NCBI RefSeq assembly: GCF_035084215.1 | Contig: NC_090327.1 | Location: 50,220,001-50,284,000 of the forward strand | Direction of reading: 5' to 3' | DNA length: 64,000 nucleotides | From: Heptranchias perlo | Lineage: Eukaryota | Shown: positions 1 through 64,000 of the stretch, piece after piece | How positions within the stretch are numbered: position 1 is the first letter of the stretch | Layout of the letters: each line of letters opens with the position of its first letter | Position numbers and translations under genes: made by a program | Notes under the pieces: generated by a model | Seen by the model: the letters and a program-made list of their open reading frames with translations, nothing else | What the model was told of the DNA's origin: nothing | Databases searched by the model: none

Positions 1-356
1 TTCCTCCCTGGCCTTACTCCTCCCTCCAGACTTACATCTCTCAGAGAACTCTGCATTCCTCCAACTCTGGCCTCTTGTTCATCCTCTACTTCCTTTGTCC
101 CACCATTGGCGGCCGTACCTTTAGCCGTCTGGGCCCTAAGCTCTGGAGTTCCCTCCACAAACCTCTTCGCCTTGCTACCTCTCTCTCCTCCTTTAAGATG
201 CTCCTTAAAACCTACATCTTTGACCAAGCTTTTGGTCACCTCTGCTAATGTATCCTTCCTTGACTCAGTGTCAATTTTTGTATGATTATACTCCTGTGAA
301 GCGTCTTAGGGCATTTTACTATGTTAAAGGCACCATATACATGCAGGTTGTTGTTG
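1..356 (+). mobile_element. L2 LINE 3' end
   Basis: GPKLWSSLH-type C-terminus and tail ...ctatgttaaaggcaccatatacatgcaggttgttgttg; reverse-complement homolog of 43088-43640. Confidence 0.8.
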
Positions 357-1104
357 TAAGTTGACATCTTATTCAAAAGACAGCACCTTCAACAATGCAG
401 TACTCCCACAGAAGTGCTATCACAGATTTTATCGACTCAGATAAAAGATACCAACTGAGGTAAACTGACATACGTATGAACACATTTACTATATGTAACA
501 CAGCTGTTCTTGGTATTACAATAACAACTGTGAGCAATGCAGGCACATGTCGAGATACAAAATCAACTGCACCAAACTGGCATGACAGCCAAAACATTGT
601 TGGAGAAAACAAACCAACATGAGGAATTCCTTATTCAGCTAGGTGGGAAAACACTAAGTATCTCAATCTACATAATGCTAACATTCTATGGCCTATACTC
701 ACCCTTATAATATTGTAACAGATTTATATAACAGTAATTTTAAAAATTGGCATAGGATTTAAAGTTGCATAGCAAAACTTAAAGGAAAAAAATCAGTGTT
801 AACAGAATGCAGAAATTCCAGTGGCAAAACTCAGAACATTTTAACAGAAAAGAAAACCACAGAAGAATTGTTAAAAAAATGCTTTGTTTTTAAGGGTGTA
901 AAAAACATTCAAGGTTAAATATTAATTTATTTTACATTTTCTACCACATGTTGGGAATATAGTAAATAATTAGAACCTTATTAATTGCATTACATAGAGA
1001 CTACACATCAGAAACTCATGGTTTATGCAAAATAATCCACTTTGTCCCATGTAATGTCTCTATGCAAGTACCCCCTCCATTATCAGCACAAAAAAGGGTG
1101 GATT

Positions 1105-1372
1105 AATAACAAGGCTCACTCAGGGCACAGCAGGTCTATAGTCAGTAGCTGAGCCATACAGACCAGGAAAATCCAAGATTTGGTCCCTGCTGTGCTAAAT
1201 TAGCTCTCAATCTGGTGGCGGTCTTGAATGCCTTGATTTAAGGAGCATTAAATTGGCCAGGAATCCTGCTCATAATTGGTATAGAGTCAACCCTGCTGAA
1301 ATGTGCATATCTGCACGAAGACACGATCAGGCTCTGCTATGGTGTCCCTGGATTGAGTATCTGCTGACACTA
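1105..1372 (+). mobile_element. Ancient tRNA-SINE (AmnSINE2-like); related degraded copies at about 10390-10650 (-) and 19850-20010 (+)
   Basis: agctgagccatacagaccagg...ctgtgctaaattagct...accctgctg blocks, recognised from memory of the family consensus. Confidence 0.45.
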
Positions 1373-2404
1373 TGGTTATGTTAAACACCAAAATTGTTTA
1401 TCTTCCAGAAATCTACCAGTAAAAGCCCAATCATCATTCTGTAATAGCTATTTCAATTTTTGGTTTTGCTTATGGTAATAGGGTAACATTCAACTCAAAG
1501 ACATTACATTATATGGAAATGAAATACTTTTATTTACAAAATGCATTTGTGTACCACCACCATCTACTAGTTGGCTTTTTGAACATGTGCATTTATCTTC
1601 AATGAACATCTATAAAAACAAATCAAATAAAAATATGTATATATAGGTTCTATTTAAAGACAAATCTTTTTGGTTACTCAGTGTTAATTGTACTATTATA
1701 CTTACAGAAATATATATGTTATCAAGTAAAATAATTATACTGATCGATTTAATTGCTTGGATGCATCTTAACTGTGACATAAAATTACTTGTGTTTATGC
1801 AGATTTTCCAAAGAAAGCAAAATGAATTTAGGTCTATGTAAATTTGATATTTTCCCCCCCATTTTAAATTACACCTTAATTAGACCAAAAACATAAAAGA
1901 ATCAGGTAGTTTAACAAAAAAAACTACTGGACACAGTAAATCAAATCAACTATTTTACCTTCTCAAACATATAAAATACAATATAAAGTCATTCAAAATC
2001 TTGCAATGCAAGAGAAAAAAAAAGTGCAAGAAAAGGCTTCATTTAAATTTTCTTGATAAGCTATCAAGCCAGTGTCATGTATTCTTCTATACCACAGGTA
2101 TTTGTGCTTTTAAAAAAAAGCTTGTGTTAAATATAAAATATAATTTCTGTAGTGTACAAGACCAAATTTTCATCCACAATTTCCCCATAGCAAGTTCCTG
2201 ATCTTGGCCCATTTGTCTGGGGAGAGATTAAGTGAAGCAGTTCACTCACTATACCCCCCACAAGGCATACTGAGTGAACTCAGAAAGCTGCATCATTTAT
2301 ATTGTAGGCATTGATGTCTATGTCATGGTCTAACTTTGGTTTCTCCTCTATGCTGCTCTTGTATTTTGTATATAATTACTGGGTAATATCTGCATATGCA
2401 CTTT

Positions 2405-2554
2405 GGGGGTGAAGTTCCGCAGGTGTTCTCCCACTCATCTGCTGCAACTTCAGCAGGAGCTGCGGAAACCTCGGAAAAATAGCTAGGATTTCTGTGACTC
2501 TTACGCTGAAATTACAGTGGATGAGCAAGACACCTTCCGTAGAAACTCATCCCC
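2405..2554. repeat. Imperfect palindromic MITE-like element
   Basis: 5' arm ggggtgaagttccgcaggtgtt...ctcatctgctgcaacttcagc pairs with 3' arm gctgaaattacagtggatgag...acaccttccgtagaaactcatcccc. Confidence 0.6.
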
Positions 2555-2837
2555 TTTTTTATATTATACTACAGGAAGTTTCTATTATAAATGTGGACTT
2601 AGGAATTTGTAATGGAAAAAGTTGTTAGGAAGTGCGTACAAACATAAGATTTTTATTATGTTATACAGATATGGTTTTGTTTTGTTTTTTGACAGACATG
2701 CATTTTATTTTTGATTAGCTTTTTTCTGTTTTATATATTTTTGCTTTTGCAATGTTCCAAATTTATCTCTTTCTCTGTGACGTTTCAGTTGAATGACACA
2801 CAATCATCTATTGTGCTACCATGTGATATTCTCAAAT

Positions 2838-3170
2838 GAACAATATCTTGTATTTATATAGCACCTTTAATATAGTAAAACATCCCAAGGCACTTCACAG
2901 AGATGTAATTGGGCAAAAATGGACAGCAAGACAAGAAATAGATATTAGGAAGAGGTGGAGAAAGGTGGAAAGGCAGAGGGATTTAGAGAAGGAATTCCAG
3001 AGCATTGGGCATAGACGGCCGACGGCACGGCCGCCACTGGCGGGGCGAGGGAGATGCACAAATTGCCAGAGTCAGTGGAACAGAGAGTTTGTATGGCAGG
3101 GGGAGGGGGGGAGGTAAGGCTAGAGATGGTTCCAGAGATAGGCCATGAAATACCAGGGATTCAACAAGAA
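2838..3170 (-). mobile_element. L2 LINE 3' fragment
   Basis: ttgtatttatatagcacctttaa tail; ggaattccagagc motif shared with the 43088 copy. Confidence 0.7.
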
Positions 3171-3993
3171 ACATTATTTTTGTGGTGTGCATAAACGTAG
3201 CCGTAGTTCTGAAATTATTTAATAATATCACCTGATGAGGTTGTTTTCATTACTTTTATTGGTTTTATTTTCACTGTTTAAAAATTCTTATCTGTGAATT
3301 ATATATGTTACTATTGCAGATAGGTGATAATTTTATTTTAAATATCTATTTTTTGCATATTCTTCCTCATAAGCAGTTTGCAATGTGCCTTAATCCCTTT
3401 CAGTTTACATGGGATTTTTACTTTCCTTGTCCCTTCTTTTCTAAATATAAAAGATATCCCTTTGCTAGACACCTCATTCCTCTGGTGGCAGAACAAGCAA
3501 ATATGTGCTCTAAGAATTGTGTAACAACAGCTTTAGGCAACTATCCCATTCTGACTTTTATATAGAAACTTGAGAAAGGATGAGCGTTTTCAACATACTC
3601 TCCAGCACATTCACTATTAGTTATATCAACCCTTTTCTATTGCAGTTCTTTTGGACAGAAGGTTCAATATTATAATGCCAACACATATTTTTATTTGGAT
3701 CTTCTGTATTTGTAATAGCAATAGAAAGTTTCAAGCCTTGTGTTGTGACTATTTGAAACATGGGGTTGTTAAAAATTGTTTTAAATTTAGTTCACTTGTG
3801 CCTGGTGCTATTCCCATTCATTTACTTAGGTTTTCAAAATCATTAAGGAAGTTGGGCTCGGTACAAACTTTGATGTAACCCAAATGAAATTTTCAAAATT
3901 AAAACAGGAATTGGCAAAGTTGATTCCAGCAAATTGTTCATTATCGCAAAGGGCTCAAATACTGGGGAATATAAGTAAATTAAAGATTAGGGA

Positions 3994-4235
3994 TAAAATC
4001 AGAAAATACTGGAATTACTCAGCATGTCAGGCAGCATCTGTGGAGAAAGAAATAGAATTAACGTTTCAGATCGATGACCCTTCATCAGAACTGGCTGCCA
4101 GTTCTGATGAAGGGTCATTGACCTGAAACGTTAACTCTGTTTCTTTCTCCACTGTGCTGCCTGACCTGCTGAGTATTTCCAGCATTTCCGGTTTTTATTT
4201 CAGATTTCCAGCATCCGCAGTATTTTGCTTTTGAT
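3994..4235. mobile_element. Fold-back Penelope-derived mini-element, family A
   Basis: About 100-bp inverted arms centred on 4096 plus a one-sided tail of about 35 nt; 14-bp TSD ttaaaga(t/c)taggga at 3980-3993 and 4236-4249. Confidence 0.85.
4100..4136 (+). ncRNA. Minimal type-I hammerhead ribozyme-like motif (weaker mirror copy on minus strand, about 4056-4092)
   Basis: AGUU-CUGAUGA-A-GGGUC(AUU)GACCU-GAAA-CG-UU-AACU. Confidence 0.65.
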
Positions 4236-5363
4236 TTAAAGACTAGGGAGTAAGGAATAAGAAGGAAAGTTGGGCAGAAAAAAAGACTTGCGGAATAAAT
4301 TACCAGGGAAGGACATGGAAGTGGACAGTGTAAATAGGTTCAAGAGACAATAGGGTTGGTGTCATATTTACTTAGCTGTGTTTGATCATTTGTTACATGC
4401 ACACTATATTTCTTATGGAGTGTTCTTTAGTTTTTGAGCTGTGGCAACATGTGTGGATATGAATCTCTTGTGTTGTTTGAAGCAGCTGGTCTTCATCTGG
4501 TGTAAAATCCCTTCAGTAGCAAATCAATACCTCATGTGAAATTAGCTAAAGGATCTTTTGTCCTGAGTGACAGTATATTTTGTGTTGCGCTGTTTGCTTC
4601 TATGGTGTTTTATTTTACTTTTTCCCTTCAATTTTCTTCCCTTTCTCCTGAACATGTGCCAGTTTCCACTTCTGTAGTGTTTTTATTGGTTATTGCTAAT
4701 GCAAGCTGCAGCAGGAAGTGAAATTTTAAATTTAGTGCTTTCAAAGCTGAGAGCTAGTGTGTGTCGTACATGGGTTTCTAATTATGTAACAACTGCTTTG
4801 TTACAAAAATAACTCATTAGGAATAAATCAGATTAGTCTTGTGTGCACACCTGTGGATTTAAAAACAGAACAGATGCCAAGGAATATCTGAATGTCAGAA
4901 GGATTCATCTCAAATCAACCATCAAATCTCAGTTTGATTTTTTATAAATGTTTATGCATTATGTGATTGGTCTCTTGAAAATATCAGGCTTTCATCAGTT
5001 CTTTGCTCAAAATGTTCTATATAGCTATGTACTGAATGGGATATTTCAGCCCCTGGAATCATTTCACTTTTGACGTACATCCAGTATCATTATGAAATTT
5101 GTATGTTGAAATTATTTTCCAAACTTAGTCTGACTTGAACTGCATAGAGATTTAGTGTATGCTAATACATTAAAAAATGGATGATTTGCTATCAATGATA
5201 AAAAAAAATCCATGTGAATATCAGAGCTTACCACACTGCAGAATTGAACCTCATACCCCATAACCATACAGTACATACAATTTTGCAGGACTATTTACCA
5301 TCACACATATGAATACAAAGTCACCTTCATGTCCCTTAGTATTCCTAGTTCTTGTGGGCGGTT

Positions 5364-5431
5364 CTATGATGCCCATGCTTTCAAATGCTTCATACTTTCA
5401 TCTTCCTCCTTTGTTTTCTTCTTAGTTGTAA
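5364..5431 (-). CDS. CHMP4C: CHMP4C coding exon 5 (stop)
   Basis: ctttctag acceptor; VTTKKKTKEEDESMKHLKAWAS* with the CHMP4 ALIX-binding MxxLxxW motif; total CDS 675 bp. Confidence 0.9.
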
Positions 5432-6021
5432 CTAGAAAGGAGACAATTAGTGTTCCTTTATTGAGGAATTGTACTTTTTCCATGTGGCCCACACAATTCT
5501 CTAGCCAAGAGGGTGGATTGGCATCTAGCTCACATGCTTCTTAATCATTTACCAAAAGATATTCAAGCGTAGCCTGTGTTGTAATTCTAATTTCGCCCTC
5601 ATCTTTAGAAACACTGTTCTAGTAACCCCTTGCTCAAAGACAATGTTAAATTGCCCATAATGTTGAACGTTTGTAACAATATCTAATTGTTACATGATAT
5701 GGATAAGCAAATGTAAATAAAGAGCCATAATTTGATGTGGCAGGACATAGTTAGACTTGCCCTTGCACGTTTTGGTTTTTTAATTTTTTGCGTGGCAAGT
5801 TGCTGAAAGTGTAAGCTGATAACGTCGCAGCGAGGGAAACAGGACATCTGGGACCTGAATGAACAGGGCAAGCAACTGTGTATCTCCTTGATCAATCAGA
5901 TTGAAGTATTCTGAAATTAACAGCGCAGGGGCTGAGAAGGAAGTGTAAATTAGTGTGGGTGAATTCAATGTCAAATCAGGTACGGAAAGGGAAATAAAGA
6001 GAGGGAATGAATAGAATAGAA

Positions 6022-6360
6022 TAGGGTGGATAGAGAGAAACTATTTCCGCTGGTTGGGGATTCTAGGAATAGGGGGCACAGTCTAAAAATTAGAGCCAGA
6101 CCTTTCAGGAGCAAGATTAGAAAACATTTCTACACACAAAGGGTGGTAGAAGTTTGGAACTCTCTTCCGCAAACGGCAATTGATACTAGCTCAATTGCTA
6201 AATTTAAATGTGAGATAGATAGCTTTTTGGCAACCAAAGGTATTAAGGGATATGGGCCAAAGGCAGGTATATGGAGCTAGATCACAGATCAGCCATGATC
6301 TTATCAAATGGCGGAGCAGGCACGAGGGGCTGAATGGCCTACTCCTGTTCCTATGTTCCT
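6022..6360 (+). mobile_element. CR1 3' fragment
   Basis: RGHSLKI...FYTQRVVEVWNSLP; tail cctatgttcct. Confidence 0.9.
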
Positions 6361-6586
6361 AAAGGTTGGATTAAGAGAGAGAGAAAAAGAAAGACAGAAA
6401 GGAAAATAAAAATAACATTTTAATGTAAAATTTTGCATTTCTAAAATCTCCCAACAACAATTAAAACCTGAAGGAATGAGACTCCATACTTGTAATAGTT
6501 AATTTTCAGTTCCAGCGAGGTTGAATGGCAGTAATTAATGCTTATCACGTCATTAAACGGGTACTCAGACTGAAATGAACAAGACT

Positions 6587-9005
6587 TGGATAACAGTAAC
6601 AATATAAGGGGCAAAGAGGGGGAGGAATTTTTGAAAAGTGTTCAGGATAACTTTCTTGACCAGTATGTTTCCGGCCCAACGAGGAAGGAGGCATTGCTGG
6701 ACTTGGTTCTAGGGAATGGGGCGGGCCAGGTGGAGCAAGTGTCAGTGGGGATCATTTAGGGAGCAACGATCATAGTACCATAAAGTTTAGAATAGCTATG
6801 GGAAAGGACATGAACCACTCTAAAGTAAAAATACTCAACTGGAGGAGGGCCAATTTCAGTGGGATGAGAACAGATCTGGCCTGGGTAAATTGGAATCAAA
6901 GATTGGCAGGCAAAACTGTAATTGAACAGTGGGCGGCCTTTGAAGAGGAGATGGTTGGGGTACAGTCTAGGCACATTCGCACAAGGCAGAAAGGTAGGGT
7001 AACTAAAGCCACAGCTCCCTGGATGACAAAAGAGATAGAGAGTAAGATGAAACCGAAAAAAAGGGTGTATGACAGATGTCAGGTTGAAAATACAAGTGAG
7101 AACCAGGTTGAATATAGAAAGTTCATTGGGGAAATGAAAAGGAAATAAGAGGGGAAAAGAGAGAGTAAGGGAATAGACTGGCAAGAAATCCAAAAGTCTT
7201 CCATAGGCCTGCAAACAGTAAACGGGTTGTAATAGGAGGGGTGGGGCCGATTAGGGACCATAAAGGAGATCTACTCATGGAGGCAGAGGGGATGGCGGAG
7301 GTACTAAATAAGTACTTTCCATCTGTCTTTACCAAGGAAGAAGATGCTGCCAGAGTCTCAGTAAAGGAAGATACAATTGAGATACTGGATGGGCTAAAAA
7401 TTGATAAAAAGGTACTAGAAAGGCTAGCTGTAATTAAAAGTAGATAAGTCATCCGGTCCGGATGGGATGCATCTTAGGTTGCTGAGGGAAGTAAAGGTGG
7501 AAATTGTAGAGGAACTGGCCATAATCTTCCAAACATCCGTAGATACGGGGGTGGTGCCAGAGGACTGGAGAATTGCAAATGTTACACCCTTGTTCAAAAA
7601 AGGGTGTAAGGATAAATCCAGCAACTACAGGCCAGTCAGTTTAACTTCAGTGGTGGGGAAACTTTTAGAAACGATAATCCAGAACAGAATTAGCAGTCAC
7701 TTGGACGAGGGTGGATTGATTAGGGAAAGCCAGCACGGATTTGTTAAAGGCAAATTGTGTTTAACCAACTTGATAGAGTTTTTTGATGAGGTAGCAGAGA
7801 GGGTAAATGAGGGCAATGCAGTTGATGTGGTGTATATGGACTTTCAAAAGGTGTTTGATAAAGCGCCGCATGATAGGCTTATCATCAAGATTGTGGCCCA
7901 TGGAATAAAAGGGGCAGTAGCAACATGGATACAGAATTGGCTAAGTGACAGGAAACAGAGAGTAGTGGTGAACGGTTGTTTTTTGGACTAGAGGGAGGTA
8001 TACAATGGTGTTCCCCAGGGGTTGGTGCTGGGACCACTGCTTTTCTTGATATGTATTAATGACTTGGACTTTGGTATACAGGGCACAATTTCAAAATTTG
8101 CAGATGACACAAAACTTGGAAGGGTAGTTAACAGTGAGGAGGATAGTGATAGACTTCAAGAGGATATAGACAGGCTGGTGGCACGGGTGGACATGTGGCA
8201 GATGAAATTTAACGCAGAAAATGCAAAGTGATACATTTTGGTAGGAAGAATGAGGAGAGGCAATATAAACTAGAGGGCACAATTCTAAAAGGGGTACAGG
8301 AACAGAGAGATCTGGGGGTATATGTGCACAAATCGTTGAAGGTGGCAGGGCAGGTTGAGAAAGCGGTTAAAAAAGCATACGGGATCCTGGGCTTTGTAAA
8401 TAGAGGTACAGTGCACAAAAGTACGGAAGTCATGAACCACCTTTATAAAACATTGGTTCGGCCACAACTGGAGTATTGCGTCCAGTTCTGGGTATCGCAC
8501 TTTAGCAAAGATGTGAAGGCCTTAGAGAGGGTGCAGAAGAGATTCCAGGAATGAGGGGCTTTAATTACGTGGATAGACTGGAGGAGCTGGGGTTATTCTC
8601 CTTGGAACAGAGAAGGTTGCGAGGAGATTTGATAGAGGTATTCAAAATCATGAAGGGTCTAGACAGAGTAGATACAGAAAAACTGTTCCCATTGGCGGAA
8701 GGGTCAAGAACCAGAGGGCATAGATTTAAGGTGATTGGCAAAAGAACCAAAGGTGACGAGGAAAAACTATTTTACACAGCAAATGGTTAAGATCTGGAAT
8801 GCACTTCCCGCGGGGATGGTGGAGGCAGATTCAATCATGGCCTCTAAAAGGGAACTGGATAAGTACTTGAGAGGAAAAAATTTGCAGGGCTACGGGGATA
8901 GGGCTGGGGAGTGAGACTAGCTGGATTGGTCTTGCGTAGAGCTGGTACGAACTCGATGGGCTGAATGGCCTCCTTCCGTGCTGTAACCTTTCTATGATTC
9001 TATGA
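6587..9005 (+). mobile_element. Degenerate CR1 LINE, about 2.4 kb
   Basis: Series of frameshifted ORF2 fragments 6798-8790; (ttctatga)n tail; gactt repeated on both flanks. Confidence 0.93.
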
Positions 9006-9500
9006 CTTAACTTTCTGTGGTGAATTTAGTTTGTATCTACTGCGCAAATACAGGAACTACAAGCTGTTCAATGCATTTCACTGGTGAGGCAGACAGTGAG
9101 ATGCCGTTTTCGCAAAGCTAACGGCAGAGCGGCGCCTCTCGGACAGCAACTTTTGGAATTCCACGTTTAACCACACAGCTGCCCTTGCCTGTAGTTGCAG
9201 CAGCATTTGCGCATAAATAATGGCGAGCACATTAGCCTCACTGTTATTTTGAGAGCAAATTCTGGCCCAATATAATTCATTAAGTTGTTGCTTACTGAAT
9301 GTTAATATACTTGTAAGTGCTTTTTGTTAAACTCTTAACAAGAGACATTGATTTTATCGATAAAAAATACTTAAGTGTGGAAAACTTGTATAATTTACTC
9401 CCTTTTTCCAAATGGATTTTCACTAGTCCTGTGGTACATTAGTGTCCAAGAACATCCTGTATACTTTATTAATTCCAACAGCCAGCTCCAGTTAGCTCAC

Positions 9501-9606
9501 CTTGTCTGGATGGGAGGGAAGTGGTTGGAACTTTTGGCAGTCCTTTACTCATTTTCTTATTTAATTCTTCTTGTTCCAGCTCCTCTAATTCTGCCAGCAA
9601 TTCATC
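9501..9606 (-). CDS. CHMP4C: CHMP4C coding exon 4
   Basis: DELLAELEELEQEELNKKMSKGLPKVPTTSLPSRQ (MIM2-like LPxVP motif); ttccag / gtgagc; 106 bp. Confidence 0.93.
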
Positions 9607-10679
9607 CTGGAAACAATGTGCATCAAACAATTTATGATGGCATGGAAGAACTTTGAGATTTACCCATAGCAACTAAAACACTGGAATTTTTTAATTGATA
9701 AAAGATGGAAAGGTAAAACACTCATAATTGAAAGAAGTTCAAGAAATAAATTAAATAATTTGAAACAACAATAATTTATATATAAAGGGCTATGGTCATA
9801 ATGGAATACAAACTTTAATAAAACAACATTAATTGATCTAACTGATCAAGCTAATCATGTATGAAGTACAAATTAGATGAAGTCATTCATATCCTCACTT
9901 ATATTGGTCTCTGCCCAATTTCCCTACCAACAGCAAACCAGAGAAATCTGTCTTGCTAACTGCTGCCCAGTGTCCATCCCTCATTGGGAACTCCTTGGCC
10001 TGCAGATGACAGCACTAGAGTTGTAAGGATAGAATTTTCTAACTTTGCATTGCAGATATTGAGAAATTTAGCACCCTACTCTTTTCCTCAGTTTCAGCTT
10101 CATCAGCAAAGAACCCTGGGAAATGGAGACAAGCTTTTTCGAAAGTCACATTCTTCTTGTTTATAGTGCAGCTATCAACAAAAAGTACTGCAGTTTCCAA
10201 TTACAATGACAACCATAAGGTACTATTTGTCAGGGATACAATAGTTAATGGCCGACCAATACATAACCTTAACCTCTAACTTAATACAATAGGCATACTA
10301 ATTTATATTAACTGACAAAACTCTTTTAAAAAAACATAAACATCCCTTTTTCCAATTTTCAGCCCTTTCCTCTCAGCTCCAGAAAACTCATGCTTAGGTA
10401 CAGTTGCCAGCAGCCCTCTGGTAACTTATCCAAGTGGCAGTCTTCACTTGCAATAGGGGTCACTGCATAGTGATCAAGATCAAGCTGGTTTTCTTTTTCT
10501 ACTTGGCCCAGGGACAATTGCAGCATCCCTACTGTTACACTGGCTGTCAATTGCTAACTCAGGACAGAACAGGGATTTAACCTGGTCCTTCCTAGACTCT
10601 ATAGTTCAGCAATAAATCATGTGGTACATCTAGAGCCATCAGGGCAGCTCAGAGTATTTCTTTAAGGCCAACAATTTCA

Positions 10680-11052
10680 TTGAAACATACAAAATTCTTA
10701 CAGGGCTCGACAGAGTAGATGCAAGGAGGATGTTTCCCCTGGCTGGGGAATCTAGAACCAGGGGTCACAGTCTCAGAATAAGTGGTAGGCCATTTAGGAC
10801 TGAGATGAGGAGAAATTTCTTCACTCAGAGGGTGGTGAATCTTTGGAATTCTCTACCCCAGAGGGCTGTGGAGGCTCAGTCATTGAGTACATTCAAAACA
10901 GAGATCGATAGATATTAAAGGCATCAAGGGATATGGGGACGGTGCAGGAAAATGGCGTTGAGGTAGAAGATCAGCCATGATCTTGTTGAATGGCGGAGCA
11001 GGCTTGACGGGCCTGATGGCCTACTCCTGCTCCTGTTTCTTATTTTCTTATG
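10680..11052 (+). mobile_element. CR1 3' fragment
   Basis: MFPLAGESRTRGHSL...WNSLPQ plus CR1 3' UTR. Confidence 0.9.
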
Positions 11053-12643
11053 AATGTTCACAGAGCGATTTAAATTTCCAAGATCTATAACAGAACATGT
11101 GGTGATTGCATTATGTCTCTTCAAAAATGAAAAAGTAATTACATGGCTCAATATATTTTCAGCAATGCTTTCAGTTCCATAACTTATGACAAGTAAGGTG
11201 ACACTATTTGATAGTAGTTCCCATTTCAGAAACATATCAGCATTCTACAAGGACTATTTTTATAGAAACTCTAATAATGTGGTCATTTTTAATACATATA
11301 TTAAGCCTTACAGCTCCTCAAAGCACTGTTTTGAAATTAATGTTGTGCTACAATTGCACTTGTACATAAGTAAACCCCATTATACCAATATTGATTTAGC
11401 CAAGGTTTTCCCAGACATCAGCAATTGTATTTTTTGTTGTTGCTTTAACTACTTCTGTCTTTTTTTCTTGCCTGATCTTTCTCTCGCATTGCCTGAATCT
11501 TCTTTGATTTCCATGTCCTGCTCATCTATACCTGATTTTTTTTAAACTGATTTTTCTCTATATACACCTCTACAGAGAGGTAGCAGAGCTCCAATGCTGC
11601 ATCAAGCCCAAATTACTGTCTGCCAGTGTGTTGGTAACGATGAAAATTGAAGGGACATGGGGACGGGGGCAGATTAAGAGGCTAAAAACAATCCAGAACT
11701 GAGCAATAAAGGCAGCATATCACCTCCTACGCTTTATCTGCTCAACCTATCTGCCCAACGTCTGTGGACTCCAAACAATGGAAGAAAGGTTTTTGATACA
11801 CCGGCAGAGGTACCTTCACAAGACAAGAACTAACCCATCATTGTCACTGCTGCTAGAGGAAATAGGACAGAACCCACCCCAATGAATTTGCAACATTATT
11901 CTGTCTGTGGGCCTGCAGTAGGTGGCTGACCATTGCAACATTCAATCTCAGAGAAGCTTTTGGTGCAGGGGCCAACTGAGTTCCAATGAAATCCACACAC
12001 TGGTCAGAACTGACTCATAAATTCCAGAATATCCAATATTAAAAATGATGTGAAAATATACCCTGGACTATCCTTAGCAAGCTCCCAGTGTGACCAGCAA
12101 AGGGCTGCTGGATTGAAAATGTCATTTTCTGATTGGTGAAAAAGGACAGTGAAAAGACATTTTTCAATCCTTCTATTTAAAAATTCCGTCCACCAAAAAG
12201 TCCTGAGCAGCAAAGGTCATAAGCCCAACTGAGCTTACAGGTAGGCAAATCTACAGCTTTTAGCTAAGGGGAAAATAAACAAGATTCAAAGTAATGAAAG
12301 GATGGGAAAAGGGTAAGAAAGCCTGGGCTATCCTAAATAGATTTACAATGTTAGTAGTAGTATACAGCTTTTTACATGCAGCCCACAGGCTCCATAAGCA
12401 ATCGTGTGGCCCACAAATGGAAAAAGTTTGAATTTCCCCGACTGTCAGCCATGCTATCATCACTGGAACAAACAGCTGATGTCTAGAAATAAACAATAGT
12501 AAACAGGAAGAGCCCAAATTTGTTTATTAGACCCCCTCAATATCTTTCATACATTTAAAAAATTCCTTTCAGTATATTTTCTCCCCTTCACAAATCAACT
12601 CCAGATTTGTCATCTATATTTGATTAAATATTTTCTTATGTAC

Positions 12644-12758
12644 CTCATCAAATTCTGAACCAAATGCAGCTGGTCGGGAAATTGCATCAGAGATTTCGTG
12701 TGCTATTTCATGCTGTTCTGTGATATCTTGCATCATCTCATCAATTTTATCTAAATCC
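12644..12758 (-). CDS. CHMP4C: CHMP4C coding exon 3
   Basis: Manual translation DLDKIDEMMQDITEQHEIAHEISDAISRPAAFGSEFDE; cccccag / gtacat boundaries; 115 bp. Confidence 0.94.
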
Positions 12759-12959
12759 CTGGGGGAAAAGAAATCAATTAATACCTCCAAAACTTTAGCT
12801 TCAGTTTTACCAACTCAGTTTTCCTTCAAACCATTTCAGACACTGGCCTCTACAATTATGGGTTTTTGTGGGATTTCATTTTATTCATAAGACACATTTA
12901 ATGTAGAAACTTAAAGTTTTTTAATGTAATTTCAATCTTTAATAAACTAACCTGGTATA

Positions 12960-14687
12960 TGAAGGAGCATCAAATGAGGCCTTATGGGTTGAGCTAAAGA
13001 ACAAAAAAGGGGCAGTCACACTACTGGGAGTGTACTATAGACCCCCAAACAGTCAGAGGGAGATAGAGGAGCAAATATGTAGGCACATTTCTGAGAAGTG
13101 CAAAAACAATAGGGCAGTAATAGTAGGGGATTTCAACTACCCTAATATTAACTGGGATACAAACAGTGTGAATGGCATAGAGGGCGCAGAATTCTTAAAT
13201 TGCATACAGAAGAATTTTTTTAGCCAGTGTATAGCAAGCCCAACGAGAGGCGGGGGGTGCAGTTCTGGATTTAGTTCTAGGAAATGAAGAGGGGCAGGTG
13301 GAAGAAGTAGCAGTGGGAGAGCATTTTGGTGGTAGTGATCATAATACAGTTAGTTTTAGCATAGTTATGGAAAAGGACAAAAAAAGACAGAGCAGCAGTT
13401 AAAGTTTTCAATTGGGGAAAGGCCAATTTTACTAAACTGAGAAGTGATTTAGCAGAAGCAAACTAGAAACAGCTACTTGAAGTCAGTGTCAGAGCAGTGG
13501 GAGACATTCAAAGGGGTGATTCAAGGGGTTAAGGGTAAACATGTTCCAACAAAGAAAAAGGGAGGGGCTGCCAAATCTAGAGGCCCCTGGATGTCAAGAA
13601 GCATTCAGGGTAAGATAAGGCAGAAAAAGAAAGCCTGTAATAGACACTGGGAACTCAATAATATGGAAAGCTTAGAGGAGTATACAAAGTGCAGGGGTGA
13701 AGTTAAAAAGGAAATTGGGAAAGGCAAAGAGAGAGCATGAAAAAATATTAGCAAGTAAAATCAAAGAAAACCAAAAGATGTCTTATAAATACATAAAGAG
13801 CAAGAGGATAACTAAGGAAAGAGTAGGGCCTATTAGAGACCAAAAAAGTAAACTATATGTGGGTATGGTTCTTAATGAATACTTTGTGTCTGTCTTCACA
13901 AAGGAGAGGGATGATATAGGGATTGAAGTTAAGAAGAAGTGTGAAATATTGGATGGGATAAACATAGTGGGAGAGGAAGTATTAAGGGGATTAGCATCTT
14001 TGAAAGTAGATAAATCACAAGGGCCGGATGAAATGTATCCCAGGCTATTAAAAGAAGCCAGGGAGGAAATAGCGGAGGCTTTAACAATCATTTTCCAAAC
14101 TTCACTGGATACAGGCGTAGTGCCGGAGGATTGGAGGACTGCTAACGTTGTACCATTGTTTAAAAAGGGAGCAAAGGATAGACCGAGTAATTACAGGCCA
14201 GTCAGCCTAACCTCAGTGGTGGGCAAATTATTGGAATCAATTCTGAGGGACAGGATAAACTGTCACTTAGAAAGGCACGGACTAATCAAGGACAGTCAGC
14301 ACGGATTTGTTAAGGAGAGGTCGTGTCTGACTAACTTGATTGAATTTTCGAGGAGGTGACCAGAAGGATCGATGAGGGTAGCGCAATTGATGTAGTCTAC
14401 ATGGATTTTAGCAAGGCTTTTGACAAGGTCCCACGTGACAGATTGGTCAAAAAAGTAAAGGTCAAGGGAATGTGGCAAATTGGATCCAAAATTGGTTCAG
14501 TGGCAGGAAGCAAAGGGTAATGGTCAACAGGTGTTTTTGCGCCGGCTGTTTCTAGTGGGGTGCCGCAGGGCTCGGTACTAGGTCCTTTGCTTTTTGTGGT
14601 ATTCATTAATGATTTGGGCTTAAACGTAGGGAGGCTGGGTGGCTCGTTTCTCAGCCGGTGCAGACACGATGGGCTGAATGGCCTTCT
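12960..14687 (+). mobile_element. Degenerate CR1 with internal deletion
   Basis: EN (YRPPNS, GDFN) to RT (PQGSVLGP) fragments, then a jump to about 50 bp of 3' UTR. Confidence 0.92.
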
Positions 14688-16535
14688 TAACCACCTTATC
14701 TACCTGTCCTGCTACCTTCAGGGATCTGTGGACATGTACTCCAAGGTCCCTCACTTCCTCGACACCTTTCAGTATCCTCCCATTTACTGTGTAGTTCCTT
14801 GCCTTGTTTGCCCTCCCCAAATGCATTACCTCACATTTCTCCAGATTGAATTCCGTTTGCCACTTTTCTGCCCACCTGACTAGTCCATTGATATCTTCCT
14901 GCAGTCTACAGCTTTCCTCCTCACTATCAACCACACAACCAATTTTTGTGTCATCTGCAAACTTCTTAATCATACCCCCTACATTTAAGTCCTAATCATT
15001 AATAAATACCACAAAAAGCAAGGGACCTAGTACTGAGCCCTGCAGAACCCCACTGGAAACATCCTTCCAGGCACAAAAACATCGACCTTTACCCTTTGCT
15101 TCCTGCCACTGAGCCAATTTTGGATCCAACTTGCCACTTTCCCTTGGATCCCATGAGCTTGTACTTTTTTGACCAGTCTGCCATGTGGGACCTTGTCAAA
15201 AACCTTGCTAAAATCCATGTAGACTACATCAATTGCGCTACCCTCATCTACCCTCCTTGATACCGCCTCAAAAAATTCAATCAAGTTAGTCAGACACGAC
15301 CTTCCCTTAACAAATCCACGATGACTGTCCTTGATTACTCCGTGCCTTTCTAAGTGACGGTTTATCCTGTCCCTCAGAATTGATTCCAATAATTTGCCCT
15401 CCACCGAGGTTAAACTGACTGGCCTATAATTACTTGGTCTATCCCTCGCTCCCTTTTTAAATAATGGTACAATGTTAGCAGTCCTCCAATCCTCCGGCAC
15501 CACGCCTGTATCCAGTGAGGATTGGAAAATGATGGTCAGAACCTCCGCTATTTCCTCCCTTGTTTCTTTTAACAGCCTGGGATACATTTCATCCGGCCCT
15601 TGTGATTTATCTACTTTCAAAGATGCTAATCCCCTTAATACTTCCTCTCTCACTATGTTTAGCCCATGCAATATTTCACACTCCTCCTTAACTACAATGT
15701 CTGCATCGTCCCTCTCTTTTGTGAAGACAGACACAAAGTATTCATTAAGAACCATAGCAACATCTTCCGCCTCCATACATAGGTTATCTTTTTGGTCGCT
15801 AATAGGCCCTACTCTTTCCTTAGTTATCCTCTTACTCGTAATGTATTTTTAAAACATCTTTGGGTTTTCCTTCATTTTACTTGCCAATATTTTTTCATGC
15901 CCTCTCTTTGCTTTCCTAATTTCCTTTTTAATTTCACCCCTGCACTTTCTATACTCCTCTAGACTTTCTGCAGTATTGAGTTCTCGGTGTCTGACATAAG
16001 CTTTCCTTTTCTGCCTTATCCTACCCTGTATGCTCCTTGACATCCAGTGGGCTCTAGAATTGCCAGTCCCACCCTATTTCTTTGTGGGAACATGTTGATT
16101 CTGAATCTCTTGGACCTCTGAACTCCTTCAACCTGCCCAGCTTCATTTCCTAAAACTAAATCCAGAACTGCCCCCTCTCTTGTTGGGCTTGCTACCTACT
16201 GGCTAAAAAAAGTTCTCCTGAAAATGCAATTTAAGAATTTTGTGCCCTCTATGCCTTTCACACTGTTTGTATCCCAGTTAATATTAGAGTAGTTGAAATC
16301 CCGTATTACTGCCCTATTGTTTTTGCAGTTCTCAGGAATTTGCCTAAATATTTGCTCTTCTATCCCCCTCTGACTGTTTGGGGGTCTACAGTACACTCCC
16401 AGTAGTGCAACTGCCCCTATTTTGTTCCTTAGCTCAACCCATATGGCCTCATTTGATGTTCCTTCTAACTTATCATCCCTACTCACAGCTGTAATTGTTT
16501 ATTTAATCAAAATTGCCACCCCACCTCCTTAACTG
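14681..16535 (-). mobile_element. Degenerate CR1, inverted partner of 12960-14687, 3' end lost
   Basis: ORF fragments 16196-16486, 15027-15776, 14620-14973 closely parallel the plus copy. Confidence 0.92.
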
Positions 16536-16780
16536 AATGTGGAGTTGGGGAGGAGCAGTAGTGCTCCTCCCTGCCCCACATTAAAACTGGGAGCAACTGC
16601 CAGTCATCGCTCGTCCATCCTCCTGACTATCACCCCGTACCGTCCCCCCGATATATCCACACAAACAACAATAGGGACTAAAAAAAATTGAATGCAATAT
16701 GGATCCAAAGTAATGTCAATTATTAGAATCACTTATTTGGAAATAAGCTAACTAGAATTTGGCACAGATGGATCACTTAC

Positions 16781-16958
16781 ATGTGCTCATGAGCAGCTTT
16801 TATGGCCTTTGCAGCATAGCCCATAGATTTCAATACTTCAGTATTTGTGTTTGCATTTTCTAATGCTTCTCGTTGGAATTCAATTGTAGAGAGTGTACCA
16901 TCAATCTGTGCTAACTGTTTTTCAAATCTCTTCTTTCGTTTGAGTGCTTGTAGGGCAG
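16781..16958 (-). CDS. CHMP4C: CHMP4C coding exon 2
   Basis: ttttcccag acceptor; AALQALKRKKRFEKQLAQIDGTLSTIEFQREALENANTNTEVLKSMGYAAKAIKAAHEHM; gtaagt donor; 178 bp, phase fits. Confidence 0.95.
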
Positions 16959-17221
16959 CTGGGAAAAGAAACAATATAACTATGAATGTAATCAGTTCAA
17001 GGAATATAACTTTAGTATCAGATTTTCAGAAAGTATTTTCAGAATATCCACCACATAATCATCAAGGGAAACTAGAAAAAAAAAGGAATACCCAATGCAA
17101 CATATAAGCAGAGAAAAAGAAACAACTGCAACTGACCAAGAAGATGGATATTCATGAGTAGGATGCATTATTTCAGCTGGATGAGGTATGTGCCCATTGG
17201 ACTGGGTCCTACTTCGATGAT

Positions 17222-17345
17222 AAAGAGCAAAAAACTGCAATTGCTAGAAATCTGAAACAAAAGCTTGAGGAACAGCACTTTATCTTTTTATTAGACACTC
17301 TGTAACCCACTGGCTTTAATATTGATTTTAATAGCTTCAAACCAT
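17222..17345 (+). mobile_element. Degraded Penelope fragment with inverted terminus
   Basis: Family-A terminus (aagagcaaaaaactgc...gaaatctgaaa) joined to oppositely oriented KLEEQHFIFLLDTL*PTGFNIDFNSFK. Confidence 0.6.
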
Positions 17346-20162
17346 GATTTTAACTCCCACTTTCTTTACAATAGGAGATGCCAGCATTGTGGGATGGGTG
17401 TGTCGGCATTTCTTGAGGAGGGATAAACATGTTGGCGCATGGGTGGGAACCCTCCATTGGAACACTGTGCTGGCGGGGCAAAATTTTCCTGTGACCATAA
17501 TTTACTCATGACTAACTAAATACTAAAAAGTTACTCCACTTCCTGAGTCACTCCTCTTTGCCACCCTGCTCCTCGAGGTATGCTCCCATACCACACAGGT
17601 GCTCCTCCCTGCCACGCACATGGCTGCTGATCCTGGCTCCTTCCTTCCACTTTCGCTTGCTCCAGGAGCAGACTTTTCGATCTGGCAAAAACTGTTCCAA
17701 GTTCAGAAATTCACACTTGCAGCACACAGCAAAAAAATCACCTCCTGAAGCAAAGCAGAAGCATCGGTTGGGAGTTGGGACCAGCACTGAGGACCACATC
17801 AAGAAGCAGAATGGTAAGTGGTCACTGCCCCTCCTCCAAAGAGAAAGGAATTGAGATCCACAAGTTCAGAACTGTTGCCATAGAAAAAATAAAGAACCAC
17901 TGAAGCAGTGCGTTGAAAGGAAACCAGTTTATTTCTGTGCTGTAAACATTTCTTCTTGGGGTAGAGGAAATTGGCAATACACTTTTTAATGTACTCTTCA
18001 TTCCTAAAATACATATATACTTGCCTACTATTGCAGATAGATGTTGCCAAAACCGTTGCTTGGAATTGCTGCACAACAGCGAATAGCACCAAATTATATC
18101 AATTCAGTGAAATCAAACCTATTGTGGTGCAATTAGCTTAGGTTCTTAGTAGTACATTACTTGCAAAACTGGAAGATGCCTCAGTGTTTTGTATGCACCT
18201 CAAAAAGCTAGGCACACTGTAGGTTTATTAAAACAATATAATGAACACTAGTAAACATAATATTTAATGTTCTGATAATGCAATAAATGCAGCACACAGT
18301 AATGAAACATTATTATTGTTTTCTCATTCGTATGCAAGACTCGGAACTTACAAGCATCATACCTGCACACAAAGCGACTTCTGAAGGCCTTCTAAATAAC
18401 ACTGGTAAAGTGGTACCACTGGGTGTGACATTATGTACTCATTGTTTGGCTTTGGGTTTCAAATTGTTCCAGAACACTTTGTACAACATACACCATTTAC
18501 TCAAAACTAAGGTGACTTTTACTTCACTTTTGTTTGCAATGCTGTGAATCATTATTGTCCATAAATTCAGAGAGAAAGATGGCAGCTTGTGGTTTACACC
18601 CAAAATTCCCAAACCTTTTGGGGAGGTACTAAGCAGAAAATTATAGTCTTCCCACAAGAAAAATGGGAATCAGTACAAGTTGTTCCAGGCCACCTGCACA
18701 GCAACAGCATTGGAATTGGTCTGCGAAAACAATGCCTCTCAACAGACTTGACCTGAATTGATGCACAATTCAGGGAAAGTAAGGAGAAAAAATATTTTGA
18801 AATGGGCCCAAATGCATACATGACTTCACAGTGCTTCATTACAAGTTAAACCACAAGAACTATTGTGTACATTTCATCTCACATGCAAATGTTATGCATC
18901 ATTTCTAAAAATCCTTAAGAATTTTGGGACCAAATTCAGTTTAAGCAAAATTCTGACATTATTCTACAGTACATTCATATTTAGAGACAGAAAAGAAGTT
19001 TCTTGGAAAGGGAAAAAAACAGCCCCAGAGTTTAAACCATTCACCAAATGAGACTTACAGGTGATCTGACAGAAAGAAGGACTACAGGTTTACGTAGCTT
19101 TTATCACAGATCAGGCCAGAGAAGACTGAAAAGATTTGGAGGTGTTCCTTCTGCAAGTATGAAGAAAGTGAATAAACCAGAGGTGATCTGTCAAGAGAAA
19201 CACATGTGCCCAATTAAAACATGCAAAATAAAATCAGAGGGAAACCATGCATTACGATAAAAATGTCAAAATGGTCCTCCTTCTCAAACATTTAACAATT
19301 AACAAATCAAGATGTGAAATGAATAACCATTAACCCCGGAAAACTACAGTAGCAGTTCTATACATGCTCAAAATTAGAACTGTATTCTTTGAAATGTGCA
19401 ATATTAATTCCCATCTAATATTTAGCATCACATAGTAAATTTGCTTACTGGAATGCAATTTGTGCAAGTTATATATGTTGTATAATATGGCAGAAAAGGC
19501 ACTCTATAAAGCCTAAACAAAAATTTACTATTCAAATACAAACATTAAATCAACTTATTTGATTTAGTAATTTTGTTCCATTCAAATTTCACTGAAGTTT
19601 TATTCTCTATTAGCTTTTAACAGATTTTAGTGATAAGAAATGACTTAGCTTTAAACCAAGCACAAATATGACATATTGCAATCTTTAATGGTAGAAACAA
19701 ATCAAGATGTGCCTTTAAGAACCTCTGCAAATAGTTCAGTGAGAAAACATACCACACACCCAAAGAAACTATGAGGGTTCAATTGCTACTCTAAACTGGC
19801 AGCCAAATTTAGAGTATACAACAAATTCGCCTCAGCATAACCGAACGAGAGAGAAAAAAATGGCCAGAGTCCCACTCCCGTATGATATCCAGCAACCACT
19901 AGTAGCATGACACAGTGATACCGGGAGCTGGCTCGGCATTGATGGCAACACACCGATACTCACTCTTTAAGCCTTATACCTGAAGAAAGGCCACTTGAGT
20001 AGTGCACCCCTGTACAAACGACTGACAAAATCACTGAAATATTATCTTCATGAGTGAAATGTTGCATTGTTTCCCAACGTGTATTTGGTTTGTGAGGATA
20101 GCTTTGTTTAAAATAAGTTGAGGGGGTAGAGTTTCCACGTTTCCGCTGGTTTTACGCCCAGA

Positions 20163-21118
20163 TAGAACCATAGAATAGAACCATAGAAAAGATACAGCAC
20201 AGAAGGGGGCTATTCGGACCATCGTGTCCGTGCCGGCTCGAAGAACAACCAGGCGCCCATTCTAATCCTACCTTCCAGCACCCGGTCCATAGCCCTGCAG
20301 CCTACAGCACTAGGTGCAGGTCCAGGTCCTTTTTAAAAAGAGTTGAGGGTCCTTGCCTCTACCACCAATTCGGGCAGCAAAATTCCATACACCCACCAAC
20401 CTCCGGATAAAAAAGTTTTTCCTCATATCCCCTCTAATCCTTCCGCCAATCATCTTAAATCTATGTCCTCTAGTTCTTGAACTCTCCGCTCAATCAAGTC
20501 TCCCCTCAGCCTCCTCTGCTCTAAGGAAAACAACCCCAGCCTATCCAATCTCTCCTCGTAGCTGCAATTTTCAAGCCCTGGCAACATTCTTGTAAATCTT
20601 CTCTGCACTCTCTCCAGAGCAATTACGTCCTTCCTGTAATGTGGGGACCTGAACTGCACACAATACTCCAGCTGTGGCCTTACCTGCATTTTATACAGTT
20701 CCATCATTACATCTCTGCTTTTGTATTCTATATCTCAGCTAATAACAAAGAGCATTCCGTATGCCTTCTTCACGATCTTATCTACCTGTACTGCCACCTT
20801 CAGGGACCTGTGAACATGCACTCCAAGGTCCCTCACTTCCTCTACCCCTCTCAATACATTCCCGTTTACTGCGTATTCCCTTTTACTGTTTGCCCTCCCT
20901 AAGTGCATTACCTCACACTTCTCCGGGTTGAGCTCCACTAGCCACTTTTCCACCCACTCCACCAACCCATTGATATCTTCTTGGAGTCTACAGCTATTCT
21001 CTTCACTATCAACAACACGGCCAATTTTTGTGTCATCTGCAAATTGGCCAATCATGCCCCCTACATTCAAGTCCAAATCATTAATATATTCCACAAACAG
21101 CAAGGGACCTAACACTGA
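20163..21118 (-). mobile_element. CR1 3' fragment
   Basis: RT C-terminal ORFs 20735-21139 and 20450-20707; ttctatgg tail. Confidence 0.92.
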
Positions 21119-22301
21119 GATTCCAGCGCAATCGTCCAAACCAGTGCAAAAGATCAGGGAATTTTAAACGCGAATTATGCCCAAAACCACTGGCGTTCGT
21201 GTTTTCCACGATCTTTTACGCCGGTTTAAGATTCAATTCGCCCGGATCAGGTTGACATTGTGAGTTTCTACCAATTGCGCTGGTTCAGGAAAGCTCTTTC
21301 AAATGAAAACACCCTGTTCTAACTTGGCAAGTTTCCAAAAATGAAACTATGTACACCTTAATAGTGCTCATTGGGATTATGGCTAATTCGGTATATAAAA
21401 AAACTGCAGACAATAAAAATGTAACTACATTCTACAGAAACAGGATAATCTCATAATACAATACATTATACAACCCAATCTCACTAGCCAGTCACAACAT
21501 AGGAATTTGACACTCACTTGATGGCATCAATTGATTATTATTGATATAAATATGACTATTGTTATTTGAATTACAGGATATTGATTTTAGTTTGTTTGCT
21601 ATTATTAGTGACACCTCCATTCAGGGGGGCACTTTTAGATTTTCTGACAGGATTGGGTTTTCCTCAACGTCACTACTTAATGGTCTGTACAAAACAGAGC
21701 AACCAACCAACCATTCAGAAAAAAACTGGATTATTACCTGACGACATAACACGTTATTACATTTAAAACAACCGACGAGGGTACACGACATTCTGACATC
21801 ATTAGGAGACCTCTGATCATCAGATATAATCTGCTTTTTGTGTTTAATCCAACACCTGTTGTATCACAATGAGCCTGGGAGGGAGATTAATTTGTGTCAC
21901 ATCATTACATACTGGTCCAAAATAGGCAAGAGGGGTGATCCCAAAAGAAAATGGGCGGGTTCCTATTTATCTGATTCAGCATAACTTTAGCAGTGATTTT
22001 CTGAAAGCACACTATAATCAGATCTGCTCTGCTCTGCTCCCCCCACCCCCCCCAACATTTTTGGTTCATCTAAGGTGGCATTTTAAATGTGCAATGGTGC
22101 TATTCTGTTTTTCACTAAAGCCACAAAACCTTCCGTATATACATATATATGTTGTCTATTTTGTGGCACCTACAGACACAAACTGTCAAAGCTTATACTT
22201 TATTATATCATTTCTTAGAAGTGAATTTGGGTGGTCAATCCAGTTCTCAGTGGTCTAAACAATTTTCAGCATAATTCTAATACCACAACTCAAATTAATT
22301 T

Positions 22302-22500
22302 GGAGATGCCGGTGATGGACTGGGGTTGACAATTGTAAACAATTTTACAACACCAAGTTATAGTCCAACAAATTTATTTTAAATTCCACAAGCTTTCAGA
22401 GGTTTCCTCCTTCACCTGACGAAGGAGGAAGCCTCCGAAAGCTTGTGGAATTTAAAATAAATTTGTTGGACTATAACTTGGTGTTGTAAAATTGTTTACA
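22302..22500. mobile_element. Fold-back Penelope-type mini-element, family B, copy 1
   Basis: About 80-bp inverted arms with a one-sided tail of about 30 nt; 13-bp direct repeat caaattaatttgg at 22291-22303 and 22499-22511. Confidence 0.85.
22411..22449 (+). ncRNA. Minimal type-I hammerhead ribozyme-like motif
   Basis: UUCAC-CUGACGA-A-GGAGG(AAG)CCUCC-GAAA-GC-UU-GUGGA. Confidence 0.65.
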
Positions 22501-22619
22501 AATTAATTTGGGCTGAGCAGTTATTTCTCCTCAACAACTCTGAATTCTCTATAAAACCAAAGTCCAGTTTACTTAGATTGTAGTAAAAATTTCAAGAAGG
22601 CATCTCAGAGAAAATTAGG

Positions 22620-24050
22620 GGAGAACATTAGCATGCATAGCGTTGGAAGCAGTGTGCTAAGATGGACCGAATCATAGCTGGGAAATAGGAAACAGAGGGT
22701 CTGTGTCAATGGCAAGTATTCTGGATGGAGGGGATCCTTTTAAAAATGACCTGGAAGAAGGTGTCAGTAGCTTCATCTCAAAGTTCACGGCTGACACCAA
22801 AATAGCAGAGGTGCCTAATAAAAGTGGCAGCACTGGCTCAGTGGTAGCTCTCTCACCTTTAAGTCAAGGTTGTGGGTTCAAGCCCCACTCCAGAGACTAC
22901 AGCAAATAATCTAGGCTGGCATTTCAGTGCAGTACTGAAGGAATTTTGTCCCATCAGAGGTGCTGTCGCTCAGATGAGACGTTAAACCGAGGTCCCATCT
23001 GCCGTGATGGCCGTAAAATATCCCATGACATTACTCAAAGAGCAGGAAGGTTTCCTGGTCTCCTGGCTAACAGTCATCCTTCAACCACCACCGCCAAAAC
23101 AGATTATGTAGTCATTTATCTCATTGTTGTTTGTGGGACCTTGCTGTGCGCAAATTGGCTACCACCTTTGCCGACATTGCAACAATGACTACACTTCAAA
23201 AGCACTTAATTGACTGTGAAGTGCTTTGGGAGTTCTGAGGTAGTGAAAGGCAGTTAATAAATAGAAGTTCTTTTGTCCTTCTTAATACAGCAGAAGATGG
23301 GGACAAGCTACGTAAGGAACTTAGACTGGGAAGTTGGAAAACAATTGGCAGATGCAGTTTAAAATGTCAATATAAGTGTAAAGTCATGCTCCTAGAGATA
23401 CAAAATAAGCAGCACAACTGTAGGATTAAGATGAATCAGGAAAGGGATCTGGCAGTTATAAATAAATCCCACAAGACATCAAGCCTACATGAGGCTGCTA
23501 TCAAAAAAGCAAACGGACATTAGGTTGTGCAAAAAGGGAAATAGAATGTAAATCAAAGGGAGGTTGTCCTGCCACTTATAGAGTGTTGGTCAGGCTTCTG
23601 AAACCCTCATTACAGGAAGGATGCATCTGCTGAGAAAGGTGCAGAGTTACTAGAACGATTAGGGGACTAGAGAATAAAACGTACGTGGATTCACTCACAA
23701 AAGTGGGATGCCTCATTTGGTAGGAGGAGACTGATGGGGATATTGAGGTATTAAAATTAGGAAAGCTTAGGGATGTAGAGGACAGTCCGGGCAATTTGGT
23801 TGCTACAGGATGGCCAAATAAGTATAAGCTGATTCAGGTGGAACATAAAGCATTATTTTCACTGACAGGGTGGCTAGTTTTTTGAATATCTTGCTACGGG
23901 AGATTGTAGGAGCAAGTAGCTTAGATCACTTCAGAATTGAATTGGACACATATCTTGGAGAATCAATTTATTGGATAGAACTGTTAGAACAGCAGGAAGA
24001 CTGATGAGACGAACACATGGTCTTTGCTGGCTGCAAGATTTTTTGTTTCT
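22620..24050 (+). mobile_element. Old, highly degraded CR1 interrupted by a SINE
   Basis: NDLEEGVSSFISKFTADTKI remnant, with downstream RT C-terminal and 3' UTR-like sequence. Confidence 0.6.
22825..23272 (+). mobile_element. tRNA-derived Deu-domain SINE (SacSINE1-like)
   Basis: A box tggctcagtgg, B box ggttcaagcc, Deu-like core (gatgagacgttaaaccgagg...ttgtttgtgggaccttgctgtgcgcaaattggct), L2-like tail; further copies at 50424 and 62245. Confidence 0.75.
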
Positions 24051-24809
24051 AATACATGAACCTCTTTAAATATAAAACTGTATTAACTGTAAACAGTTGC
24101 TGCTTTGTGCTACAACTCTTATATATTTACCCATTGTGTGTGCATATACTTGTCATACACTACTGCTGAATGGAGGCGTAGTTCAATTTGCATACCGTGT
24201 ACACAGTAAATAATATACCCAAGATAGCTGGTAATTGGAAAATATATCACTTGTGACAGCAGACTCACTTGCAATTAGAATGCTTGTTAATTAGTAGGTC
24301 TGCTATTTATTAGTGGTGTATTTTCTATACTTTCATACACACTATTTATACATGTCCTCTTTAAATACACACCAAAGATCCATAAAGAATATGCAGTACT
24401 GTGTTATATTTTGGAGGGAGAGTTAGGTGTTATGTTTAAGGGGTTGGGATAGTGTTGCTATCCCTCTTGTCCATGGTGCTACGGGAGCTGTACTTCCACC
24501 TCACTTGTTATTTGTGCTGTTTTGGAGATGATTTCCTATCTCTAGCACCTGATGCTGTGTTATATTTGAAGGGGCAGAATAGTATTTCCATCTTACCCCT
24601 AGTATTCTGTTATCTTTGAGGGATTGGGGTGTCATGTCACTACCTCACTTGTTACTTGTGGTGTTTTGAAGGTGATTTCCTACCCCTTGCTCATGATATG
24701 TATTATTACTTTTATTCAGAGGTAAAACTGTTCTTGCCTCTCTGGCCCTTGGTGTAATGATATATTCCCAGGGATGGGATAGTTGCATTCATGCCTTTCT
24801 TGTCATTGG

Positions 24810-25322
24810 TGTACCATATACTCAGAGGGGAGAGGTAGTTGTGTTCCTGTCTCTCCTGCTCTGGTGTACCGTATACTGTATACTCAGAGGGGAGAGGTAG
24901 TTGTGTCCCTATCTCTCCTGCCCTGGTGTGCTGTATACTCGGAAGGGAGGAGAAATTGTGTCCCTGTCTCTCCTGCTCTGGTGTACTGTATACTCGGAGG
25001 GGAGAGGTAGTTGTGTCCCTGTCTCTCCTGCTCTGGTGTACTGTATACTCGGAGGGGAGAGGTAGTTGTGTCCCTGTCTCTCCTGCCCGTGGTGCACTGT
25101 ATACTCGGAGGGGAGAGGTAGTTGTGTCCCTGTCTCTCCTGCCCGTGGTGCACTGTATACTCGGAGGGGAGAGGTAGTTGTGTCCCTGTCTCTCCTGCCC
25201 TGGTGTACTGTATACTCGGAGGGGAGAGGTAGTTGTGTCCCTGTCTCTCCTGCCCGTGGTGCACTGTATACTCGGAGGGGAGAGGTAGTTGTGTCCCTGT
25301 CTCTCCTGCCCTGGTGCTGTAT
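24810..25322. repeat. 55/56-bp minisatellite, about 9 copies, with degenerate copies extending to about 24395
   Basis: Unit actgtatactcggaggggagaggtagttgtgtccctgtctctcctgccc(g)tggtg(c/t); period measured from tcctgcc at 25081, 25137, 25193, 25248, 25304. Confidence 0.95.
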
Positions 25323-25346
25323 ATTTCTGGCTGGCTGTGCTCCTAC

Positions 25347-25554
25347 CTCTCTTGTTCTTGGTGCCGCTCCTCCGGGCGGTCTCCAGCTCTTTCTCGATCC
25401 TACTCTCCAGGTACTCCTGTTTCTTGGTTAACATCTCCTCGGTCGCCCGGAGACGATGGAGGGCTTCCTGCGGGCCCGGGCCCGGGCCCTGTTTCCTGGC
25501 GCGGGATGAGCCCGAGCCCGAGCCGCCCTTGAACAAATTTGAAAATTTATTCAT
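25347..25554 (-). CDS. CHMP4C: CHMP4C (ESCRT-III Snf7 family) coding exon 1
   Basis: ATG at 25554, MNKFSNLFKGG...PQEALHRLRATEEMLTKKQEYLESRIEKELETARRSGTKNKR; donor AG|gtagga; 208 bp. Paralog assignment rests on adjacency to ZFAND1/SLC10A5, as in human. Confidence 0.92.
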
Positions 25555-25692
25555 AACGATTCTCCGCCGCCTCGAGCCGCACGAAAACAAGGAACGCGCA
25601 TCGGCTCGGGGCCGACTCGGTGGCACTTCCGGTAAACTGGCTGTCACTCGGCGAAGGGGCGGGTCAAAGGGGAGCCAGCGACAAAATGGCGG
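25555..25692. promoter_or_regulatory. Bidirectional CpG-island promoter shared by CHMP4C and ZFAND1
   Basis: CpG-rich about 25360-25880; ETS/GABP site CACTTCCGG 25624-25632; GC box GGGGCGGG 25656-25663; YY1-like CAAAATGGCGG overlapping the ZFAND1 ATG. Confidence 0.8.
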
Positions 25693-25740
25693 AGTTGGAG
25701 ATCGGACGGCATTGTGCGGTGCAGCACTGTGGACAGTTAG
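25686..25740 (+). CDS. ZFAND1: ZFAND1 coding exon 1
   Basis: MAELEIGRHCAVQHCGQL, AG|gtatga donor; 55 bp. Confidence 0.93.
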
Positions 25741-25989
25741 GTATGAACCTGGGAGGAGTAGGTACAGGTCAGAATAGAAGTATGACTATACCGTGTAAAT
25801 AGTAGCTGCGACGGGAATATCTTTAATTGAAGTCCTATCAACGGGAAGCGGCTGAAAAACCCACTTCGCTGCACTGCCTTTGGACTGAAGCTGGCACTCA
25901 AGCAATAGTCTGACCATAACACTGCACAGTTTGATCAGCTTCCTCTGACTTATATTCAGCTGCTTTGGCTATGAAGTTTTAACTGGCTG

Positions 25990-26860
25990 CTCTAATTTCA
26001 CTGTCTCTCCTAGTTTGATATCATCTGCAAATTTGGCTAATTTATATTGGGTTTCTGAGTCCAAATCATTGATGTAAATTAGATATAGTAGTACTAACAG
26101 ATCCCTGGGACACCCCACTCAGTGTAACTCCTCTCACATGTACCTGTTGTTTTCTACCATTCAGCCAGTTTCTTATTTATACCCCTACAGCTTTGAGCTT
26201 AACTAATACCCTTTCACACAGAACTTTGTCAATGCCCTCTAGAAGTCATGACACAATATTTTCATTGGGATTACCATTATCCACTTGGGATATTACATCC
26301 TCTGAAATCAAGGAGTTTGGTCAAGCAGTATCTGCTCCTAATCATTATTGCACAGATTCAAGTTTACACTTGATAATTGATTCCATTATTTTACACACAA
26401 TTGAAATAAGATTAATGGTTATATAGTTGCTTGAGACTGATTTGTAAGCCATTTTGAATATGGGCAGCATGTTGGCCTGTTTCCAATCGAATATTATTTT
26501 CCCCTATGTCGAGTGACTCCTTCATAATTGTCAGTGCCTCACATCTCCTCCCTTGTCGCCTTTAGCATTCAGATAAATAACCATCTATCCCTGAGAATTA
26601 TTTTTTTTGAGCTCTTTCGCCCTGTCTAGGACTTCCATCTCTGTTATATTGAAGTCATTAATTTTGACTGGGATAACTGTTGGAGGAGGGCATGTTGCTC
26701 ATTATCTCCCTATGATTACTTGGGGGAAGTAATTCAGAAAAGTTTACTATCCTGTTTTTGTCATTCTGTGGTTGCTGTCCCCAAGGGTGCCACAAGTTCC
26801 TTTTTTTGTACTTTAGGTTATTTACAAATACCAGGTCAAGATGAGCACTACCTCTTGTGG
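25990..26860 (-). mobile_element. Old, degraded CR1 RT remnant
   Basis: Reverse strand reads KFADDIKL and GVPR-like remnants (tatcatctgcaaattt; ccctgggacacccc). Confidence 0.55.
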
Positions 26861-27390
26861 CTCCTCTAATGACCCTGTGTATTTGATCTTAAATAAGCAG
26901 TGAAAAATTGGAAGTCAGGGGTAGGGAGAGGAAATTACCATCTAAATGTCACAACACTGGAAGAGTGAAACTTCGCAGTCCTTGACAGGAATGCACTATG
27001 TGATTTCCTTTTCACGTGTGTGCACACACACTTGTGGCCCCCAACAAGGATATACATTTCTAGTCTTACAAACAAGTGTATAAAGCACGTTTATTAAACG
27101 TGTTTACTGGAAATTTGGCTCCAAAATCAGACTCAATATATATGTCTGATATATATATATATAAATAAGGTTAATGATTATATGTTACCAGATAATCATT
27201 AACCTTATTTTATGATTATATGTAAGTCAATTGTGAACTTAGAGAATTAACTGAATTTTTTTTCTCATTGGTATAATTGCCAAAAAGTCATTCCAGGTAA
27301 ATGCTGAAGTAATTTTAAGTGAATAGCAAATAAGCTGTCAAAATAGCTGATGAGTTTTGTAAAACTAACCAGCATTCTCCCATCTTTCAG

Positions 27391-27433
27391 ATTTTCTACC
27401 ATTTGTTTGTGATGAATGCTCAGGAACTTACTG
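27391..27433 (+). CDS. ZFAND1: ZFAND1 coding exon 2
   Basis: tctttcag | (D)FLPFVCDECSGTY(C) | gtacag; AN1 zinc finger; 43 bp. Confidence 0.92.
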
Positions 27434-27583
27434 GTACAGTATTGTTCATCGAAATAAGCAGCTACAATTCTAACTAAGAAAATGCATTATATTAATATAA
27501 CAATAGGGATGATTCCTCTTAGTTCTTCCAGCCTTTTATTAAATATTGCAGTTGGTATACCATATATTCTTCCTTTTCTTTAG

Positions 27584-27623
27584 CCTTGAACATAGAAGTA
27601 AAGATGCTCATGGTTGTTCTGGG
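27584..27623 (+). CDS. ZFAND1: ZFAND1 coding exon 3
   Basis: tttctttag | LEHRSKDAHGCSG | gtgagt; 40 bp. Confidence 0.92.
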
Positions 27624-28759
27624 GTGAGTTTTTGTAAATTGAACATGTGCATGTAGTATTTTATGCTTTTGAGCATTAATGTGGGCAATAGATAGATCAC
27701 TTTCCCCTGTATTTAAATAGATCACAAAGAATCTTCTGTGTCACATTGTGCTGCAGGCCCCTGTTTGGAATGTGCCAGATGATTTTGAGTGATTATTTTT
27801 AACCACTTGAAACATATTTCTGAATTAGATGGTTTTAACTGTATTAAGGCAACATTTGAAAGTCCTCTTTTTGTTGGGAAGTCTAAATCTCAATTTCCAT
27901 TATGATTACAGGACTAGTCATAGGCTTGCGCTAAATTTATCAATGTTGCCCTGAGGCAAAAAGGCACATATTTCAGTGGTGCAATTCGGGGTGTGTTCTA
28001 CGCTTCGGTTGAGGCAAATTATCATGACATCTGAAGGGAGATTTTATTGTATCTGCCTCATCATATTTTATCAGAAGTACCTTATGATATTGGGGTTAAA
28101 TGAAAAAAGATACACTTTGCTGTAAAACAAGTTAAAATATGTGCACATAACTAGGACAGTGAATTTCCTGATAAGACAAAATGTATTGTTTTCTTATAAC
28201 ACAGCCCTTGTAAAAAAAAAGCCCCTCCCATTCAGAGATGCTCTATTAATTCACCGAACCATAAGTGGATGGTAGTGGAGGTGAGGCGTTTCCTACAAGG
28301 ACAGAAGCTTAACAGGCAAGTTCCCCTAAGCTCCACTTGTACAGCTCCTAATGGGCACGACAGCAAATATTTGGTAGGAAACTGAGAGGTTATTACCTAC
28401 TTTCTCACTTGCTGATAAATAATGCAGGAAGGAACATAAAGTGAGTATCAATATATCAGTTGAATTGGAATATTCATAGAAAAAATTCTTTAACATTTGT
28501 GTGGCAATGTAACCTATTAAGTAAATGTGCTCATTTGCATAATTTATTGAGATGCTACAAACTTGATGTAATTTTCTGGAAGATTTCCCAGATATATTCT
28601 ATCCACAAAAACAGGATCTAACCTGTTAAATTACCACCCTATCACCCTCCTCAGGAAAATGGTGGAATGAGTCATCAACAGTGCCATTAAGTGACACATA
28701 CACACAAATAACCAGCTTGCCGATGCTCAGTTCTAGTCCTGCCAGAAATGCTCGGTTCC

Positions 28760-31230
28760 AGATCTTGTCACAGCCTTGATCCAGACACCAACATGAGCTG
28801 AATGCCTGAGGAGAGGTGGGAGTAGCTGTCCTCAAAATCAAGACAGCATTTGACAAAGGAGCCCTAGCAAAACTGAGGTCAATAATTACACAGAATTTAC
28901 AGCACAGAAACAGGCCATTCAGTCCAACTGGTCTGTGCTGGTGTTTATGCTCCACATGAGCCTTTTCCCATCCTACTTCATCTAACCCCATCAGGATATC
29001 CTTCTATCCCTTTCTCCCACGTATTTATTTAGCTTCCCCTTAAATGCATTTATGCTATTTGCCTCAACTACTCCATGTGTTAGCAAGCTCCACATTCTAA
29101 CCACTCTGGATAAAGTAGTTTCTCCTGAATTCTTTATTGGATTTATTAGTGACTACCTTATATTTATGGCTCCTAGTTTTGGATTCCCCCACAAGGGGAT
29201 CGGGTGGGAAAGTGGAGTTGAGGTCAAAGATCAGTCTCAAGGGCAATTAGGGATGGGCAATAAATGCTGGCTTTGCCAGCGACTCCCACATCCCATGAAC
29301 GAATTTTAAAAAAGGATCTTATTGAATGGCGGAGCATGCTTGAGGGGGCGTATGGCCTACTCCTGCTCCTATTTCTTATGTTCTTATGAAACATCTTCTC
29401 TACGTCTACCCTATCAAACCCCTTCATAATTTTAAAGACCTCTATAACATCACCCCTCAGCCTTCTCTTTTCTAGAGAAAAGAGCCCCAGCCTGTTCAGT
29501 CTTTCCTGCTAGTTATAACCTCTCAGTTCTGGTATCATCCTTGTAAATCTTTTTTGTACCTTCTCCAGTGCCCCTATACCCTTTTTGTAATATGGAGATC
29601 AGAACTGTACACAGTACTCCCAAGTGTGGTCTAACTCAGGTTTGTACAAGTTTAACATAACTTCCCTGCTTTTCAATGCTATTCCTCTAGCAATAAACCC
29701 CACTCCTTTGTTTGCATTTTTTATGGCCATATTAACTTGCGTTGCTACTTTTAATGATTTGTGAATGTGTACCCCTAGATCCCTTTGCTCCTCTACTCCA
29801 TTTAGACTCTTACTTTCCAAGGAGTATGTGGCCTTCTTATTCTTCCTATCAAAATTCAAAATAATGGTGAATGGGAAAACACTTCATTGGCTGGAGTTGT
29901 GCCTGACACAAAGGAAGATGGTTGTGGATGTCAGAGACCATTCGTTGCAGTCCCAGGACATCGCTGCAGGAGTTCCTCAGGGACATGTCCTCAGCCCAAC
30001 CATTTTCATCTGCTGCTTCAATGAGCACCTCTCCATTAGAATATCAGGAGTGGAGCTGTTATCGACAATTCTGTAGTGTTTGGCTCCATTTACAACTGCT
30101 CCAACAATGAAACAGTCCTTATCACTCACACAGGACTTAGATAATATCCAAGCACAGACAACATCCAGGCACAGACTGGCAAGTGTCGGGTAACATTCGT
30201 GCCAAGTAATGACCAACACAAAAAAGGGAAAGCCCAGCCACTTACCCCGACCTTCAATCGCACCACCATTTCCAGGTCTACTGACCACCAATATCTTGAG
30301 GGTCACCATTGACCTGAAGCTTAACTGGACCAGCCATATCAACCCCATAGCTATGAGAGTAGGGCAGAGGCTGGGTACTGTGTGACAAGTGGCTTACTTC
30401 CTGATCCCTCAAGGCTCAAATTAGGAGTGTGGTGGGTGCAGCCTCAACAACAATTCAAAAGCAAAATACTGCGGATGCTGGAAATCTGAAATAAAACAGA
30501 AAATGCTGGAAAAGCTCAGCAAGAGAGGCAGCATCTGTGGGGAAAGAAACAGTTAACGTTTCAGGTCGAAGACCTTTTGTCAGAGCTGGAAGATGTTAAG
30601 AGTTAAAGTTTTTAAGCAAGTACAGAGCCAGTGAAAGGGGGATGGAGGGGAGGAAAGAACAAAAGGGAAAGTCTGGGATAGGGTGGAGGGATTAAATGAC
30701 AAAAGGGATGATGGTAATGGGACAAGTTAAGAAACAAAAGATTGGTCTAGAAGAGCTTTGAATGGCAACAGCAGAACCATTACCAGCACTTGCTGTCTGA
30801 AAAAATGGGAGCGGTCGTTATGATCTGAAGTTATTGAAATCATTGTTGAGTCCAGAAGGTTGTAAAGTGCCTAATCAAAAGATGAGGTGCTGTTCCTCGA
30901 GCTTATGTTGACAACAATTGATAAACTCAACACCATCCAGGGCATATCAGTTCGCTTGATCGGCCCCTGCCACTGGACTCAACACCCTTCCCCTCTACAT
31001 TGCACCATAAGGATATGCTGCAAAACCCCAGGGAGCCTACTTTAGTGCTACCATGCTCTGTGACCCTCCGTTCCAGTTTTGCCAAAACCCGAACCCTGTG
31101 CTACCAAAGCTTGATGCCGCAAGTGCAGCTAAACTCACTTCCTTTGCCCATTACCACCATCATCTCACGGCAGCTAGGGATGTGTGATAAATGTGGCCTT
31201 GCCAGCATCTCTTGTATCCCAAAACAAATA
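28760..31230. mobile_element. Nested cluster: old CR1-Zenon-like LINE (+) interrupted by CR1 (-, about 28885-29855), short tails (+, about 29195-29387) and a Penelope fragment
   Basis: Zenon-like pieces resume colinearly after each insertion (AFDK..., WLELCLTQRKMVV, KLNWTSHI, tail gggatgtgtgataaatg). Confidence 0.75.
30456..30910 (-). mobile_element. Penelope-like element 3' fragment (GIY-YIG C-terminus plus pseudo-LTR)
   Basis: Minus strand reads KLEEQHLIF*LGTLQPSGLNNDFNNFR, then the same terminal sequence as 3994-4235; TSD acaacaatt at 30447-30455 and 30911-30919. Confidence 0.8.
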
Positions 31231-32040
31231 AAAAGAAAGAAAATATAAACATTCTAATTACTGTCTTCTGTGAGACACATAGACAGAAAGGCAGACCGAG
31301 AGACATGTACAGAGGATATACTTGCAAGATTGAATCATAAAGCACCAAATTTGATGTTTGCATAGATCTCTTAGAAAGTTACAAACCAGTGCTGCCAGAC
31401 CTGGGATACTTTACCTCTTCCCTCACTGCTGATGGATACTAGTGAGTCAGATCTCACATTCTACCCCGCTTCCTGCCAAACCTCAGTTTCCCTCACTCCA
31501 CAGTGATGCAAGACCAAAGGATCCCTCACCATGCTGCAAAACCCCAGGGAGCCTGCTACCATGCTCCGTGACCCTCCATTCCAGTTTTGCCAAAACCCCA
31601 AACCCTGTGCTACCAAAGCTTGATGCCCCAAGTGCAGCTAAACTCATTTCCTTTGCTCAGTACTGCTAAATATCCAGGGTGGTATCTAACTTCAACTGCT
31701 ATGTCTTGCTGTGCAGTCTCTATTTTAAGAGAGAAAAACTAAATGCATTGGTAAAATAATGTATATAAAATAAAGACCACTTATTTGGTTTTCACAGAAT
31801 AATGGACAGAATTGTGGAATTCTCTTGCCATTACACCAGGAAAATACCAGAATATAATTTAAGAAAAATGAAATTTAAATTACTCTGTAAATCAGTGGTC
31901 ATAATGTTATCCCTACATGGCGAAAACATACCTATACACTGTGAGCAACACAATGGGAGATCCCTGCTAGTACGTAGTAACATTTAGTGTGCTACAAAGT
32001 CAGGGAGCTAAATATTTAAAGTCTGAAATTCAAATTTCAG

Positions 32041-32168
32041 GTTTGTTTAAGGAAGGAACCAGTGAAATCTGAAGGAACCTCACCTTACAACTGTACATAC
32101 AAAAGCTGTAAGGCAAAAGAACTCTTGCCAGTAATTTGCCCGTATTGTGAGAAACACTTTTGTCTGGG
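32041..32168 (+). CDS. ZFAND1: ZFAND1 coding exon 4
   Basis: VCLRKEPVKSEGTSPYNCTYKSCKAKELLPVICPYCEKHFCL; second AN1 finger; tttcag / gtgagt; 128 bp. Confidence 0.93.
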
Positions 32169-32248
32169 GTGAGTATTTGTGTAAGTTGAATTCTGATACT
32201 GGTGTTGGTTAAGTTTTGTACTTCAGTATGTTCGTGTTTATGTTACAG

Positions 32249-32340
32249 GCATCGACACCAGTCAGAACATGACTGTGAAAAGCAAGAGGTGCCTAAATCA
32301 CATTTCGTTGTCACTCAGCAAGTAGTAAAAGAGACTGTTG
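32249..32340 (+). CDS. ZFAND1: ZFAND1 coding exon 5
   Basis: HRHQSEHDCEKQEVPKSHFVVTQQVVKETV; ttacag / gtaagt; 92 bp. Confidence 0.93.
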
Positions 32341-32987
32341 GTAAGTACTGCATTACCATTCATAAGCAGCATAGCCATTCTATATCTTACATTATCCATT
32401 GTGACCTGGCTACCAGTAAATTAATATTTAGAGTCTAATCAAATGCTCAAAAAGTATGTGTCAGCTTAGTGAAAACTAAAAATACAATAACAAATTGTAC
32501 ATTCCTTGTTGTAGTAGAACAGGAAATTATTGGAATTTTGTGGATACTGTTGTTTTGTGCTGATCCCTGATCAAAGGGTGAGGCCAGACACACCTTTTTT
32601 TCAGGCCTTTTTCTAAAGCAACTGTAGTCAGCTACTGGTAGGTTTATGACATCAGTGCAGATTAACACTTTCCTACCTTTCTGGAGGACTATTTCATATG
32701 TCCAGGCTGAGGTCCTTAATTCACTGCATGGATAGTGTATGCATAATCTTTCATGTATCACTCAGCAGCACCTGCATAGCCTATTTGGTTCTCCTCTTTG
32801 CAATTAGTGTTAAATTTCACAGAATGGAAATGATATATTTGTTCCAAGGACAGGTGACAATAAGTTGCATCTGCTCAAGCATAATCTTATTGGTTTTAAA
32901 TGGGCAGGTAAATTATTAGCTCATCCATTGTTAATATTGCTTTTTGTCATGCAGTGTGTTTGAATTAAAATTTTTTTTAATCAAAAG

Positions 32988-33106
32988 CCAAGAAAGCAAT
33001 CCCACCGAAGAAAGGAAGAAAAGGAGCAAAGAACAATGAGACTGCTGCAAAAGTGGCACTTATGAAGCTGAAACTGCATGCTGTTGGAGTCGGGTCCATA
33101 CCACAG
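32988..33106 (+). CDS. ZFAND1: ZFAND1 coding exon 6
   Basis: AKKAIPPKKGRKGAKNNETAAKVALMKLKLHAVGVGSIPQ; donor CAG|gttaat; acceptor is a weak aaaag after a T tract, so the start is less certain. Confidence 0.82.
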
Positions 33107-33879
33107 GTTAATGTCAGTCTATCTAAGGTGAAATCTTCACTGAAGCTGCCCCGATGAGGATAGTGCATATTGTGATGAATTTCCAATTTTTAAACCATGT
33201 CTCGGAGCTGCTTTTTAGTCACTATTATGCTCTCGAAACAGATGCAGACAGAGTGTAAAAATTGGTAAAGATCAGTCCCAGTAGGTCTCTGACCATGCTG
33301 CATGCTAATCACATTTTTGTACGGGTTGGACAGGTAGCAGAATTTCCAGCCCAAAATAGGTGGGAGTTTCATATTTTAAATGAGCAGAGAAGTGGTGGTA
33401 TTTAGATTTAACATAGTTTATGACATGATTACACTTGTTCCTCATGCCCATATAACTTCAGCATCCAAGACTTACCATTTGAGTGTCAAAGTATTTAAAG
33501 GGGCAACAGGTGTCTTCTGAATTTGTTATTTTATCAACCCATTATTCAAATTAAATTTCTATTACAATTCTCCGCGCTATATGCAAAAGGGAGGGATTTT
33601 GGTGACTCTAGTTTTGAAAAATTCCTGGACCTTTGAATGATAGGTGCCCTTGTAGGAATTCATCTTTATTCATCTTACTTGGAGAAAAAGGAACAATGCA
33701 AGGATTGTAAGTAACACCATGCACCAATGCGCCCTTGCGCTGCCAATTGAGTACACAGGCAAAGGCACTTGTCAGAGGTGCAATGCAGATGAAAGTAGTG
33801 CTTCTTCAGGAAGAAAGTAGCAGTTGTGTTGCATACTGGAAAGTGACCTGCAGCGAACTTGCCTATTTGCTGTAAAGGT

Positions 33880-36800
33880 GCACCTGGGCAGGGCCGGGAC
33901 CGCTGTCCTAGGAGGAGTGTTTGCTAGTGCTGTTGGGGAGGGTTTAAACTAAAGTGGCAGGGGGTTGGGAACCTGAGCAGGGAGACAGAGGAAAGCGTAA
34001 CAGGAAGGGACAGAAGGTATGGAGTAAAAGGTAAAGTGTTAAAAAAGGAAAAAGCAGGAACTAAGCGTCACAAAACAGATTTGAAAGTTCTTTATCTGAA
34101 TGCACGTAGCATTTGTAACAAAATGGACGAGTTAACGGCACAAATAACTACGTATGGGTATGATCTTGTGGCCATTACAGAAACATGGCTGCAGGCTGAC
34201 AACGACTGGGAATTAAATATGCCAGGGTATTTAACAATCAGGAAGGACAGGCAGGAAGGAAGGGGAGGTGGGGTGGCTATGTTAATAAAGGAAGGAATCA
34301 CTGTAATACAGATAAATGATATTGGGACAAAGCATCAAGATAATGAAACAGTTTGGGTAGAGATAAGGAATAATAAGGGGAAAAAAACACTAGTGGGCGT
34401 AGTATATAGGCCTCCTAATAGTTGCAACTCTGCTGGAAGAAGTATTAATCAGGAAATAGTCGGGGCATGTAATAAGGGAACAGCTATAATTATGGGGGAT
34501 TTTAACTATCATATTAACTGGACAAATCAAATTGGGCAGAGCAGCCTTGAGGAAGAGTTCATTGAGTGCATCAGGGATGGATTTCTTGAGCAGTATGTAA
34601 CTGATCCTACAAGGGGGCAGGCAACCCTGGACCTGGTCCTGTGTAATGAGTCAGGATTAATTAATAATGTCCTAGTTAAGGATCCCCTTGGAACGAGCGA
34701 CCACAACATGGTTGAATTCCATATCCAATTAGAGGGTGAGAAGGTTGATTCTCAAACAAGCGTACTGAGCTTGAATAAAGGAGACTATGATGGTATGAGA
34801 GCGGAATTGATTAAAGTGGACTGGGAAAATAGATTAAAGGGTAAGACGGTACATGAGCAGTGGTGTTCATTTAGGGAGTTATTTTACAACTTTCAAAATA
34901 AATATATTCCACTGAGGAAAAAAGGGTGTAAAATAAATGACAGCCATCCGTGGCTAAGTAAAGAAATTAAGGATAGTATCCGACTAAAAACAAGGACATA
35001 TAAGGTAGCCAAACTTAGTGGGAGGATAGAAGATTGGGAATTCTTCAAAAGACAGCAAAAAGTAACGAAAGGATTGATTAAGAAAGGGAAGTTAGATTAT
35101 GAAAAGAAATTAGCAAAAAATATAAAAACAGATAGCAGGAGTTTCTATAGTTATATAAAAAGAAAAAGGGTGGCGAAGGCAAACGTAGGTCCCTTAGAGG
35201 ATGAGACCGGGAAATTAATGGTGGGAAACATGGAGATGGCAAAAATGCTGAACAAATATTTTGTTTCAGTCTTTACGGTAGAGGATACTAAGAATATCCC
35301 AACACTGGACAAACAGGGGGCTATACGGGGGGAGGAGCTAAATACGATTAAAATCACTCAGGAGATGGTACTCAGTAAAATAAAGGGACTCAAAGCGGAT
35401 AAATCCCCTGGACCTGATGGCTTACATCCTAGGGTCTTGAGGGAAGTGGCAATAGGGATTGTGGATGCTTTGGTGATAGTTTTCCAAAATTCCCTGGACT
35501 CAGGAGAGGTCCCGGCAGATTGGAAAACTGCTAATGTAACACCGTTATTTAAAAAGGGTAGTAGGCAGAAGGCTGGAAATTATAGGCCAGTTAGCCTAAC
35601 ATCTGTGGTGGGTAAAATTTTGGAGTCTATTATTAAGGAGACAGTAACGGAACATTTAGATAAACATAATTTAATAGGACAAAGTCAGCATGGCTTTATG
35701 AAGGGGAAGTCATGTCTGACAAATTTGCTTGAGTTCTTTGAGGATATAATGTACAGGGTGGATAAAGGGGAACCAGTGGACGTAGTGTATTTAGACTTCC
35801 AGAAGGCATTCGACAAGGTGCCACATAAAAGATTATTACTTAAGATAAAAAATCACGGGATTGGGGGTAATATTCTGGCATGGGTGGAGGATTGGTTATC
35901 GAACAGGAGGCAGAGAGTTGGGATAAATGGTTCATTCTCGGACTGGCAACCAGTAAACAGTGGTGTTCCACAGGGGTCAGTGCTGGGTCCCCAACTCTTT
36001 ACAATCTATATTAACGATTTGGAGGAGGGGACCGAGTGCAACATATCAAAGTTTGCAGATGATACAAAGATGGGAGGGAAAGTAGAGAGTGAGGAGGACA
36101 TAAAAAACCTGCAAGGGGATATAGACAGGCTGGGTGAGTGGGCGGAGATTTGGCAGATGCAATATAATATTGGAAAATGTGAGGTTATTCACTTTGGCAG
36201 GAAAAATCAGAGAGCAAGTTATTTTCTTAATGGCGAGAGACTAGAAAGTACTGCAGTACAAAGGGATCTGGGGGTCCTAGTACAAGAAAATCAAAACGTT
36301 GGTATGCAGGTGCAGCAGGTGATCAAGAAGGCCAACGGAATGTTGGCTTTTATTGCTAGGGGGATAGAATATAAAAACAGGGAGGTATTGCTGCAGTTAT
36401 ATAAGGTATTGGTGAGACCGCACCTGGAATACTGCATACAGTTTTGGTGTCCACACTTAAGAAAAGACATACTTGCTCTCGAGGCAGTACAAAGAAGGTT
36501 CACTCGGTTAATCCCGGGGATGAGGGGGTGGACATATGAGGAGAGGTTGAGTAGATTGGGACTCTACTCATTGGAGTTCAGAAGAATGAGAGGCGATCTT
36601 ATTGAAACATATAAGATTGTGAAGGGGCTTGATCGGGTGGATGCAGTAAGGATGTTCCCAAAGATGGGTGAAACTAGAACTAGGGGGCATAATCTTAGAA
36701 TAAGGGGCTGCTCTTTCAAAACTGAGATGAGGAGAAACTTCTTCACTCAGAGGGTGGTAGGTCTGTGGAATTTGCTGCCCCAGGAAGCTGTGGAAGCTAC

Positions 36801-37088
36801 ATCACTAGATAAATTTAAAACAGAAATGGACAGTTTTCTAGAAGTAAAGGGAATTAGGGGTTATGGGGAGTGGGCAGGAAATTGGACATGAAGCTGAGTT
36901 CGGATCGGTCAATGCCCTGTGGGTGGCGGAGAGGGCCCAGGGGCTGAGTGGCCGGATCCTGCTCCTACTTCGTGTGTTCTTTAGTTTTGTGGTTGGGATC
37001 AGATCAGCCATGATCTTATTGAATGGCGGAGCAGGCTCGAGGGGCCGATTGGCCTACTCCTGCTCCTATTTCTTATGTTCTTATGTTC
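33880..37088 (+). mobile_element. Young CR1 LINE, 5'-truncated within ORF1, with complete ORF2 and 3' tail
   Basis: ORF1 C-terminus (HLGRAGTAVLGGVFASAVGEGLN*), then ORF2, then (tcttatgt)n tail; TSD taaaggt at 33873-33879 and 37089-37095. Confidence 0.95.
34036..36891 (+). CDS. CR1 ORF2: APE endonuclease plus reverse transcriptase, uninterrupted 951 aa
   Basis: EN motifs NARS, ITETW, GDFN, LDLVL, SDH; RT motifs YRPVSLTS, QHGF, LDFQKAFD, GVPQGSVLG, FADD. Confidence 0.93.
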   Translation: MLKKEKAGTKRHKTDLKVLYLNARSICNKMDELTAQITTYGYDLVAITETWLQADNDWELNMPGYLTIRKDRQEGRGGGVAMLIKEGITVIQINDIGTKHQDNETVWVEIRNNKGKKTLVGVVYRPPNSCNSAGRSINQEIVGACNKGTAIIMGDFNYHINWTNQIGQSSLEEEFIECIRDGFLEQYVTDPTRGQATLDLVLCNESGLINNVLVKDPLGTSDHNMVEFHIQLEGEKVDSQTSVLSLNKGDYDGMRAELIKVDWENRLKGKTVHEQWCSFRELFYNFQNKYIPLRKKGCKINDSHPWLSKEIKDSIRLKTRTYKVAKLSGRIEDWEFFKRQQKVTKGLIKKGKLDYEKKLAKNIKTDSRSFYSYIKRKRVAKANVGPLEDETGKLMVGNMEMAKMLNKYFVSVFTVEDTKNIPTLDKQGAIRGEELNTIKITQEMVLSKIKGLKADKSPGPDGLHPRVLREVAIGIVDALVIVFQNSLDSGEVPADWKTANVTPLFKKGSRQKAGNYRPVSLTSVVGKILESIIKETVTEHLDKHNLIGQSQHGFMKGKSCLTNLLEFFEDIMYRVDKGEPVDVVYLDFQKAFDKVPHKRLLLKIKNHGIGGNILAWVEDWLSNRRQRVGINGSFSDWQPVNSGVPQGSVLGPQLFTIYINDLEEGTECNISKFADDTKMGGKVESEEDIKNLQGDIDRLGEWAEIWQMQYNIGKCEVIHFGRKNQRASYFLNGERLESTAVQRDLGVLVQENQNVGMQVQQVIKKANGMLAFIARGIEYKNREVLLQLYKVLVRPHLEYCIQFWCPHLRKDILALEAVQRRFTRLIPGMRGWTYEERLSRLGLYSLEFRRMRGDLIETYKIVKGLDRVDAVRMFPKMGETRTRGHNLRIRGCSFKTEMRRNFFTQRVVGLWNLLPQEAVEATSLDKFKTEMDSFLEVKGIRGYGEWAGNWT

Positions 37089-37214
37089 TAAAGGTCACTG
37101 CAGCCCAGAATCTTTTTGCCTGGGGCTTCTTCTAGTCTGCTACTGGGGACATTGGTAACATCAACCAATCTATAGTTCGTACAAGGATAAAGCAGATGAC
37201 TTGTGTTGTGTACC

Positions 37215-38833
37215 ATAAGAACATAAGAAATAGGAGCAGGAGTAGGCCAATCGGCCCCTCGAGCCTGCTCCGCCATTCAATAAGATCATGGCTGATCTGA
37301 TCCTTACCTCAAATCTAAAGAACACAAGAAGTAGGAGCAGGACCCGGCCACTCAGCCCCTGGGCCCGCTCCACCACCCACAGGGCCTTGACCGATCCGAA
37401 CTCAGCTTCATGTCCAATTTCCTGCCCGCTCCCCGTTACCCCTAATTCCCTTTACTTCGCGGAAACTGTCTATTTCTGTTTTAAATTTATTTAATGATGT
37501 AGCTTCCACAGCTTCCTGGGGCAGCAAATTCCACAGACCTACTACCCTCTGAGTGAAGAAGTTACTCCTCATCTCAGTTTTGAAAGAGCAGCCCCTTATT
37601 CTAAGATTATGCCCCCTAGTTCTAGTTTCACCCATCCTTGGGAACATCCTTACTGCATCCACCCGATCAAGCCCCTTCACAATCTTATATGTTTCAATAA
37701 GATCGCCTCTCATTCTTCTGAACTCCAATGAGTAGAGTCCCAATCTACTCAACCTCTCCTCATATGTCCACCCCCTCATCCCCGGGATCAACCGAGTGAA
37801 CCTTCTTTGTACTGCCTCGAGAGCAAGTATGTCTTTTCTTAAGTATGGACGCCAAAACTGTATGCAGTATTCCAGCAATACCTCTCTGTTTTTATATTCT
37901 ATCCCCCTAGCAATAAAAGCCAACATTCCGTTGGCCTTCTTGATCAGCTGCTGCACCTGCATACTAACTTTTTGATTTTCTTGCACTCGGACCCCCAGAT
38001 CCCTTTGTACTGCAGTACTTTCCAGTTTCTCGCCATTAAGATAATAACTTGCTCTCTGATTTTTCCTGCCAAAGTGCATATCCTCACATTTTCCAACATT
38101 GTATTGCATCTGCCAAATCTCCGCCCACTCACTCAGCCTGTCTATATCCCCTTGTAGGTTTTTTATGTCCTCCTCACTCTCTACTTTCCCTCCCATCTTT
38201 GTATCATCTGCAAACTTTGATATGTTACACTCGGTCCCCTCCTCCAAATCGTTAATATAGATTGTAAAGAGTTGGGGACCCAGCACCGACCCCTGTGGAA
38301 CACCACTGGCTACTGGTTGCCAGTCCGAGAATGAACCATTTATCCCAACTCTCTGCTTCCTGTTAGATAACCAATCCTCCACCCATGCCAGAATATTACC
38401 CCCAATCCAGTTATTCTTTATCTTGAGCAATAATCTTTTATGTGGCACCTTGTCGAATGCCTTCTGGAAGTCTAAATACACTACGTCCACTGGTTCCCCT
38501 TTATCCACCCTGTACGTTATGTCCTCAAAGAACTCAAGCAAATTTGTCAGACATGACTTCCCCTTCATAAAGCCATGCTGACTTTGTCCTATTAAATTAT
38601 GTTTATCTAAATGTTCCATTACTGTCTCCTTAATAATAGACTCCAAAATTTTACCCACCACAGATGTTAGGCTAACTGGTCTATAATTTCCAGCCTTCTG
38701 CCTACTACCCTTTTTAAATAAGGGTGTTACATTAGCAGTTTTCCAATCTGCCGGGACCTTTGCTGAGTCCAGAGAATTTTGGAAAATTATTACCAAAGCA
38801 TCCACAATCCCTACTGCCACTTCCCTCAAGACC
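37215..38833 (-). mobile_element. CR1 of the same subfamily, 5'-truncated and inverted relative to 33880-37088
   Basis: 481-aa ORF nearly identical to the ORF2 RT half; in-frame 33-bp deletion (QLYKVLVRPHL); same double 3' tail. Confidence 0.95.
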
Positions 38834-38927
38834 AGAGTACAAAATTTCATCATTTACTCAATCGATAGCTGGAACCAGCAAGAGAGGGCCATGGATTTGC
38901 CCAAATTGGGGCACAAGTAGAAAGAGC

Positions 38928-41537
38928 CATAGAACCATAGAAAAGATACAGCACAGAAGGGGGCCATTCGGCCCATCGTGTCCGCCCCGGCTCGAAGAAC
39001 AACCAGGTGCCCATTCTAATCCCACTTTCCAGCACCCGGTCGGTCGCCCTGCAGCTTACAGCACTTTAGGTGTAGGTCCAGGTACTTTTAAAAAGAGTTG
39101 AGGGTCCCTTCCTCTACCACCAATTCAGGCAGCGAATTCCATACACCTACCACTCTGGGTAAAAACGTTTTTCCACATGTCCCCTCTAATCCTTCGGCCA
39201 ATCTATGTCCTCTAGTTCTTGAACTCTCCGCTAGGGGAAACAGGTCCTTCTGTCTACTCTATCTGGGCCCCTCATAATTTTGTGCACCTCAATCAAGTCA
39301 CCCCTCAGCCTTCTCTGCTCCAAGGAAAACAACCCCAGCCTATCCAATCTCGTAGCTGCAATTTTCAAGCCCTGGCAATATTCTTGTAAAACTTCTCTGC
39401 ACTCTCTCCAGAGCAATTACGTCCTTCCTGTAATGTGGTGACCAGAACTGCGCACAATACTCCAGCTGTGGCCTTACCTGCGTTTTATACAGTTCCATCA
39501 TTACATCCCTGCTTTTGTATTCTGTACCTCAGCTAATAACTGAGAGCATTCCGTATGCCTTCTTCACAACCTTATCTACCTGTACTGCCACCTTCAGGGA
39601 CCTGTGAACATGCACTCCAAGGTCTCTCACTTCCTCTACCCCTCTCAGTATATTCCCGTTTACTGCGTATTCCCTTTTACTGTTTGCCCTCCCTAAGTGC
39701 ATTACCTCACACTTCTCCGGGTTGAATTCCATTTGCCATTTTTCCGCCCGCTCCACCAACCCATTGATATCTTCTTGGAGTCTACAGCTATCCTCTACAC
39801 TATCAACTACACTGCCAATTTTTATGTCATCTGCAAATTTGCCAATCATGCCCCCTACATTCAAGTCCAAATCATTAATATATACCACAAACAGCAAGGG
39901 ACCCAACACTGAGCCCTGTGGCACACCACTGGAAACAGATTTCCATTCGCAAAGATATCCATCGACTTTTACCCTTTGTTTCCTGTTACTGAGCCAATTT
40001 TGGATCCAATTCGCCAGATTTCCCTGTATCCCATGGGCTTTTACCTTTCTGACCAGTCTGCCATGTGGGACCTTGTCAAATGCCTTACTAAAATCCATGT
40101 AGACAACATCCACTGCACTACCCTCATCAATCCTCCTTGTCACTTCCTGAAAGAATTCAATCAGATTTGTACGGCATGACCTTCCCTGAACAAATCCATG
40201 CTGACTATCCCTGATTAAACTATGCTTTTCTAAGTGATAGAATCAATACTGAGAGATAGGATAAACTAATAGTTCGCCCACCACCGAGGTAAGACTGACC
40301 GGCCTGTAATTGTTCGGCCTTTCCCTCGTATCCTTTTTAAACAACGGTGCTACGTTTGCAGTCTTCCAGTCCTCCGGTACCTCCCCTGTATCTAGTGAGG
40401 ACTGGAAAATGATCCTCCGAACATCCGCTATTTCCTCCCTGGCTTCCTTCAATAGCCTAGGAAACAATCCATCCGACCCTGGTGACTTATCAACTTTCAA
40501 GGATTCCAGTCACTCTAGTACTTCCTCTCTCGTTATATTTACCTTATCCAGTATTTCACACCTCTCCTTTCGAACTACTACGTCCGGATCATCCCTTTCC
40601 ACTGTGAATACGGAGACAAAATATTCATTTAAAACCCGACCCACATCCTCTGCTTCTACACACAAGTTACCCTTATCATCCCTGATAGGTCCCACCTTTT
40701 CTTTAGCTATCCTCTTGTTCTTAATGTTGTGATAAAAATCTTTGAGTTTTGTTTAATCTTACTAGCCAATATTTTTTCATGTCCTCTTTTTGCTTTCCTT
40801 TACATCATCCCTGTACTTTCTATACTTCTCTAGGCTTTCTGCAGTATTTAGTTTTCTGTGACAGTCACAAGCTTTCTTTTTCTGCTTTATCTTGCCCCGT
40901 ATACTTCCGGACAACCAGGGGCTCTAAATTTGGCAGTGCCACCCTTTTTCTTTGAGGGGACGTGTCTGCATTGTACCCGTAGAATTTCACTTTTTAGTGC
41001 CTCCCACTGATTTCTCTTCAAGTAGTTGTGTCCAGTCTACTGCCAAATCACCTCTTATTTCTATAAAATTTGCCTTCCCCCAATTTAAAATTTTTACTCC
41101 TGATTTAACTCTCCTTTTCCATAATAATGCTAAAACTAACTGAATTGTGGTCACTATCCCCAATGTGGTCACCCACTGTCACTTCACCCACTTGCCCATC
41201 TTCATTTCCCAGGACTAAATCTGGAATTGCATCCCCTCTTGTTGGGCTTGTCACGTACTGGCTAAAAAAGTTCTCCTGGACACCGATCAAGAATTTTGCG
41301 CCTTCTGTGCCCCTCACACTGTTTGAATCCCAGTTGATGTTAGGGTAGTTGAAGTCCCCTACAATTATTGCCCTCTTATTTTTGCACTCAGAAATTTGCC
41401 TGCATATTTGGTTCTTCTATCTCCCTTTCGCTATTCGGGGGTCTATAGTACACTCCTAGTAGTGTGACTGCCCCTTTTTTATTTCTTAGCTCAACCTATA
41501 TGGCCTCGATTGATGATCCATTGAGCATATCATCCCA
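38928..41537 (-). mobile_element. Degenerate CR1 LINE (EN-RT-3' tail)
   Basis: Frameshifted ORF2 fragments (41105-41317, 40243-40695, 39529-40143); (ttctatgg)n tail; same subfamily as 20163-21118. Confidence 0.92.
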
Positions 41538-41964
41538 AGTACTGACATTTTAATTAATTTTACTTGTTCAATATTAGAAGCTGTTTAAATTTGTTTCTTT
41601 GGTACCTTCCTTGCTTTGGACGGGTTTAAGCTGGTAATAGGTAATTGGTTACATAAGTGGTGAGATTTGCTTTTCTCTAATTAGCTGTTTTTCCTGTGGC
41701 AGTTGGGCTATTGTGTAAGTTAAGAGTATAAATTTGAGCTGAGTTGCAAGAGGCCAGAGTTGAGCCATAGATAGAGCTCAGTCTTCAAGTCAGTTGGACA
41801 GAAGACTTCTTTTTCTACAATTTAATACGTGTGTGAAGTGAATAAGCAGAGTTTGATTCTGAGTTTGGTGCTATTGCGAGTGCAGGTGAACACAATCTAC
41901 ATATGTAAGTTAGACGCAGAGGGCTGGTAGTGTAGGGAATCCTCGTGGTGTGTGTGCAGTGTGA

Positions 41965-42480
41965 TATTGTGGATATGAACATACGAAAAAGACCAGCTGG
42001 TCCATCTAGCCTGCCTCGTTTAGTCATGTTGCAACTAAGCATCATGACCGTTATTGCTCCCCACCCACCAGCAGCCGTGTCATCTCCTGGGAGAGCAAGA
42101 AAAAAATGATTTAAAAAACCGTAAGCAATCTGAGGAAAAAAGAATTCTGTGAAATTCCTCTCCAACCCCCGAAAGCAATCAAAAACAAGTTCCAGGAGAT
42201 GGCAGTGACTACTAGGTAAACCTACCTTTTTGTATGCAGCAATATCAGCTTCCTCCAGGAATTTGCCCAGCTCCCCTTTGAACATCAGCAGTGAGTCAAC
42301 AACTTATTCCAATGGTCCATACTCTCTGTGAAAAGAAAAATCTCCTGACATCTAACCTGGTTCTGTGCTTATGTAACTATTACGCATATCCCATCGTTCT
42401 CCCTAACTACATGGACACAGTCCAGTCCTTTGATCGTTTTAAATACTTCATCAAATCACTTAAGTGTACGCTTTTCTAGA
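41965..42480 (-). mobile_element. Old CR1-like 3' end
   Basis: ORF 41815-42285 begins FKGELGKFLEE; RNFFSQRV-like remnant upstream on the minus strand. Confidence 0.55.
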
Positions 42481-42718
42481 GTAAGAAGAGCCTGTAGATA
42501 GTTTAGATCCTCAGGCCAGAACATTCATGGTGTTTTCTCCACTTAAATCTTTTGCAAATAAGGTAAACTTTACAAAAGGAATCCATTCAAGAATTTTATG
42601 GGTTCCTAGTTGTAAATCAGCAACACAAACTGGTGTAAAGTTACAGAAGTTAAGCTGTTGATTTTCTCAAATGTACAAATGGACACAATCGTTACTGAAT
42701 TGAAGTTGTTACTTGCAG

Positions 42719-42874
42719 AATGAGCGTGTGTATTTTCAAGTTTTTTTGCCAAGAGGAAGCAAAGAGAAAAGCAAACCAATGTTCTTCTGTTCCAAATGGA
42801 GTATTGGAAAAATGGTGGATAATGCAGCTTCACTGTTGAACCTAAGAAATGACAACAATATTTTGACATCTAAG
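42719..42874 (+). CDS. ZFAND1: ZFAND1 coding exon 7
   Basis: NERVYFQVFLPRGSKEKSKPMFFCSKWSIGKMVDNAASLLNLRNDNNILTSK (ubiquitin-like domain); ttgcag / gtaaca; 156 bp. Confidence 0.94.
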
Positions 42875-43087
42875 GTAACATTTGATAAAATATAAAAATT
42901 TTGCATTTACCGTCTGTATACATGTACCATTCTGTGGCTTATGTCCATTATTTAGCTAGCATGTCATATATTAATCTATTTTGTGTTGCTAAGTCAGGTT
43001 TGTCCATAGTTTCAAATAGCAAAACTAACAATAAAAGGTGGTGCAGTGAGCTGGAGCACAGATGACATTCTCCTGTCCTGTTGAGCT

Positions 43088-43640
43088 CAACAACAACTAC
43101 TTACATTTATATAGCACCTTTTAATGTAGTAAAACATCCCAAGGTGCTTCACAGGCACGTTAATAGACAAAATTTGACATGAGCCGCATAAGGAGATATT
43201 AGGACAGGTGACCAAAAGTTTGGACAAAGAGATAGGTTTTATGGAGAGTCTTGGAGGAGGAGAGAGATGTAGAGATGCAAAGAGATTTAGGGAGGGAATT
43301 CCAGAGCTTAGGACCTAGGCAGCTGAAGGCATGGCCACCAATGGAGAGGCGAAGGAAATCAGGGATGCACAAGAAGTCGGAATCAGAGGATCGTAGGGCC
43401 GGAGGAGGTTACAGAGATAGGGAGGGTCGAGGCCATGGAGGGATTTGAACACATGGGTGAGAATTTTAAATTTGAGACGTTGCTGGACCGGAAGCCAGTG
43501 TAGGTCAGTGAGCCCAGGGGTGATGGGTGAACGGGACTTCGAGCGAGTTAGGATACGGGCAGCAGAGTTTTGGATGAGATGAAGTTTACGGAGGGTGGGT
43601 GGAAAATGGGAGGCTGGCCAGGAGAGCATTGGAACAGTCA
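43088..43640 (-). mobile_element. L2 LINE 3' fragment
   Basis: LHLIQNSAARILTRSKSRSPITPGLTDLHWLPVQQRLKFKIL, typical L2 ORF2 C-terminus. Confidence 0.88.
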
Positions 43641-44554
43641 AGTCTGAAGTCTGAATATCTACTTCCACATGTGGGGAGATGCTGAAAAGAGAAGTTTTTT
43701 TTTCCCCCAAGCCTCTCTTGCTTGTCTTCTGGCAGCCAAATAAGAGTGACATGGCCCTAGAACTAGGCTGCATATCCTATTCTCGTAAAGAGGGGGAAAT
43801 GAAGGTAACATAAAAGTAAATAAATGTTTTTTAAAAAATTGGTTTGATGAAACACTATGTATAATGTTACTGCTTGATATTTTAAAGTCAAAAATAGGAA
43901 GAACAGTAAAGAAAGAGGATCCTGCTGAGGATTTAGATCAGTTATGCCATTGGGCAGATAAATGTAAAGTATGCATAGATTTGTTTTTAAAGGTGGGAAA
44001 TGGGCTTACAATGAATTAGCACATGGAGAGCTAGGGAGAGGCATTGAAACAGTAGTAGACATACCACTTTTCATGTTGTGACAACGTGGCAAAACATTAC
44101 AAGACTACAGAAGTTATGCTACGGCTTTACAAAAAAGTAATGTTTGCAGTAAAAAGGGTGCAGAAAAGAGCAACGCGACTGATCCCAGGTGCAACGGGGA
44201 TGAGCTAAGCGGAAAGATTAGCGAAAATGAAGCGCTACAGTTAAGAGGTTGATTAAGGGGAATACTTATTAAAATATATAAAATATTAACTTGTAAATAA
44301 GGTAAACAAATTACTTCAAAATATACCAAGAAAGTAGGATTGGAGGACAAAAATGGAAATTAGTGAAAAGTAAATTTACCATGATCTGAAGAAAACCATT
44401 TTTGCTTAAAAAGTGGAAATGTTTTGGAATAATCAAGCAAGGTGATAAAGACAAAAATATTGCTGCCATGATGAGACAGGTAGTGTACTTCAATAGGACA
44501 AATTACTTTTTGCATCCCTACCTCTTTTTATGCTCTTTTTCTTTAATTCCCCAG

Positions 44555-44725
44555 AAACTGAGACTGTGTCACAGTGAATCAGGAAGTGTATTGCCCATGG
44601 ACCATACTTTGGAATTGTGGATGACAAGTACCGACTGTCCACTGAACAATGGGGGAACAATTATCCTTGAATATTTAGACAATGATTGTGTAACATTAGA
44701 AAGCACAAACTCATACACGGATTGA
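44555..44725 (+). CDS. ZFAND1: ZFAND1 coding exon 8 (stop)
   Basis: Strong polypyrimidine acceptor; KLRLCHSESGSVLPMDHTLE...GGTIILEYLD...*; total CDS 804 bp; candidate ATTAAA polyA signal at 44883. Confidence 0.94.
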   Translation, partial: KLRLCHSESGSVLPMDHTLELWMTSTDCPLNNGGTIILEYLDNDCVTLESTNSYTD

Positions 44726-45017
44726 CGGTTACTAAAATGAACAAAACCTAATGATCACATTTTAATAGGAAAGTACTCTGAAGAAAATACATTCTGTTGA
44801 TGTGTACATTGATGTATTATAACCTTGTCAGAAAATGCTGTGTAAATAGTGTACCCTTTTTGTATTATCAAAATTGTGTTTAATTAAAATTTAATTTGGA
44901 AGCCTTAAACAATCTGTCCAAGAACATTGTTACCTACTTCATGGGTTACAATTTAGCTGAATTTGAACTGATCATATTTAGAGTTGAAATGTATTTCCAG
45001 AAATGATCTCTTCTGTC

Positions 45018-45217
45018 TTCATGGGATGTGGACGTCGCTGGCGAGGCCAGCATTTATTGCCCATCCCTAGTTTCCCTTGAGAAGGTGGTGGTGAGCCGCC
45101 GCCTTGAACCGCTGCAATCTATGTGGTGAAGGTTCTCCCATAGTGCTGTTGGGTAGGGAGTTCCAGGATTTTGACCCGGCGACGATGAAGGAATGGCGAT
45201 ATATTTCCAAGTCGGGA
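45018..45217 (-). mobile_element. CR1-Zenon-like 3' fragment
   Basis: Reverse complement of about 47745-47937. Confidence 0.85.
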
Positions 45218-45294
45218 AATTTTTTGCCATTATTTTAGTTTACTTTTTAATTCCACTTTAGTTTGCCCCCTGTGTTATGGGGTATATTTAACTA

Positions 45295-45512
45295 ATAGTT
45301 ATGGTACTGGACTAGCAACCTAGAGGTCATGAGTTTAAATCCCACCAAGCTCTGAAACTGGTATCAATAAATCTGATCATTTATGGTCTGGCACCAGGAA
45401 AATGACCATGAAAGCTGATGGATATTTGTAAAAACTGGGTCACTAATTTCCTTCAGGGAAGGAAACCTGCTGCCCCTACCTGGTTTGACATGCATGTGAT
45501 TCTAGTCCTACA
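45295..45512 (+). mobile_element. tRNA-derived SINE fragment
   Basis: ggtactggactagcaacctagaggtcatgagtttaaatccc head with B-box-like sequence. Confidence 0.5.
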
Positions 45513-45539
45513 CTGAATTTAAACTAGTGAACGTTCTCT

Positions 45540-47950
45540 GGGTGGGGGACGTCAATGTTCATCATCAAGAGTGGCTCGGTAGCACCACGACTGACCGATC
45601 TGGCTGAGTCCTGAAGGACATAGCTGCCAGACTGGGCCTGCAGCAGGTGGTGAGCGAATCAACATGGGGGAAGAACCTACTTGACCTCATCCTCACCAAT
45701 CTACCTGTCGCAGATGCATCTGTCCATGACAGTATTGGTAGGAGTAACCACCGCACAGTCCTCGTGGAGACGAAGTCCCGTCTTCGCACTGAGGAACACC
45801 ATCCAACATGTGTGGCACTACCACCATGCTAAATGGGATAGATTCAAAACTGGGCATTCACGAGGTGCTGTGGGCCATCAGCAGCAGCAGCAGATTTGTA
45901 TTCCAGCACAATCTATAACCTCATGGCCTGGCATATTCCTCACTCTACCACTACCAACAAGCCAGGGGATCAACCCTGGTTCAATGAGTGTTGCAGAGTA
46001 TGCCAGGAGCAGCACCAGGCGTACCTAAAAATGAGGTGCCAACCTGGTGAAGCTACAACAGAGGACTTAGGTGCATGCTAAACAGCAGAAGCAACATACT
46101 ATAGACAGAGCTAAGTGATTCCACAACTAATGGATCAGATCAAAGCTCTGCAGTCCTGCCAGTTGTGAATGGTGATGGACAATTAAACAACTAACGGGAG
46201 GATGAAGCTATCCTGAATGATGGCAGAGTCCAGCACATGAGTGTAAAAGACAAGGCTGAGGCGTTTGCAACCATCTTCAGCCGAGTGGATGATCCAGTTC
46301 GACCTCCTCCCGAAATCCCCACCATCACAGAAGCCAGTCTTCAGCCAATTCGATTCACTCCACGTGATATCAAGAAATGGCTGAGTGCACTGGATACAGC
46401 AACGGCTATGGGCCCCAACAACATCCCGGCTGTACTGCTGAAGATTTGTGCTCCAGAACTAGCCGCGCCTCTAGCCAAACTGTTTCAGTACAGCTACATC
46501 ACTGGCATCTACCCGACAATGTGGAAAATTGTCCAGGTATGTCCTGTTCACAAAAAGCAGGACAAATCCAATCCGGCCAATTACCGCCCCATCAGACTAC
46601 TCTCAATCATCAGCAAAGTGATGGAAGGTGTCGTCGACAGTGCTATCAAGCGGCACTTACCAATAACCTGCCCACCGATGCTCAGTTTGGATTCCGCCTG
46701 GACCACTCGGCTTCAGACCTCATTACAGCCTTGGTCCAATCATGGACAAAAGAGCTGAATTCCAGAGGTGTGTTGAGAGTAACTGCCCTTGATGTCAAGG
46801 CAGCATTTGACCGAGTGTGGCACCAAGGAGCCCTAGTAAAATTGAAGTCAATGGGAATCGGGGAAAACTCTCCAGTGGCTGGAGTCATACCTAGCACAAA
46901 GGAAGATGGCAGTGATTGTCGGAGGCCAATCATCTCAGCCCCAGGACATTGCTGCAGGAGTTACTCAGGGCAGTGTCCTAGGCCCAACCATCTTCAGCTG
47001 CTTCATCAATGACCTTCCCTCCTTCATAAGGTCAGAAATGGGGATGTTTGCTGATGATTGCACAGTGTTCAGTTCCATTCGCAACCCCTCAGATAATGAA
47101 GCAGTCCGTGCCTGCATGAAGCAAGACCTGGACAACATCCAGGCTTGGGCTGATAAGTGGCAAGTAACATTCGCGCCAGACAAGTGCCAGGCAACGACCA
47201 TCTCCTACAGGAGAGAATCTAACCACTTCCCCTTGACATTCAACGGCATTACCATCGCCGAATCCCCCACCATCAACATCTTGAGGGTCACCATTGACCA
47301 GAAACTTAACTGGACCAGCCACATAAATACTGTGGCTACAAGAGCAGGTCAGAAGCTGGGTATTCTGTGGCGAGTGACTCACCTCCTGACTCCCCAAAGC
47401 CTTTCCACCATCTACAAGGCACAAGTCAGGAGTATGATGGAATACTCTCCACTTGCCTAGATGAATGCAGCTCCAACAACACTCAAGAAGCTCGACACTA
47501 TCCAGGACAAAGCAGCCCGCTTGATTGGCACCCCATCCACCACCCTAAACATTCACTCCCTCCACCATCGGCGCACAGTGGCTGCAGTGTGTACCATCCA
47601 CAGGATGCACTGCAGCAACTCGCCAAGGCTTCTTCGACAGCACCTCCCAAACCCACGACTTCTACCACCTAGAAGGACAAGGACAGCAGGCACACGGGAA
47701 CAACACCACCTGCACGTTCCCCTCCAAGTCACACACCATCCTGACTTGGAAATATATTGCCATTCCTTCATCGTCGCTGGGTCAAAATCCTGGAACTCCC
47801 TTCCTAACAGCACTGTGGGAGAACCTTCACCACACGGACTGCAACTGTTCAAGAAGGCGGCTCACCACCACCTTCTCAAGGGCAATTAGGGATGGGCAAT
47901 AAATGCTGGCCTCGCCAGCAACGCCCACATCCCATGAACAAATAAAAAAA
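45540..47950 (+). mobile_element. CR1-Zenon-like LINE, about 2.4 kb, frameshifted
   Basis: KPGDQPWFN, APELAAPLAKLF, NYRPI, ALDVKAAFDRVWH, QGSVLGP, FADD, YKAQVRS, HHRRTVA; tail gggcaattagggatgggcaataaatgctggcc. Confidence 0.85.
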
Positions 47951-48128
47951 AGAATGATTTTAAACTGCCATCATATGGTTTTTCCCCACAAGTCATTTGA
48001 AGAATCTTTCTGCACTCTTAAATTCTGGAATATGATTAAAATTTTAGATACATTTTGTCTTTGTGTGGTATTTAGTTGCAGAGATGGTTATAATGGATAG
48101 GTATCTCAGCACTGGTTTCACTGATATA

Positions 48129-48349
48129 TTGTAAACAATTTTACAACACCAAGTTATAGTCCAGCAATTTTATTTTAAATTCACAAGCTTTCGGAGGCTT
48201 TCTCCTTCCTCAGGTGAACGATGTGGGAAGGAGGAAGGAGAAAGCCTCCGAAAGCTTGTGAATTTAAAATAAAATTGCTGGACTATAACTTGGTGTTGTA
48301 AAATTGTTTACAATTGTCAACCCCAGTCCATCACCGGCATCTCCACATC
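48129..48349. mobile_element. Fold-back Penelope-type mini-element, family B, copy 2 (opposite orientation)
   Basis: Same arms and tail as 22302-22500; 12-bp TSD ttcactgatata at 48117-48128 and 48350-48361. Confidence 0.87.
48180..48218 (-). ncRNA. Minimal type-I hammerhead ribozyme-like motif
   Basis: UUCAC-CUGAGGA-A-GGAG(AAAGC)CUCC-GAAA-GC-UU-GUGAA. Confidence 0.65.
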
Positions 48350-48521
48350 TTCACTGATATAGTTATTGAGGTCATTAAAATGACCATGATTAAAAGTTTA
48401 ATGCAGGCAAGACAATAAGAAAACAACACTGAATTCTAGTAAAGCGTCAGTCGATGAAATTAAGTTTTTGTGTGCAAGATGATAACAGTTGAGAGAGAGG
48501 CTTCAGAAACTCACTCCACTA

Positions 48522-48537
48522 TGCCACCTACTGGCCA
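48522..48537. promoter_or_regulatory. CTCF-like site between ZFAND1 and SLC10A5
   Basis: TGCCACCTACTGGCCA is close to the CTCF core consensus TGCCMCCTRGTGGCCA. Confidence 0.45.
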
Positions 48538-48635
48538 GACCTTGTTTGCCTAGGCAGCTTCAATGTTACCTGACATAAAAGCTGACCAAAAACCATGACA
48601 ACAGGAAGTTGGACAGAAAGTGCATACGTACGCAA

Positions 48636-50088
48636 GGGCCTGGAGTTTCTGCTTTGGCGAAATTGGCAATTGGAAGCAAATTACACCCAAAAATTGCAGT
48701 GGTGCATTTTCCGCTGAGTTTCTGCTGAACTGCATTTACATAATCACAAATGTAAAATCGGCTATAAATCAGGGCAATTCGGCAGCTCAACATGGTGTAA
48801 TCGTTTTTTTGCAATCAAAAATATTCATTGATGTATGTAAGAGATATATTGAAGATTGCAGTTTTATTAATACAGTGGAAATGGGTATATCACCAAAAAT
48901 CAGCAATTTTAATAAAGGTATCCAGTCCTGCCTGTGCGTAACCTGATTTAATGAAAATGACTCAAAAAAAACTATACTGAAGCATTTCCTACTTTCATTA
49001 CACTAGTCAGTTTTGTCAGGAAGAACAAGGAGAGGCAATATAAACTAAATAGTGCAAATCTAAAGTAGGTGCAGGAACAGAGTGTATATGTGAATAAACC
49101 TTTGAAGGTGGCAGTACAGGTTGAGAAAGCGGTTAAAAAAGCATACGGAATCCTGGGCTTTATAAATAGAGGCATAGTGTACAAAAGCAAGGAAGTCATG
49201 TTGAACCTTTATAAATCACTGGTTCAGCCACAATTGGAGTATTGTGTCTAATTCTGGGCACCGCACTTTAGGAAGGATGTGAAGACCTGCGAGAGAGTGC
49301 AGAAAAGGTTTACTAGAATGTTCCAGGAATGAGGGACTTCAGTTACGTGGATAGACTGGAGAAGCTGGGGTTGTTCTTCTTAGAGCAGAGATGGTTGTGA
49401 GGAGATTTGATAGAAGTGTTCAAAATCATGAAAGGGTTTAGATAAAATAAATCAAGAGAAACTGTCCCATTGGCGGAAGGGTCGAGAACCAGAGGACACA
49501 GATTTAAGGTGTTTGGCAAAAGAACTAAAGGCGATGAGGAAAAACTTTTTTACGCAGCGAGTAGTTATGATCTGGACTGCACTGCCTGAAGGGGTGGTGG
49601 AAGCAGATTTAATCATGGCTTTCAAAAGGAATTGGATAAATACTTGAAGGGAAAAAAAATTGCAGGGCTACGGGGAAAGAGCGGGGGAATGGGACTAACT
49701 GGATTGCTCTTACAAAGAGCCGGCACGGGCTCGATGGGCCGAATAGCCACCTTCTGTGCTGTAATCATTCTATGATTCTATGATTCTTAATAAATTTATA
49801 TTTTTTACTAATTAAAAACATTTAAACAATGCTTAGCAGTGCCTTCATGCCTAAGAAAAATAGCTTCATTTTAAAATCCTCAAACGGCTGCAGGCTGGCA
49901 CAAACAATGGAAATGTACCATCCTTGTTGTTTTGAGCGGGGGCGGGGCTAGTTTCTGCGATTTTTTTTATAGCCAGCGCAAAAGATCGCGGAAACTCATT
50001 ATGCCTGGCGTAATTCAAAATTGTCTTGCGCTGATTCGGCCGGATTCCATTGAAAAAGCCAGCGCAATCTAGTGGAAACTCTGGGCCA
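48636..50088. mobile_element. Putative non-autonomous TIR element hosting the 49010-49787 CR1
   Basis: Termini ggcctggagtttc and gaaactctgggcc are imperfect inverted repeats; CpG-rich interior shares ccag(c/t)gcaaaagatc with about 21140-21160. Confidence 0.5.
49010..49787 (+). mobile_element. CR1 3' fragment, same subfamily as 6587-9005
   Basis: Close match to 8240-9005; ttctatga tail. Confidence 0.9.
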
Positions 50089-50423
50089 AGATCTTTAAAA
50101 ATATATCTGTCAAATTTCTATAGCATTACTTACAGGAGTCAAGACCAGGTGGAGTGGGGTTTAATTGGACCAGGATGCACAGAAATAATTCAGTCCCCAT
50201 TTTAATGTCATACATAGAATCATACAGCACAGAAGGAAGCCAAGTATATATCCAATTCCCGTTCGAAAGTTACATCATGCCGTTTTATACACCGCCACGG
50301 GGGAGCATGTAATTACTGTTGAGACAAGTTTACAAAGACAATTTCATTATAAATGTGGACATAATGGAAAATTTGACAGAAATTGCAGCAGAGGTAAGAC
50401 TTTTAGTATATAGATAAATGAAA

Positions 50424-50850
50424 TGCCGGCTTGGGCTAGTGGTTGCACTTTTGACTCTGAGAAAGAAAGTAATGGGGTCAAGCCACATTCCAGGACTTGA
50501 GAACATAATCTAGGCTGGCACTTCAGGTCAGTACTGAGGGAGCAATGCATTGACGGAAGCGTCATCTTCCTAATGTGATATTAAACTGAGGCGGCATCTG
50601 CCGTTTCACATGTATGTCAAAGATCCCATGACACTAAAGCAGAAAGGGAAATTGTCCTGGCCAATGTTTATCTTTTAACTAAAGCAGATTATCTGGTCAT
50701 TTATATCATTGCTGTTTGTGGGAACTTGCTGTATGCAAATTGGCTGTTGTTTACCTACGTAACAACAGTGACTGCACGTCAAAAGTAACTCATAAGCTGT
50801 AAAGTGCTTTGGAACATAGCGTGAAAGATGTGATATAAATGCTATTTCTA
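50424..50850 (+). mobile_element. Deu-domain SINE copy
   Basis: Colinear with 22825-23272. Confidence 0.75.
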
Positions 50851-51414
50851 TGTATAACTTATTTTTGTATCCTGATATTATGCTGGATTTAAGATTATGC
50901 TGAATTCAAGTGCAATTTCAAAAGCTGATGGTTTGTTAGTTCTGTCACAAACATATTAATACCGCTGTATGTTTCATGTGATCCCCAATGGTATGTGGTC
51001 TGTGTGGGAGATGGGATAATTTAGATGAAGGGACTGTTTTCTTACTCTTTATAAATGGAAGGTGGAACAAAGTATTTTAATCAGTGTGAAGATTTGAAGA
51101 AAAATTTAAAGCTGTATTCCCTCCCTCCCCATTTTTAAACATCCTAACTAGCACTTTTCAATTTTGGTTTCCCGCGTGCTTTTTTAAACTCCACTTATAG
51201 CACAGTGATATCAAATGCCATTGGAAATTGCAGCAAACATGCTACATGATGTTAACTTGTGTAACAAGGCTAACGTCAGCAGTGCATTGACTACATAGAA
51301 ACATGAGAGAATACAATAAAGTCTAAAAGTTGTATGATTCATAATGGCCTAATTTTATTTTTGCTGCAGTTTTTCCAAGCTATTTATACATTAGAACATT
51401 CTATTGATAATTAA

Positions 51415-51740
51415 GGGATGGTGACTGGTTGGCATAGTTGGTTTACACATTGTCTTTTCCTCTTAGAACTTATTAGTAAAAATTCAACCTAAAGTAATGA
51501 AAGTATCTTCTCTGCAAACTTGTGAGGACTTTACATAAAATTATTTCAGCCCATTTCCCAGTAAGTGTAGACCTGTAACCCAAAATTGCTGATACAGGGG
51601 CAAACTCATTGGTCTGGTGAGGCCAAAAGGAAATAGAACAAAATCACACTGGTGCTTTTCTGATACTGGGGTACGCATTGTGGAAGCAGACTGTTTTAAT
51701 ACATGCTGCCAGAAGAGGAAAAGGTTTTCCATTCGCCAGC
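51415..51740 (+). mobile_element. Degraded ancient SINE (LF-SINE-like)
   Basis: tRNA-like head and cagcccatttcccagt...gaggccaaaagg blocks; loose similarity recalled from memory. Confidence 0.35.
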
Positions 51741-52014
51741 ATCGGCACTTTATATTCTCACTTTGATGAGAATATAAAATAAATTTTTTTTAAAATAATT
51801 GTGGGATTCTGTAGCTTTAAATACAACAGATGCTGTAAATCTCTATCCTCATAACAAAATGCGTTGCACACCTAAATCATGATTTAAGTATGACACAAAG
51901 AGTATGCTACTGCCTTCAAACAGTGAAATACAATTAACTCTTCACATGGTACAACAACACTTCAATTATGGGAGTCTGTTTTCAGTTTGAAATTGGCTAA
52001 TGATTTACAGGCTT

Positions 52015-52236
52015 CAACAACAACTTGCATTTATACAGTACCTTTAACATAGTAAAACATCCGAAGGCACTTCACAGGGGCGTTATCAAACAAAATTTGA
52101 CACCAAGCCATATAAGGAGATATTAGGACAGGTGGCCAAAAGCTTGGTCAAAGAGATAGGTTTTAAGGACTGTCTTAAAGGAGGAGAGAGAGGCGGAGAG
52201 GTTTAGGGAGGGAATTCCAGAGCTTAGGGCCTAGGC
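52015..52236 (-). mobile_element. L2 LINE 3' tail
   Basis: Matches 43088-43320. Confidence 0.82.
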
Positions 52237-52434
52237 AAAAACGTGTCTTTGCACTGATCTGAAATGATGCTACATCGGGTCCAAGTGGTGCCAGATGACC
52301 ATCTTTTGCCACTAAGTCACTGACCTGACTCCTGTACCGCTTTTGTATTGGAAACTGGTTTGCATCGACACAAAAGCAGTAACGTGGCAATATGGTAAGT
52401 TCATCATCTGAAGAACATAAGAACATAAGAACAT

Positions 52435-53675
52435 CAATTCGCTCCATGTGACATCAAGAAATGGCTGAGTGCACTGGACACTCAAAGGCTACGGGACCTG
52501 ACAATATTCCGGTTGTAATGCTGAAGACCTGTGCTCCAGAATTAGTCTCGCCCTTAACTAAGCTGTTCCAGTACAGCTACAACACTGTGGAAAATTGCTC
52601 AGCTAGGTCGTGTCAACAAAAAACAGGACAAATCCAACCAGGCCAATTACACCCCCATCAGCCTACTCCCATTCATCAGCAAAGTGATGGAAGGAGTCGT
52701 CAACAGTGCTATCAAGTGGCACTTACTCGCTCACCGATGCTCAGTTTGGGTTCCCAGAACCACTTGGCTCCAGACCTCATTACAGCCTTGGTCCAAACAT
52801 GGACACAAGAGTTGAATTCCAGAGATGAGATGAGAGTGACTGACCTTGACATCAAGGCAACATTTGACTGAATGTTCCACCAAGATGCGCTAGTAAAACT
52901 GAAGTCAGTTGGGATCAAGGGAAAAATTCTCCAGTGGCTAGAGTCATACCCAGCACAAAGGAAGATGGTTGTGGTCATTGGAGGCCAATCATCTCAGTAC
53001 CAGGACATCGCTGCATCAGTTCTTCAAGGCAGTGTCTTGAACTGGACCAGCCATATAAATGCCGTGACTACTAGAGCAGATCAAAGGCTGGGTATTCTGC
53101 GTTGAGTGACTTACCTCCTGACTCCCCTAAGCCTATCTACCACCTGCAAGGCACAAGTCACTAGTGTGATGGAATGCCCTCCACTTGTCTGGATAGATGC
53201 AGTTCCAACAACACTCAACAAGCTCGACACTACCAGGACAAAGCAGTCTGCTTGATCGGCAGCCCATCCACCATGCTAAACATACAATCCCTCCACCACT
53301 GGCGCACCGTGGCTGCAGTGTGTACTATTTACAGGATGTACTGCAGCAACTTGCTAAGACTTCTTCGGCAGCAACCCCCAAACCCACAACCTTCACCACC
53401 TAGAAGGACAAGGGCAGCAAGTGCATGGGAATACCCATCACCTCCAAGTTCCCCTCCAAGTCACACACCATCCCAATTTGGACATATATTGCCATTCCTT
53501 CATTGTCACTGGGTCAAAATCCAAAATCCTGGAACTCCCGACTAAACAACATTGTTCACTACACAGACTGCAGCAGTTAAAGAAGGCGGTGCACCACTGC
53601 CTTCTCAAGGGAAACTAGCGATGGGCAATAAATGCCCGCCTTGCCAGCAATGCCCACATCCCAAGAATGAATAAA
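52435..53675 (+). mobile_element. CR1-Zenon-like LINE fragment with internal deletion
   Basis: Parallels 46350-47945. Confidence 0.85.
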
Positions 53676-55261
53676 TGATTAAACATTTTTTACATGTTCT
53701 TATGATATTCTGGATTAATGAAGTTTGAATATTTATAATGTCATATTAATATTTAACAAAAGAAAATCTGTTTCTGCTTCACATTTTATTGATATTGTGA
53801 AGTGCAACATACTCATCTATTACAACATAAATCATGTTTTTTCCACTATTATCTCTTAGCAGAAGTCTGAAAAAATAATCAGTTGATACATCACATAAAT
53901 AAATTGATTCAACTGGCATATCTTCATCGACACTCAAAGCTATTCCTAACACATATGAGTCATAGTTTTGTGAGGCAAGGCTCCCTGGCTGGGAGTGCAA
54001 GTGACAATATCAGCCCTATTATCAGTCTTACAGCCCTAACTTCATCTTACACCTCATGTAGCGAGGTTGCATGCTAAGAGTAGAATCTCTAAAATTACCT
54101 CTGTGAAATCAACTCTGGAGTAGAAATTATGATTGGTGCCATTCTGATACCAACACTTAATACACTTGTACCAAATTCCTCTCTGTGGCATTTAAATAGG
54201 GTAACACCTGTGTTAAAATAGAGGTATTTGGTACCAGCGTGCAAAGTGTCCATCTGAGAGCAGTACCCATTGTAATTTTCTTCTCTAGTAATTCTATGAC
54301 AGTTGATGTATTGAACTATAATAGGTGGATCTTGCTGTTCCTTGTTATTGGACATATGCCACTTGTATATATGCTGCTATAAAAATACCTATTTAAATTG
54401 AGCAAGTCATATCCCTTCTTTCAAAAGGAGAATCCAGTTGACCCCAGGGATATTTGGGCGTTGTCTTCAGCCATTTCTTTGAATTTAGCCTTTCAAATTG
54501 GGTTAATTATTTTTGTTTTGCTCTGATCAACTTCACTTCAGCTTCAAGTGCAGAACTCCGTTATGAATAGTAATAATGGACTGGTTCAAGGCTTGTTAGT
54601 TTTTGTTAATGGGACATTCTGGAATTTGTAATAGTTTAGTTTTACAGGTGTGTGGATGTGCAGACTTTGGTTTTAGAATCACATTATTGTGCAAGCAGTT
54701 TAAATCATACTTACAGCATGGTTATAGTTGTTTAACCATTTAAGCAATGTGAGGACTTTGAACTACATAACACGACGGGTGATAATAGTTGGAATGCAAC
54801 CAAATCTGTTAATATTTTCACTGCAGGTGAAGAGCATGCAAATAAATTTCTTTTTTTTACTTTCTAATAACTTGGTCCTGGAAATCAAAGTAAGGTACGA
54901 AATAATCTATTTGGAGCTACCAACAAGGAAGCACTGAGTAAAAAATACAGCAATTTATGTCAATCATTGACCAATTTCAGAACGGTGATTCATCATTTTA
55001 CTGTAAAACCACTGGAACAGATAACGAATACTATCGAAGTTGCATTTTCTTTCTCTCCTTTCGGACACTCCAGTAAGTGCTGAAATTAAAAGAAATTCTA
55101 ATAATTCTTCTGAAAAGGAAAATATAGTCAATGCAGTGTGAAGATATGGAAATAAGTGGCCAAGTTCAGCAAGTCTGTCGTACTGGGGCATAGGAAAACC
55201 TGGAATAAAAACTTTTGAAGCAGTGGATTGCAACAACGTCTGCAGTTAAATTATAACCGGA

Positions 55262-56548
55262 ATGGGGCAGATGTTTTATCTTGTTTGGATCTTCTTAGTA
55301 ACAATGGGACGATCAAAGAATTCTGCTATGACAATTCAACGTCTAAATTCTGACAAGGATCTTAAGGTTTTAGAAAAGGCACAAGGTGCATTTATTGTTT
55401 CATCTACATATGTGAAGCATGATTTCAGAGGAGAAGAGCAGAATCTAAAGATTGGGACGATAGTTAATGTGATTCTTGGATCAGATCCGGCCACATACAA
55501 GGTTTATATAAAACCTGGTGAAATAAGAGCGAGCAGCCTGGAAATCAAGCTCTGGGATTCCCTGGAAGGCAGTGATGTCCTGGTTGAGCATAAAAATGGC
55601 AGCAAACCTCAAGTGATTCCAAATACATCCATGAGAAATTTAACTGAACCACAAAAACGTTTCACTGCAACCCCTCTGATGTATTTGCTCATTCTATTGG
55701 TTTTATTGAACAAATGTGCTTTCGGGTGCAAAATTGATTTGGAAACCTTAGTTAATACCTGGAACCAGCCCCATCCTGTTGTTATTGGTGCTGTTGTCCA
55801 GTTTGTAGTAATGCCACTCTACGGGTTTCTTTTAACAAGGCTGGTTCAGTTGAACGAAGCTTTGTCTCTGGGCTTTATCATGGCTTGCTCTTGTCCTGGT
55901 GGAGGAGGCGGTTATCTCTATGCTCTATTATTGGATGGAAATGTCACATTGGCTGTTACTATGACATTCACATCTACAGTGTTAGCAGTTTTTCTGATGC
56001 CAGTGTCTTTATCAATATTCAGTGTCATTTTGGGTACATCAAATAATCTACACATTCCATTCTTTACAATTGGGTCCACCCTCCTTTCTATTGCAGTACC
56101 TATGTCGTTTGGAATATACCTCAAACATAAAATTCCTAAGGTAGCCAAAATCTTTGAAAGAATAATAAAGCCGTTTAGTATAGTGATAATCACAGTAGGT
56201 TTTTATCTTGGTTTCAAAATGGGATCCACGTTCCTACAGAGCGCTGACCCAAAATTGTTTCCCATTGGATTACTAGTCCCAGCATTTGGTCTCTTTACTG
56301 GATACTTCTCTGCCAGCTATTACAAACTCCCTCTTAGAGTTTGTAAGACCGTGGCAATAGAAAGTGGAGTCCAGAACACATTAATAGCATTGGCAATGTT
56401 GCAGTTTTCTTTCTCTCAAGCAGAGGCTGATGCAAGCTCTGCTGCTCCTTTTATTGTAGCTCTGAGTGCAGCCTATGAGATTATATTACTGTTAATATTT
56501 TATAACTGCAGAAAAAGACTTAAAACCAATAAAACACTGCATTTATAA
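55262..56548 (+). CDS. SLC10A5: Sodium/bile acid cotransporter family member SLC10A5, intronless CDS
   Basis: 428-aa ORF with hydrophobic N-terminus, LNKCAFGCKI, CSCPGGGGGYL and KTVAIESGVQN motifs, multiple TM helices; syntenic next to ZFAND1. Confidence 0.92.
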   Translation: MGQMFYLVWIFLVTMGRSKNSAMTIQRLNSDKDLKVLEKAQGAFIVSSTYVKHDFRGEEQNLKIGTIVNVILGSDPATYKVYIKPGEIRASSLEIKLWDSLEGSDVLVEHKNGSKPQVIPNTSMRNLTEPQKRFTATPLMYLLILLVLLNKCAFGCKIDLETLVNTWNQPHPVVIGAVVQFVVMPLYGFLLTRLVQLNEALSLGFIMACSCPGGGGGYLYALLLDGNVTLAVTMTFTSTVLAVFLMPVSLSIFSVILGTSNNLHIPFFTIGSTLLSIAVPMSFGIYLKHKIPKVAKIFERIIKPFSIVIITVGFYLGFKMGSTFLQSADPKLFPIGLLVPAFGLFTGYFSASYYKLPLRVCKTVAIESGVQNTLIALAMLQFSFSQAEADASSAAPFIVALSAAYEIILLLIFYNCRKRLKTNKTLHL

Positions 56549-57677
56549 GTTTTTCTTTCAAATGTTCTCTTCAAGAGTTGTAGGTAGAGTTTCAAACAGT
56601 CAAGTGCCACTAATTACAAAGTGTTAGTCTCAAATTCCCAAATTATTTTTGGGTTAAATAATCAAATAGCTCACAAGATTCAGAGCAACTTATTCAGCTA
56701 GATATCTATATAATAGGCAATAGTAGGATATTGAAAGGTTCAGTATCATATCACTATACAAGACTTAACAATTGATTTAATAGTTTAATGTTTCCTAGGA
56801 GTTGACTGCTAACTTCAGTACAATAGAATATGATAAGAGGCAAGCTACTGTTTCATGTTAGTCCCAATGGCAAAATTGGTCTTGCATTCCTTAGGGTTAA
56901 ATTTACAATGTAACAGTAGCATTTACATGAAGCACAACTGCTTTGAGTTGTGAGTTGAATTTCTCCCCTTAACAGCTCTTTGCATGATAAATTCTTCTAA
57001 CTTCCCTCATTGTGCTTCTAGTACTAATCTAAACCTTATGACCCTTTGTTACCAATCCATTGACCCATGCACCACTAAATCTCTCTGTCCCTCCACTACA
57101 CTGTGAATTTTTAAAATTTAGGGTATATTTCAATTCTCGATTATTTTTCCCAAAATGTAGCCCTTCACATTTGTCTTAATTGAATTGTATTTGCCACATA
57201 TCTGCCCAGTCTCTAATGATTAAAGTACCAAAACTAAGCAACTAGGTTTTAGGATCTGATTTTTAAAAAATGTTTCATATACGTCTAAACATGTCAGAAA
57301 TGGCTGCAACATACTTTGATTTATAGCTTCTATGAGTGTGACACATTTTTAAACAACATTAGACTTTTTGTGTACATGTATTTTTACTTGAAATTTGTTT
57401 TGTACAAAATAGAATGCATAACACTCACCTGCTCATCTTCTATTTATTTAAGCATTTTGAGAGCAACCATCCCATTCCAGATATCACACTCTGTTCACTT
57501 GTGATTTGTTGGTGCTCAATCATAAAAAGTGTGTAATAAAAGAAAGAAACTTCATTATTTCCTTCTATTTGTTTCTGACCTTGTGACCTGGAGAGGATAC
57601 TAAAATAAGAAGAGCCAAGCAGGAATGTCATGTGGCTGTGATGTTAGCGGCAGCTGCAGGTAGATCCTGGGATTTTT

Positions 57678-58213
57678 TTAATATTCGTTCATGGGATGTG
57701 GGCGTCGCTGGCAAGGCCAGCATTTATTGCCCATCCCTAATTGCCCTTGAGAAGGTGGTGGTGAGCTGCCTTCTTGAACCGCTGCAGTCCGTGTTGTGAA
57801 GCTTCTCCCACAGTGCTGTTTGGTAGGGAGTTCGAGGATTTTGACCCAGCGACGAGTCAGGATGGTGTGTGAGTTGGAGGGGAACGTACAGGTGGTGTTG
57901 TTCCCATGTGTCTGCTGCCCTTGTCCTTCTAGGTGGCAGAGGTCGCGGGTTTGGGAGGTGCTGTCAAAAAAGTCTTGGCGAGTTGCTGCAGTGCATCCTG
58001 TGGATGGTACACACTGCAGCCATGGTGCGCGGTGGTGAAGGGAGTGAACGTTTAGGGTGGTGGATGGGGTGCCAATCAAGCGGGCTGCTTTGTCCTGGAT
58101 GGTGTTGAGCTTCTTGAGTGTTGTTGGAGCTGCACTCATCCAGGCAAGTGGAGAGTATTCCATCACACTCTTGACTTGTGCCTTGTAGATGGTGGAAAGG
58201 CTTTGGGGAGTCA
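57678..58213 (-). mobile_element. CR1-Zenon-like 3' fragment
   Basis: TPQSLSTIYKAQVKSVMEYSPLAW plus the family tail. Confidence 0.88.
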
Positions 58214-58949
58214 CTGGGGAGGGAGGCAGGGTGAGGCCGAGGGGGGCCCAGGCTTGCAGCGACCTACAGTATTTTTATGGAGCCCAGAAGAGCATTCCTA
58301 TTCTTCCTGGCCCCACAAAAAAGTGAAACTTACCCTTACATGGCCTCTTTGACACTAACACCAGTGAAACTGATGCATATTCTGACCAGTTCTCTCCAAA
58401 AATGGCATTTGGGATCCTATACACCTCTAGGACCTCAATTTGCATCTTTAAAGGGGCCTTCCACCTGAAACAGATGCTTTGACTTCCCAGTGGTGGGCCT
58501 CTTTGAAAGTTGCGGTGTGCCAATTGTCGGGGTTAATGGGTGGTGTCCACCGATCATATTTTGAGGCCGTTACTATCCCGTTATTGCTGATTTCGGCCCC
58601 ATGAACTGAAATTTTTATTTATTTTGCTGAATTTTGAATAAAATTTACTTTATTTTAGTTGTTCATTACTAGGAGATGTTTATACTTGTCTATTTGGTGT
58701 CTTAACTATAGGCTAGCTGAATCAGTAATAGGTTAATTACTTTTTTCAATAGGTAGTGTGTTTATTTTCTTATCAGCTGTTTGAGACAGTATAAGTTTGA
58801 GCTGAGTAGGAAGAGGTCATTCTCAAGGTATAAGAGGTCTATGGAGTGTGAAAGGCCAGGCGAGTTTAGTTTTAGTGGAAATGACTGAGACAAGAGTACT
58901 GAAACTTTTATTTATTTATTTTACTGTATTTTGTATTTAAGTATTTTGC

Positions 58950-61540
58950 TAAATATAGTTGATTTAAATTTGGACATGGGGAGCAAAATTTTGAAGTTTG
59001 CTGATGACACAAAAGTAAAGTGTTTAGTAAATAAGGTGGATTGTAAACAACTTCCGGAAGACACAGGTTAGCGGAATGGGCAGGTAAGTGGCAGATGCAA
59101 TTTAATGTGGATATGTGTCAGGTAATACATTTAAGGAGGTAAAATAAGGAATGGGGGTACATACTCAGTGGAACATTGCTACAGAGTGTAGGCGAACAAA
59201 GAGACTAAGGGGTTCAAATACATAATTCCCTGAAACTGCAAAGCCATTTCAAATATAAGGCTAACAGCGTTTTGAGTTTTATAAATAGGTGCATAGAGTA
59301 TGAGAGTAAAGAAGTAATGATAAATTTGAACAAAATACTGGTTAGATCACAGTTAGGCTACTGTGTGCAGCTTTGAGCATACCATTATAGAAAGAATATT
59401 AAAGAATAGAGAGGGAGATAGAACCAGTCCAGAGAACTATAGACCAATTAGCTTAACGTTGGTGGTAGGAAAGATAATGGAATCCTTACTCGAAGATGTG
59501 AAATAGAATAGAAAAACATCTAGAAACCGAAAATATAATAAAGAACAGTCAGCACGGATTTCAAAAGGAAAGGGCATGCTTGACCAACCTTATTGAATTC
59601 TTTGAAGAAGTAACAGAAAGGGTAGACAAGGGTAATGCACTAGATGTAATATATTTGGATCTCAAAAGGCCTTCGATAAGGTATCACATTGTAGACTCAT
59701 GACTAAGGTCAGAGCATGTGGAGTCAGGGGACATGTAGCAGAATGGATAGCAAGCTGGCTACAAAACAGAAATCAGAGAGTAGGGGTCAAAGGTAGTTAC
59801 TCAGACTGGCAAAAGGTGGGAAGTGATGTTCCACAAGGATTGGTGCTGGGACCATCGTTGTTCACCATTTACATAAACAATTTGGACTCAGGAATTGGAA
59901 GAGCACTTTTAAAATTTGCGGACGACACCAAATTGGGGGTATAGTTAACACCGAGGAGGACTGCAACAAAATACAGGAAGATATTAATAAACTGGTAGAA
60001 TAAGCATGTAATTGGCAAATGAATTTCAATATAGATAAGTGTGAGGTATTACATTTTGGTAGGAAGGATAAGTGGGCCACGTACTGCTTGGATAATAAGA
60101 GTCTAAAAGGGGTAGAGGAGCAGAGGGATCTGGGATACAGATATACAAATCACTAAAAGTAACGACGCAGGTTAATAAGGCCATAAAAAAAGCAAACCAA
60201 GCACAGAGGTTCATTTCTAGATAGAATTGTAAAGCAGAGAAGTTATATTAAACTTGTGTAGAACCTTGGTTAAACCACACTTGGAGTACTATGTACAGTT
60301 CTGGTCTCCATATTATAAAAAGGATGTAGAGGCACTGGAGAAGGTGCAAAAAATATTTTTTTATTCATTCATGGGATGTGGGCATTGCTGGCAAGGCCAG
60401 CATTTATTGCCCATCCCTAATTTCACTTGAGAAGGTGGTGGTGAGCCGCCTTCTTGAACCGCTGCAGTCCGTGTGATGAAGGTACTCCCACAGTGCTGTT
60501 AGGTAGGGAGTTCTAGGATTTTGACCCAGCGACGAGGAAGGAACGGCAATTTATTTCCAAGTCAGGATGGTATGTAACTTGGAGGGGAACGTGCAGGTGG
60601 TGGTGTTCCCATGTGCCTGCTGCCCTTGTCCTTCTAGGTGGTAGAGGTCGCGGGTTTGGGAGGCGCTGTCGATTTACCAGGATTATACCAGAACTGAGAG
60701 GACAGAGAAAAAGGACAGAGGGGTGACCTGATAGAGGTCTTTAAGATTATGAAAGGGTTTGATAGGATAGACGTAGAGAAGATGCTTCCATTTGTGGGGG
60801 AGACCAGATCTAGGGACCATAAATATAAGATAGTCACTAATAAATCCAATAAGGAATTCAGGAGAGACTTCTTTACACAGAGAGTGGTTAGAACGTGGAA
60901 CTCGCCATCACAAGGAGTAGTTGAGGCGACTAGTATTGATGCATTTAATGGGAAGCTAGATAAACACAAGAGGGGGAAAGGAATAGAAGGACATGCCGGT
61001 AGGGTTAGATGAAGTAAGGAGGGAGGAGGCTCGTGTGCAGCATAAACACTGATATCGACCTGTCGAGCCGAATGGCCTGTTTCTGTGCTGTACATTCGAT
61101 GTAATTCTAAGTAGGGTACAGCACAGTTCTAAGTAGGGTACGCCAGGAGGATGCCATGGAAATTTATAATTATAAAAATAAACAAAATATTGGGACCATT
61201 TTCACTGGAGCAGACAAAGATAAGAGATTTAATAGAGATTTCTAACATTTTGGTAAATTAACTGAGAAAAGACTTTGGTTGGGGAGTCAGTAACAAAGGG
61301 GCTTCAAATTAAAACTGTCACTACAGAGTTAGGAGAAAGTGTTGCTGGAGCATTGAATACTTTGCCATAGGGATTGGTTAAAGCAGAGACCGTTGCATAT
61401 TTTAAGGGAAAATTGGATAAATAATTGAAGCAGAGGAAAATACGAGCCTATGGGAAAAGAGCAGGGCAGTGGGATTAGATTTGCATTGCACTAGCAATGA
61501 GCCAGCACAGACAGGATGAGCCGAATGGCCTCCTAAGTTG
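58950..61540 (+). mobile_element. Three-level nest: old CR1 containing a younger CR1 (about 59420-61110), which contains a Zenon-like tail (-, about 60357-60672)
   Basis: RT remnants resume colinearly after each insertion (LEKVQK...FTRIIP). Confidence 0.8.
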
Positions 61541-61619
61541 TAAACTGCAGTTTAAATCCTCACAACGTGTCCTCAGGCTGTCATTGAGCCTGTGACAGCT
61601 TTTGCTTCTGTTCCAGGTT

Positions 61620-62050
61620 GGCGTGTAGTTTTCAGTTTTCCTTTTCGCTCCCACGGCAGGTTGTAAGACGCTCCCTGGGGCTGCGCATGGGCAGTGAGTG
61701 ACTCCGGAAGAGATTGGTGTCGGTGAACCTGAGAGTCGTTCCCGGGGAGAGAAGCGGACCGGCGGCGGGTGAGCAGGCGGCGGGGCTCTCGGTTATTGCA
61801 CAGGCCCGGTCCGATTCCCGGTGATGAACCGTTCTCTGAATAAGAAGGCAGGGACTTTAGCCACCGATATTTCGGCCCGGAGGACCTTCCCTGTTGGGGA
61901 TGGCTGGGCTGGGCGGCTGGGCTCGGCTCCAGTCTCTGACCACTTGCTGAAGGCCATTCCGAGCTGCTCTTCTGCTTGGTTTAAACGGTGTGTCTGTCCT
62001 GGGATGGGGATGAAGCGCGCCGGGCGGGGGCGGGGGCGGGGGGTGTAGTA
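61620..62050 (+). promoter_or_regulatory. CpG-island promoter and probable non-coding first exon of the next gene (IMPA1 by synteny; no coding exon seen)
   Basis: NRF1-like TGCGCATGGGCA at 61682, ETS CCGGAAG at 61704, ATTGG at 61713, donor CGG|gtgagc at 61769, GC boxes about 62020-62042. Confidence 0.6.
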
Positions 62051-62244
62051 AAAGAACTTCAGGTCCTTCCAGCCCATTCCTGCCAATCATCCTGATCATT
62101 TTACTTCTGCTCCCTGGAGAGATGAGTGACCTTGGGTTCCTTTAAGAGAAAACTCTGAAATGTTCCTAGACCCTAAAATCAGACGAGCAAGAATAAACTC
62201 GAGATGGCTGCAGCCAGTTGGTAATTTTTTAATCCAAAGAAAGA

Positions 62245-62680
62245 AAGGAATTGCATCTATGTAACGACTTTCACAACCTCAGGATGTCCCGAAAAGTGCT
62301 TTACAGCCAATGAAATACTTTTGTCACTGGTGTAAGGGAGGGAAATGCAGCAGCCAATCTGTGCACAACACGGTCCCACAAACAACAATTGTATAAAAGA
62401 CTAGATAATCTGCTTTTTAGTGATATTGGTTGAAGAATAAATATTAGCCAGGACACTGGGAGAACTGCCCTCTTAGAATAATGCCATGGGATCTACGTCC
62501 ATCAGAAAGGCCAGAGTCTTAGTTTAATATCTCATCCGCAAGACAGCACCTCTGACAGTGCAGTACTCCCTCAATACTGCACTGAAGTAGCAAACTAGAT
62601 TATATGCTCAAGTCTCTGGAGTGGGACTTGAACCCACATCCTTCTGACTCAGAGCACTGAGCCAAGGCTGACACTTAAGT
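62245..62680 (-). mobile_element. Deu-domain SINE copy
   Basis: Reverse complement of 22825-23272. Confidence 0.75.
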
Positions 62681-63049
62681 GGATTACAGTTGGAAATATT
62701 TCCTAACCGTACTTTTTGTGTCCCAACTCTCGGAATGTCATCCCTTCTTCCCTTCTCCACCCCCCCCCCCCCAAATCTGGCCTTCAGTGTTCCCCATTCT
62801 TATTTTGTTTCACCAGCATTTTGCAAATAAAATTGTTAAATGCAAAGAAATGCTAGACAGCATTCTAATTCTCCTGATGCCACTGAATTATTTATTACAG
62901 AAAGATACTTGTTATTTTTTTTTCTGGAGACAAGCCTGTGATCTTTTTTTAGCTAAGTAATTAATTATGATTATTGATGTATCTAGGCATGCAATGTAAA
63001 AATGGCAGATTCATTATTTCCAAAGAAAGAAAAAGTAAATTACCAAAGG

Positions 63050-63332
63050 TACATTTTTAAGGTGAGAGGAGAGAGATACAAAAGGGTCCAGAGGGGCAAT
63101 TTTTTCACTCAAAGGGTGGTGAGTGTCTGGAACGAGCTGCCAGAGGCAGTAGTAGAGGTGGGTACAATTTTGTCTTTTAAAAAGCATTTGGACAGTTACA
63201 TGGGTAAGATGGGTATAGAGGGATATGGGCCAAGTGCAGGCAATTGGGACTAGCTTAGTGGTATAAACTGGGCGACATGGACATGTTGGGCCGAAGGGCC
63301 TGTTTCCATGTTGTAAACTTCTATGATTCTAC
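63050..63332 (+). mobile_element. CR1 3' fragment
   Basis: FKVRGERYK...FFTQRVVSVWNELPE; ttctatgattct tail. Confidence 0.88.
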
Positions 63333-63644
63333 ATTCCTCGACCTTGTACTTAGCAGAAGTGCTTGAAACTTTCAAGTTGCACTTCAGCATGGTTGATGGA
63401 TAACCAGCAGACTAAACTTGTGACATGCTTGAGATACCCCAGTGCAAAGTGTAGTACTGAATTCCCTGCAGGTAGTTTACACAGCTTCTATAGTTAGTTA
63501 GTGCATTTGCAAACTTTGATGCTGCAGATTGTGGAGCTGTTGTATGTATTGTTATCAGTGGAGAGTGAAACCAATAAAATTTGTTTGCACTGCTCCCATG
63601 TCTGTTGACAAGGCAACTCTCGATTACATGCACTCTCAACAGAG

Positions 63645-63815
63645 TGGAAATATATCGCTGTTCCTTCATCGTCACTGGGTCAAAATCCCGGAACTCCCTA
63701 CCTAACAGCACCGTGTGTTCACCACAGAGACTGCATCAAGAAGGCAGCTCACCACCACCTTCCCAAAGGCAATTAGGGATGGGCAATAAATGCTGGCCCA
63801 TGAACGAATAAAATA
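63645..63815 (+). mobile_element. CR1-Zenon-like 3' tail
   Basis: Family tail sequence. Confidence 0.8.
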
Positions 63816-64000
63816 AAAGCTCGGACAAAATAATTGTAGTCAAACTTGCAAATTGTGCATCAATCTTTCAGCTATAGGTATGCATGCCCTTTTTGTACAG
63901 GTAATGCAACCAACATGGACTGTGTCTGCACCATGTCTTTGCAGATGTCACTGTGCACCACGCGTCTGTAAATACTAATGGAATATCCTTTGTGCTGCAC

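Follow-up and report, generated by a model that had tools for sequence, protein, structure and literature searches.

Head-to-head Penelope-like terminal repeats with a one-sided tail in the likely 3' UTR of a shark CHMP4C gene: a probable dead-end insertion with hammerheads predicted to be silent

Penelope-like elements (PLEs) are described, in the parts of the published accounts drawn on here, as typically inserting with an inverted 5'-truncated copy and a tail of 30-40 bp (PMC8557442, PMC3846280), and the palindromes at their junctions have been attributed to self-priming on an antisense template (PMC3846280). Promoters have been described in their pLTRs (PMC3846280, PMC2377424), and a C-x(2-5)-C-x2-C linker between RT and EN marks the Neptune/Nematis PLEs (PMC8557442). 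In the portions used of a study of PAc, the protein cuts and extends both target strands and starts reverse transcription at two internal sites that bound the tail; insertion uses uncut RNA, hammerhead cleavage is dispensable, and the PAc hammerhead cuts only with protein (PMC11167929). The hammerheads of PLEs have been noted, in the sections consulted, as motif pairs on opposite strands 100-700 bp apart; a single minimal hammerhead shows no cleavage and dimers show low cleavage, and the G10.1-C11.1 pair is frequent but not absolute in the minimal forms (PMC4209133). Both the layout (inverted repeat, tail and TSD) and the hammerhead motif are already published. A literature search of partial coverage, with most subscription journals and Repbase outside it, returned nothing on shark PLE fold-backs, PLE twin priming, or PLE hammerheads in host 3' UTRs.

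The window analysed in this study is a stretch of 64,000 nucleotides from the shark Heptranchias perlo, and positions below are those of the window. The preferred reading, with a probability of roughly 0.8, is that 242 bp at 3994-4235, between two TSD copies, are head-to-head PLE terminal repeats with a one-sided tail, likely left by a dead-end, single-event insertion, and that their hammerheads are predicted to be silent, locked in a hairpin within the likely CHMP4C 3' UTR. The features of the insert are as follows.

3980-3993, unstranded: left TSD, 14 bp, 13 of 14 identical to 4236-4249
3993-4095, minus strand (CHMP4C mRNA sense): tail-less arm, PLE terminal repeat (5' leader), placed by arm alignment
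4056-4092, minus strand: minimal type I hammerhead on the mRNA strand, predicted cut 3' of 4060
4096, unstranded: head-to-head junction, 1 nt between the arms, both of which end 6-7 nt 5' of the CUGA core
4097-4198, plus strand: tail-bearing arm, PLE terminal repeat, 86% identical to 30592-30455
4100-4136, plus strand: minimal type I hammerhead, antisense to CHMP4C, predicted cut 3' of 4132
4194-4199, minus strand (mRNA strand): AATAAA hexamer from the element, candidate poly(A) signal
4199-4235, plus strand: PLE tail, 37 nt, on one side only (compare the two RT start sites that bound the tail in the parts used of PMC11167929)
4236-4249, unstranded: right TSD, 14 bp, paired with 3980-3993

The dimensions given in a preliminary description of this DNA (an insert of about 240 bp with a 14-bp TSD, inverted arms of about 100 bp and a one-sided tail of about 35 nt) agree with those measured here, the arms being 103 and 102 bp long. 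Aligned with each other, they match in 91 of 103 columns with one gap. The tail-bearing arm is 88-90% identical to the 5' repeat of two full-length copies (L144 and L160), and in full-length copies the tail stands about 40 nt upstream of the ORF start. The minus strand of the insert folds at -150 kcal/mol (z = -19.3), and since none of 200 shuffles was equally stable the fold is not attributable to chance. Two side observations concern the tail end. Tail-first insertions of this PLE family into genes could provide early poly(A) signals, the AATAAA on the minus strand at 4194-4199 being a candidate. Additionally, arm and tail together (4153-4232, plus strand) correspond to a short ORF of about 27 codons in copies of the family, which stops where the tail does, ahead of the main ORF, and which is broken here by a 1-nt deletion.

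The preliminary description had proposed that each strand encodes a minimal hammerhead, and the pattern is indeed present on plus and minus, with a CUGANGA...GAAA core, NUH, helices I and II, a palindromic stem III and an extra base after A9. On the plus strand, stem I lies at 4100-4103, CUGAUGA at 4104-4110, the extra A at 4111, stem II at 4112-4116/4120-4124, GAAAC at 4125-4129, GUU at 4130-4132 and stem I' at 4133-4136. The minus hammerhead has its core at 4088-4082 and GUU at 4062-4060, with two extra G-U wobbles, one in stem II and one in stem I. An Rfam scan of the window at E<=5 matched no hammerhead family, so the motif is assigned from the pattern match together with the minimal descriptor in the part used of PMC4209133. 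A mir-192 match at 4066-4126 (27 bits against a cut-off of 54) was rejected as a weak hairpin artefact. When both strands of the window were scanned with a relaxed minimal-hammerhead pattern, 5 matches were obtained, all within such repeat copies. Both cores of the insert retain every catalytic base; G8 has decayed in 9 of 26 long copies. The conserved G10.1-C11.1 pair is absent, being G-U in both arms and A-U in all 26 long copies. Among 26 motif matches in 29 long loci the stems showed scattered single changes and no double changes, which is what would be expected of neutrally decaying copies.

The window also holds a second fold-back family, with two copies (about 22330-22500 and 48128-48315; cores at 22416 on the plus and 48213 on the minus strand). 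Its minimal hammerhead differs in having a G-C-rich stem II and the palindrome AAGCUU, and here too the fold-backs are centred on, or close to, the 5' side of the hammerhead. Because this family keeps the layout with other letters in stem II and palindrome, it supports the hammerhead motif being real in the master elements.

The origin of the repeat was traced through a related copy in the window: 4095-4234 matches 30592-30455 at 86%, and the copy at 30455 extends into a PLE endonuclease frame, of which it holds the C-terminal end, on the minus strand.

30455-30910, minus strand: 5'-truncated copy of the parent PLE, with endonuclease C-terminus, 3' UTR, terminal repeat, decayed hammerhead core and tail

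In all 30 longer loci examined this repeat formed the 3' end, and upstream stepping from longer loci reached copies with RT and GIY-YIG similarity. The best values (RVT_1, E=7.9e-5; GIY-YIG, E=0.0097) both fall short of the Pfam cut-off and come from 2 of the 5 degenerate frames scanned; the order of the domains, with GIY-YIG C-terminal to RT, can be seen in these copies. These full-length parents with RT and GIY-YIG back the Penelope origin that had been proposed from the GIY-YIG remnant at 30456-30910. Among the 30 loci, the terminal repeat, whole or partial, also precedes the long ORF in L144, L160, L162 and L147. Because the same repeat stands ahead of the ORF, it is read as a pLTR, and what the insert copies as the 5' leader of the element. 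Of 8 long loci, 5 have a C-x4-C-x2-C linker in front of their GIY-YIG motif; judged by this cysteine linker, the insert is the terminal repeat of a putative Neptune-type PLE. The label 'Poseidon clade' for the parent was discarded after the cysteine-linker test.

Two other PLE pieces were observed along the way. At 17220-17345 of the window a tail-only minus piece (17262-17220) is fused head to head to a plus-strand endonuclease C-terminal fragment, giving very unequal arms. Near one copy of this family (L129, plus strand, about 5569-6762) a different PLE family is represented by a stop-free frame of 398 aa that runs from RT thumb to GIY-YIG.

The insert is one of many. At least 780 places in the genome carry two exact inverted 16-mers within 200 nt, against 0 for the reversed-pattern control, and exact 29-mer hammerhead arms number 4907 + 418 genome-wide. 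The first 50 of the 780 fold-backs in position order (C1 and the start of C2, loci L073-L122) were taken as a sample. In 40 of these 50 the tail arm reaches to within 3 nt of the element end, and in 43 of 50 the other, tail-less arm stops 26-46 nt short of it (35-38 nt in 23). TSDs of 9-16 bp accompany 32 of the fold-backs and TSDs of 7-8 bp another 7, the remaining 11 having none. Judged by spacer and by the coordinates of the arm ends, 49 of the 50 junctions are distinct, and the length between anchors ranges from 48 to 204 nt. Both cores are present in 9 of 50 fold-backs and both hammerheads are complete in 3. Long copies repeat the inverted layout at an arm scale of 130-550 bp and above.

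These data bear on the idea of a self-propagating non-autonomous mini-element (MITE- or retrozyme-like), in which the whole 240-nt fold-back would be transcribed and reinserted. In its favour, at least 40 loci align with the 242 bp over most or all of their length at 84-90% identity (40 of 4451 candidates were scored), and most of those viewed have their own apparent TSD. However, those 40 were chosen for likeness to the query and their centres still differ, while in the position-ordered sample the junctions and the anchor spacing vary from copy to copy and the same inverted layout recurs in the long copies. The mini-element is thus largely refuted and is considered very improbable, and the term 'mini-element' used in the preliminary description, as a unit copied whole, is not borne out. 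Since the junctions vary from copy to copy, the fold-back is instead likely to have been rebuilt at each insertion. Two intact back-to-back hammerheads are then likely one outcome among many, and no conserved design; the meaning earlier attached to the back-to-back cores is further weakened by their lying on opposite strands, where they form no dimer within one RNA.

Where the arms stop gives some indication of how a fold-back may form. Arm ends were counted from the C of CUGA with our own alignment script, in the mapping version without arm overlap; the copies are degenerate and some ends are uncertain by several nt. On this basis 26 of the 100 inner arm ends of the 50 fold-backs fell at -7 to -2, 8 lay further upstream and 66 were spread downstream. 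The uniform drop-off rate seen downstream would place about 4 ends at -7 to -2 (P = 2.5e-17), and both arms of the copy at 3994-4235 end at -6/-7. Ends within 2 nt of the cut site numbered 2 of 100 against 7.5 expected from the flanking density. A direct pattern search picked up 3 places, of which 1 has its centre at the cut site; a second pattern picked up 9 centred before the core, the two patterns being unlike in CpG content. That one place (L062, G000:C14:24194189-24194218), whose fold-back centre coincides with the predicted cut site, is a single case that a natural palindrome there would also explain. Both arms of the insert include sequence 5' of the cut site, so its template was uncut RNA, and the clustering of arm ends just 5' of stem I and not at the cut site shows that the templates were mostly uncut in general.

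The simplest reading of the pile-up at -7 to -2 is that it suggests run-off at the RNA start. An A-run lies about 21-30 nt upstream of this boundary, and the boundary itself resembles an initiator. A cap-like extra G was absent from the arm ends: in the first 100 of 418 non-template -7 arms, counted by hand, the letter was A in 36, C in 41 and G in 23. The read-through control, also a hand count, gave C 40, A 9 and G 4 (53 of 53). With no G excess at -7, the RNA-start reading stands without a cap signature. Of the 5325 intact-hammerhead arms genome-wide, 4907 still match at -7, so the boundary is limited to short fold-backs. The boundary also resembles a 3' splice site, with a pyrimidine tract and CAG, and the self-complementary hammerhead stems could favour joining there.

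An insertion route that would produce these features can be proposed. The element protein would nick both target strands about 14 bp apart, and each nick would prime reverse transcription on element RNA, the two start sites lying about 37 nt from each other. One cDNA would begin from the tail end and the other 37 nt further in, leaving a one-sided tail. Both cDNAs would be short, through early drop-off or through run-off at the RNA 5' end, which would lie 2-7 nt ahead of the hammerhead core; the two cDNA ends would then be joined head to head and repaired. Staggered nicks, two start sites and joining would together account for the TSD, the one-sided tail, the unequal arms and the varied junctions. 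The broader claim, that the fold-backs are a fossil record of PLE insertion by dual-strand priming on uncut RNA that starts 2-7 nt before the core, from two start sites separated by one tail-length, with the cDNAs joined, is put at even odds. If it is true, the hammerhead would be the very first structure of the element RNA, and the templates copied would be ones that the hammerhead had left uncut.

The joining of two cDNAs is a hypothetical step of this model, and the same dead-end PLE insertion could instead have obtained its palindrome from one cDNA folding back and priming itself, with the -7 to -2 boundary set by a splice acceptor or by RNA structure. Self-priming is the published account of junction palindromes (PMC3846280, in the part used), and zero spacer or short overlaps occur at many junctions. 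However, truncation often falls at widely separated points in the two arms, the longer being sometimes the one and sometimes the other, and the outer starts are fixed 35-38 nt apart, as for two RT sites on two target strands (PMC11167929, in the part used). For the boundary, the acceptor-like letters and the missing cap-G signature suit splicing or structure, as does a Drosophila Penelope intron that ends at the helix I 5' end in the section consulted of PMC4209133; against splicing, inspection of the junctions by eye showed no common upstream exon sequence. This combination is regarded as unlikely, though it keeps a real share of the probability, and the joining of two cDNAs made on two target strands is retained as the working model.

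The gene next to the insert was identified from its exons and its neighbour.

1425-5363, minus strand: likely long 3' UTR of about 3.8 kb holding the hairpin, from flanking contigs, with strand and continuity presumed
5364-5431, minus strand: coding part of the last CHMP4 exon, with acceptor AG at 5433-5432 and stop TAG at 5366-5364

Snf7 matches lie on the minus strand at 16777-16959 and 12644-12757, and the CHMP4 exons are nearest to CHMP4B among solved structures. On the plus strand, 27 kb to the left of the window, there is a PX-domain match (E = 6.9e-4). An acidic terminal exon (L124:7435-7540, G000:C3:50207435-50207540) that ends at C3:50207538 belongs to an SNX16-like gene convergent with CHMP4. 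The PX match and the acidic exon are presumably those of SNX16, tail to tail with CHMP4, and with the human gene order this neighbour supports the name CHMP4C. Synteny with the SNX16-like gene therefore suggests that the gene is CHMP4C; a search for a ZFAND1-type zf-AN1 domain gave no match near the window and was of no help to the synteny. In the last CHMP4 intron, at about 6600-8000 on the plus strand, degenerate CR1/LINE-like reverse transcriptase sequence was seen by eye.

The distance from the CHMP4 stop to 4250 is 1114 nt, in agreement with the earlier estimate of about 1.1 kb. However, the cleavage site proposed with it, after 4132, is not on the mRNA strand: CHMP4C lies on the minus strand, so 4132 is antisense and the site relevant to the mRNA is 3' of 4060.

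Transcription across the region was assessed over 1400-5800 with unstranded contigs from four runs (X1-X4) of one sample, presumed to be RNA. Contigs cover 4209/4211-5433 in all four runs (in two pieces in X3), ending at the splice acceptor; those of X2, X3 and X4 run past the acceptor with other letters, and intron bins have a depth of 0-9. On the far side of the insert, contigs cover 1673-4046 (X1), 1425-4046 (X3) and 1582-4045 (X4, two pieces), X2 being patchy. Both flanks of the insert are covered at similar depth figures. Contigs cross the left edge of the element with more than 31 letters to either side of it, and the right edge with only 25-27 letters inside; in none of the four runs did a contig span 4046-4211. 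Exact cover is zero at 4059-4080 in all four runs and at 4158-4190 in X1; a hole of this kind proves nothing and holes occur in both arms, so they count neither for nor against cleavage or editing. An AATAAA at 1534-1529 fits the far UTR end, and the stop of the SNX16-like gene is about 12.5 kb outside the window. The hairpin is thus likely to lie within a CHMP4C 3' UTR of about 3.8 kb, with continuity read from unstranded contigs of one sample on either side of an unspanned gap. The suggestion in the preliminary description of a long 3' UTR containing the hairpin is in that sense probably correct.

Cleavage of the CHMP4C mRNA by the insert is unlikely on the folding predictions. On either strand the hammerhead sits in the 3' arm behind its own complement, which would be transcribed first and would draw it into a duplex of about 100 bp, so that a lone minimal hammerhead would neither fold nor dimerise. 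In equilibrium predictions the hammerhead helices have a probability of 0.000 in the whole element on either strand and of at most 0.02 in the isolated minus arm (stem II about 0.02), and forcing them costs 49.8 (plus) or 61.7 (minus) kcal/mol. The element has one core per strand and so no second hammerhead on the same strand, and a two-arm cofold, which is a weak test, gave no dimeric hammerhead fold. Cleavage is unlikely because each transcript has one hammerhead where a dimer is needed, its own complement lies upstream, and 50-62 kcal/mol would be needed to free it. The cleavage that had been proposed after 4132 is thereby doubly disfavoured: 4132 is on the wrong strand for the mRNA, and the hairpin is predicted to sequester the motif whichever strand is read.

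It could still be asked whether the hairpin has been co-opted to control the CHMP4C mRNA, as a target of A-to-I editing or of an RBP, as an early poly(A) signal (4199-4194), or as a ribozyme cutting after 4060 once unwound. The presumed RNA at similar depth figures on both flanks, the very stable hairpin and an AATAAA contributed by the element to the mRNA strand are all compatible with this, as is the retention of the catalytic bases in both cores while G8 has decayed in 9 of 26 long copies. However, with hundreds to thousands of inserts some will lie in UTRs by chance, and the arms differ at 12 of 103 columns, with two extra wobbles in the mRNA-strand hammerhead, as in neutral decay. The single sequestered hammerhead per strand also weighs against a ribozyme role, and RNA extends 2.4-2.6 kb past the element. 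Co-option is accordingly held to be improbable; a passive effect of the dsRNA, e.g. editing, may still occur.

As a single locus the insert is of small importance, since its layout and motif are known and at least 780 alike occur in the genome, and a ribozyme role for it is predicted not to hold. Taken together, the fold-backs of the family provide usable data on how PLE inverted repeats and tails form and on what the hammerhead does. If the UTR position is confirmed, the insert is also a ready test of whether hairpins of about 100 bp in host mRNAs are edited or noticed by the cell. The Clec2 hammerhead is reportedly a full hammerhead, whereas the insert has one minimal core per strand. The two are alike in placing a hammerhead in a vertebrate 3' UTR (PMC7229834). 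Retrozymes, as the portion consulted of PMC6155905 describes them, likewise carry a hammerhead in a non-coding mobile repeat, but theirs are same-strand hammerheads in direct repeats, unlike the one minimal, self-masked core per strand found here.

The motif itself is like the minimal hammerheads of metazoan PLE pLTRs in lacking helix III and in having a palindromic 15.2-16.2, an extra base between 9 and 10.1 and a short helix I (PMC4209133). Relative to the sections used of that paper, the insert differs in that its two cores are only 15 nt apart, within one perfect duplex, and in that position 10.1-11.1 departs from the conserved G-C in the insert as in the long copies. PAc, Poseidon of Anolis carolinensis, offers a parallel in its tail between two fixed positions, its uncut RNA template and a hammerhead dispensable for insertion (PMC11167929, in the part used). 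However, the PAc tail is 111-118 nt inside the ORF whereas that of the insert comes from the 5' leader and precedes the ORF start by about 40 nt, and the parent here has a Neptune/Nematis-type cysteine linker.

In terms of layout, the insert corresponds to the insertion units of EN+ PLEs in the parts used of PMC3846280 and PMC8557442, with a head-to-head inverted terminal repeat, a 37-nt tail at one end, a TSD, a junction palindrome, and a parent with RT and C-terminal GIY-YIG. Its TSD of 14 bp is longer than the 8-10 bp of the rotifer examples in those parts, and it is an extreme short form that holds no ORF sequence and belongs to a population of hundreds to thousands of copies. By these comparisons the insert would not be a fixed non-autonomous unit, nor, in its context, a cleavage-competent ribozyme; it shows the marks examined of an EN+ PLE insertion, namely the inverted pLTR, the tail and the TSD.

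Follow-up and report, generated by a model that had tools for sequence, protein, structure and literature searches.

An ORF-less, hammerhead-bearing hairpin of a Penelope-like retrotransposon in Heptranchias perlo, and evidence bearing on probable insertion by twin priming

Introduction

Endonuclease-bearing Penelope-like elements (PLEs) leave insertion units in which a 5′-truncated pseudo-LTR (pLTR) is inverted, a tail of 30–40 bp is present on one side only, and the target is duplicated; the parent encodes a reverse transcriptase (RT) with a C-terminal GIY-YIG domain, and the pLTR carries promoter-like motifs (PMC8557442, PMC3846280). In the same accounts the inversion is attributed to self-priming, and the tail to resolution by the endonuclease. 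Transcription starts within the pLTR have been reported for Penelope and Chlamys-3 (PMC8557442; PMC2377424), with the promoter in PMC2377424 described as TATA-less. Metazoan PLEs also carry minimal hammerhead motifs, whose conserved traits include a nucleotide that separates position 9 from 10.1, pairing of G10.1 with C11.1 and a palindromic stretch at 15.2-16.2, and for which cleavage was reported to be absent for a monomer and low for dimers (PMC4209133). A PLE protein cuts and extends both target strands, with two RT start sites that bound the tail and with uncleaved RNA as its main substrate (PMC11167929); inverted insertions are absent from the main-text discussion of that paper. Finally, non-LTR retrozymes are non-coding, hammerhead-bearing and PLE-derived, and are found as head-to-tail tandems (bioRxiv 10.64898/2026.07.22.740005).

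On the way in which PLEs produce inverted ends, and on the role of their hammerhead in vivo, a young and very large family can supply evidence that is countable. The insertion considered here, a 221-base hairpin at 22291..22511 of a 64,000-nucleotide window (the whole stretch of DNA that was analysed), belongs to such a family. It is an ORF-less insertion of the pLTR end of an abundant Penelope-like retrotransposon, and it brings together a target duplication, a tail on one side, arms in inverted orientation and a hammerhead of the minimal type. Every one of these structural traits is already known for PLEs (PMC8557442, PMC3846280, PMC8969392), and the focal copy itself is ordinary, since its class, inverted layout, tail and extra-A hammerhead have all been published. 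Compared with the described PLE units, the layout is the same and the parental tail of 37 nt falls within the known range, whereas the commonest product here lacks an ORF and measures only ~150–220 bp, and the duplications are 12–13 bp rather than the 8, 9 and 10 bp given for Adineta examples (PMC8557442, PMC3846280). What the family adds is countable evidence for two priming events, for a near-fixed stagger, and for arm ends that lie at the likely transcription start and not at the ribozyme cut. Among titles and abstract openings, outside supplements, Repbase and subscription papers, we found no proposal of twin priming or of a start-site edge for PLEs.

Results

The focal hairpin

The two arms of the focal hairpin (22333-22413 and 22421-22501) are identical at 79 of 81 positions and enclose a 7-nt loop (22414-22420); both mismatches (22398 and 22403) are one-sided transitions in the left, tail-bearing arm. 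The predicted fold has an energy of −146 kcal/mol (z −23.6), a value matched by none of 200 shuffles. The layout claimed in an earlier note on this DNA, with target duplication, inverted arms, one-sided tail and hammerhead, holds in all its parts (Table 1); 2 nt on each side of the 13-nt duplication are common to the element ends. A scan against Rfam with E up to 1 returned no hammerhead family for this hairpin, only matches to microRNA-precursor hairpins below their gathering scores. The focal copy is likely to be a dead end.

Table 1. Coordinates of the focal insertion, its hammerhead motif and two further hairpins in the window
Feature	Position	Strand	Remarks
Left target-site duplication	22291..22303	.	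Longest exact match 13 nt; overlaps element end
Right target-site duplication	22499..22511	.	Exact copy of 22291-22303
PLE tail, antisense, ~31 nt, left side only	22302..22332	-	By comparison with parent element
Tail-bearing arm, a copy of the pLTR end	22333..22413	-	Stops within hammerhead core, without CUGA
Tail-less arm, a copy of the pLTR end	22411..22501	+	Includes loop 22414-22420; 5′ side 10 nt longer than tailed arm
Microhomology TTC (3 nt) at joint	22411..22413	.	Common to both arms
Minimal type I hammerhead with extra A and palindromic AAGCUU	22411..22449	+	Predicted cut after 22444
Hammerhead stem I	22411-15 with 22445-49	+	From sequence
Hammerhead core CUGACGA	22416-22	+	From sequence; extra A at 22423
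Hammerhead stem II	22424-28 with 22432-36	+	From sequence
Hammerhead GAAA	22437-40	+	From sequence; U17 at 22444
Second hairpin of focal family, different subfamily	48117..48361	-	12-bp duplication, right-side tail, hammerhead on minus strand, C3 at 48213
Hairpin taken as family A	3980..4248	+	Older, from a different PLE lineage; both strands carry hammerheads; each arm starts 6 nt before C3

The hammerhead motif

This hammerhead is the minimal motif usual for the family, and selection maintains it in the source elements. Among 207 arms chosen for having at most four mismatches to the motif, G5, A6, G8, A9, the extra A, A13, A14 and A15.1 showed no variant in three or more loci, while the free position N7 was G in 176 arms and C in 29, and variation at G12 was confined to a CpG; the counts for C3 and U4 are blurred by truncation joints. 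When 19 rows were aligned (17 from the focal family and two from family A, a lineage described below), 95% of cells were paired, against 25–54% in slid controls. Two-sided changes were seen in eight of 13 pairs, mostly contributed by the two family A rows; within the focal family there are A-U/G-C swaps in stem II, and changes in that stem mostly keep the pair. A conserved RNA structure, with a core better conserved than its flanks, had been predicted from sequence alone, and the prediction is supported by this invariant core and by the covarying stems when nearby flanks serve as the comparison.

The extra A is not a new variant but the published hallmark of PLE minimal hammerheads (PMC4209133). 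The motif shares with those hammerheads the extra nucleotide between 9 and 10.1, the G10.1-C11.1 pair, the palindrome at 15.2-16.2, a short helix I and the lack of a monomeric helix III, and differs in helix II, which has 5 bp here and 7–8 bp in the Schistosoma families (PMC4209133). In our computations the hammerhead fold of the focal copy costs 43 kcal/mol more than the hairpin. Because of this cost, the hammerhead is predicted to be locked within the hairpin and the copy not to cleave, so that the self-cleavage after 22444 that the earlier note put forward for assay is not expected from the copy's own transcript. An extra A at the same position occurs in a natural viroid hammerhead, that of CChMVd; on this point PMC4209133 refers only to an earlier study. 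One-sided CpG decay is frequent in stem II and at G12 (L009, L023, L095, L148 and window position 22398), which indicates that the arms were not fully homogenised after insertion.

Parent element and abundance

In the 3.25-Gb genome 65,028 sites match a 28-mer of the arm exactly, and no site matches its reversed control. Copies that extend further upstream run into an ORF. One locus (L067) reads, in order, duplication, inverted pLTR with tail, pLTR, ORF, tail-less pLTR and duplication; the parental tail ends immediately before the ATG of the ORF. Six loci were examined for long frames, and these yielded three intact natural frames of 891 aa and one of 887 aa. In an 891-aa frame Pfam detects RVT_1 above its cut-off (E 1.8e-10) and GIY-YIG just below it (E 2.7e-4; 21.6 bits against a cut-off of 22.6), the VVY..YIG motif of the latter being legible directly. 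The single ORF thus places the RT before a C-terminal GIY-YIG domain, as in endonuclease-bearing PLEs. A search of solved-structure sequences gave no match with E up to 1.

The 891-aa protein has a C-x4-C-x2-C linker before the nuclease, and the same linker is found in a family A frame (L265). A CX2-5CxxC linker before GIY-YIG is a mark of the Neptune and Nematis clades (PMC8557442), and by its predicted protein the parent is a PLE with a linker of the Neptune/Nematis type. Our tentative preference is for Neptune over Nematis as its clade, given that Neptune and Poseidon are the widespread groups in vertebrates according to the retrozyme preprint (bioRxiv 10.64898/2026.07.22.740005).

As the earlier note had it, the window contains no parent ORF: tblastn with an 813-aa parent frame against the 64 kb found no match with E up to 0.01. 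The course it proposed, extension of arm matches across the genome, led to the RT and GIY-YIG parent (L067 and the 891-aa frames), in agreement with its reading of the hairpins as hammerhead-bearing products of a second PLE lineage. It had further named a DNA transposon with fixed-length duplications as the parent that would overturn that reading; the duplications are indeed nearly fixed in length, but the parent is a retroelement. A MITE or other DNA transposon was rejected on the grounds that the parent encodes an RT, the ends are made asymmetric by the tail, and the joints vary.

pLTRs arise from partial tandems, either direct or inverted, as at L067 and at the tandem copies L143, L158 and L160. 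The last three are head-to-tail tandems of at least two full units, and some of them also have a full-length partner in inverted orientation; these tandems are likely sources of read-through RNA.

Sister insertions

Insertions were sampled with an end pattern that is independent of the inner joint. The first 100 of its 4,396 matches yielded 90 insertions, from which one duplicate was dropped to leave a main sample of 89; this sample required C or G as the first flank base and, like a second sample, was drawn from the first 48 Mb of a single contig. The end statistics exclude the 30 best BLAST copies and the copies chosen for reaching further upstream, both of which are biased with respect to the joint. 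The 89 insertions comprise 40 abutting hairpins, six gapped ones, 20 single short arms and 23 long arms, the last of which exceed the 450-nt references and were left unscored.

A tail is present on one arm only in 39 of the 40 abutting hairpins. The ends fall at two fixed points, one with the tail and one without it, which lie 37 nt from each other. Target duplications flank 38 of the 39 tailed hairpins and measure 12 bp in 29, 13 bp in eight and 15 bp in one; these lengths, from exact matching, include bases common to the element ends, and exact matching was used in place of a mismatch-tolerant count that gave 13–16 bp. Paired arms have 49 non-majority sites in common and differ at 26 of 3,046 sites (0.85%), whereas shuffled arm pairs differ at 3.3%, with 2.2% the lowest value in 1,000 shuffles. 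This low difference implies that both arms come from one source. In 18 of the 39 tailed hairpins, the focal one included, the tail-less arm extends upstream of the other by 3 nt or more, so that in these neither arm can be a full copy of the other; in eight hairpins it is the tailed arm that extends further.

The one clearly discordant arm pair, a candidate for arms derived from two different RNAs (L219), which accounts for nine of the 26 differences, has no duplication and adjoins another arm; it is probably nested and was not used. The joints at L182, L246, L259, L234 and L164 contain short repeated pieces of the arm end or tail, resembling repeated template jumps. Several pairs of insertions occupy the same or nearly the same target inside other repeats (L184/L206, L187/L249, L196/L223, L190/L209, L089/L147 and L157/L212), and these recurring targets suggest a sequence preference of the endonuclease.

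Where the arms end

Short-arm ends of the main sample pile up behind a TATA-like box. Counted from the first base of the box, 56 of 111 ends fall at TATA+27..36 and only five at +17..26 (binomial P 6e-12). The corresponding numbers are 19 and six (in the 10 nt before) for the 56 short arms of the second sample, which includes a tandemly duplicated region and was de-duplicated by flank alone, and seven and one (P 0.07) for 22 short arms of family A, whose box was chosen by eye. No arm ends within 1 nt of the ribozyme cut in the main sample (0/111), the second sample (0/56) or family A (0/22). Three of the 56 arms in the second sample do stop 2 nt beyond the cut, so that a small class made from cleaved RNA is possible. 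In genome-wide pattern searches seven hairpins had their centre at the cut, against 17 for a control site lying 6 nt upstream; at the edge, a single haplotype alone accounted for 80.

The spacing from box to hammerhead varies by ~6 nt between subfamilies, which separates the two landmarks. Among ends in the 30 nt before C3, those at C3-20..-14 make up two of 27 where the TATA-C3 spacing is 38–41 nt and 21 of 51 where it is 44–47 nt (Fisher P 0.002), indicating that the edge moves with the TATA box and not with the hammerhead. Only this edge test favours the TATA frame, as median end positions do not (C3 frame P 0.11, TATA frame P 0.007). A transcription start ~30 nt behind the TATA box is the textbook spacing. 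From this motif spacing, the arm ends are likely to mark the transcription start of the element.

The focal subfamily has a degenerate box (TTCAAAT or TTAAAAT), and the focal arms end behind the edge, at about TATA+39 and +49, at the TTC microhomology. Of 12 upstream pLTRs that continue into the ORF, one starts at TATA+30, eight upstream of the box, one at +13 and two far downstream, so that ORF-bearing copies appear to derive mostly from longer RNAs. End clusters at TATA-320 and, for family A, at TATA-199 were dismissed as artefacts of reference length.

Other copies in the window

A scan of the 64 kb for the hammerhead core plus stem II recovers only the two copies of the focal family, and a looser scan adds family A. 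The second focal-family copy, which does not appear in the earlier note, is 86% identical to the focal element and lies in the opposite orientation (Table 1). Blastn between the focal element and the family A hairpin gave no match with E up to 10, in keeping with the claim that the two lack clear similarity outside the core. They had also been called unrelated, and this is not the case for their parents: family A loci hold broken frames of the same PLE type as the focal parent, both parents have Neptune/Nematis-type features, and the two longest matches between their proteins show 29–30% identity over ~318 aa. The focal family and family A are, on these predicted proteins, two separate lineages of one kind of PLE.

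Discussion

We consider it probable that these hairpins are formed when the two 3′ ends of one staggered cut each prime a copy of the uncleaved leader of the element's RNA, and the two copies are joined head to head. The element's protein would cut both strands ~12 nt apart. Priming would then begin at the end of the tail for one 3′ end and at the internal site for the other, which is what the anole element does in vitro. Both cDNAs would run off the 5′ end of the RNA, because a putative transcription start within the pLTR is only ~100 and 140 nt away from these sites. The 3′ ends of the cDNAs would be trimmed and would anneal at a few complementary bases (TTC in the focal copy), after which repair would fill both strands. 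Weighing against twin priming are the 20 of 89 insertions with a single short arm, and the shared variants, which would also fit a snap-back or later conversion between the arms.

The closest precedent is Poseidon of Anolis carolinensis, which likewise has two end points that bound the tail and apparently inserts from uncleaved RNA (PMC11167929). Its ORF starts inside the hammerhead and its RT sites lie in the ORF, whereas here the hammerhead and tail precede the ATG, and the focal parent, unlike the anole element, carries a Zn-finger-like linker as found in Neptune and Nematis. In L1 twin priming, cDNA is primed from both target strands, and the product is an inversion with microhomology. The second L1 primer anneals at an internal site that varies, and each arm covers a different part of the element; here the sites are fixed, 37 nt apart, and the same stretch is copied twice.

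A different origin for the second arm is that a single cDNA snaps back by self-priming, possibly on an antisense template, and is copied into it. Self-priming is proposed in the Discussion of PMC3846280, and it would explain why variants are nearly always common to both arms; the joints, at which the gap ranges from −8 to +33 nt, overlap by 1–8 nt in 19 of 40 hairpins, as a snap-back needs. Yet the tailed arm is the shorter one at the joint in 18 of 39 hairpins, the focal copy among them, so that there each arm holds sequence absent from the other, and a self-copy would also need to fall short by exactly 37 nt, at a fixed site. We therefore regard a snap-back as unlikely. Twin priming might also operate with ends that are set by stalling or switching of the RT at an RNA structure before the hammerhead, or by a splice junction. 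A hairpin is predicted just before the edge in one subfamily, an intron of D. virilis ends at helix I (PMC4209133), and family A has a pyrimidine tract and an AG at its edge. But no common stem ends at the edge in 15 folded references, the edge tracks the TATA spacing and not the hammerhead, the focal family has no AG there, and in family A five arms begin at the AG or slightly before it instead of after it, which leaves such an explanation of the ends rather improbable.

That the hairpin spreads as a unit, like a MITE or a retrozyme, is very unlikely. The focal seam does recur in near-identical copies, as do identical seams at the edge; the joints, by contrast, vary widely over the range given above, the focal seam is found on several arm haplotypes, and arm lengths are continuous up to full elements. 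Retrozymes, moreover, are defined as tandem units (bioRxiv 10.64898/2026.07.22.740005). The non-LTR retrozymes of that preprint resemble the present insertions in being non-coding, hammerhead-bearing and PLE-derived, but they are head-to-tail tandems, whereas these are single head-to-head insertions with varied joints; a retrozyme was rejected for both copies of the window on this ground. Self-cleavage of the template RNA by the hammerhead, as the event that sets the ends, is refuted as the main route and hardly credible at all: the conserved core and stems, the three arms of one sample that stop 2 nt beyond the cut, and one hairpin genome-wide that is joined exactly at the cut are outweighed by the lack of ends within 1 nt of the cut in all three samples, and by hairpins centred there being fewer than at the control site.

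Twin priming of uncleaved leader RNA, our preferred reading, may have a wider meaning, for and against which we see the case as evenly balanced. It could be the normal insertion route of these PLEs, in which a pair of proteins makes a cut of fixed 12-nt stagger and two cDNAs are begun at two set sites on one uncleaved RNA. The leader of the mRNA would be the main decoy, because the set priming sites lie so close to the transcription start; tens of thousands of stubs would record the start of each subfamily to the base, and the hammerhead would almost never cut the RNA that is copied.

A few other features were noticed. At 35433-38833 the window holds a LINE-like inverted repeat with arms of ~1.6 kb that are 96% complementary and 128 nt apart, their repeat-ended 3′ tails facing the centre, and at 12961-16465 there is an older, more decayed large inverted repeat of the same sort. 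A tandem array with a unit of ~55 nt occupies 24696-25311. Outside the window, at G000:C3:86.25-86.61 Mb, the family A motif recurs every ~24–30 kb, pointing to a large tandem segmental array.
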